Shown here in pieces: positions 1 through 36,695 of a stretch of DNA of 36,695 nucleotides; position 1 is the first letter of the stretch, and each line of letters opens with the position of its first letter. The position numbers and the translations under genes were made by a program. The DNA comes from a bacterium (GTDB lineage Bacteria > Armatimonadota > HRBIN16): the NCBI GenBank assembly GCA_025054895.1, contig JANWYZ010000002.1, positions 1-36,695 of the forward strand. The letters are read 5' to 3'. The notes below the pieces were generated by a model. The model saw nothing but the letters and a program-made list of their open reading frames with translations. It had not been told where the DNA came from and searched no databases.

Positions 1-28
1 ATAGCCCACCATTTCAATGGTGGGCTAT
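1..28. repeat. REP-like perfect hairpin ATAGCCCACCA-TTTCAA-TGGTGGGCTAT
   Basis: Positions 1-11 and 18-28 are exact reverse complements. A degenerate inverted copy with an identical arm (TTGAAATGGTGGGCTAT) lies at 31697-31722. Confidence 0.7.
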
Positions 29-81
29 CAGGGAGGTAATCCCCAATTCACAACTTAACAGAGCACTAGAGGTGACACGAC

Positions 82-113
82 GAGATGCTTCGCTGACGCT
101 CAGCATGACAAGG
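82..113. repeat. Partial copy of the GATGCTTCGC...GCTCAGCATGACA palindromic repeat family
   Basis: gagatgcttcgctgacgctcagcatgacaaggg closely matches 31893-31925 and 32109-32140. Confidence 0.65.
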
Positions 114-130
114 GGGCGGCTCGGCTGGGG

Positions 131-646
131 CTATCCCCTCCTGCGTTCCCGCCGGAACTCCCAAGGCGGTACGGGGTTCTTCTCGCGCCACAAGCCGCGC
201 CGTTCGCGGCGAGCCTCTTCCTCCAGCTGCTGCAGCACCGGGTCGTCCGAATAGCGGCGGTACCACCACGCATAACCGTTGCGCACCAGCTCGCGGTTCA
301 GGCTGCGCCCATCGGGCAGGATGACCTCGCCAAGGATGCGTCCGTACTGGTCGGTGCCGCGTATCTGCACTGCGACTGTCTTACCGAAAGCGAGCTCAGC
401 GGTGAATTGCTTCGCCCGCGTGCCGTAAGCCTGGTGGCTTTCGGGGCAATCTACCCCCTGCAGGCGCACACGCACTGCCCGCCCTGCACGCATCACCTCG
501 ATTGTATCACCGTCGGAGACGCCTACCACCCGACCGGTGAAGTCGCCCCGCGCAGGCATCCACCGATACCAGAGCGCGGATGCCACCAGAACCAGCACGA
601 CGGCGGCTAACGGAACGGTTGTCCGGGATACTCTGCCTCTGCGCAT
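131..646 (-). CDS. Thermonuclease (staphylococcal nuclease, SNase) family protein with N-terminal membrane anchor
   Basis: 171 aa. An N-terminal hydrophobic helix (VPLAAVVLVLVASALW) is followed by SNase-like motifs: VSDGDTIEV, VRLQGVDCPE, AKQFT, DQYGRILGEV, NRELVRNGYAWWY, EEEARRERRGLW. Confidence 0.8.
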   Translation of the reverse strand: MRRGRVSRTTVPLAAVVLVLVASALWYRWMPARGDFTGRVVGVSDGDTIEVMRAGRAVRVRLQGVDCPESHQAYGTRAKQFTAELAFGKTVAVQIRGTDQYGRILGEVILPDGRSLNRELVRNGYAWWYRRYSDDPVLQQLEEEARRERRGLWREKNPVPPWEFRRERRRG

Positions 647-774
647 AGCAGTTGATAGTTCGCGATTGGCGCAAGGGCATCCTGCGGAAACATGTTTCTA
701 CCTCAGAGACGCGCCTTGACATCACCTCCTGAATAAGCCAAAATGAAATCGTACACTTGCAGATGAGGTTCATC

Positions 775-1317
775 ATGCGTATCTACACCAGGACGGGCGA
801 TAACGGTACCACAGGCTTGATAGGCGGGCAGAGGGTGAGTAAAGATTCGCCCCGTGTGGAAGCTTACGGGAGCGTGGATGAGCTGAACGCGCATCTGGGG
901 CTGGCTCTCGTGCACCTGCAAGCGCATGAACGTTTCTGCCACATATTACAGCAGGTTCAGAACGACTTGTTCGTTATCGGGTCGGAGCTGGCAACGCCCA
1001 CGAACAGGAAACCGGTGGTCGCTCCTGTTTCAGAGCAACAGGTGCAGGCTCTGGAGCGGTGCATTGACGAGCTGGAGGCAGGCTTAGAGCCTCTACGCCA
1101 CTTTATCCTGCCCGGAGGAGCGCCCGCATCAGCCGCTTTGCACGTGGCTCGCGCCGTATGCCGGCGAGCGGAGCGGCGTGTGGTCACGCTGTTCCATATT
1201 GAACCCGGGAACTCGTTTATTATCACCTACCTGAACCGCCTGGCAGACCTGCTCTTTGTTATGGCGCGGGCGGTTAACGCGGCAGAGAGCGTTCAGGACG
1301 TTATCTGGGACGGTTAA
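775..1317 (+). CDS. PduO-type ATP:cob(I)alamin adenosyltransferase
   Basis: Hallmark N-terminus MRIYTRTGDNGTTGL, then RVEAYGSVDELNAHLG, FILPGG and AALHVARAVCRRAER. I chose the internal ATG at 775 rather than the ORF-track start at 757. Confidence 0.85.
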   Translation: MRIYTRTGDNGTTGLIGGQRVSKDSPRVEAYGSVDELNAHLGLALVHLQAHERFCHILQQVQNDLFVIGSELATPTNRKPVVAPVSEQQVQALERCIDELEAGLEPLRHFILPGGAPASAALHVARAVCRRAERRVVTLFHIEPGNSFIITYLNRLADLLFVMARAVNAAESVQDVIWDG

Positions 1318-1321
1318 AGCG

Positions 1322-2389
1322 ATGGATGTATCGGTTATCGGCGCAAGCGGCGACTGCGGGCGCGAAATCGCTATCCAGCTGGTAGAGGAGCGGGTGCTCT
1401 CCCCTACCGATCGGCTACAGCTCGTGGGCAGAAGAGGCGGCAGGAGCGAGCAGGTGTTGTTTGGCTTGCGCAGCGACCTGTCCGACGCCTACGCAGAGAT
1501 TGCCCCCGAGCTGGACGTAGCGCTCCACCCCGAAGAGGTAGTCGGCGACATCATCGTCATGGCAGCAGGGCAATCGGTGCCCGTTAGTACCGACAGCGTA
1601 CCTTCCCGTGACACGCTGGCGCAAACCAACCTTTCGGTATTCCACACTTATGCCTGCGCTATCGAGAAGTACGGTCACGGCAACGAGGTAGTGATTATCG
1701 TCACCAATCCAGTGGAGCTGGGTGTAGAGATATTCAGCCGCTATCTGGGCAGGCATCGGGTAATAGGCATCGGCGCGTACTCCGATTCGCTGCGTTTCCG
1801 CCGCGAAATCGCCGCCGACGTGGGCGTGCGCCGCCAGATGGTACACGCCTTCGTGGTGGGCGAGCACGGCGAGCAGATGGTCCCTCTCTGGAGCAGCCTG
1901 CGTATCTACGGGATGGACATGGAAGAGATGCTGGTGATTAGCGAGCGGTTGCGTCGAAACCGCACCGCGCTGGACTTTCCCCATGAAGTCACACGGGAGA
2001 AGCTGCACACCATCGCTTACCTGCAACAAGGGCTGGTTCGCGAGGCGTTCGATCATGTAGACCGTCTTCCGCCCGACCTGCGCGTGGTGCTGAAACCCTA
2101 TCTCACCCATCTCTCCGGCGCGAAGACCGCAGTGGCAACCGCCAACGTAACCGTAGACCTCGTGCGCACGTTGATGGACGGGCGCGAAATCGTGGTAGCG
2201 GGACAGGTGCGGCTAGATGGAGAGTTCTATGGCATCCACACCACCGTCGGTGCGCCGATAGTCGTCGGCAATAGCGGCTGGTCGCAGGTGGTTCCATTAC
2301 AGTTATGGGAAGATGAAGCGCGGTTGCTGATGCAATCCGCCAGCCAGATTCAGCGCAAGCTGCGGGAGTGGACGAAGCATGGGCAATGA
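1322..2389 (+). CDS. Lactate/malate dehydrogenase family oxidoreductase (atypical, with insertion)
   Basis: Contains VIGASGDCG (Rossmann), VTNPVE, SDSLRFRREIA (substrate-Arg motif) and VVGEHGEQ (catalytic-His motif). The ATG at 1322 lies 4 nt after the upstream stop. Confidence 0.7.
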   Translation: MDVSVIGASGDCGREIAIQLVEERVLSPTDRLQLVGRRGGRSEQVLFGLRSDLSDAYAEIAPELDVALHPEEVVGDIIVMAAGQSVPVSTDSVPSRDTLAQTNLSVFHTYACAIEKYGHGNEVVIIVTNPVELGVEIFSRYLGRHRVIGIGAYSDSLRFRREIAADVGVRRQMVHAFVVGEHGEQMVPLWSSLRIYGMDMEEMLVISERLRRNRTALDFPHEVTREKLHTIAYLQQGLVREAFDHVDRLPPDLRVVLKPYLTHLSGAKTAVATANVTVDLVRTLMDGREIVVAGQVRLDGEFYGIHTTVGAPIVVGNSGWSQVVPLQLWEDEARLLMQSASQIQRKLREWTKHGQ

Positions 2390-2846
2390 ACGCTGGGTAT
2401 TCGTGATCAAGGTGCAGGACAAGCCGGGCGCTTTGACCGCCATCGCCTCGGTGTTCTCCAGTCGGGGCGTTTCGCTGGACACTACGTTGGGCAGCAGCGC
2501 GGTAGGTATCACCGACACGCCGGGCACGATTGTGCTGAGCTTTCGCGCCACCGAGCGCAAGAAGGAGACCCTCTTACGTACGGTGTCGCGCCTGCAGCAG
2601 GTACAGCAGGTGCAGGCGTATCCCTATACCTCTCGCGAGCTGCGCAGTATCGCCATCGCCCGCGTCGCGCCCGAAGAGAAGATGGATTTCGCCGCAAAGG
2701 GCATACAGACGGAGATTATTTCTGAGAGAGGCGACAGTAAAACGATGCTCATCACCGGTAGCACGCAGGCGGTAGATAAAACAGTGGAGACGCTACGCGA
2801 ACGCGGCACGTTGCTGGATGCGGTCGGTACGGTTATGGCGGTGTGA
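2379..2846 (+). CDS. ACT-domain protein resembling an acetolactate synthase small (regulatory) subunit
   Basis: 155 aa. N-terminal ACT signature (VFVIKVQDKPGALTAIASVFSSRGVSLD) plus a second half laid out like the AHAS small-subunit C-terminal domain. It overlaps the upstream stop by 11 nt. Confidence 0.6.
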   Translation: MGNERWVFVIKVQDKPGALTAIASVFSSRGVSLDTTLGSSAVGITDTPGTIVLSFRATERKKETLLRTVSRLQQVQQVQAYPYTSRELRSIAIARVAPEEKMDFAAKGIQTEIISERGDSKTMLITGSTQAVDKTVETLRERGTLLDAVGTVMAV

Positions 2847-2925
2847 GGATGCCTCGTAAGCCGGTGCTCAGTCCCAGCCCCATGCACGCGCCCTGACACT
2901 GCCCCAGCTCCTTCATCTGCTTGAT

Positions 2926-3933
2926 TTGCTCCAGCATCTGCTTGACCAGCTCGCCGAGGCGCATCGGGGCGCGTCGGACTATGTGCGCCCGGAGGAGAAC
3001 ATCGAGGCGAAGGTCTCGCGCTTCTATGACCGTATCAGCCTGCCGCTGCTGACCGACCTGCGCCTGCGCATCGAGGGCGTGGAGACCTACGAGGTGTACC
3101 CCGCGGAGCTGCCCGACCTGTTCGCGGGCGACCAGATTGTAGTGACGGGTCGCTACAAAGGCAGTGGACGCGGGGCGATGGTGCTGGAGGCGATGTCGCG
3201 TCAGCAGCGCGAGCGTATCCGCCACGCAGTGGACTTCCCCGAACGCGCCGAGAGCATGGATTTCATCCCCCGTCTGTGGGCGGTGCGCAAAATCGGATAC
3301 CTGCTGGACGAGGTGCGCCTGCATCGCAATCAGGAGGTCATCGACGAAATCGTGCGCCTGGCGAAGGAGTACGGGGTGGTCACCGAGTTCACCTCCTTCC
3401 TGATAGAGGAGGACATGATTCTGGCGCAGGCGGGTGACCGCAGGATGCTCTCACGTGCTCAGGGTTTGGTGTTTGGCATGGCTCAACCGCCATCGGGTGC
3501 AGCGGCTGTGGACACCAGCGTACAGGCGCAAACCCTGCAGAGGCGGGGCTTCGGTGGCGCGGCAGCTCCTCTGCCAGGAATAGTTGCAGGAAGAGGCGGG
3601 CAAAGCCAGGAGAGCCTGGGGCTGGCGTACACGCCTTCTGGAGTTTCCGAGCGCGCGCAGCAGGTGGTGCGTAACATCGGCACGCGCACCTTCTACCAGC
3701 AGAGCAAACAATGGGTGGATAGCAGATACCAGAAGGGGCAGCGCGTGATTACCGTGCAGGCGTTCAGTGAAGCGCATTTTGCATTGCTACGCAAACGCCC
3801 TGACCTGCGGCAGTACCTCTCGCTGGGCGAGGACGTGCTGGTACAGCTGGAGCGCGTGGCGGTACAGATTGCGCCACAGGGAAAATCCAGCCTGAGTGAA
3901 GAGGAATGGAGGCTGATTGGAACGCAATCGTAA
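2926..3933 (+). pseudogene. 5'-truncated remnant of a VIT/von Willebrand-A domain protein (C-terminal region only)
   Basis: - From about 2975 the translation (YVRPEENIEAKVSRFYDRISLPLLTDLRL, DFIPRLWAVRKIGYLLDEVRL, EVIDEIVRLAKEYGVVTEFTSFL) matches what I remember of the post-vWA C-terminal region of large bacterial VIT-vWA proteins.
- No VIT or vWA domain precedes it.
- The in-frame upstream sequence is Leu-rich junk back to a stop at 2857.
- The only start is a TTG without a Shine-Dalgarno sequence. Confidence 0.5.
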
Positions 3934-3965
3934 CCAGAGCAGGAGCGCTACAACCGTATGAAGTG

Positions 3966-3990
3966 GCACGGGCATCTTGCCCGTGCTTTG
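3966..3990 (+). terminator. Hairpin GCACGGGC-ATCTT-GCCCGTGC followed by TTTG; also a member of a dispersed REP family
   Basis: Perfect 8-bp GC-rich stem 33 nt after the stop at 3933, followed by a short T run. Related copies lie at 11556-11578 and 28541-28563. Confidence 0.55.
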
Positions 3991-4035
3991 CATCGCAGAC
4001 GGGCTAAGCATCTGTGGTGAGGAGCGAGGGTATTC

Positions 4036-4064
4036 TTGCGCTGTGCACAGGCTTGAGGTATAAT
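4036..4064 (+). promoter_or_regulatory. Sigma70-like promoter: TTGCGC, 17-nt spacer, TATAAT
   Basis: -35 at 4036-4041, exactly 17 nt of spacer, consensus -10 at 4059-4064. It points toward the efflux operon about 580 nt downstream. Confidence 0.5.
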
Positions 4065-4646
4065 TGTTTAGCACAGGAAAGAAACAGCATCCCTTGTGAG
4101 AGGGTACGCTTCTGCTTATGCTCAAAGCTACGAAGTACATCTGGGTAGTGGCGTTCCTGCACATTGCTTATGTGGGGTACTGGCATTGCCACCAGTGTGC
4201 GGTTCCGTTTGCTCCTGTGCAGTGGACGGCTTCTCAGGCACAAAGCCGTTCCGTATCCATCCACAGTATAGCCTCTCCACAATGTTCACCCTGCGTAACA
4301 GACTGTGTATTACCCTTTGTACTGGGGCGGACTGGGGGAGAACAAGGCATTCCGATTGCCCAGGAAGTTCTGGAACAGCCTTATCTCCACATACCCGCGG
4401 TAGAAGAACCAGCTGGCTTACGCTCCGGTATTGACCCTCTGACACCTCGTTATGTGCTGCTTGTTCACCGCTCTCACGGTCGCCGAGCACCTCCTTATCT
4501 CGCCTATACCGGTTAACAGCCAACGCTGCTGAATTACGATTCTGTGTTACGTGCATCCTGTGCGTCAAACACTGACGACTTGACAGCTTGTGGCTCGCAC
4601 TGAGGGCAAATCAACCCTTTCCTCAAAGTTCAACAAAGGAGGCGAG

Positions 4647-5873
4647 ATGAGGCTACTGGTTATTGGGAGCATTCTTTTGATGCTCAACATCATTTCAATG
4701 GCAGAGGAATTGAGTTTTGAGCAGGCGCTGCAGACGGCGGCGCGTCTCAATCCATCGTTGAGGGCTGCGCGTTGGGAGGTGGCTTCAGCGCAGGGTCTCA
4801 TGTCGGCAGCTAGACGTCCTGCCCCGCTAGAGGTGTTACTGGCGCCTGCTCTCGCTACTGGCGGAACGGAGGAGGAGCTGATGATGGCTCAACCTCTGGA
4901 GATAAACGGGATGCGTACAGCACGCGCTCGCCTGGCTGCCGCTGAACTGTCCCTGTCGCTTGCAGAGGCAGAGATTGCGTTGAATGAGGTACTTGCTGAG
5001 GTCGCTGCAGCATACCTCGAAGCGATGTATCGTGATCGCCTGGCTCAGATTGCACGCGAGGCGTTGCACAACGCAGAGCAAGTAGCGTATCTTGTGCGCC
5101 AGCAGATAGAGGCAGGTGCGCGCCCCGGCATAGACCTTGTGCAGGCAGAGATCGAGGCAGAGCGTGTGCGACTGCAAAGCAGACAACGAGAAGCCGAAGC
5201 CTCCAGCGTACGGGTCAGGCTCAATACGCTGTTAGGCTACCCGCAGGATAGACAGTATACCTTCACGCCGTTACCCGCTTCCCTATTCAGGGAGCAAAGT
5301 GCAGTAGAATCTGCCAGGGTACCAGAGGTGGCTCGCGAGCAAGCGCTGCTAAACGTCTATCAACGGCGTGTAGAACAGACACGTCTAGAAGGCATCCCAG
5401 ACGTAGCGGTACGGCTGCGCGTGGAGAGGTGGGTGGGTAAGCGTACCCGCCCTGGAGTGGCGTTAGCCATCAACTTACCCTTCCTGGACTACAGCGCAAG
5501 GCAAGAACGCCTGATGGCACAGAACCGGCAGGTAGCTGCACAGCAGCTGCGATTGCAAGCAACACAGCAAAAACTTGTGGGCGAACAAGAGCGTGCCCGA
5601 CTGCTGCTGGAGTCCGCTCGCGTCCGCTGGCGAGGCTTTGAGCAACAGATATTGCCCCGTACAGAGCAACTGGCGCGCTCTGCACAGGTGGGCTTAGAGA
5701 CGGGAGCCCTGAACATTTTGCAAGTGCTGGAGGCGCAGCGCACAGTACGCTCAGCGCGTGAAGAGGCAGTCGAGGCAGAGCTCCAGCTCGCGCTAGCATG
5801 GGTAGAGAACCAGCGGATTCATGGCTACTTCGCCCGTACCTACTCCTCGTTCTGGAAGGAGGCTCAACCATGA
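4647..5873 (+). CDS. TolC/CzcC-family outer-membrane efflux protein
   Basis: 408 aa with a signal-like N-terminus (MRLLVIGSILLMLNIISMA). The rest is repetitive Ala/Leu/Gln/Arg-rich coiled-coil typical of outer-membrane factors. AAGGAGG sits 5 nt upstream of the ATG at 4647, and the stop overlaps the next gene (ATGA). Confidence 0.8.
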   Translation: MRLLVIGSILLMLNIISMAEELSFEQALQTAARLNPSLRAARWEVASAQGLMSAARRPAPLEVLLAPALATGGTEEELMMAQPLEINGMRTARARLAAAELSLSLAEAEIALNEVLAEVAAAYLEAMYRDRLAQIAREALHNAEQVAYLVRQQIEAGARPGIDLVQAEIEAERVRLQSRQREAEASSVRVRLNTLLGYPQDRQYTFTPLPASLFREQSAVESARVPEVAREQALLNVYQRRVEQTRLEGIPDVAVRLRVERWVGKRTRPGVALAINLPFLDYSARQERLMAQNRQVAAQQLRLQATQQKLVGEQERARLLLESARVRWRGFEQQILPRTEQLARSAQVGLETGALNILQVLEAQRTVRSAREEAVEAELQLALAWVENQRIHGYFARTYSSFWKEAQP

Positions 5874-7429
5874 CAACACCCCGTGTTGTTGCAGTAACCA
5901 CATCACTGGTGCTTCTTACTGCGATGGTAACTGGCGCACTACTGTGGCTACGTGCAAACCGAACACAACACCCGTCCCCAATAGTCACCGCCGAGGAAGC
6001 AAACTTTCCGGAGAGGATTACCCTGTCCGCAGAAAGTCTGCGATTGGCTGGACTGAGCATAGAGACAGTGCGTCTGCAGCCCCTGCGCCGGACCTTGCGG
6101 CTATTTGGAGAGATCGAGTCTGCTCCCGAAAGCGTGGTTGACCTGAATGCTCCTGTCGCGGGGCGTGTGTTGCAGATTCGCGCTCGGACAGGCGCTGCGG
6201 TTCAGGCAGGGCAGGTCCTGGCGATACTCGACAGCCCAGAAGTGCACCGTGCTCAGGCTGCTTACACTCTTGCCACGCGTAAGATGCAGTTCGCCTTCGC
6301 CGATCTGCAGCGCCGGCGCAATATGGCGCAATTGGGGACGTTTGATAACCCCCTGTTTGAGGATGCGCGTAGAGATATGGCGCAGGCTCGGGCAGAGTTG
6401 CGCTCCGCAGAATCAGAATACCGGGCTGCCCTACAGGCAGTGGAGAGCGAACAATCCAGCGTCCGGAAGGCGCGCGTCGCCTTGCAGCTGTCGCAGACTC
6501 GTCTGGAGCGCGCCAAACGGCTCCTCAACGCGCAGATCATTGCCCAGCAAGAATACGATGCCCTGTACGCCGAAACCGAAACAGCAGCTGCAGATTTGCA
6601 GGCCGCCGAAGCCCGCCTCGACAGCGCTCACGCAGACCTCTCCTCCGCTGAGGCACGCCTCCAGTCTGCGAGGGAAAGTTTTCAGATTGCTCAAGACAAA
6701 TTACGGCGCAGCGAGCAGATGCTTCGAGGACAATACCTGAGTAACAGAGAAGTTGCAGACGCCGAAGCGCACTACCAACAAGCCCGGCTGGAGAGGGAAG
6801 CCGCAGAGGTGGAACTACGCCTTCTCCAGAGCAAACCTGGTGCAGGAAGCTTGCTACGAATCGTCGCTCCGTTCGACGGAAGAGTTGTCGAACTGCGGGC
6901 GACGGTTGGGGAGACAGTGACTCCAGAGAAACCCATACTCCGCGTTATTAATACCAGCACACTATGGGCAGTGTTTGATCTGTATCCTGAAAACCTTTCC
7001 CTGGTGCGAACAGGACAGCGAGTACGTTTCCAAACAGACGCCTCGCCCCACACAGAGTACGAGGCGGTAATAGAGACCATCATGCCTCAGCTGACCCACG
7101 ACGTGCGCGTGGTGAAGGCGCGCGCCCGGATACTGAACTACAGGGGGACGCTAAAACCTGGGCAGTTTATCGAGGGCAAGATGACAGTAACCGCAGGTAA
7201 GAACGATTTGCTGCTCGTGCCTTCCGAGGCGGTGCAAAGGATCGAGGGCAAGACCTGTGTGTTTGTCCAAACAACCACCCCCGGTGAGTTTCAAGTGCGC
7301 CCAGTGCAGGTAGCCAGGCAGGTGGACAACCTGTCGGAAATTCGCGGTGGACTACGTCCCGGAGAGCGCATCGTGGTGCGTAATGCGTTCCTGCTGAAAG
7401 GCATGCTTGCTGGCGGAGGTGATCACTAA
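5870..7429 (+). CDS. RND efflux periplasmic adaptor (CzcB/CusB/HlyD family) with an unusually long coiled-coil hairpin
   Basis: Layout: N-terminal TM helix, lipoyl-like half motifs (VAGRVLQIRARTGAAVQAGQVLAILDSPE ... IVAPFDGRVVELRATVGETV), about 190 aa of uninterrupted coiled coil between them, and C-terminal beta-barrel/MP domains. ATGA overlap upstream and TAATG overlap downstream. Confidence 0.85.
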   Translation: MTTPRVVAVTTSLVLLTAMVTGALLWLRANRTQHPSPIVTAEEANFPERITLSAESLRLAGLSIETVRLQPLRRTLRLFGEIESAPESVVDLNAPVAGRVLQIRARTGAAVQAGQVLAILDSPEVHRAQAAYTLATRKMQFAFADLQRRRNMAQLGTFDNPLFEDARRDMAQARAELRSAESEYRAALQAVESEQSSVRKARVALQLSQTRLERAKRLLNAQIIAQQEYDALYAETETAAADLQAAEARLDSAHADLSSAEARLQSARESFQIAQDKLRRSEQMLRGQYLSNREVADAEAHYQQARLEREAAEVELRLLQSKPGAGSLLRIVAPFDGRVVELRATVGETVTPEKPILRVINTSTLWAVFDLYPENLSLVRTGQRVRFQTDASPHTEYEAVIETIMPQLTHDVRVVKARARILNYRGTLKPGQFIEGKMTVTAGKNDLLLVPSEAVQRIEGKTCVFVQTTTPGEFQVRPVQVARQVDNLSEIRGGLRPGERIVVRNAFLLKGMLAGGGDH

Positions 7430-10400
7430 TGCTGGAATCTCTTGTCCGTTTCTCCATCCAGAATCGCATCATTGTCTTGATGTTAGCGTTGTTTGCGATA
7501 GGTGGGGCGATATACCAGGCAACACAGCTGCCTGTCGACGCCGTTCCCGACATCACCAACAAGCAGGTGGTAATCAACGTGATGGCGCCAGGTCTAAGCG
7601 CACAAGAGGTAGAACGGCAAATCACCTTTCCTGTGGAGCTGGGGCTAGCTGGGTTGCCTTACCTGCGGGAAACACGCTCGGTATCCTTATCAGGGCTGTC
7701 GCAGGTGACTGTGGTCTTCGATGACCGGGTGGATATTTACTTCGCAAGGCAGCTGGTCAACGAGCGGCTACAACAGATACAGAGCTCTCTCCCCCCTGGG
7801 ATGCGAGCGGAACTGGGACCTGTTAGCACTGGGCTAGGCGAACTCGCGCATATCGAGATACGCCATCCAGCTCTCAGCCTGATGGAGAAATCTACTCTGG
7901 CAGACTGGGTGGTGCGCCCACAGTTACTAACGGTACCCGGATTAGCAGAGGTAACTCGCTGGGGGGGTGAAACGCTGCAGTTTCAGGTCGAGGTAGACCC
8001 GCGCAAGTTGCAATCGTATGGGCTCACCTTGCGCGATGTGTTGGAGGCCGTGGAATCCAACAACCAGAACGCTGGCGGCGCATACATCACACGAGGCGGA
8101 CAGCAAGCGGTCGTTCGTGGTGTCGGACAAATTAGTGGTTTGGACGACCTGAAACAAGTTGTCATAACCGCTTACAAAGGTGCACCTATCACTCTGTCGC
8201 AGATAGCCAACATCACCGAGGCTCCTGCAGTACGCTACGGTGCGTTCACCCAGCAGGGCGAAGGAGAACAGGTGTACGTGCTGAGCCTGATGCTGCTCGG
8301 CGAGAACGGGCGTGTGGTGGTACAGCGCGTTAAGGACAAATTGCTCGGTATCGAGAAATCGCTGCCCGCAGGAACCAAGCTCATTGCACATTTAGACCGG
8401 TCGAAGCTAGTAAACGGCACACTGTGGACGGTTTTGCGCAACTTGACGGAAGGAGCGCTACTCGTCATTGTACTGCTATTCCTCTTTCTACTTCAGGCGC
8501 GGGCTGGGCTTATCGTCAGCAGCATGATACCGCTATCCATGATGGTTGCCATATTGGGGATGCGCGCTTTCGGCGTATCAGCCAACCTGATGAGCCTCGG
8601 CGCAATTGACTTTGGACTTATTGTAGACGGGGCGGTCATCATCGTGGAGAACACCGTGCGTCGGTTGTCACACGCACATCGCGCTGCTGGTAATTTGACA
8701 CGCGAGCAGGTAGAACACCTGATTCACCAGAGTACGGTGGAAGTGCTTCGCCCTGCCTTGTTCGGGGTGTTCATCATCATGGCGGCATATCTGCCCGTCC
8801 TCACGCTGTCTGGCATAGAGGGCAAAATGTTCCGCCCGATGGCACTTACAGTCATCTTCGCGCTCGCTGGAGCGATGTTGCTTGCCGTGACGGTAATACC
8901 TGCTCTGTGTAGCCAGTTCTTGAAACCCCAAGAAGAACGTCACAATCCTGTGCTCGATCGCCTGGCAAGCTTTTACGTGCGCGCGCTGTGCTGGCACATC
9001 CGTCAGAGAGCCTTTACGTTGGGCGTAGCTATCGTATTCGTCATCATCTGTTTCGGATTGTTTCGGCATCTCGGCAGTGTATTCGTGCCAGAACTGGACG
9101 AAGGGAACGTTGCCATTACAGCGGCTTTTCCGCCAGATACCTCTCTGGAGGAGATGGTACGGCTCATCAGCCGCCTCGAGCAGCACCTGAAGAGGCAATT
9201 CCCCAACGAAATTGAGACCATTTTCACCCGTATTGGACGTCCTGAGGCTGCCACCGACCCGATGCTGGTCAGTCAGGCAGATATCATGGTGGAGCTGAAG
9301 CCGCGTCCGAAGTGGACACAGGCGCGCACCAAGCCAGAGCTGATAGAGCAAATGGCTCAAGAGGTCAGCAAGATGCCGGGCATATCTCCAACCTTCACAC
9401 AACCCATCAAAATGCGGATGGATGAAATGTTGGAAGGGGTCGGCGTACGAGCAGACCTGGCAGTGAAGATTTTTGGAACCGACCTGAACGAATTGGAGCG
9501 TATCGGTCGGCAGGTGGAAGAAGAGATACGCAAAGTACCTGGCACAGCGGACGTGGCACTGGAGGTGACCGAGGGACTGCCTCAGCTGCAGATAACCCTG
9601 CAGCGAGAACGCCTGGCGCGCTATGGCATCCATGCACAAGACGTGATGGACATCGTGGAAACAGCTTTGGCAGGCAAAGTCGGCACCACAATTGTCACTG
9701 GGGCACGGCAGGTGGATGTTGTGGTGCGTTTGCAGGAAGCGTATCGTCAGACGCCTGACATGATTGCGCAGATACTGGTGCCTACGCCAGATGGTGGTCG
9801 GGTTCCTCTCAGCCAGATTGCAGACGTAAGCATTGTGGAAAGCCCTGTGCGCATCACCCGTGAGAACGGGTACAGGCGGGTAGTAGTGCAGGCGAACGCA
9901 CGTGGACGCGACCTGGGCACAATGACCGAAGAGGTGCAACAACGGCTGCAGCGCCTCCGGCTGCCTGTCGGCTACTGGATAGAGTATGGTGGAGCCTACG
10001 AGCATCTGGTGACCGGGCGAACGCGGCTGAGCATCGTAGTGCCTGCAACCTTTGCAACTATCTTTTTGCTGTTGGTGCTGGCGCTGGGTAACATTCGCTA
10101 CCCGCTAATGGTGTTTACCGCCATACCATTTGCGCTTACCGGAGGCATCCTGTCGTTGTGGCTACGGGGAATGCCTTTTTCCATGTCGGCTGGGGTCGGC
10201 TTTATCGCTCTTGGGGGCATCGCGGTTTTGAACGGACTGGTGATGATAGACGCCATCCACCGCAACAGGAAAGAGGGCATGGCTTGTCTGGACGCCGTTA
10301 TCGAGGGAGCACGTGCACGGATGCGTCCCGTGCTGATGACCGCAAGCGTAGCGAGTTTCGGATTCTTGCCGATGGCGCTCTCTCAGGGTATGGGCGCAGA

Positions 10401-10569
10401 AGTGCAACGCCCCTTGGCGACCGTGGTCATTGGCGGGGTGATTACCAGCACCCTGCTCACACTCGTTGTGCTGCCAACGCTGTACGCCTGGATAGAACAG
10501 TGGATGGAAGCGCGGGAAGCGCGAGCGATACCCACAGGTGCTGTCGCGTCGGAGCGAATACTGTCTTGA
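7429..10569 (+). CDS. CusA/CzcA-family heavy-metal efflux RND transporter
   Basis: 1046 aa. N-terminus SLVRFSIQNRIIVLMLALFAIGGAIYQATQLPVDAVPDITNKQV is typical of HME-RND pumps, as is the 12-TM layout with two large periplasmic loops. Confidence 0.95.
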   Translation: MLESLVRFSIQNRIIVLMLALFAIGGAIYQATQLPVDAVPDITNKQVVINVMAPGLSAQEVERQITFPVELGLAGLPYLRETRSVSLSGLSQVTVVFDDRVDIYFARQLVNERLQQIQSSLPPGMRAELGPVSTGLGELAHIEIRHPALSLMEKSTLADWVVRPQLLTVPGLAEVTRWGGETLQFQVEVDPRKLQSYGLTLRDVLEAVESNNQNAGGAYITRGGQQAVVRGVGQISGLDDLKQVVITAYKGAPITLSQIANITEAPAVRYGAFTQQGEGEQVYVLSLMLLGENGRVVVQRVKDKLLGIEKSLPAGTKLIAHLDRSKLVNGTLWTVLRNLTEGALLVIVLLFLFLLQARAGLIVSSMIPLSMMVAILGMRAFGVSANLMSLGAIDFGLIVDGAVIIVENTVRRLSHAHRAAGNLTREQVEHLIHQSTVEVLRPALFGVFIIMAAYLPVLTLSGIEGKMFRPMALTVIFALAGAMLLAVTVIPALCSQFLKPQEERHNPVLDRLASFYVRALCWHIRQRAFTLGVAIVFVIICFGLFRHLGSVFVPELDEGNVAITAAFPPDTSLEEMVRLISRLEQHLKRQFPNEIETIFTRIGRPEAATDPMLVSQADIMVELKPRPKWTQARTKPELIEQMAQEVSKMPGISPTFTQPIKMRMDEMLEGVGVRADLAVKIFGTDLNELERIGRQVEEEIRKVPGTADVALEVTEGLPQLQITLQRERLARYGIHAQDVMDIVETALAGKVGTTIVTGARQVDVVVRLQEAYRQTPDMIAQILVPTPDGGRVPLSQIADVSIVESPVRITRENGYRRVVVQANARGRDLGTMTEEVQQRLQRLRLPVGYWIEYGGAYEHLVTGRTRLSIVVPATFATIFLLLVLALGNIRYPLMVFTAIPFALTGGILSLWLRGMPFSMSAGVGFIALGGIAVLNGLVMIDAIHRNRKEGMACLDAVIEGARARMRPVLMTASVASFGFLPMALSQGMGAEVQRPLATVVIGGVITSTLLTLVVLPTLYAWIEQWMEAREARAIPTGAVASERILS

Positions 10570-10636
10570 CGGCTCACCATATAGTGTGGCACAATCTAGC
10601 TTGCAAAAACAATCTCTCAGGAGGAGTTGCGCACCG

Positions 10637-11479
10637 ATGATTTCCAGCCAAAAGCAGTACGCGCTCACGCCCGAGCAGGTACAGTTTTACCACGAAAACG
10701 GCTATCTGTTGTTGAAATCCGTCTTCTCCCGTGAAGAAGCGCACTACCTGCGTGAAGAGGCGCATGCACTGGTTGCTCGCCTGGCGCGGGTATACTCCGA
10801 AAATGGCATTAACGCCACCTGGGGCAGCGCGAAGGAGGTTACGCAACTACCCACGCAACTGTTGCACTGTCACAACGCCCAGTACCACAGCGCTGCCTTC
10901 GCTCGCCTGATGCTGGATCCGCGCCTGACCGACCGCATCGCCGACCTCATCGGCGCAAACATTCAGCTGCACCACACGAAGCTATTCATTAAGCCTCCCG
11001 AGAAGGGTTCGCCATTCCCCATGCACCAGGACTATCCCTACTTTCCGCATGAGAAGCATACCATGCTGGCGGCGATTGTGCATTTTGACGACGCCCCCGT
11101 CGAGAAGGGATGCGTGTGCGTGGTGCCGGGCAGCCACAAACTGGGACCGCTGCAGCATAACCCCGAAGGAGGTTGGCACCTGCCTGTGGAACAGTATCCC
11201 ATCGAGCGAGCGACGCCAATACCCGCCGAGGCAGGCGACGTGGTGGTCTTCAGTTACCTGACCATTCACGGTTCGGGGGTGAACACCAGCCATGAGGCGC
11301 GCACCACGCTGTTAATTCAAATGCGCGACCCGACCGACCACCCGACCGAGCTAGTACACCTGTCGCGCGGGCAAGGCATTATGCTGCGCGGCTTTGACCC
11401 CGAAGCAGATGCAGGCGTAAGCACCGATTCGGTGTCGCGCTATATCCGTCAGCGTCAAGCGGAGGCAGTAATCCGATAA
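10637..11479 (+). CDS. Phytanoyl-CoA dioxygenase (PhyH) family Fe(II)/2-oxoglutarate dioxygenase
   Basis: Contains FYHENGYLLLKSVFS, an HxD facial-triad motif (PMHQDYPYF) and a distal His (LTIHGSGVN). CAGGAGGAG precedes the ATG at 10637. Confidence 0.8.
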   Translation: MISSQKQYALTPEQVQFYHENGYLLLKSVFSREEAHYLREEAHALVARLARVYSENGINATWGSAKEVTQLPTQLLHCHNAQYHSAAFARLMLDPRLTDRIADLIGANIQLHHTKLFIKPPEKGSPFPMHQDYPYFPHEKHTMLAAIVHFDDAPVEKGCVCVVPGSHKLGPLQHNPEGGWHLPVEQYPIERATPIPAEAGDVVVFSYLTIHGSGVNTSHEARTTLLIQMRDPTDHPTELVHLSRGQGIMLRGFDPEADAGVSTDSVSRYIRQRQAEAVIR

Positions 11480-11658
11480 TCTGCTTTGTTGTGATGAACC
11501 CTCCACCTTCTGTCGGAGGCAGTGTGGGGGACGGCTTTAGCAAATGCAGTCTGCTGTGGCGCGCCCATCTTGCGCGTGAATTGAGGGCAAGACATCTGTA
11601 CTACGTTAAAGCAGGTTGGACAAATGGCTACAAACGATAGAGAAGGAGGTCTCCCGAG

Positions 11659-12441
11659 ATGAAACGAAACGGCTTTACGCTCATCGAATTGCTGGTGGTT
11701 ATCGCGATTATCGCGATACTGGCGGCGATTCTGTTCCCTGTGTTCGCACAGGCGCGTACGAAGGCGCGTCAGGCGGCTGATATCAGCAACATGAAACAGC
11801 AAGGCCTGGCGCTGCTGATGTATTCGCAGGACTATGACGAGAAGCTACTGGGCTTCGGGTTACCGTACGAGGGCGACCCACGCTGCTCGCCCGGTCCGTG
11901 GGTGTACTGGCCCGCGTTGCTACAGCCGTATGTGAAGAATACTCGTGTTTTCCTTTCACCCCAGCTGGAAGCAGCGTACGATGCCAACCAGTCCTGGGTC
12001 TGCAAGGGGCTGAACATTAACCTCAGCCCGGACGGCAACACGCTGTACTTCTCGTATATGCTGAATGGGGTGGAGGTGTGGAACTTTACACGCTGGAAAG
12101 ATAACAACCCGGGCGAACACTGGGGCATTGTGTGGTGGCGGTATCCCAGTCAGGCTGTGCTGCAAGAGCCAGCAGGAACCATCTACGTGGTGAATGGACA
12201 TTGTCCAGACTCGTGGCAAGATGGGCATCTTGACTACCCGCTGTTCCGGGGGTGGAACACCTGGACCTGCACCGGTACTGACTGGAGCTCGCGTGACCCT
12301 AACCGGCAGGGCTTCTTCAACAGTATGCAGAACATCATCTGGACGGACGGGCACGTTTCCACTCGCAAGTGGGGGCAAACCTTCCCGCATGAGTGGACGG
12401 TGCAGGCTGACCGTGAGGTAGACCCTGTGTTGAATCCGTAG
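11659..12441 (+). CDS. Prepilin-type N-terminal cleavage/methylation domain protein (DUF1559-like)
   Basis: N-terminus MKRNG|[33 protein letters not shown] with Glu at +5. The C-terminal WTDGHV resembles the DG of the H-X9-DG motif, but the expected His is a Phe. GAAGGAGG Shine-Dalgarno. Confidence 0.75.
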
Positions 12442-12450
12442 CCGAGAACG

Positions 12451-12476
12451 CGCCCTCCGGCTCCAGCCGGAGGGCG
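12451..12476 (+). terminator. Strong 11-bp hairpin CGCCCTCCGGC-TCCA-GCCGGAGGGCG without a U tract
   Basis: Perfect inverted repeat 10 nt after the stop at 12441. No T run follows, so its role (terminator versus stabiliser) is uncertain. Confidence 0.4.
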
Positions 12477-12496
12477 TGCTGGATGGAGGTTCTCTC

Positions 12497-12703
12497 ATGA
12501 AACGCGAAGTGCCGCCCATTGTGGCGATAGCAGTGATAGTGGTCGCAGTAGCGATTGCCGCTTTCTTCTACGCGCGTCACTGGTTCTCGGGTCCACAACG
12601 CATTTCGGGCACGCCGCCGCCCGGAGTGAACCTGGCTCCACCTGCGCCGGGACAATCGCAATCGCCGATGGCACCACCGCCTTCCCCGGGGTACGGAAGG
12701 TAG
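12497..12703 (+). CDS. Small single-pass membrane protein with Pro-rich tail (hypothetical)
   Basis: 68 aa from the internal ATG at 12497, preceded by GGAGG. TM helix PPIVAIAVIVVAVAIAAFFY, then a Pro-rich C-terminus. Confidence 0.45.
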   Translation: MKREVPPIVAIAVIVVAVAIAAFFYARHWFSGPQRISGTPPPGVNLAPPAPGQSQSPMAPPPSPGYGR

Positions 12704-12750
12704 CGGCTCGTTGACTGGAGACCGTACGTTTTTCACGCAGGGGGGAGATA

Positions 12751-13452
12751 TCAATATTCAGGAGGCAGAGGGCGATAATAGACGTAGCGCGAGCGGCGCA
12801 ACCTTCTCAAAATCCTGTTTCTGCCCATTACCAAAACGGTTACTGCCCCAGCCACAAACCCTCCTGCGTGCGCCATCGTGGCCACGCCCGGTTGAAACTG
12901 AAACTGCATCAGAAACCACAGCCCCAGCAGGATGAATGCGGGTACTGCCACCACGTCAATAATGAAGAAAAAGATGACCAGCACCCGTATCCGCGCGGCA
13001 GGGAAAAGCACAAAGTAGGCTCCTAATGCCCCTGCGATAGCGCCACTGGCTCCCACGGTAGGAATCTGAGAATTCACGTTGAGTATCACGTGTGACAGGG
13101 CTGCTGCGACGCCCCACAGCAGATACCATACCAGAAATTGAAAATGCCCCAGAGCATCTTCCACGTTGTTGCCGAAAATCCAGAGGTATAGCATGTTGCC
13201 GCCCAGATGCAAAATACCAGCGTGCAGGAACATTGAGGTAAAGATGGTCAGCCAGTGGGGCGTAATCGGCGGTACCTGATACTCGCACTGTCCGGAGATG
13301 GTACAGGGAATCATCGCGTACTCAATAAGAGCCTCCGGCGCACCGAAGCCGATCAACTTGTCATACAGAAAAACGAGTACGTTGACGACAATCAGAGCGA
13401 CGGTGACAATCGGGAAAGAACGAGTCGGATTTTCATCACCAAGCGGTATCAC
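12751..13452 (-). CDS. Rhomboid-family intramembrane serine protease
   Basis: 233 aa, polytopic. Contains HLGGNMLYLWIFG and the catalytic GASGAIAGALGAYF motif, with a downstream AHAGGF His. Confidence 0.9.
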   Translation of the reverse strand: MIPLGDENPTRSFPIVTVALIVVNVLVFLYDKLIGFGAPEALIEYAMIPCTISGQCEYQVPPITPHWLTIFTSMFLHAGILHLGGNMLYLWIFGNNVEDALGHFQFLVWYLLWGVAAALSHVILNVNSQIPTVGASGAIAGALGAYFVLFPAARIRVLVIFFFIIDVVAVPAFILLGLWFLMQFQFQPGVATMAHAGGFVAGAVTVLVMGRNRILRRLRRSRYVYYRPLPPEY

Positions 13453-13635
13453 AGCCGCAGCCCTTTCATCGTACGCCTGTTAGATACAGTATACCTCAAT
13501 TCTTGCCAAATGCGGAATTCATATCGCAAATGAACCTTTTACCCTGCTGATGCGTCTATAAATTTGAAACGTTTAAGCATTACTGTTCCTGTAATAGCAA
13601 GAGGGACCACGAGCAGCATCAAAAATGAAGCCATT

Positions 13636-13663
13636 GGGCGTGCGTGGGCACGCCCCTTTTTTT
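13636..13663 (-). terminator. Bidirectional-looking terminator hairpin GGGCGTGC-GTGG-GCACGCCC flanked by A/T runs
   Basis: 8-bp GC stem immediately after the stop (13662-13664) of the last pilin-operon gene. There is a T7 run on the + strand and an interrupted T-rich run on the - strand. Confidence 0.55.
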
Positions 13664-14108
13664 AGCTCCATTTTACACCGTCGGAGGCTCGACGCACTAT
13701 CCAGCTCCAGATTGCCCAGCTTAGCGCAGCGCCGACTGAACTCCACACCAGGAATCTCCACATCGTTTGCCAGAAACCGCCGCGCTGTTGCTGTTGAATC
13801 TGGCTCTCAGCTTGCTGAAGCACCTGCTTCGCCTGTTCATCGGACACTTTCTGTGTTGCCTGCAACAGCGGTGTGCTGTCCGCGCCGGCTTGTTGTTCGA
13901 CTGGAGGCGTGCGTTTGGGAACCGATATCACCGGCGGAGGCGGCAGCTGCGGAGCCTGTTCCAACTGTTGCAGACGGGTGGCATCGTCGAACTCGCGGCT
14001 GAGCCCAGCGGCTTCTTGCGCCCCGCGAGGGTCAAAGCCGACTGCCAGCGTCGGACCGGTGATAACGCACGTGCAGAAACAGAGAACGAGCATGTGTACT
14101 ACTCTCAT
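13662..14108 (-). CDS. Hypothetical secreted/anchored Gln- and Pro-rich protein, last gene of the pilin operon
   Basis: 148 aa from the ATG at 14108. An AGGAGG lies 8 nt upstream and the start overlaps the upstream stop (ATGA). It has a signal-like N-terminus, a low-complexity Q/P-rich middle and a C-terminal Trp-rich TM helix. Confidence 0.5.
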   Translation of the reverse strand: MRVVHMLVLCFCTCVITGPTLAVGFDPRGAQEAAGLSREFDDATRLQQLEQAPQLPPPPVISVPKRTPPVEQQAGADSTPLLQATQKVSDEQAKQVLQQAESQIQQQQRGGFWQTMWRFLVWSSVGAALSWAIWSWIVRRASDGVKWS

Positions 14109-15907
14109 TGTCCCGTACCTCCTGAGAGCACCTGCCACAGCTTGGGTATCATCTTCGGCGCACGAGGCAGGTTGATGTCGATGAGGGGCGGACTGCCCGG
14201 GCCCTTATCGCGAATGCGGTTGTCGTAATTCATGCGCAGGGGCAAGCTATACAGCACCATCGCCTCATCTTTGCAGATGATGGAGCCGTTGATGGTGCAG
14301 CCGCCGCCGCCTGTCGCGATGTTGCCGCCGCCCACGAAGTTGGTGTACATGATAGCGTCGATCTGGTTGATGTTTTCTGAAATACTGGCAATATAGTCGT
14401 CGCTATAGAGCGATTGATACCTCTTCCTGCCGTAGCTATCTGTTTGAGTGGCATCGTACGCCGGTATCAGGTTGCCGTACTCATCGTAGCGCGGCTTGGT
14501 GAAGGGAGGTCTCATATAGTACAGGGGATAGTAGCCGAAGTTCTTCACGTTGCCCATGATGACGCTTCCCCGCGCGGCTAAACCGAGGATATCTCTCTTC
14601 TCGTTTTGCCGCTCGATAGCCGCGGGGTCGGTGCCTCGGAAATCAGGCGGGTTTTTGTAGCGCACACTGCCTACAATGTGCACGTTGCGTCCGGCGTAAA
14701 GCGTGCCCTGCCCCTGCACGAAGCCCTTGATGACCACGTCGCCGGTGAAAGTGACGGGACCGTGGATTCGGATAGGACGGTCGCTCGTGCCAATGAGCAC
14801 CGCGGAGCCATTCACCACGCCGTTGGTGGAGATACGCTGGTACTGATTGAGCGAGTTGTTCCACACCTCCACGTACGCCCCCTGCCCGTAGTCGGGGTTA
14901 GGAGTACCGTCGGCGAAGGTCTGTTTCTGGTCGACATAGCTCTGCGACAGGTTAATATAGCGGTTGATGTCGTCCAGGTCGGGCATGGGCAGTTCTTGCG
15001 TCGGCGTGGGGTCTAGCACAGTCCCACCGTAGGTCTTGGTGCCGCGTGCGTCCGCTACCACTGCGCCTGCTACCCTGCCGTTGACGATACTGCCGGTCTG
15101 GTCGTATATCAGGTCACGCCACTGTTCGTAGGTCGCGGAGCCTTTCGCACCGTGGCGAGTGGCATCGTAAGCCTGACGTGCGCGCGGATTGTTCTGACTG
15201 TTGTAGAAGCTGTTCGTCCACTGGGTAGGGGTGATATTGACAATACCCGCCGCCGGCGGTACCAACTTGTTGTTCGCCGAAGCGTACACGCTACCGTTGA
15301 TGGTGGGAGCGCCGCCGCTGAAGTCGAAGTTGCCGTTGGCGCGCATGTCGCCGTTGACGATGAGGTCGTTTGCTCCAAACCCGTACATCCAACCGTAGTT
15401 GTTGGCGAAGTAAGCATAATCAAACACCCCAGAACGGTCAAGGGTGAACTCCATTGTCTGCTCGAGTACCGTACGCGGCTCGCCATTATCCAGCTGCCCA
15501 TCGTTGTCGCGGTCTATCCAGCCTACCGAACGGAAGGTCAGTTCGCGACTGAAGTTGCTGTTGATGCGCTGCCCGACAATGCCGCAGGAGTAACGCAAGC
15601 CGCCTCCCAAATCCCCTCCCACTGTAGCCATTGGGTTATTAGGAGATGCACTTTGCCAGGGCACGAAACTGTCGAACTTTTGCTCTACCTTGAACTGTTT
15701 CCATACCTGCATCTTTTTGTATTCCAGTCCCGCTTCAGCAGCGTACAGGGAACGCACCGCCTGTTCTTCTCGCACTACATGACGTGAGCCGCTGGTGCTC
15801 AGGCTAAGTAGCGCAGTGCCCAGACCGAAGGACATAAACAACACCAGCAGCGAAGTGACCAGAGCGGTCGCTCGCTGCGATCTCTTGCTATACAACCTTT
15901 TGCTCAT
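14105..15907 (-). CDS. Large PilX/GspK-like minor pseudopilin (600 aa)
   Basis: - ATG at 15907 preceded by AAGGAGG.
- The N-terminus RATALVTSLLVLFMSFGLGTALLSLS...AVRSLYAAEAGLE matches the PilX N-terminal pattern: hydrophobic helix, no Glu5, AEAG motif.
- The remainder is Gly/Asn-rich with repeated V/I-x-G strands. Confidence 0.6.
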   Translation of the reverse strand: MSKRLYSKRSQRATALVTSLLVLFMSFGLGTALLSLSTSGSRHVVREEQAVRSLYAAEAGLEYKKMQVWKQFKVEQKFDSFVPWQSASPNNPMATVGGDLGGGLRYSCGIVGQRINSNFSRELTFRSVGWIDRDNDGQLDNGEPRTVLEQTMEFTLDRSGVFDYAYFANNYGWMYGFGANDLIVNGDMRANGNFDFSGGAPTINGSVYASANNKLVPPAAGIVNITPTQWTNSFYNSQNNPRARQAYDATRHGAKGSATYEQWRDLIYDQTGSIVNGRVAGAVVADARGTKTYGGTVLDPTPTQELPMPDLDDINRYINLSQSYVDQKQTFADGTPNPDYGQGAYVEVWNNSLNQYQRISTNGVVNGSAVLIGTSDRPIRIHGPVTFTGDVVIKGFVQGQGTLYAGRNVHIVGSVRYKNPPDFRGTDPAAIERQNEKRDILGLAARGSVIMGNVKNFGYYPLYYMRPPFTKPRYDEYGNLIPAYDATQTDSYGRKRYQSLYSDDYIASISENINQIDAIMYTNFVGGGNIATGGGGCTINGSIICKDEAMVLYSLPLRMNYDNRIRDKGPGSPPLIDINLPRAPKMIPKLWQVLSGGTGQ

Positions 15908-15924
15908 CTCGCGCACCTCCTTTG

Positions 15925-16431
15925 CTATCGGTTGCGCAGCACCACCAGCTCCTGCATCCTCAAGTAACGCACGCCAGCAGGCGTTTGCCTCTGCACGCAG
16001 AGCCGTACGGTCACGGTGCGTCCATTCGCGCCCAGCTGGAAAAGAGGGTAGGTGGTGCCTGTTGCCGGGTCGATGTTCATGACCCCATTGAGCAGGTGAA
16101 CTGTATCGGTCGGACCTTCTGCTGGATGCCATACTAGCGTCTGACCGGATAGCCCGACAACCCCGTCTGCTCCGTTTGGTAGCACATAGGTTACCTGCGT
16201 TTGTGAGGTGTTCACACTAACCGAGCGTGCACGGCGCAGCTCACTGGTGATGCGACGCATCGCTAACGTGGCGTCCATTGTCACCTGAACGTCGGCAGAG
16301 TTGCGCTGCCATGCTCGGGTAGATGTGCTGAGCATTGGCATCAGCGCCATCAGCAAGATGAGCATGATGCCACTGGCAACGAGCAATTCAACCAGAGTGA
16401 CTGCACGACAAGCGTTGGTGTTCCTTCGCAT
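15925..16431 (-). CDS. Minor pseudopilin (PilW/GspJ-like) with prepilin-type N-terminus
   Basis: MRRNTNACRA|VTLVELLVASGIMLILLMAL has Glu at +5 and a non-canonical Ala at the cleavage site. GGAGG lies 9 nt upstream. Confidence 0.7.
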   Translation of the reverse strand: MRRNTNACRAVTLVELLVASGIMLILLMALMPMLSTSTRAWQRNSADVQVTMDATLAMRRITSELRRARSVSVNTSQTQVTYVLPNGADGVVGLSGQTLVWHPAEGPTDTVHLLNGVMNIDPATGTTYPLFQLGANGRTVTVRLCVQRQTPAGVRYLRMQELVVLRNR

Positions 16432-16470
16432 ACTCGTAACCCTCCTTCTTCACACCTCTGTACGGGCAAA

Positions 16471-16914
16471 TTACAAATTGGTCACCAGCGTGCGCAGCTC
16501 TATCTGGCGTGTTTGCCCGTTGATGTCTCGCCAGCTTACTCGCACCGTCACCCGCCTGACATCCCACGCTACGTCTTCCACCACAATCTGTCCCTGTCCG
16601 TTTGGAAGCATGCGTGCAGGGCTTTCGCGGCTCGAGTCGTCGGTGTTGGTGAAGGAGAACGGCGATGTATTCGGACTGGCGTCAATCAATCCGTAGGCGC
16701 GTAAGCCGTCGTAGGTCAAGTTGCTATAGCCGGCGAGCTTCACCGCCTCCATGCGCCGCTGAGCCAGCGCCATCGCCATCGCTCGCCATTTTGCTCCGCC
16801 GCTTAATCGCTGGCTTACTGGAAACAGCGCGCCGAAGATTACCGCCACCACGCCCAGCAGGAAGATGGACAGTACAATCTCTGCCAGTGTAAAACCTCGT
16901 GCTCGCCGTTTCAT
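16471..16914 (-). CDS. Minor pseudopilin (PilV/GspI-like) with prepilin-type N-terminus
   Basis: MKRRARG|FTLAEIVLSIFLLGVVAVIF from the internal ATG at 16914, preceded by GAGGAGG. Confidence 0.7.
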   Translation of the reverse strand: MKRRARGFTLAEIVLSIFLLGVVAVIFGALFPVSQRLSGGAKWRAMAMALAQRRMEAVKLAGYSNLTYDGLRAYGLIDASPNTSPFSFTNTDDSSRESPARMLPNGQGQIVVEDVAWDVRRVTVRVSWRDINGQTRQIELRTLVTNL

Positions 16915-16925
16915 GGCTAACCTCC

Positions 16926-17294
16926 TCACCAGAGTTTGTGCCCTGCCGTCTCCGCCAGCGAGCAGGTGGGCGCGGTACTCACATTGTTCAGCGTATAGAC
17001 GCCCCCTGCGGGGCACGCGGTGGTTGGATAGGTCGCTGGGTTGCCCTTGATATAGGCGCTCGGTCCCACGATGTCACTCCACTGGGGAGTATCGTCTGGC
17101 TCCCTATTGTGGTCCATCGCCCATTGCTGCTTGGCGATTTCGATGCGTAACAGGTTGCCGATGCACGCCTTGCGTCGGCTCTTCTCGCGCGCCTGCACAA
17201 AATTGGGCAAGGCGATAAAGATAAGGAGTCCGATGATGAACACGACGACCATAATCTCTACCAGTGTGAAGCCCCGACGGCGTGGTTGGCGCAT
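16926..17294 (-). CDS. Type IV pilin / GspG-like major pseudopilin, paralogue 2
   Basis: MRQPRRRG|FTLVEIMVVVFIIGLLIFIALPNFVQAREKSRRKAC. Shares the helix, the AKQQWAMDHN segment and the C-terminal CPxGG...TC disulfide pattern with 17447-17797. Confidence 0.85.
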   Translation of the reverse strand: MRQPRRRGFTLVEIMVVVFIIGLLIFIALPNFVQAREKSRRKACIGNLLRIEIAKQQWAMDHNREPDDTPQWSDIVGPSAYIKGNPATYPTTACPAGGVYTLNNVSTAPTCSLAETAGHKLW

Positions 17295-17362
17295 GGCAGG
17301 TCACCTCCGTTCTGGTCACGCCCTCCGTTCCTTCCTCTCCTTGCAGGAGAGGGGTTGGGGGT

Positions 17363-17416
17363 GAGGTCAAAACAAAGCCGATGGGACGTGCAGGGTGGTA
17401 TGAACCCATCGGCTTT
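17363..17416 (-). terminator. Hairpin AAAGCCGATGGG-N19-CCCATCGGCTTT followed by GTTTTG (minus strand), just after the first pilin gene
   Basis: Perfect 12-bp stem at 17374-17385 / 17405-17416, 30 nt downstream of the stop at 17447, followed by a T-rich tail on the minus strand. Confidence 0.55.
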
Positions 17417-17446
17417 CCACAAATGTGATACTGCCTGAGAGGCGTA

Positions 17447-17797
17447 CTACAGACTGTGTTGACCACCAATGCTACAGGTGGGATTGGTGCCGACGTTGCC
17501 CACCGTGTAGGTGCCTCCGGAGGGGCAGGCAGGCGTTGACTTGATGTAAGCCGGAACCAGGTTGCTCATCGCGCAAGCGTCGCCGTCAGCCTTGTTGTTG
17601 TCCATTGCCCACTGCTCTTTGGCGGCGTCAATCTGCTTCAGGTTCGCCACGCACGACTTGGCGCGGCTGCTTTCACGCGCCCGCACGAAGTTCGGCACCG
17701 CGATAGCAAGCAAGATGCCGATGATGAGCACGACGATCATAATCTCCACGAGGGTGAAGCCCCGTTCGGCGCGTGCTTTTCGGATCAGGTTCATCAT
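17447..17797 (-). CDS. Type IV pilin / GspG-like major pseudopilin, paralogue 1
   Basis: MMNLIRKARAERG|FTLVEIMIVVLIIGILLAIAVPNFVRARESSRAKSC. The ATG at 17797 lies 11 nt after AGGAGG; the GTG at 17809 in the ORF track lies inside the Shine-Dalgarno sequence. Confidence 0.85.
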   Translation of the reverse strand: MMNLIRKARAERGFTLVEIMIVVLIIGILLAIAVPNFVRARESSRAKSCVANLKQIDAAKEQWAMDNNKADGDACAMSNLVPAYIKSTPACPSGGTYTVGNVGTNPTCSIGGQHSL

Positions 17798-17913
17798 ACT
17801 GGAAAACACCTCCTGAAAGGGATTTCATAGAGGTTTTTCCATCTGCGTCGGGTGGATTTCACATGAAAAGTGCGGGTTTTTACGCGGGACGCTTGTCCGG
17901 CTGGAGAGCGGGA

Positions 17914-18966
17914 TCACGCCACCGCGCTAACACGCACTGACTCGCCTGCGCTTGCGCTACGCCAGACGGCTTCTGCTATCTGCAGGTCTCGCACTCCATC
18001 CCACAGGGTACTGCGTGGCGTCTCCAGTCCTATGCAGCTGCGTGCAAAGTTGCGCAGCTCGCCTGCATAGCCGAAACAACCAGCGGCATGTACTCGAAGG
18101 ATTTCCGTCCAGTCAGGCTGCCATTCGACCCACTGGTTCCTGCCCCCCGCGTGCGGCTCGGCAATGGGTTCCCCACGTGGGCGGTAACGCAGGCGGAGCA
18201 TATCCTCCACCTCTAACCAGCAGTCTACACCAGTGATCGCCAGCCTCTCGTGAATCTTCCATGAGGGCGATTCCAGCGCATTCAGGTTCAGGATGCCCAG
18301 TGCGCCGCTTGTGAAGCGCAGATTGATGGCGTAGCCGAAGCGGTTCTCGCTGACCACGTGCAGGCGGGCATACACCTCGTCCACTTCACCGCCGAAGTAC
18401 CGAGCGAGATTGAACAGATGTACCGCTTGCCCAACCAGAAATGCCTGCGGCGCGCTGGAGATGCCCCATATCGCCGGATAGGGACCGTTGGAGAAGCGGA
18501 TCTCTACCACCGTCACCTGTCCGAACTCCTCTTGCGTTTGAGTAATCTGCTTTGCCAGCTCGTAGCCGACAGCAAAACGCTTCATGTAGGCAACCGCCCC
18601 CCATAACCCTCTCTGGTCGGCGTGTTCCGCCAGGTCCTGCGCCAGCGCGGCGGAGAGCGCGGATGGCTTCTCCACGAAGATAGGCAACCCTGCATCCAGA
18701 CATTGTTTGCCCACGTCGTAGTGCATCTGCGGGGGACCCACAATCACGACGCCGTGCAGTTCCTCTTCCGCCAACAGGACGGCAACATCGGTGTACCAGC
18801 GCGATGCGCCAAACCAGCGTGCGTTGCGCTGCGCCAGTTCCTCGCGCAAGTCGCACACTGCTACCAAATCGATTTCGGGGATGAAGGGTACCGCAGGAAA
18901 CAGCGAGTGGGTGGCATGTCCACCACAACCCACAAAAGCAAGACGCGCTTTCTTGACCTCTAACAT
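17914..18966 (-). CDS. Gfo/Idh/MocA-family NAD(P)-dependent oxidoreductase
   Basis: 350 aa from the ATG at 18966, preceded by AAGGAG. Contains ARLAFVGCGGHATH (Rossmann) and PIFVEKPSALS (the EKP motif). Confidence 0.85.
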   Translation of the reverse strand: MLEVKKARLAFVGCGGHATHSLFPAVPFIPEIDLVAVCDLREELAQRNARWFGASRWYTDVAVLLAEEELHGVVIVGPPQMHYDVGKQCLDAGLPIFVEKPSALSAALAQDLAEHADQRGLWGAVAYMKRFAVGYELAKQITQTQEEFGQVTVVEIRFSNGPYPAIWGISSAPQAFLVGQAVHLFNLARYFGGEVDEVYARLHVVSENRFGYAINLRFTSGALGILNLNALESPSWKIHERLAITGVDCWLEVEDMLRLRYRPRGEPIAEPHAGGRNQWVEWQPDWTEILRVHAAGCFGYAGELRNFARSCIGLETPRSTLWDGVRDLQIAEAVWRSASAGESVRVSAVA

Positions 18967-19146
18967 CGCTTCTTCTCCTTTTTTGTACCAGGTACTGTGG
19001 AATGTTTCGTGGATTGCCAGCAGGAATCCGCCCGCCTGAAGCGCAGCTGGGGTAAAATACAAGCAACAGGCATCGGCTGCACAACGTGGCATGGTGTCGT
19101 CCTGTTGACGCAAAGGAGCAAGACAGGATAACATGGAGGGCAGAAA

Positions 19147-19695
19147 ATGCTGTTTGACGCCATCAAGTTTGCGGTGGAGCGACATGGTCAACAGGTGCGT
19201 AAAGGTACCAGAGTTCCTTACGTACTGCACCCGCTCAACGTTGGCTATTTGCTGCTGCAACATGGATGCTCCGAGCCAGTAGCTGCCGCGGGCTTTCTGC
19301 ACGATACACTGGAAGATACCGCGACAACGGTGGAAGACCTGCGCGAGCGGTTCGGCGAGCGTGTAGCGTGGTTGGTGCAGCAGGTCACGGAACCTGACAG
19401 GTCGGAGCCTTGGGAGGCACGCAAGCGGCATACTGTGGAGCGCCTCCAGCGCGTGGAAGACAGGGAGGTCTTGCTGGTTGCCTGTGCAGACAAACTGGAT
19501 AACCTGCAGATGATGCGCGAGGGGATACGGGTATACGGCGTGGAGTTCTGGGAGCGGTTCAGGGCGCCGATGCCTGCCCAGAAGTGGTATTACACCACAC
19601 TGGCGGAGGTTTTCCAGCAGCGTCTCACGGAGGAGCCGGGCGCTATACTTGCGGCGCAGACAGCGGAGGTGGCTCGTCAGGTTTTCGGAGAGTAA
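19147..19695 (+). CDS. HD-domain protein of the RelA/SpoT hydrolase type (putative (p)ppGpp pyrophosphohydrolase)
   Basis: Contains AIKFAVERHGQQVRKGTRVPYVLHPLNV and AAGFLHDTLEDT. GGAGGG lies 6 nt upstream. Confidence 0.8.
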   Translation: MLFDAIKFAVERHGQQVRKGTRVPYVLHPLNVGYLLLQHGCSEPVAAAGFLHDTLEDTATTVEDLRERFGERVAWLVQQVTEPDRSEPWEARKRHTVERLQRVEDREVLLVACADKLDNLQMMREGIRVYGVEFWERFRAPMPAQKWYYTTLAEVFQQRLTEEPGAILAAQTAEVARQVFGE

Positions 19696-20119
19696 CCCGT
19701 TCGAAGCACGGCTGCTCCTTGTCAACTCGTAAGTAGTACGCCTCTATCTTGAGACATGGATGTTCTTCTCGCAGCAAGCAAGTAGCTGCTTGCAGGTCTG
19801 CCTTTTGCTTTTGCTCGATACGCTCTGGAGAGAGACAACGTTGTTCGTAGAAACCGCAGTGCTGGTGCGCAATCAGGATGACGCGCTGTATCCCATGCGC
19901 TTTTACCAGGAAAGAGATGTGCCTGCGTGCTATCTCGAACTGGCAGAGGTCGAGCGCGTCGAGACACAGCCACGCCGCTCCTCCCGGCACGGTAAAACGG
20001 TCGTACCATGCTTCACCAAGTGCCTGCTGAATGAACTGCTCGCAGGCAGGAGCAAATCGTCCATCGGAACAGTAGATAGCAAGGGTATGTGCAAACTCGG
20101 CTCGGCTTCTGGACTCCAT
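19643..20119 (-). CDS. Small beta-carbonic-anhydrase-like protein
   Basis: 158 aa from the ATG at 20119, preceded by AAGGAG 8 nt upstream. It carries both beta-CA zinc-ligand motifs, CxDxR (CSDGR) and HxxC (HQHCG). The 3' end overlaps the convergent HD gene by about 53 nt. Confidence 0.5.
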   Translation of the reverse strand: MESRSRAEFAHTLAIYCSDGRFAPACEQFIQQALGEAWYDRFTVPGGAAWLCLDALDLCQFEIARRHISFLVKAHGIQRVILIAHQHCGFYEQRCLSPERIEQKQKADLQAATCLLREEHPCLKIEAYYLRVDKEQPCFERVTLRKPDEPPPLSAPQV

Positions 20120-20181
20120 AGGAAAAGCTCCTTCAGTCACGAATTATACTCAGTAGATAAATATTAGCCAAGGAGTTGATT

Positions 20182-21195
20182 ATGACCTCTCGTGAGCGAG
20201 TGCTTGCCGCTATCGAGTTTGGCGGTCCCGACCGCGTGCCATTCCAGCATGCGGTATTTCCCGGCGCGTTCTGGCTTCATGGACAGAAGCTGGTGGACTT
20301 CTTAAACGCGCGTCCCGACGACTTCGGTGCGCGAGGCTTTTCTATCCCGCCGGAACCGCAAGGTGAAGGTGATATCGAGGAATATGTGGACGAATGGGGC
20401 AGCCGATGGTTGCGACGGAAGGGTTACAGCGCGGGCGAGGTCAAAGAGGCGCCGCTAAGAAGCTGGGACCAGCTGCGCGATTACCGGTTTCCGCCTGTTC
20501 CTGACGATGGTGCATTCGAGGAGATAGCCCGGCGTCTACAATCGCCTGAGTGCGACTGGTTTCGTGCGCCTGGCGGATTTATCCTGTTTGAGCGAATGCA
20601 GTGGTTGCGCACCAGCGAACAGCTGTTTATCGACCTTGCAGAAGAATCTGACGCCCTGCACGAACTGGCTGACCGCATCGTGCACTGGAACCTGCAACAC
20701 ATCCACAAGTGGTTGAAGGCAGGAGCGGATGGCATCTTCTTCGCCGACGACTGGGGGGCGCAGGACAGGCTATTGATCAGCCCCCGACAGTGGAGGTCGT
20801 TCTTCAAGCCGCGTTATGCCCGCATGTTCGAGCCGATTAAAGATGCGGGTAAGAAGGTATTCTTCCATACCGACGGCTGGACGGTAGATATCTGGGACGA
20901 CCTGATGGAAATAGGCGTAGATGTGCTGAACCCACAGCATCCGTTGATGCCGCGCCAGTTGCTGGAGGAGAAGCTCGCAGGCAAGGTGTGCGTTCGCTCC
21001 GATCTGGACCGCCAGTATATTATCCCCTTCGGCACACCGGAACAAGTACGCCAGCATGTGCAGGATACAGTAGAGCTTTTCGGTAAGTTCAATGGTGGGC
21101 TGATTCTGCACGGGGAAATCGGTCCCGAGGTGCCTTGGGAGAACATCGTGGCGATGTACGAGGCGTTCGAGGAGTTTGGGAAGTATCACAGGTGA
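20182..21195 (+). CDS. Uroporphyrinogen decarboxylase (URO-D) family protein, MtaA/CmuA-like
   Basis: N-terminus TSRERVLAAIEFGGPDRVPF plus a TIM-barrel-like layout (FFADDWGAQ, FFHTDG, LNPQ) typical of the URO-D superfamily. AAGGAG lies 6 nt upstream of the ATG at 20182. Confidence 0.7.
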   Translation: MTSRERVLAAIEFGGPDRVPFQHAVFPGAFWLHGQKLVDFLNARPDDFGARGFSIPPEPQGEGDIEEYVDEWGSRWLRRKGYSAGEVKEAPLRSWDQLRDYRFPPVPDDGAFEEIARRLQSPECDWFRAPGGFILFERMQWLRTSEQLFIDLAEESDALHELADRIVHWNLQHIHKWLKAGADGIFFADDWGAQDRLLISPRQWRSFFKPRYARMFEPIKDAGKKVFFHTDGWTVDIWDDLMEIGVDVLNPQHPLMPRQLLEEKLAGKVCVRSDLDRQYIIPFGTPEQVRQHVQDTVELFGKFNGGLILHGEIGPEVPWENIVAMYEAFEEFGKYHR

Positions 21196-21199
21196 GAAG

Positions 21200-22525
21200 A
21201 TGCAACCGGTTCTGTGGGTTCTGGCGTTCGTGTGCACCTATCCAGCTGTGGCTTACGCGCTGACCGCTGTGTATACGCTAACTATCAAGCACGGTAGGGG
21301 AGCGCTGGCAGCGTCGCTGGGGCTATTGTTTCTGCTGGGCGCGGTACTGGGCTGGGGTCTTTCCCGTCTAAGCCATCCGCCTGCCAGCTGGCTTCTGTGG
21401 GACGTGATAGTCGGTTTGCCCTCGTGGTGGATAGTGCGCCAGCGCATTCAACGGGCGCGCAGGGCAGGGGAGGGGCAGATCGCTCGCGCGTTTGGACAGG
21501 CGTTACGCCAATCCGTGCTGCATACGGTGCTGCTCAGCGGTACTGTTCTCTTCTGCGTGCCTTTTGCGTGGCTGGTAGTCACCTCACTCAAAGAAGATGA
21601 GGATATGAGCAAGTTCCCGCCTGTGTGGATTCCTCGCCAGCAGGTGAAGGTGACGATTCACGGCAGAGAGTGCGGCGTAAGCCTGTTCAAACAAAATGGG
21701 CGCACATTCAAGGTGGCTACACTGGAGGAGCTGGAGACAGGCGAGCACCGTGTGCAGGTGCTGGAACCACCTGATCGGCAAGGCGAAGTGTTTCTGGTAC
21801 CCGGCTCCCAACTGCAGAAGGTGCGTGTGTTTGCGCCCAAGTGGCAGAACTACTCCGACGCCCTGCGCTTCCTGCCTCCGGAGACCAACTACGGACTGGT
21901 GTTCCTGTGGAACACGCTGTTGCTGTCTATCCTTAGCATCATCGGCACCGTGCTGAGCAGCTCGCTGGTGGCCTTTGCCTTCAGCCGGCTGCGCTGGCCC
22001 GGCAGAGACATCTGGTTTGTAGTGCTACTGGCGACGATGATGGTGCCCGGCGCGGTGACTATGTTACCCGTGTTCGTCATTTTCCGCTCGCTGGGGTGGG
22101 TGGACACGCTGCGCCCGCTATGGGTGCCCGCTTTTTTCGGCAGTGCGTTCAACATCTTTCTGCTCAGGCAGTTCTTCATGACTATCCCAATGGACCTGGA
22201 GGATGCTGCCAAAATTGACGGCTGCAGTTACTTCGGCATCTACTGGCGCATCATGCTGCCATTGATCAAACCCGCGCTGGCAGCGGTGACAATCTGGACG
22301 TTTATGGGCGCATGGAACAACTTCATGGGTCCGCTCATCTATATCTCCAGCCCGGAGAAGATGCCTCTGGCATACGCCCTGCAACTGTTCCAGTCACAAC
22401 ATGGCGGCGAGCCGGGTATGTTGATGGCGGCGGCAACGATGGTCATGCTGCCCGTGCTGGTGTTGTTCTTCTTTACGCAACGCTACTTCATCGAAGGTGT
22501 TACTCTGACCGGGATAAAGGGATAG
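21200..22525 (+). CDS. Carbohydrate-type ABC transporter permease (MalG-like) with N-terminal extension and enlarged periplasmic loop
   Basis: The C-terminal ~280 aa carry the binding-protein-dependent permease core including the EAA-like loop (DLEDAAKIDGCSYFGIYWRIMLPLIKPA). The start lies 4 nt after the upstream stop. Confidence 0.8.
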   Translation: MQPVLWVLAFVCTYPAVAYALTAVYTLTIKHGRGALAASLGLLFLLGAVLGWGLSRLSHPPASWLLWDVIVGLPSWWIVRQRIQRARRAGEGQIARAFGQALRQSVLHTVLLSGTVLFCVPFAWLVVTSLKEDEDMSKFPPVWIPRQQVKVTIHGRECGVSLFKQNGRTFKVATLEELETGEHRVQVLEPPDRQGEVFLVPGSQLQKVRVFAPKWQNYSDALRFLPPETNYGLVFLWNTLLLSILSIIGTVLSSSLVAFAFSRLRWPGRDIWFVVLLATMMVPGAVTMLPVFVIFRSLGWVDTLRPLWVPAFFGSAFNIFLLRQFFMTIPMDLEDAAKIDGCSYFGIYWRIMLPLIKPALAAVTIWTFMGAWNNFMGPLIYISSPEKMPLAYALQLFQSQHGGEPGMLMAAATMVMLPVLVLFFFTQRYFIEGVTLTGIKG

Positions 22526-22640
22526 GAGCGCACCGAGAGCTATCAGTGTTGAAGTTCTCCTGGCAACTGTTGGCTATGCTCGGAATGATTGCTGAGCGGA
22601 ACCACCTGACAGACCGGTTGCCCAAGGCAGGTGAAAGCAG

Positions 22641-23441
22641 TTGCGCCTGAGCGACGACCTGGTACATGAAGAGATTTACCGCTTGTTGGTACGCGAGTCG
22701 GGGCAAGCGACCTGCTTTTCGTTCGTGGTGTTGGGTGCGCTAGTAGCAGGCGCGGCTCTGGGAGGGGCGATCGCTACCGTGTCGCCCGGGGTGGCAGACC
22801 CGCAGGCGATGGTGCTGACGATGATGGTGGTAGCAGGTATCGTCGCCTATGCCTACAGACTGGTACGCTCGCGTGCGCCCCTTTCCCCTGATGATGTTCG
22901 TCGCCTTCTACCTCTGCTACGTCTGGATGAGGGGGAGCAGGCGTATATGGACGTTCTGCTGGCTTTAGGTGAGCATCCTTCCCTGGTGGAGGAAACGGCG
23001 GAGCAGATTGCACGCGAGCTCAAAGATTTGCTGGACGCCTACTATGATTTGCAGAACCACCTGGACGGTTTGCGTGAGGCGATGGGTACCGCCAGCGAGG
23101 AGGAGTACGAGAGTCTGCGCAAACGCCTGGAGCAAACAGAGGACGTCGAAGCCCGCGCTGCGCTGGAAGAAAGCCTGCAACTGCTGGCACAGCGCTTGAA
23201 GAACCGACAGGCTCTATCCACTTACGTCCAGCGCATGGAGGCGCATCTGGAGCTCATTCTGCAAACACTCAAGAGCCTGCGCGAGTCGCTTGCCCGCCTG
23301 AAGCTCGCGCCTGAGGGGACAGGGACACTGGATGTGGAACAGCTGCGCCGCCGACTGCTGGAGTTGAGGCAGGAAGCCAGCGCCATCGAAAGCGCGGCGC
23401 AGGAAGTGTTAGCAGCTACAGGTTATCGGAACAGCGAATGA
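22641..23441 (+). CDS. Hypothetical membrane-anchored coiled-coil protein
   Basis: TTG start. Two predicted TM helices (FSFVVLGALVAGAALGGAIA, MVLTMMVVAGIVAYAY) are followed by about 170 aa of Glu/Leu/Arg-rich helical sequence. I recognise no family. Confidence 0.45.
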   Translation: MRLSDDLVHEEIYRLLVRESGQATCFSFVVLGALVAGAALGGAIATVSPGVADPQAMVLTMMVVAGIVAYAYRLVRSRAPLSPDDVRRLLPLLRLDEGEQAYMDVLLALGEHPSLVEETAEQIARELKDLLDAYYDLQNHLDGLREAMGTASEEEYESLRKRLEQTEDVEARAALEESLQLLAQRLKNRQALSTYVQRMEAHLELILQTLKSLRESLARLKLAPEGTGTLDVEQLRRRLLELRQEASAIESAAQEVLAATGYRNSE

Positions 23442-23500
23442 GCGCACATGCTCTGGTGAAGACACCCCCTGATTTACCCCACTATATGGTAATATCTTGA

Positions 23501-24538
23501 ATGCCGATATTACAAAAGACTGAGGATTCATGCTTTGGGCACTGGACGGATGGAACCATGAACGCACTCAGGCGCAATAACAGTCATCACCAGGAGCTGT
23601 TGCATCGCTACAGAGGCAACCCGATTCTTACCGCAGCCGATTGGCCATACCCAATCAACACCGTTTTCAACGCTGGAGCGACGTTGTTGCCCGATGGCAC
23701 GACCTTGCTGCTGTGTCGGGTAGAGGACAGGCGTGGGATCTCGCACTTTTGCGCGGCGCGCTCGCACGACGGCGTCAGTAAATGGGAGATCGACCGCCAG
23801 CCCACAATGCTGCCCGACCCCGATAACTATCCTGAGGAAATCTGGGGCATCGAAGACGCCCGTATCGTCTACGTACCGGAGCTGGGCAAGTACGCGGTGA
23901 CCTACACCTCCTACTCGCGCGGTGGACCGGGTGTCTCGCTGGCAATCACGGAGGACTTTCGCCATTTCGAACGCTTCGGGGTCATCATGCCTCCCGAAGA
24001 CAAGGACGCTGCGCTTCTACCTCGGCGCATCGGTGGGCACTGGGCGTTGATCCATCGCCCGATGACAGCGCAGGGCGCGCATATCTGGATTTCCTATTCG
24101 CCCGACCTGCGCCACTGGGGCAGCCACAAGATGATACTGCAAGCGAGGCGCGGCGCGTGGTGGGACGCCAATAAAATCGGGTTGTCGCCTCCAGCTATCG
24201 AGACGCCTGAAGGCTGGCTGATACTGTACCATGGCGTCCGCCAGACCGCCAGCGGCAGTCTATACCGACTGGGGTTAGCGCTGTTTGACCTCGATACGCC
24301 CGAAAGGTGCATCCTGCGTAGCGACGAATGGATGTTTGGTCCCGAAGAGGTGTATGAGCGCGAGGGTGATGTTGCCAACGTGGTTTTCCCTTGCGGGTAC
24401 ACTATTCACAAAGACGGGGATACCCTCAACCTGTATTACGGCGGCGCGGATACCTGCATCGCACTGGCGACAGGAAGCATCCGCGAGATGCTGGAATGGT
24501 TAAAGAAGCATGGGCACCCCGGCGACCATGGCATTTAG
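23501..24538 (+). CDS. Glycoside hydrolase family 130 protein (beta-mannoside phosphorylase-like glycosidase)
   Basis: Contains GNPILTAADWPY, NAGATLLPDGTTLLLCRVED, IEDARI, AVTYTSYS, EDKDAALLPRRIGGHWALIHRP and LYYGGADT. The start is uncertain (alternative ATG at 23558). Confidence 0.8.
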   Translation: MPILQKTEDSCFGHWTDGTMNALRRNNSHHQELLHRYRGNPILTAADWPYPINTVFNAGATLLPDGTTLLLCRVEDRRGISHFCAARSHDGVSKWEIDRQPTMLPDPDNYPEEIWGIEDARIVYVPELGKYAVTYTSYSRGGPGVSLAITEDFRHFERFGVIMPPEDKDAALLPRRIGGHWALIHRPMTAQGAHIWISYSPDLRHWGSHKMILQARRGAWWDANKIGLSPPAIETPEGWLILYHGVRQTASGSLYRLGLALFDLDTPERCILRSDEWMFGPEEVYEREGDVANVVFPCGYTIHKDGDTLNLYYGGADTCIALATGSIREMLEWLKKHGHPGDHGI

Positions 24539-24556
24539 GGAGGAGAAAGCCTGCTC

Positions 24557-25744
24557 ATGAAATACATCCTGCTGGTGCCAGATGGTTTTGCAGACGACCC
24601 CTTGCCGGAGTGGAACGGCAAGACGCCCAAGATGCGCGCTAACACACCGCACCTCGATACTCTGGCAAAGCGCGCGCTGATCGGCGCGGTGTGGACGGTA
24701 CCCCCAGACATGTACCCGGGCAGCGACGTAGCGAATATGGCGATTTTAGGCTACGACCCGCGCCGTTACTACACCGGCAGGGGACCGCTGGAGGCGCTGG
24801 CGATGGGCATCTCGCTGGACGAGGAGGATATCGCCTTTCGCTGCTCACTCATCAGCACTGATGGAGAGCGCATCACCGACCATAGCGCGGGCAACATCAA
24901 CAACGAAGAGGCGCACCCCCTGATCCGGCTGGTGAATGAGAAGCTCGGCACGCGCCACTGGCGGTTCTTCCCGGGCGTGGGTTACCGGCACGTGATGGTG
25001 TGGCACGGGGGACCGACGGACGTTCGGTGTACACCTCCTCATGATGTTGTTGGCGAGGAGTGGGCAAAGCATCTGCCGGTGGGCGAAGGAGAGGAGAAAC
25101 TACGCAGGCTCATCGAGGACTCCCTGAACCTGTTGGACGACCACCCCATCAACCGTCGCCGACGCGATGAGGGCAAGCCTCCCGCGAACATGATATGGCC
25201 CTGGGGACAGGGACTTGCGCCGCAGCTACCCTCTTTCGCGCTGAAGTACGGCGTTACCGGCGCGGTGGTGGCGGAAGTAGACCTGGTGAAGGGCATTGGG
25301 CGAGCGGCGGGGCTGGAAGTGCCCACCGTGCCCGGCGCAACCGGTTATCTGCATACGGATTATCGCGCTATCGGTGCGTGGGCGTTGCGGATGCTGGACA
25401 AACATGACTTCGTGTTCGTGCATGTAGAGGCTCCCGACGAGGCAGGGCACCAAGGCGACCCCGAAGCGAAGGCGTGGGCGCTGGAGCGAATCGACGAGCA
25501 CATCGTGGCGCAGCTGGTGGATGGTCTGCGCGAGCACGATTACCGGATGCTGGTGTTGCCCGATCATGCGACGCCTGTTGCCATCCGCACCCATCGGGCG
25601 GGGGCGGTTCCCTTCATGCTGTACGATTCGCACGAGGACCTCTCACGCGGTCATGCGCTCACCTTCGACGAGAGCGCGGTAGAGGAGGCAAAGCTGCGCA
25701 TCGACGAGGGCTGGCGGTTGATCGAGATGCTGTTCCGTCAGTAG
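24557..25744 (+). CDS. apgM: Cofactor-independent phosphoglycerate mutase, archaeal type
   Basis: Contains MKYILLVPDGFADDP, ANTPHLDTLA, GSDVANMAILGYDP, HVEAPDEAGHQGD and LPDHATP. GGAGGAG Shine-Dalgarno. Confidence 0.85.
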   Translation: MKYILLVPDGFADDPLPEWNGKTPKMRANTPHLDTLAKRALIGAVWTVPPDMYPGSDVANMAILGYDPRRYYTGRGPLEALAMGISLDEEDIAFRCSLISTDGERITDHSAGNINNEEAHPLIRLVNEKLGTRHWRFFPGVGYRHVMVWHGGPTDVRCTPPHDVVGEEWAKHLPVGEGEEKLRRLIEDSLNLLDDHPINRRRRDEGKPPANMIWPWGQGLAPQLPSFALKYGVTGAVVAEVDLVKGIGRAAGLEVPTVPGATGYLHTDYRAIGAWALRMLDKHDFVFVHVEAPDEAGHQGDPEAKAWALERIDEHIVAQLVDGLREHDYRMLVLPDHATPVAIRTHRAGAVPFMLYDSHEDLSRGHALTFDESAVEEAKLRIDEGWRLIEMLFRQ

Positions 25745-25794
25745 CACGCACATCACGCACATCCTGTGCGTGGGGCACGTTCTGTTGTAATCTT

Positions 25795-25835
25795 CTCCCC
25801 CTTCCCTAAGCAGGAAGGGGGAGTTACTTTTCTCC
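25795..25835. terminator. Bidirectional terminator hairpin CTCCCCCTTCC-CTAAGCA-GGAAGGGGGAG between convergent genes
   Basis: Perfect 11-bp stem at 25795-25805 / 25813-25823, then TTACTTTTCT on the + strand. It sits between the apgM stop (25744) and the cytochrome stop (25858). Confidence 0.65.
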
Positions 25836-25857
25836 TGACAAGAGATACGTTCAACCG

Positions 25858-27330
25858 CTACTCGGCGCCCCGGCGATACGACTCCTTGAGCCTTTGCAGG
25901 TCTGCCTCGAGGATGGCTCGCCGCGTCGCAGCCGACAGGTTCGCCGAACGCGATCCCGCGCCTACCCCCAGCCTGTCCAGATTGGCGTTAGCGACATCCA
26001 GCAGGTAGCGTGCGTAGGCTGCATTGTGTATGCCGAAGCTGCTATCGCGCAGGACGAACCAGTAGTTGTGACGTGCACGCTTGACCTCGATGGGTACCTG
26101 CGCCTGTGGCGGAGCGGTCTTGCCTGCAGGGATGAGCGTGGTGTAATCCCACAGGTCCGCATCGCCCAGGTTCTGCTGTGCCCATGCCCGCAGGCGCGAG
26201 CGCAATGCCAGCAGTGCTTGCTCTATCTGCGTCTTGGTCGCTTGCGTGCGCGCTGCTGCATCGGCTGCCGTGTGGCACGGCGAGCAACCGGTATCGTAGC
26301 TCACGGTGAAGGTGTGGCGGGAGTTTGGCAGGTGGCAATGCGAGCACTGTCCGGCGATGGTAGCATGTGCCGTGGTACGTACCACTGGTCCGGGCTGCTC
26401 CTCCACGCCAGTGATACCCATGAGCATGTTGTACTGGTTGCTATAGTGGAAGTTGGGACGCGCTGTGCCGGCGTTCAGTGAGGCATCCGACGGGTTGCCG
26501 CCGCGTGCGTTATGGCATGAGGCGCATATCTGGTTGAAAGTGGTGTACTGTTTGACCGGTACGCCCGGAGCCACGTCGGTGGTATCCGTATTCAACTCGG
26601 CTCGGCGCAGCTGCACTTCCTTACCCTTCCAGGTGAGGATGCCCGTGTTGCGGTGCGGGTCATGGCACGAAACGCAGGACGCGCTCTCATGGGTCGCGTG
26701 GGCGATAGCTACGATGGCGTCTGCACTCATCGCCTGGATGCTGGCGTCGATAGCGTCGCGCGACTGCTTGTACGAGAGCTTGCTGTCCACCATCTGCGCG
26801 CGGAAGGGCGCGCTATGGCAACGGAAGCAGGTCTTACCGTAGAGGTTTGGATTCGCCTCTGCTTCCCCCACCACCGCTTCCACGGCGCCAGCGTGTCCAG
26901 ACTGTTCGTATTGGGCGGCGATGGTACCGTGACACTGTGCGCATACCACCGAGCTCGCCGCGTTCGGGTAGGTAAGGATGTTGCTCTTGAGAGGAGCCTG
27001 CACGTGTTTGCTACCCGGACCGTGGCACTGCTCGCATCCAACGTTCACCTGCGCATGTTTGGTCCTTGCCCACGCAACGGCTACTGGTTCTGCTCCCGTC
27101 TGCCTGTTGCCAGCGCCGTGGCACCCCAGACACTTGTCTGATCCCACATAGCTGGCGTCTTTCTGCGCTTCAGGCAACAGTTCGGTGAACCGTGTGGAAG
27201 GGGAGGGCGTTCCGTCGCCGGGTGGACGGATCAAAGGGCCACCGCCGCCCCCGCATCCCTCCAGCACGAACACTGCGACCGCCAGCGCCAGCGAGACGCC
27301 TGTCAGCCAAAGAATGCGTCTTCTAAGCAT
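25858..27330 (-). CDS. Octahaem c-type cytochrome, putative lipoprotein, with long haem-free helical C-terminal region
   Basis: - 490 aa with eight CXXCH motifs: CLGCH, CEQCH, CAQCH, CFRCH, CVSCH, CASCH, CSHCH, CSPCH.
- Signal peptide ending VLEGC followed by a Gly run (lipobox-like).
- GGAGG 8 nt upstream of the ATG at 27330. Confidence 0.85.
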   Translation of the reverse strand: MLRRRILWLTGVSLALAVAVFVLEGCGGGGGPLIRPPGDGTPSPSTRFTELLPEAQKDASYVGSDKCLGCHGAGNRQTGAEPVAVAWARTKHAQVNVGCEQCHGPGSKHVQAPLKSNILTYPNAASSVVCAQCHGTIAAQYEQSGHAGAVEAVVGEAEANPNLYGKTCFRCHSAPFRAQMVDSKLSYKQSRDAIDASIQAMSADAIVAIAHATHESASCVSCHDPHRNTGILTWKGKEVQLRRAELNTDTTDVAPGVPVKQYTTFNQICASCHNARGGNPSDASLNAGTARPNFHYSNQYNMLMGITGVEEQPGPVVRTTAHATIAGQCSHCHLPNSRHTFTVSYDTGCSPCHTAADAAARTQATKTQIEQALLALRSRLRAWAQQNLGDADLWDYTTLIPAGKTAPPQAQVPIEVKRARHNYWFVLRDSSFGIHNAAYARYLLDVANANLDRLGVGAGSRSANLSAATRRAILEADLQRLKESYRRGAE

Positions 27331-27364
27331 ATACCTGACCTCCTTTTACAGGGCGAAGCTTTCC

Positions 27365-28480
27365 TCACGGTGAGGTGTACGGTTGGGACAGCTTCTCTAT
27401 CTGTTGCGGCGTCAACGGCTCAGCGTACAGCATCTGCTTGCCGTCTGCCCCCGTCTTCAGGAAGACCCACTTGGTGGGGTCTGTTGTAGGCGACGCCGGG
27501 TCGCCCGTATAGTCCACAAAATCCAGCCGGAACGCCGTCTGCCAGTCTGGCGGTACAGGAATGACCCCCTTAGTGTTGACAATCTTGCTGCCATCCCATC
27601 GAGTGACAGTGATTTTGCCCGTCTGCGTGTACTCACGGATGGCAGCGTTGTCGTGGCAGTCCTCGCACTTCTTGGCGTTACGGCTAATGGTATGCGCTCG
27701 ATAGGGGGCTATCGCCACGAAGGTTTTGTCACCATAGTTGAGGGTCATCAGCGTGCCCGAGTGCACCTTACCGCCGGGCTTGCGTCGTAGCAGCAACATG
27801 TAGTCCCGGATGATACCGTGCGGGCGTTTACGGTCTGCCTGAATCTCGCTCTGCAAGTGACAGTTATAGCACGAGATAACGGACTGGGTGTGGCAGGCGG
27901 TGCAGTCTACCGTGTTGTTGTGAACTTGATGCACCTGGATATTCGCGACAGCCTTGTGGCAGGTTTCGCATTTAACCTTCACCGCGCCCTCATCCAACCA
28001 CGAAGCGTACTGCTTGCCGTCGCCATGCACATCTTCCAGCGTGTGGCAGCTCATGCAGCGGAAGCCTTTTGCACGGTGTACGTCGGAATAACCCAGCGCA
28101 ATCTCACGCGCCTGTCGGCTGTGGCACTTGAGGCAGGTGGCGTCGCTTACAGGCGAACCGGGGCTGGAATGACAGTCATCGCAGCCGGGCCGGTAGGTGG
28201 CTGGATCGATAGGGCTGCCGTCGGCTTTAGTGCCCGGATGGCACTTCATGCATTTCATGTCGGAAATGGAGATGTTCGTTAGCGCCTCGAAACCGCCGTT
28301 TTGCTTGCTGTACCACGTGGCTTTGCCCGCGCGAGTGGCGTGCAAGCTGGTGCGGAAGGTCTCTTCAATGGACATCGGAGGCGCCTTGGCGGAGTCGCCC
28401 CCGCATCCGTACAGCAGCAAGACCGCGACGGCGCTCGTCAGGGTGAAGCTCGCCAAAACAAGTTGTCTCACGCTTTTCAT
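27365..28480 (-). CDS. Octahaem c-type cytochrome, putative lipoprotein
   Basis: - 371 aa from the ATG at 28480 (AAGGAGG 8 nt upstream; the ATG at 28486 is too close to the Shine-Dalgarno).
- Signal peptide ending LLYGC.
- Eight CXXCH motifs: CMKCH, CDDCH, CLKCH, CMSCH, CETCH, CTACH, CYNCH, CEDCH.
- About 100 aa of haem-free C-terminus. Confidence 0.85.
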   Translation of the reverse strand: MKSVRQLVLASFTLTSAVAVLLLYGCGGDSAKAPPMSIEETFRTSLHATRAGKATWYSKQNGGFEALTNISISDMKCMKCHPGTKADGSPIDPATYRPGCDDCHSSPGSPVSDATCLKCHSRQAREIALGYSDVHRAKGFRCMSCHTLEDVHGDGKQYASWLDEGAVKVKCETCHKAVANIQVHQVHNNTVDCTACHTQSVISCYNCHLQSEIQADRKRPHGIIRDYMLLLRRKPGGKVHSGTLMTLNYGDKTFVAIAPYRAHTISRNAKKCEDCHDNAAIREYTQTGKITVTRWDGSKIVNTKGVIPVPPDWQTAFRLDFVDYTGDPASPTTDPTKWVFLKTGADGKQMLYAEPLTPQQIEKLSQPYTSP

Positions 28481-28540
28481 GGTCATGACCTCCTTCGATT
28501 CCCCCTGTGAGGTTCTCCGTGCGCGCATAAAGTTTTCAAT

Positions 28541-28590
28541 GTGGCACAGGCATCTTGCCCGTCGGATTACGCGCAGGATGCGCGTGCCAC
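28541..28590. repeat. Nested REP-like hairpins in the intercistronic gap of the cytochrome operon
   Basis: Three elements: GTGGCACAGGCATCTTGCCCGTC (same family as 3964-3986), the inner hairpin ACGCGCA-GGA-TGCGCGT (28569-28585), and outer arms GTGGCAC (28541-47) / GTGCCAC (28584-90). Confidence 0.6.
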
Positions 28591-28624
28591 AGGCTGGCAT
28601 GCCTCATTCTCAGTGTATGTCTGC

Positions 28625-30331
28625 TTAGAAGCGTCCACTAAGCGATAACATCACCAGTTTGGTGTCGTAATCCATCCAGCTGACCACCTCGTCGCGATAG
28701 GACCATGGCGCGATGGTCAGCGTCAGCTCGTAGTCCGAAGGTAGCCTGTAGCTGATGTTTGCTGTAAGAAAACGCCCCTCGGCGTTGCCATCCCGCAGCA
28801 GCAACGGGTTGTCGTTGTCGGTGACGAAGTTGGTATAGCTGGCGCTGATGGCGGCGCGGTTGTTGATGCTCCAGTTGAAGCCGATGGTGCTTACCCTGCT
28901 GTTGGGTACAAAGTTACGCAGGATGGGCAGCTGTGTGACCTCGCTGCGTGCTGTCCACGCCTCAGAGGAGTACTCTGCAAACACGCTGAGGTTGTCACGG
29001 GGCGTCCAGGTGCCTCCCAAGGTGAAACCGTTGAGGTTCAGAGCAACCGCCCGCGCCCCGTTTGCCCATCTCCGGTAGGTGTAGGTGAGGTAACCGTTGA
29101 AGACCGGAGTTCCCCCGTCCAGCTTCACCTGTACGAGTCGCCGGTTGTCCCAGTAGAGCGAGCGCGGGTCGGCGGTCAGCATGGCGGGCGGGTCGTTCAA
29201 CCTTTCGTCCCAGCCGCGCACCGTCAGGCGCAGCTGCTTGCTGAGCCTGCCCCACAGCCTGCCCTCCACTGTCCACCAGCGTGGTACATCCACGAAGCTG
29301 TGGTCAGCACGCACGCGCTCAGCCTCTCGCTCGCGCACGCCCACCTGGAGGCTCCACCGATTCCAGCGGTGAATGAGCGAAGCGCTGCTACTGCGTCGCT
29401 CGCGAACATAAGCGTTTTGCACAACCGGTAACGTTATCTTATCCTGCCGGAAGGCGAGAGCCAGCTCCGTAGCGGTGCCCAGCACGATATCGCCCGCCAG
29501 GTTCATCGTTTCCATTCGGCTGTTTGGGCGGTTCTGCTGGCGCAGCTCCATACGGGCGAGAGTGCCTTCTAAAGCCACCACGGGGCTAATCTCCCACAGG
29601 TAACGGGCGTGCCATCGCTCCATGCCGGTGTCGGGGAAGGTGTTTGTTCGGTCAAAATACCGCCAGTCGGTATAGCCGATGCTGATTTGCCCGTTGCCCA
29701 GTTTGCCCTCCGCCACCGCATCCCAGTAGCGGGTATTCTGTAGCAGGGGCGTGCGCGGGGTCTCCAGATAGTGGTTCTGCCCATCCTGACGATAGCGCAC
29801 GAACACCGCGAAATCAGGCGTTAGCGACTGTTTGAAGAAGGATTCGGTGACACTGCGTTCGCTGGTCGGCAGGGGTTCTGGCGCGGAGGTGATGAACCGA
29901 TTGCGAGTGGTCCACGCCTCGATGCGAGTGGCTCCAAATCCAAACGACAGGTTACCCTCCAGCCGGTAGTCGTCTTCGGTGGGGCTCCATAGCTGCAGGC
30001 GCAGGTTATCGCCTGTACGCCAGAAAGGCGAAATATAGCGCAGTTCGCGGATAAAGCGGCTGTTCGGCGGGGTGGCATACTGCCGGAACTTGCCGAGGTT
30101 GCCGCTCTCATTCCACCACGACCAGCCCAGGTCTATCGTCACCGGCTTGGGCGGGGGAGGTAGCGGCGCCTCTGGCGATTCCGGCTGAGCCTGGGTCTCT
30201 TGTTCCGACGGAGGAGTAACCTGCGCACGGGCGGGCATAATGGCGCACAGGCAAAGGGAACACACCAGCAACCCGCTCGCGAGTAAGGCGTACAGGAGTC
30301 GGTAACAGATTGAACTGCTTGTGTTCTCCAT
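28625..30331 (-). CDS. Predicted outer-membrane beta-barrel protein (porin component of the porin-cytochrome cluster)
   Basis: - 568 aa with a signal peptide ending ARA|Q and a Pro-rich linker (PEAPLPPPPKP).
- More than 20 segments of alternating hydrophobic/polar residues rich in aromatic girdle residues.
- C-terminal LSLSGRF with a terminal Phe.
- GGGGAGGG Shine-Dalgarno; the start lies 14 nt after the upstream stop. Confidence 0.7.
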   Translation of the reverse strand: MENTSSSICYRLLYALLASGLLVCSLCLCAIMPARAQVTPPSEQETQAQPESPEAPLPPPPKPVTIDLGWSWWNESGNLGKFRQYATPPNSRFIRELRYISPFWRTGDNLRLQLWSPTEDDYRLEGNLSFGFGATRIEAWTTRNRFITSAPEPLPTSERSVTESFFKQSLTPDFAVFVRYRQDGQNHYLETPRTPLLQNTRYWDAVAEGKLGNGQISIGYTDWRYFDRTNTFPDTGMERWHARYLWEISPVVALEGTLARMELRQQNRPNSRMETMNLAGDIVLGTATELALAFRQDKITLPVVQNAYVRERRSSSASLIHRWNRWSLQVGVREREAERVRADHSFVDVPRWWTVEGRLWGRLSKQLRLTVRGWDERLNDPPAMLTADPRSLYWDNRRLVQVKLDGGTPVFNGYLTYTYRRWANGARAVALNLNGFTLGGTWTPRDNLSVFAEYSSEAWTARSEVTQLPILRNFVPNSRVSTIGFNWSINNRAAISASYTNFVTDNDNPLLLRDGNAEGRFLTANISYRLPSDYELTLTIAPWSYRDEVVSWMDYDTKLVMLSLSGRF

Positions 30332-30345
30332 AGCATTACCCTCCC

Positions 30346-31335
30346 CTATGGGCGACGCAACAGCGCGTCCGAATTGGAGCCGTGCACAGCCGCATGGCAG
30401 CCCGCCATCCAGCAGTTACGCCCCGGATAGTGCGTGGCTGATTTGTCAGTGTGGCACTGCGTGCACAACCCTCTCGAGAAGGCGTTTAACAGCTTGGGGT
30501 TTTGCGAGCCGTGCGCACGGTGGCACTCGGTGCATCCCTCTCCGCTCCATCCGGCGACCGGATCGTGTTCATAGGTGAACGGTCCGGCTTTGTCGGGATG
30601 GCAGCTGACGCACATCTCCTTGATGGGGCGGAAGCGTTTCTGCGCCGCCTTGCTGGGATGCGCTTCATGACATTCGCTACATTCCAGCCTGCGTTCAGGA
30701 ACTGGATGGTGGAAGTTGAGCCGGAACTCGTTCGCCTGACGTTGGTGACATTGGCTACACAGGATGGGGTCGTCGAACTTCAAAAGGCGACGGGGTTGCG
30801 GTTCCTTCTCCGTCTGCGGCGAGCGCAGGCTGCCCAGGTTGATCAGCCCTCGCGAAGGAGGCTCTTTATGCGGCTCCCAGTGAATCTGGTGACACGCAGT
30901 GCAGGCTACATCCGCCTTGCCATGCTGGGTGCGATGCCACTGGGACAGGCGCATGGTGTCGGCATGGCAACGCAGGCACATCGCGGCGATGTCTGCCGGC
31001 TTAGACTGGCTGTAGCTGAAGATTTTGGTGGGGTCTTCCAGATGCGGTTTCGCCGGCCCGTGACATGCTTCGCATCCTTGTTTATCCAGCGGTAGCCTGG
31101 TGTTGCGTACAAACGGCGCGTGCGGCGAGCGGGTGAAATTGTCGGCGTGGGGATAGTGACATCCTGATTCAGCGCAGTCCTTCTCGCCCATATAGTCGTC
31201 GGAAGTTGCTTCGGCGAAGAGGCTCAATGGATACGGGGGGGACTTCTGCTGTCCTTTCTCCGCCACAACGGTCACCGCTGTTAACACCGCCAACGCTATT
31301 ACGCTCAAACAGAGCCAACGTCTTTGCACGCCCAC
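30346..31335 (-). CDS. Periplasmic multihaem c-type cytochrome (8 CXXCH + 2 CX4CH; MtrA/DmsE/PioA-sized)
   Basis: - 329 aa with a Sec-type signal peptide and no lipobox Cys.
- CXXCH motifs at C88, C120, C145, C193, C219, C242, C268 and C291.
- CX4CH at C54-C59 and C308-C313.
- Ends in ...CHAAVHGSNSDALL, like doubled-CXXCH modules.
- GTG start 7 nt after CAGGAGGG. Confidence 0.85.
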   Translation of the reverse strand: MGVQRRWLCLSVIALAVLTAVTVVAEKGQQKSPPYPLSLFAEATSDDYMGEKDCAESGCHYPHADNFTRSPHAPFVRNTRLPLDKQGCEACHGPAKPHLEDPTKIFSYSQSKPADIAAMCLRCHADTMRLSQWHRTQHGKADVACTACHQIHWEPHKEPPSRGLINLGSLRSPQTEKEPQPRRLLKFDDPILCSQCHQRQANEFRLNFHHPVPERRLECSECHEAHPSKAAQKRFRPIKEMCVSCHPDKAGPFTYEHDPVAGWSGEGCTECHRAHGSQNPKLLNAFSRGLCTQCHTDKSATHYPGRNCWMAGCHAAVHGSNSDALLRRP

Positions 31336-31384
31336 AGGAATACCCTCCTGAGAACAAAGAGTTTGTCGTACAGACTGTGCTAAA

Positions 31385-31394
31385 ACACTAGTGT
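31385..31394. promoter_or_regulatory. Perfect 10-bp palindrome ACACTAGTGT between promoter and RBS of the cytochrome operon (operator candidate)
   Basis: The sequence is self-complementary and flanked by partially symmetric TTTTAG/CTAAAA. It lies in the predicted 5' UTR about 50 nt upstream of the GTG start. Confidence 0.4.
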
Positions 31395-31440
31395 ACTAAA
31401 ATAAGGTGAACACATTATAGTTTCTCACTTCACTATTCTA

Positions 31441-31469
31441 AATATACAAAATAACAGCGACTTTGTCAA
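31441..31469 (-). promoter_or_regulatory. Near-consensus sigma70-like promoter of the cytochrome operon: TTGACA, 17 nt, TATATT
   Basis: On the minus strand, -35 TTGACA is at 31469-31464, followed by an exact 17-nt spacer and -10 TATATT at 31446-31441. It lies in an AT-rich 130-bp upstream region. A second TATAAT is at 31419-31414. Confidence 0.6.
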
Positions 31470-31825
31470 TGGGGAACCTCTATTTTTCTGATAAAACCTT
31501 CGGAAACGGTTCTTGCTTTTCCTGCTTCAAAAGCATGGATGAGGTAACATTTTGCGAATCGAGAGGTCGTAACGCGCTGACCTCTGGGTATCGATGCCAG
31601 CTGGTACCGGGGTCAGTATGCGTTACGCTGGGGGCTTTCTCTGGAGAGGCATACAGGCTTACCTTGTTGTCATGTTTTTGTCTGCGAGCATCTGTCTATC
31701 CACCGTTGAAATGGTGGGCTATGCAGCAGGAAAAAACTGCCTGCGCAGGTTTCTCTAATCCGCATTTTGAACATCCTCAGCGAAAATCGCTTGCGTGTCT
31801 CATTACGAACGCTCTCCGTTTGTAG

Positions 31826-32170
31826 TCGGCGGCTCGGCGGGAGCCTCGCCCTCCAGCCCCCGTTGTCACCCTGAGCGTTAGCGAAGGGTCTCAGATGCTT
31901 CGCCTTTGGCTCAGCATGACAAAGGGACAACGCTGGAGGGTGCGCTCCGTCGCGACCATAATGGCGGACGCAACGGAGTGCGTCCCTCCAAATGTAGGTA
32001 GGCAACCTCTGGAGGGTCGCGCTCCGTCGCGACCACGCAACCTAACGGTTCGGCGGGAGCCTCGCCCTCCAACCCTGTTGTCATTCTGAGCGCAAGCGAA
32101 GAATCTCCGAGATGCTTCGCCTTCGGCTCAGCATGACACTATTGGAGGGTCGCGCTCCGTCGCAACCGCT
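31826..32170. repeat. Mosaic of REP-like palindromic elements containing a ~120-bp direct repeat (31833-31957 and 32049-32167)
   Basis: Each copy carries three modules:
- (i) TCGGCGGGAGCCTCGCCCTCC.
- (ii) The long imperfect hairpin GTCAYYCTGAGCG..AGCGAAG...GCTTCGCC..GGCTCAGCATGAC.
- (iii) GGAGGGTSCGCTCCGTCGCRACC.
Extra copies of module (iii) lie at 32011-32034 (direct) and 31966-31989 (inverted). Confidence 0.8.
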
Positions 32171-32216
32171 CCAAGCCGGACGGCTTAGCCCCTTGTTCGT
32201 ATGCCCTCCGAGATAC

Positions 32217-32245
32217 TTGACTTTTTTGTAAGAATTGAGCATAAT
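32217..32245 (+). promoter_or_regulatory. Sigma70-like promoter of the Rrf2-suf operon: TTGACT, 17 nt, CATAAT
   Basis: -35 at 32217-32222, 17-nt spacer, -10 at 32240-32245. It lies 25 nt upstream of the ATG at 32271, with AGAGGAGAG as the Shine-Dalgarno sequence. Confidence 0.55.
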
Positions 32246-32270
32246 ATGAGTGTAATAGAGGAGAGACCAG

Positions 32271-32789
32271 ATGAAAATCACCGCACAAGAGGAATACGGC
32301 TTGCGCTGCATCATGCATCTCGCTCGTGTGCCCTTCGGCGACACAGTGAACGTGCGCCAGATTGCGGAGTACGAGGCGCTATCAGTTGCCTATGTGGAGA
32401 AGCTGCTTTATTTGCTCAACCGTGCGGGGTTGACAGAGAGCGTGCGTGGTGCTCAGGGCGGTTACCGGCTGGCTTACCCGGCTGAGCAGATTACCCTGCG
32501 GCAGGTGCTGGATGCGCTGGGTGGAGTGCTTACCGCCGACTCGTTGTGTAACCAGTTTTCAGGCGACCGCGAGGTGTGCGTGCACCACGGAGGGTGCGAG
32601 CTACATTCGGTATGGAGCTTCGTCGCAGACTATCTCTCGTCCGTATTCAGCCGCATCACGCTGAAACATCTGGCAGAGGGCACGGCGCGTCCGTTAGTAC
32701 CGTCGGTGCTCTCGCGTACAGAACAGACTATACCACTTGCGGAGCGACAACCTGCCTCCGCTGTACAAACACCGCTGGAGGGGAGTTAA
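32271..32789 (+). CDS. Rrf2-family transcriptional regulator (IscR/SufR-like, putative Fe-S cluster sensing)
   Basis: Contains [18 protein letters not shown], the wHTH segment [27 protein letters not shown] and [10 protein letters not shown] three-Cys cluster ([17 protein letters not shown]) sits in the position of the Fe-S ligands. Confidence 0.9.
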
Positions 32790-32796
32790 AAACACC

Positions 32797-33588
32797 ATGA
32801 GTCAGGTACCACTGCTCGAAATCCGTGACCTGCATGTCGCGGTGGACGGCAAAGAGATTCTGAAAGGCGTGAGCCTGACGGTCCACAAGGGCGAAATCCA
32901 CGCGCTGATGGGGCGTAACGGCTCTGGTAAGAGCACGCTGGCCGCGACGCTGATGGGTCACCCACGCTACGAGGTTACCAGAGGTGAAGTGCTCTTTGAG
33001 GGACAGAACCTGCTGGAGATGGAGGTAGACGAGCGCGCCCGCGCGGGCATCTTCCTCGCCTTCCAGTATCCGGTTGCCATTCCGGGCGTGAGCGTTGCCA
33101 ACTTCCTGCGCAGTGCGCTCAAATCGTTGCGCGGCGAGGAGCTGGGCGCGCGCGAGTTCCGCAACGCCCTTAAAGAAGAGTTCAAAGCGCTGCACATGCC
33201 CGAAAGCTTCGGCAGCCGTTACGTGAACGAGGGCTTCTCGGGCGGCGAGAAGAAGCGCCTTGAAATCGTACAGATGGGCATGATTCAGCCCAAACTGGCG
33301 ATACTGGACGAAACCGATTCTGGACTGGATATCGACGGCGTGCGCATTGTTTCTGAAAACGTCAACCGCATCGCCGGTAAAGATACGGGCGTTCTGCTGA
33401 TCACACACTATCAGCGTATCCTGCGCTACATTCGCCCGCATTTCGTGCATGTGATGGTGAACGGGCGCATCATCCGCTCTGGCGACGAAAGCCTCGCGCA
33501 CGAGCTGGAACAGCGCGGCTACGACTGGTTGCTGCGGGAAGTAGGCATCCCGCAGGAAGCGGAGAAGACCCTGCAGGAGGTGGGATAA
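32797..33588 (+). CDS. sufC: Fe-S cluster assembly ATPase SufC
   Basis: Contains [21 protein letters not shown], Walker [10 protein letters not shown], the signature FSGGEKKR, Walker [11 protein letters not shown] and the H-loop ITHY. Confidence 0.95.
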
Positions 33589-33589
33589 A

Positions 33590-35002
33590 ATGGCTGCACC
33601 GCAGTCGTTGCTGGATGTCGGCACAGAATACCAGTACGGTTTCCGTGATGAGATAGAGTACGTGTACAAGGCGGAAAAGGGTCTCAACCGCCGCGTGGTG
33701 GAGATGATTTCCTACTTCAAGAATGAACCCGACTGGATGCGCGAGTTCCGCCTGCGTGCTCTGGAGATATTCCTCAAGAAACCCATGCCCACCTGGGGCA
33801 ACACGCAGCTGCTCAGCGAAATCGACTTCGACGACATCTACTATTACATCAAGCCCGCAGAGAAGCAGGGCAGGACATGGGACGAGGTACCCGAGACCAT
33901 CAAGAACACCTTCGAGAAGCTGGGCATTCCGGAGGCGGAGCGCAAGTTCCTCGCGGGCGTCTCGGCACAGTACGAGTCTGAAGTGGTGTACCACAGCATC
34001 CGCGAGGACCTGGAACGGCAGGGCGTGATATTTATGGATATGGACTCGGGCTTGCGCGAGCACCCTGACCTGGTGCGCCGCTGGTTCGGCAAGGTGGTGC
34101 CGCCTGCGGATAACAAATTCGCTGCGCTCAATTCAGCGGTGTGGTCGGGCGGGTCGTTCATCTACGTGCCGCCCGGGGTGCATGTGGAAATCCCCCTGCA
34201 GGCGTACTTCCGCATCAATGCCGAAAACATGGGGCAGTTCGAGCGCACCCTGATTATCGCTGACGAGGGCAGCCGCGTGCACTACATCGAAGGCTGCACT
34301 GCACCCATCTACTCCACCGACTCGCTACACTCGGCGGTGGTAGAGCTGGTGGCGCTGAAAGGCGCCCATATTCGCTATACCACCGTACAAAACTGGTCCA
34401 AAAACGTATACAACCTGGTCACCAAACGCGCGGTAGCGTATGAAGACGCCACGGTGGAATGGGTTGACGGGAATCTGGGATCCAAGCTCACGATGAAGTA
34501 TCCGAGTGTCTATATGGTTGGCAAAGGCGCAAGAGGTGACATACTATCTGTCGCTTTCGCTGGTCCTGGGCAGCATCAGGACGCAGGTGCAAAGATGATA
34601 CACGCCGCGCCGTATACCACATCCACCGTTGTCTCCAAGTCCATTAGCCGAGGGGGTGGACGCACCACCTATCGCGGACTGGTACAGGTAGACGAAGGCG
34701 CTGTGGGGGTGAAGTGCAATGTGCGCTGCGACGCACTGCTGCTGGACGAGCTCTCACGCTCCGATACCTACCCTACCATGAACGTGAAAGAGGACGACGT
34801 GCGCATCGAGCATGAAGCCACCGTCAGCAAGGTGGGCGAGGAGCAGCTGTTCTACCTGATGAGCCGCGGACTCAGCGAGCAAGAAGCCACCACGATGATT
34901 ATCAACGGCTTCTTCGAGCCGTTCGCGAAGGAGCTGCCGCTGGAGTACGCGGTGGAGTTGAACCGGCTCATCGCTCTGGAGATGGAGGGTTCGGTAGGTT
35001 AA
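33590..35002 (+). CDS. sufB: Fe-S cluster assembly scaffold protein SufB
   Basis: 470 aa. Contains [48 protein letters not shown]-like and [10 protein letters not shown]. Confidence 0.95.
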
Positions 35003-36330
35003 TGAGCAACACACTGACTGTGCATAACCCTGCGGAGCTGGAGCTGATACAATCCATCAGCCGGCACCTCGCCGAGCCAGAGTGGGCGCATATCTACCGC
35101 AAGGAGGCGTGGTACCGTTTCCTGCAAGCCCCTACGCCTTCTCGCACGCACGAACACTGGCGACGCACCGACATTAGCCACCTGAACCTGCAAAACATCA
35201 TCCCTGCCTTGCCCGTTGAGCATCGTGCCGCGCCCGAATGGCTGGAATCGCTGATGGCAGGAGGTGCAAAGCGTGTCGGTGGCACGCTCGCTTTCGTGGA
35301 TGGAACGCTTGTGCACGAGCACCTTACCGAGAGCCTGCGTAAACGCGGCGTGATATTCACCAGCTGGTCGCAAGCGATCCAGCAGCATCCCGACCCGGTG
35401 CGTCGTGCAATAGAAGGCGTGGACTATGACCCCGCTGACGAGAAGTTCACCGCCATGGCGCGTGCGTATGCTACCGGCGGCGCAGTGCTGATCGTACCAC
35501 GTGGGGTAGAGGTTACTCTGCCTCTGCAGGCTTTCTTCGCAGCTGAAGCGACAAATGCGGTGTTCCCGCATACGCTAGTGGTTCTGGAGGAAGACAGCCG
35601 CGTTACCCTGCTGGACGGGATGCTCTCGCCAGACCTGCCAGGGCGCGCCTTCGGCAGCGGCGTCGCCGACCTGGTGCTTGGCAGCGGTTCAGAACTCACG
35701 TACGTGTTGTTCCAGCAGTGGGGACAGGGCATGGAGTACTTCCATCACCAGCGAGCGGTGCTAGGACGCGATTCGCATCTGACTACCATCACTGTGGCGT
35801 TGGGTGCGTCGCTTAGCAAAGTGACCATTGAATCGGTGCTCTGCTCGCCGGGCGCGGTGAGTGATATGCTGGGTGTGGTGTTTGGCGACAGCAAGCAGCA
35901 CTTTGACCACCATACGGTGCAGATGCATACTGTCGGCAACACCACCAGCGACCTGCTGTTCAAAGTAGCGTTGGACGAGCAGGCGTACTCGGCATACAGT
36001 GGGCTGATTCGCATCGAGCCGGGCGCACAGAAGGCAAACGCCTACCAGCGCAACGAAAACCTGGTGTTGAGCAGTACCGCACATGCTGAAACCCTGCCCA
36101 ACCTGGAGATCGAGGCAAACGACGTGCGCTGTACACACGGCGCCACCGTCGCGCCGGTAGATGTGGAGCAGATGTTCTACCTGATGAGCCGGGGTTTGGC
36201 GCCGCGCGATGCGAAACGTCTTATCGTAGAGGGGTTCCTGCAACCCGTGCTGGACCGCATCAGCGCCAAAAGCCTTCGCGAGATGGTGAGCGCAAAAGTG
36301 GATGAGAAGATCGCCCGCAGGAGGTTTTGA
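35002..36330 (+). CDS. sufD: Fe-S cluster assembly protein SufD
   Basis: 442 aa with a TAATG overlap with sufB. Beta-helix core with NLEIEANDVRCTHGATV and [10 protein letters not shown]. Confidence 0.9.
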   Translation: MSNTLTVHNPAELELIQSISRHLAEPEWAHIYRKEAWYRFLQAPTPSRTHEHWRRTDISHLNLQNIIPALPVEHRAAPEWLESLMAGGAKRVGGTLAFVDGTLVHEHLTESLRKRGVIFTSWSQAIQQHPDPVRRAIEGVDYDPADEKFTAMARAYATGGAVLIVPRGVEVTLPLQAFFAAEATNAVFPHTLVVLEEDSRVTLLDGMLSPDLPGRAFGSGVADLVLGSGSELTYVLFQQWGQGMEYFHHQRAVLGRDSHLTTITVALGASLSKVTIESVLCSPGAVSDMLGVVFGDSKQHFDHHTVQMHTVGNTTSDLLFKVALDEQAYSAYSGLIRIEPGAQKANAYQRNENLVLSSTAHAETLPNLEIEANDVRCTHGATVAPVDVEQMFYLMSRGLAPRDAKRLIVEGFLQPVLDRISAKSLREMVSAKVDEKIARRRF

Positions 36331-36334
36331 GGCG

Positions 36335-36646
36335 ATGCGCGTCAGGGTAGCGCGTGTGTCAGATGTGGGGTTAGGCAGAGCGACCCCCGTAGAAGTGAAC
36401 GGCAAGCGGGTAGCGCTCTGTCGCCCCTCTGCTGAGGAGTTCTACGCTATCGACGATACCTGCTCGCACGCGCTGGCGTCGCTCAGTGAAGGCGAGCTGG
36501 TGGAATACGAAATCGAGTGCCCGCGACATGGAGCGCACTTTGACATCCGCACAGGCGAGGCGTTGACCCTGCCCGCGACCAAGCCCATCAAGACCTACCG
36601 CGTGGTGGTAGAAGAGGAAGAGGTATTCATCGAGGTACCCGAGTAA
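36335..36646 (+). CDS. Rieske-type [2Fe-2S] ferredoxin encoded within the suf operon
   Basis: 103 aa from the ATG at 36335. Rieske ligand motifs CSH (DDTCSHA) and CPRHG (ECPRHGAHFD) are present. Confidence 0.85.
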   Translation: MRVRVARVSDVGLGRATPVEVNGKRVALCRPSAEEFYAIDDTCSHALASLSEGELVEYEIECPRHGAHFDIRTGEALTLPATKPIKTYRVVVEEEEVFIEVPE

Positions 36647-36695
36647 AAGCGTCCTGGTGACATGCAATCTGCAGGACAAGGCTCCTGCCGAGCCG

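Follow-up and report, generated by a model that had tools for sequence, protein, structure and literature searches.

A putative MtrAB-type electron conduit with swapped surface cytochromes in a hot-spring Armatimonadota bacterium

Introduction

A cluster of three multihaem cytochrome genes and one outer-membrane β-barrel gene raises the question of whether their products form a wire across the outer membrane, of which type, and in which direction electrons would run through it. The cluster lies in a 36,695-nucleotide stretch of contig JANWYZ010000002.1 (assembly GCA_025054895.1), here called the window. Its source is a hot-spring bacterium of the Armatimonadota. An earlier note, made from the letters alone, described the four genes as a porin-cytochrome operon and a candidate extracellular electron-transfer conduit of an uncharacterised type. 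The first part of this proposal is supported and strengthened by a large-barrel structural model, a phylum-wide pairing of the first two genes, conserved lipoboxes, and secretion tags in relatives of one cytochrome. The second part is not, since the components are homologous to parts of the Mtr, Mto, and Pio systems, which makes the operon an Mtr-type variant and not a new type. In our assessment, the operon probably encodes an MtrAB-type trans-outer-membrane electron conduit whose surface cytochromes have been swapped.

Operon layout and transcription signals

Four open reading frames, here cytA, the barrel gene, cytC, and cytD, run in one direction on the minus strand between 25858 and 31335, at the coordinates first assigned to them. 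They are separated by 14 nt (cytA/barrel), 144 nt (barrel/cytC), and 34 nt (cytC/cytD), as previously described; the 144-nt value holds with a cytC start at the second in-frame ATG (28480). The cytochromes carry 26 haem motifs in total (10 in cytA and 8 each in cytC and cytD), a count that had been given as an upper limit.

The near-consensus promoter proposed upstream of cytA was recovered as TTGACA-17-TATATT (31469..31441, minus strand), which agrees with the consensus at 11 of 12 positions. A second, weaker promoter-like site follows on the same strand (31442..31414). Both come from a scan for consensus matches only, which returned three sites against 2.2 expected in shuffled sequence. An AGGAGG ribosome-binding site (31344..31349, minus strand) is positioned 8 nt 5' of the cytA GTG start. 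A sequence scan found no terminator-like sites on the minus strand within the operon, and we infer that the four genes are co-transcribed. A GC-rich hairpin with an 11-bp stem (25795..25823, no strand assigned), located where cytD and a phosphoglycerate mutase gene converge, probably marks the operon's end. Its T-run is found on the plus strand only, so that its role as a terminator for the minus strand is putative.

The periplasmic decahaem cytochrome

The first gene, cytA (30346..31335, minus strand), encodes a 329-aa protein with a Sec signal ending in ...TVVA|EK, as read directly from the sequence. It has ten haem sites, eight CXXCH and two CX4CH, which line up with those of Armatimonadota homologues. 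The DmsE/MtrA decahaem model TIGR03508 matches cytA with E 3.3e-52; the score of 177.5 bits falls 15 bits short of the curated cut-off (192.2 bits), yet the homology is clear. The MtrA subunit of the solved Mtr complex (PDB 6r2q_A) also matches (E 6.8e-27). Judged by these profile and PDB matches, the predicted cytA product is unmistakably a decahaem of the MtrA/DmsE/MtoA family. With the model for the Geobacter 'GSU2203 family decahaem', cytA reaches 183.9 bits where 325 would be needed, and it is therefore not a member of that family.

The outer-membrane barrel

The second gene (28625..30331, minus strand) encodes a 568-aa protein composed of a signal peptide (residues 1-36, ending ...PARA|QV), a Pro-rich linker (37-60), and a barrel (64-567) that closes with a C-terminal Phe (...GRF). 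The conduit proposal had been staked on this protein being modelled as a large transmembrane barrel, and AlphaFold does so confidently, with 26 strands and a pLDDT of 87.1. Strands 2-4 are short, and the loop joining strands 1 and 2 contains a small helix. Short first strands and a loop 1-2 helix are features described for MtrB (PMC7198977). The best PDB match of the model in Foldseek is MtrB (6r2q_B, E 8.5e-13, TMq 0.71), and the runners-up are 22-strand TonB-dependent receptors with a TMq of just 0.38-0.51. The model thus points to an MtrB-like sheath, with a predicted MtrB fold that would be wide enough to enclose a decahaem.

The sequence relationship is more distant. The profile searches suggested in the earlier note place cytA in the DmsE/MtrA family but return no MtrB_PioB (PF11854) match for the barrel or its 40 closest relatives (41 family members), and a barrel-family profile searched against the PDB did not find MtrB. 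Homology to MtrB therefore rests on the fold and on weak transitive matches. These run through distant family members whose homology to the barrel extends from end to end (hhalign probability 100, E 3e-67); 6 of 27 of them show sub-threshold PF11854 matches in register (best E 8e-5, with 16-19 bits where the cut-off is 23). The gene for one of these weakly matching relatives follows immediately on that of a decahaem scoring above the TIGR03508 cut-off (199.4 versus 192.2 bits) and lies upstream of that for a cytochrome with an MtrC domain.

The missing MtrB_PioB match would also suit a reading without any wire. The barrel would then serve simply as a diffusion porin or a channel for a substrate, and all three cytochromes would be periplasmic electron carriers, the lipoproteins being anchored to the inner face of a membrane, co-encoded with it by chance. 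The general porin family Porin_4 is weakly matched by 11 of the 41 family members, and lipoprotein sorting is unstudied in Armatimonadota. However, 26 strands far exceed the number in general porins, MtrB is clearly the best structural match, an MtrA homologue accompanies the barrel in 40 of 43 genomes, and relatives of cytC bear extracellular secretion tags. This reading is very improbable.

The lipoprotein cytochromes

The two remaining genes both encode octahaem cytochromes with the lipobox-like G-C motif noted earlier, LLYG-C in cytC and VLEG-C in cytD. They were considered as members of the MtrC/OmcA/MtrF/UndA family, whose proteins have ten or eleven haems and a staggered-cross fold; both have eight haems, and neither was assigned to it.

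cytC (27365..28480, minus strand) encodes 371 aa with 8 CXXCH motifs, and its lipobox is followed by a glycine run, as read directly from the sequence. The longest ORF (27365-28600) would give 411 aa. The ATG at 28480 lies 8-9 nt 3' of a GAAGGAGG ribosome-binding site, and an identical NCBI record calls the same start and length; the 411-aa version is an artefact of choosing the longest frame. PF22113 (MtrC/MtrF domain II/IV) gives 21.8 bits for cytC and 23.6-26.3 bits for its relatives, all under the cut-off of 30. Relatives elsewhere bear Por_Secre_tail (T9SS) or dockerin domains, tags that mark a protein for secretion or the surface. cytC is a horizontally mobile octahaem module of a widely transferred surface-cytochrome family. 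Its presence within the operon is confined to the HRBIN16-type clade, where it is a clade-specific insertion.

cytD (25858..27330, minus strand) encodes 490 aa with 8 CXXCH motifs and a VLEG-C-GGGGG lipobox, in which Cys26 and the glycine run are invariant across 45 homologues. Its profile finds OcwA (2.5e-15), OmhA (5.8e-14), and MccA (1.8e-7) in the PDB, in alignments that take in the C-terminal bundle motif. The structural model (pLDDT 88.7) has long C-terminal helices at residues 355-388, 414-428, 437-453, and 467-488, and its top three Foldseek matches are OmhA and OcwA (fold TM about 0.44, E 1e-7 to 2e-5), at a sequence identity of about 18-19%. The shared haem-core blocks and predicted three-helix bundle place cytD in the OcwA/OmhA/MccA/c554 branch of the NrfA superfamily, a clade defined in PMC9250108. 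An MtrC/OmcA-type assignment was rejected, as PF22113 and TIGR03507 gave no match and MtrC, OmcA, and MtrF were absent among the PDB matches. The kinship of cytD with characterised cytochromes, like the family membership of cytA, runs counter to the initial view that no component was recognisable.

The NrfA/ONR/MccA/OcwA superfamily includes many catalytic reductases of nitrite and sulfite, which bears on a different role for the operon. The A-B pair could be a DmsEF-like feeder, with cytD, and perhaps cytC, acting as a surface reductase of soluble nitrite, hydroxylamine, sulfite, or tetrathionate. In Shewanella, DmsEF are MtrAB paralogues that serve an extracellular enzyme (PMC7198977). cytD matches MccA, NrfA, and octahaem nitrite reductases, with which it has a C-terminal D-x-S-x-G-x-H-N helix motif in common, and similar Armatimonadota proteins from mat MAGs have been labelled 'candidate octoheme nitrite reductase' (PMC11788075). 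OcwA itself reduces nitrite and hydroxylamine, but its nitrite turnover is very slow (PMC6703420). Further points speak against a dedicated reductase. A search of cytD for CXXCK found none, and the eight non-motif His conserved among its homologues, equal in number to its haems, would suffice for six-coordination of all eight. Its best matches, OcwA and OmhA, are non-dedicated surface reductases, whereas true nitrite reductases match ten orders of magnitude more weakly (NrfA and ONR, E 4e-5 to 1e-1). We regard a dedicated surface reductase as unlikely and retain the MtrAB-type conduit.

Conservation across Armatimonadota

A cytA homologue is found directly upstream of the barrel gene in 40 of 43 Armatimonadota genomes, and the other three barrel loci are cut by contig ends. 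cytD lies downstream of the barrel at 28 of these loci, while in four genomes no surface cytochrome gene adjoins the A-B pair. A synteny search for the four-gene block, as had been recommended, thus finds its core and usually its last gene but confines cytC to one clade. The conserved unit is the cytA-barrel pair, usually with cytD, and not the four-gene form.

As previously observed, the window encodes no inner-membrane quinol dehydrogenase, and the inner-membrane partner would be encoded outside it. Candidate partners are present at related loci: a CbcL-like multihaem/cytochrome-b fusion at the Fervidibacter locus and an NrfCD-like module at the Fimbriimonas locus.

Proposed mechanism and direction of electron flow

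In the preferred reading, cytA would leave the cytoplasm through Sec and mature in the periplasm; from there it is predicted, by analogy, to insert into the lumen of the 26-strand barrel. Its ten haems would span the outer membrane, insulated from lipid by the barrel. cytC and cytD are both predicted to be surface-exposed. At the outer face, electrons would pass to or from lipid-anchored cytD, an OcwA/OmhA-like terminal cytochrome, and in the HRBIN16-type clade the added cytC may also take part. Through this chain, the redox pool of the periplasm would be connected with substrates outside the cell, for example Fe/Mn minerals or other redox-active solids.

Outward flow, in which extracellular acceptors would be respired when O2 is scarce, is favoured at only slightly better than even. 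The same conduit might instead run inward, as in MtoAB and PioAB, oxidising extracellular Fe(II) or reduced minerals and passing the electrons to an aerobic respiratory chain. In the pioAB and mtoAB operons the A gene precedes the B gene, the order of cytA and the barrel, and the four genomes with an A-B pair alone resemble these systems. The hosts are mostly aerobic heterotrophic thermophiles. In Fervidibacter, a gene for a haem-copper oxidase is found some 9 kb away from the cluster. The cultured Fervidibacter sacchari, which has an A-B-D cluster, is reported to be aerobic, without anaerobic growth (PMC11535203), and this speaks against a simple role in Fe(III) respiration for that lineage. 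An 'MtoAB-like' pair was flagged earlier in one Armatimonadota MAG of another class, UBA5829, and Fe(II) oxidation was the role put forward for it by Kato et al. 2022 (PMC9671151).

Against uptake, most loci, including the one in the window, add one or two predicted surface lipoprotein cytochromes, and the characterised proteins nearest to cytD, OcwA and OmhA, serve as terminal reductases in organisms that reduce Fe(III) or electrodes. An Fe(II)-oxidation phenotype is not known in Armatimonadota. Because Mtr-type wires are reversible, the direction is not readable from sequence. Inward flow is a serious but less probable option.

Comparison with known systems

The operon resembles Shewanella MtrCAB (PDB 6R2Q), MtrDEF, and DmsEF in its periplasmic decahaem. 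With MtrCAB it also has in common a barrel of 26 strands, in which the first strands are short and loop 1-2 holds a helix, and an outer lipoprotein multihaem cytochrome with a lipobox of the Cys-Gly-Gly type. Unlike MtrB, the Armatimonadota barrel has no PF11854 match and is shorter by about 100-130 residues, so that its loops are shorter too. It had been described as clearly shorter than MtrB/PioB barrels, a difference that would imply another type; the residue count agrees, but the strand number and the closest solved structure are those of MtrB. The outer cytochromes are octahaems outside the MtrC/OmcA family, and the gene order is A-B-(C)-D, in contrast to C-A-B in Shewanella. A CX4CH motif forms the last haem site of cytA clade-wide, and in this window the first site as well, which distinguishes it from MtrA.

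The Fe(II)-oxidising pairs MtoAB (Sideroxydans) and PioAB (Rhodopseudomonas) have the same MtrA/MtrB-type core, present without further cytochromes in some Armatimonadota genomes. Unlike these pairs, the window and most relatives add predicted surface lipoprotein cytochromes, the barrel falls outside the PF11854 sequence family, and the window encodes no PioC/HiPIP or MtoD/CymA-type partner.

Geobacter OmaB-OmbB-OmcB and ExtABCD follow the same operon logic, with a periplasmic cytochrome, a barrel, and one or two lipoprotein cytochromes, and the four-gene layout of ExtABCD is mirrored here. The operon had been considered closest to ExtABCD, which is apt for gene layout but probably not for the parts, since the positive evidence is all for homology to Mtr-type components and not to those of the Geobacter Pcc/Ext systems. 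OmbB and ExtB are predicted to have roughly 18-20 strands, compared with 26 in this barrel.

OcwA (Thermincola potens, 6I5B) and OmhA (Carboxydothermus ferrireducens, 6QVM) have haem-motif blocks in common with cytD, such as G-x-x-CEQCHGPG-x-KH, and a C-terminal helical bundle with the motif D-x-S-x-G-x-HN. All three are cell-surface cytochromes of thermophiles, by prediction in the case of cytD, with nine haems in OcwA, eleven in OmhA, and eight in cytD. OcwA and OmhA sit on Gram-positive cell walls or S-layers, whereas cytD has a lipobox and is coupled to an outer-membrane MtrAB-type core. The design is most likely a Shewanella-type MtrA/MtrB core joined to surface cytochromes akin to those of Gram-positive iron reducers.

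Cytochrome and Barrel Core

The ORF listing of the window contains four co-directional genes on the minus strand, for which motif counting gives a total of 26 haem sites. The first gene, cytA (30346-31335, minus strand, 329 aa), carries eight CXXCH and two CX4CH motifs, and all ten sites are in register in an alignment with four Armatimonadota homologues (44-58% identical). The last site (CW-x-AGCH, residues 308-314, 30412-30432) is CX4CH in every Armatimonadota homologue examined. The first (CAESGCH, residues 54-60, 31172-31192) takes this form in the window protein only, through a two-residue insertion relative to the four homologues. The earlier note had held that no component of the operon was recognizable. 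This was wrong for the first gene, which matches NCBIfam TIGR03508, the DmsE family of decahaem cytochromes (E 3.3e-52, 177.5 bits against a curated cut-off of 192.2), and has as its closest solved relative MtrA, chain A of the Mtr complex 6R2Q (E 6.8e-27). In the alignment of cytA with MtrA, eight CXXCH sites pair one to one. Further matches were to the GSU2203 decahaem family (183.9 bits) and to Pfam Paired_CXXCH_1 (93 bits). Judged by sequence, cytA is an MtrA-family decahaem.

The second gene (28625-30331, minus strand) encodes a 568-aa putative barrel with no haem motif. Searches of Pfam, NCBIfam and PDB sequences (phmmer) gave no match to this protein, and a profile of its 41-sequence family did not retrieve MtrB from the PDB. 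None of the 41 members matches PF11854 (MtrB_PioB), and 11 match Porin_4 weakly. The link between barrel and MtrB comes from the fold search and from distant family members only. The AlphaFold2 model, built on the 41-sequence alignment (pLDDT 87.1, pTM 0.73), begins with a signal helix and a Pro-rich disordered linker, followed by 26 β-strands over residues 64-567; strands 2-4 are only 7-9 residues long, and the loop between strands 1 and 2 contains a small helix. The same three features, namely 26 antiparallel strands, shorter strands at the start (the first four) and a capping helix in the strand 1-2 loop, occur in the MtrB crystal structure (PMC7198977). Foldseek against the PDB placed MtrB (6r2q_B) at the top (E 8.5e-13; TM 0.71 by query and 0.63 by target length), followed by 22-strand TonB-dependent receptors at TM 0.35-0.51. 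A TonB-dependent receptor or LptD-like protein was considered and rejected on these lower fold ranks, on the missing plug domain and on the constant pairing of the barrel with an MtrA homologue.

The barrel family is small: 1.84 billion representatives, searched exhaustively with its profile, gave 227 matches, 110 of them below 1e-30. Its distant relatives are homologous along the full barrel (hhalign probability 100, E 3e-67), and six of 27 show sub-threshold, in-register matches to PF11854 (best 8e-5). One such relative, P0402, is flanked by a decahaem above the TIGR03508 cut-off (199.4 bits) and by a 676-aa cytochrome with an MtrC/MtrF domain. Together, the full-length homology, the PF11854 matches and these neighbours tie the fringe of the family to Mtr systems. 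From the model and the distant sequences we conclude that the barrel is a putative divergent MtrB/PioB-type sheath, whose lesser length would reflect shorter loops, not fewer strands. Because current MtrB_PioB profiles miss this family, tools such as FeGenie or Pfam under-call such systems.

Octahaem Partners

The fourth gene, cytD (25858-27330, minus strand, 490 aa), encodes eight CXXCH motifs and belongs to a family essentially restricted to Armatimonadota. Across 45 homologues, the lipobox Cys26, the glycines that follow it, all eight CXXCH motifs and seven more His are invariant, and an eighth His is present in at least 90% of sequences. The PDB entries that the cytD profile matches best are Thermincola potens OcwA (6i5b, 2.5e-15) and Carboxydothermus ferrireducens OmhA (6qvm, 5.8e-14); MccA, NrfA and octahaem nitrite reductases rank below them. 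The alignments include a G-x-x-CEQCHGPG-x-KH block and a C-terminal D-x-S-x-G-x-HN helix motif. OmhA and OcwA are also the top fold matches of the AlphaFold model, which has long C-terminal helices (pLDDT 88.7, pTM 0.85), and no structure of MtrC, OmcA, MtrF or UndA is among the cytD matches. An assignment of cytD as an MtrC/OmcA-type decahaem was rejected on the Pfam, NCBIfam, PDB profile and fold searches. OcwA has been characterised as the terminal reductase on the cell surface of a Gram-positive thermophile; its relatives are NrfA, c554 and MccA, not MtrC (PMC6703420). OcwA, OmhA, MccA and c554 form a single clade of that superfamily (PMC9250108). Profile and model thus place cytD as a predicted octahaem lipoprotein of the OcwA/OmhA/MccA/c554 clade, attached to an Mtr-type core.

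A minority rival gives cytD a catalytic role at the cell surface, following the logic of DmsEFAB. In its favour are the many enzymes of the superfamily and the annotation of a "candidate octoheme nitrite reductase" in mat MAGs (PMC11788075). However, cytD has no CXXCK, and its conserved His are enough for eight bis-His haems.

The third gene, cytC (longest ORF 27365-28600, minus strand), also encodes eight CXXCH motifs. The 411-aa start was dropped in favour of the ATG at 28480 (371 aa), which has a GAAGGAGG site 8-9 nt before it and is the start annotated in an identical public record. Its 364 homologues span many phyla, including Armatimonadota, Acidobacteriota, Bipolaricaulota and Ignavibacteria; among them are a protein of the archaeon Geoglobus ahangari, which respires Fe(III), and a Ramlibacter protein with the name JDVT-CTERM. 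Type IX secretion domains (Por_Secre_tail), scoring above threshold, or a dockerin are found in relatives. In Blastocatellia and Geoglobus the genes stand alone; in Bipolaricaulota the gene belongs to a multihaem cluster. The profile retrieved only weak MccA and NrfB matches from the PDB, and several family members, including the window protein, match MtrC/MtrF domain II/IV below threshold (21.8-26.3 bits, cut-off 30). Between Armatimonadota, Blastocatellia, Bipolaricaulota and G. ahangari, family members share about 50-64% identity (loci L052-L054; proteins P0096-P0100 and P0158), and several of these relatives come from the same hot-spring assemblies. Identities of about 60% between phyla fit horizontal transfer, which suggests that this type of surface octahaem has moved recently between phyla, and even between domains. 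Three of the assemblies have accession numbers close to that of the window, so they may stem from the same study. cytC is read as a putative mobile extracellular octahaem module, lipid-anchored in this operon.

Operon Layout and Surroundings

The intergenic gaps are 14 and 34 nt, and the third is 144 nt with the cytC start at 28480. AGGAGG lies 8 nt ahead of the GTG start of cytA, and a promoter-like TTGACA-17-TATATT (31469..31441, minus strand) matches 11 of 12 consensus positions. A consensus scan found no terminator-like site on the minus strand inside the operon; a GC-rich hairpin (25795-25823) lies between the operon and the convergent phosphoglycerate mutase gene. Both the promoter and the terminator assignments come from consensus matching only, and we infer that the four genes are co-transcribed.

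NCBI assembly GCA_033578435.1 encodes a protein with 100% identity to the barrel; "bacterium HR16" and other Armatimonadota MAGs have proteins 86-87% identical to it. The window also holds GH130 and iPGM genes and an RND efflux system that includes a TolC-like OEP gene, as would fit a diderm host. An Rrf2 regulator with sufCBD lies divergently upstream of the operon. The closest related loci keep the downstream iPGM and GH130 genes but not the Rrf2/suf adjacency; the regulator and suf operon were therefore rejected as a functional partner, and no functional link to Fe-S assembly is drawn.

Within the intergenic region 31336-32270 (935 bp), a direct duplication of about 216 nt (31830-32167) separates the operon promoter from the divergent Rrf2 gene. 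Its three short modules lie at 31830-31859/32046-32075, 31893-31921/32110-32138 and 31933-31957/32010-34/32143-67, and GC content falls to 0.52 there. Two of the modules were searched for across the window with no further copies, BLAST of the repeat region against 43 related loci gave no match, and an Rfam scan of the whole window matched no family, here or elsewhere. ORFs of the window without a Pfam match at E 1e-5 lie in 13662-17016 (minus strand), 2926-3933 (plus) and 22641-23441 (plus); they comprise a 675-aa ORF at 14105-16132 flanked by ORFs of 158, 168 and 181 aa, and ORFs of 335 and 266 aa.

Distribution of the Module

A genome scan with a tighter 14-sequence barrel alignment, covering each GTDB species with a single genome, gave 43 loci, of which all but one are labelled Armatimonadota or have titles that name no phylum. 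They include HR16, HR15, Chthonomonadia, Chthonomonas, Fimbriimonadaceae and Fervidibacter. The exception, a cytA-barrel pair in a MAG labelled "uncultured archaeon" (CAWHLK010000031.1), is probably a mis-binned bacterial contig, because an outer-membrane barrel in an archaeon is implausible.

When the four window proteins were compared with these loci by tblastn, 40 of the 43 proved to have a cytA homologue immediately upstream of the barrel, the other three being cut by contig ends. cytD lies downstream of the barrel in 28 loci. cytC occurs in only seven, all HRBIN16-type, each time between barrel and cytD. Four genomes (L034, L039, L040 and L041, including bacterium HR15) have the cytA-barrel pair alone, with no multihaem gene in the 5-7 kb downstream flank. 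The cytA-barrel-cytD trio also occurs in metagenome contigs. These counts make the conserved unit the cytA-barrel pair, usually with cytD, and the four-gene form is a clade-specific elaboration.

The pair is duplicated in tandem in a Chthonomonas sp. and a Fimbriimonadaceae MAG (L037, 1656-8279; L047, 2342-8635). Fervidibacter has a 1.5-kb spacer between barrel and cytD (L001/L002, 11604-12952) with two repeated opposite-strand pairs of small ORFs (126 + 85 aa and 126 + 86 aa) without a Pfam match, and a similar pair (117 + 106 aa) lies between cytA and barrel. These ORFs may be small genuine genes or artefacts of calling ORFs on a repeat.

Mechanism and Direction of Electron Flow

In the best-supported model, an MtrAB-type insulated haem wire would cross the outer membrane, and cytD, joined by cytC in the HRBIN16-type clade, would serve as a surface electron-exchange protein. 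The window holds no quinol dehydrogenase (NapC/CymA, NrfD, cytochrome b or other); candidate inner-membrane partners adjoin the module in relatives. About 5 kb downstream of the module, the Fervidibacter metagenome contig L001 (16932-20341 and 20496-21578) encodes an MtrA-related cytochrome with 13 haems and a fusion protein of 688 aa, in which an 11-haem c-type domain is joined to an FdnI/HydC-type cytochrome b; we take the fusion to be CbcL-like in architecture. Both are candidates for the inner-membrane link. A haem-copper oxidase subunit I gene follows the fusion gene. In a Fimbriimonas MAG (L006, 3890-6568), three genes run divergently from the cytA-barrel-cytD trio, with CcmF just downstream; they encode a tetrahaem cytochrome, a 4Fe-4S protein resembling NrfC/TtrB and a membrane subunit resembling NrfD.

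The kinship of cytD with OcwA and OmhA favours outward flow. Other points speak for inward flow or a different role, or at least leave room for them: the hosts are largely aerobic, some genomes have the cytA-barrel pair alone, F. sacchari PD1 shows no anaerobic growth (PMC11535203), and an earlier "MtoAB-like" call came with a proposal of Fe(II) oxidation in another Armatimonadota class (PMC9671151).

A more novel reading seems possible rather than probable. The module would be a hybrid of a Gram-negative MtrAB-type wire and a Gram-positive-type terminal cytochrome (OcwA/OmhA, NrfA superfamily), inherited phylum-wide, with a role other than classical Fe(III) respiration in aerobic thermophiles such as Fervidibacter sacchari and with mobile cytC as a plug-in surface adaptor. 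Such a hybrid might take up electrons from Fe(II) or minerals, or catalyse reactions on N- or S-oxyanions at the surface, and the adaptor, which Bipolaricaulota, Acidobacteriota, Ignavibacteria and the archaeon Geoglobus also have, would be exchanged among hot-spring organisms. The conduit hypothesis is experimentally testable because the cultured F. sacchari PD1, among the 43 loci, has the cytA-barrel-cytD cluster.

Comparison With Known Systems

Armatimonadota are widespread, mostly uncultured and regarded as aerobic polysaccharide degraders, and we know of no electroactive member. Mtr/Mto/Pio-type modules and porin-cytochrome clusters are known from many phyla. The conduit is not categorically new, and another Mtr-like module in a diderm phylum would not greatly surprise a specialist. 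The literature on Armatimonadota porin-cytochrome systems yielded brief FeGenie-based mentions only, and no description was found of the barrel family, its MtrB-like fold, the OcwA-type partner or the phylum-wide synteny. Armatimonadota MAGs receive passing mention for an "MtoAB-like" pair (PMC9671151) and for unexplained multihaem cytochromes (PMC11788075). The module is a useful, testable lead, given its hybrid composition and its occurrence in a cultured aerobe.

If the conduit reading is true, Mtr-type outer-membrane conduits extend to Armatimonadota, which could give members in hot springs and soil a part in the redox cycling of iron or minerals. The cytA-barrel pair alone resembles the two-gene MtoAB and PioAB systems. 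With cytD, an MtrAB core would work with surface cytochromes of quite different lineage, the OcwA/OmhA family, which bears on conduit evolution by module swapping and on synthetic conduits from thermostable parts.
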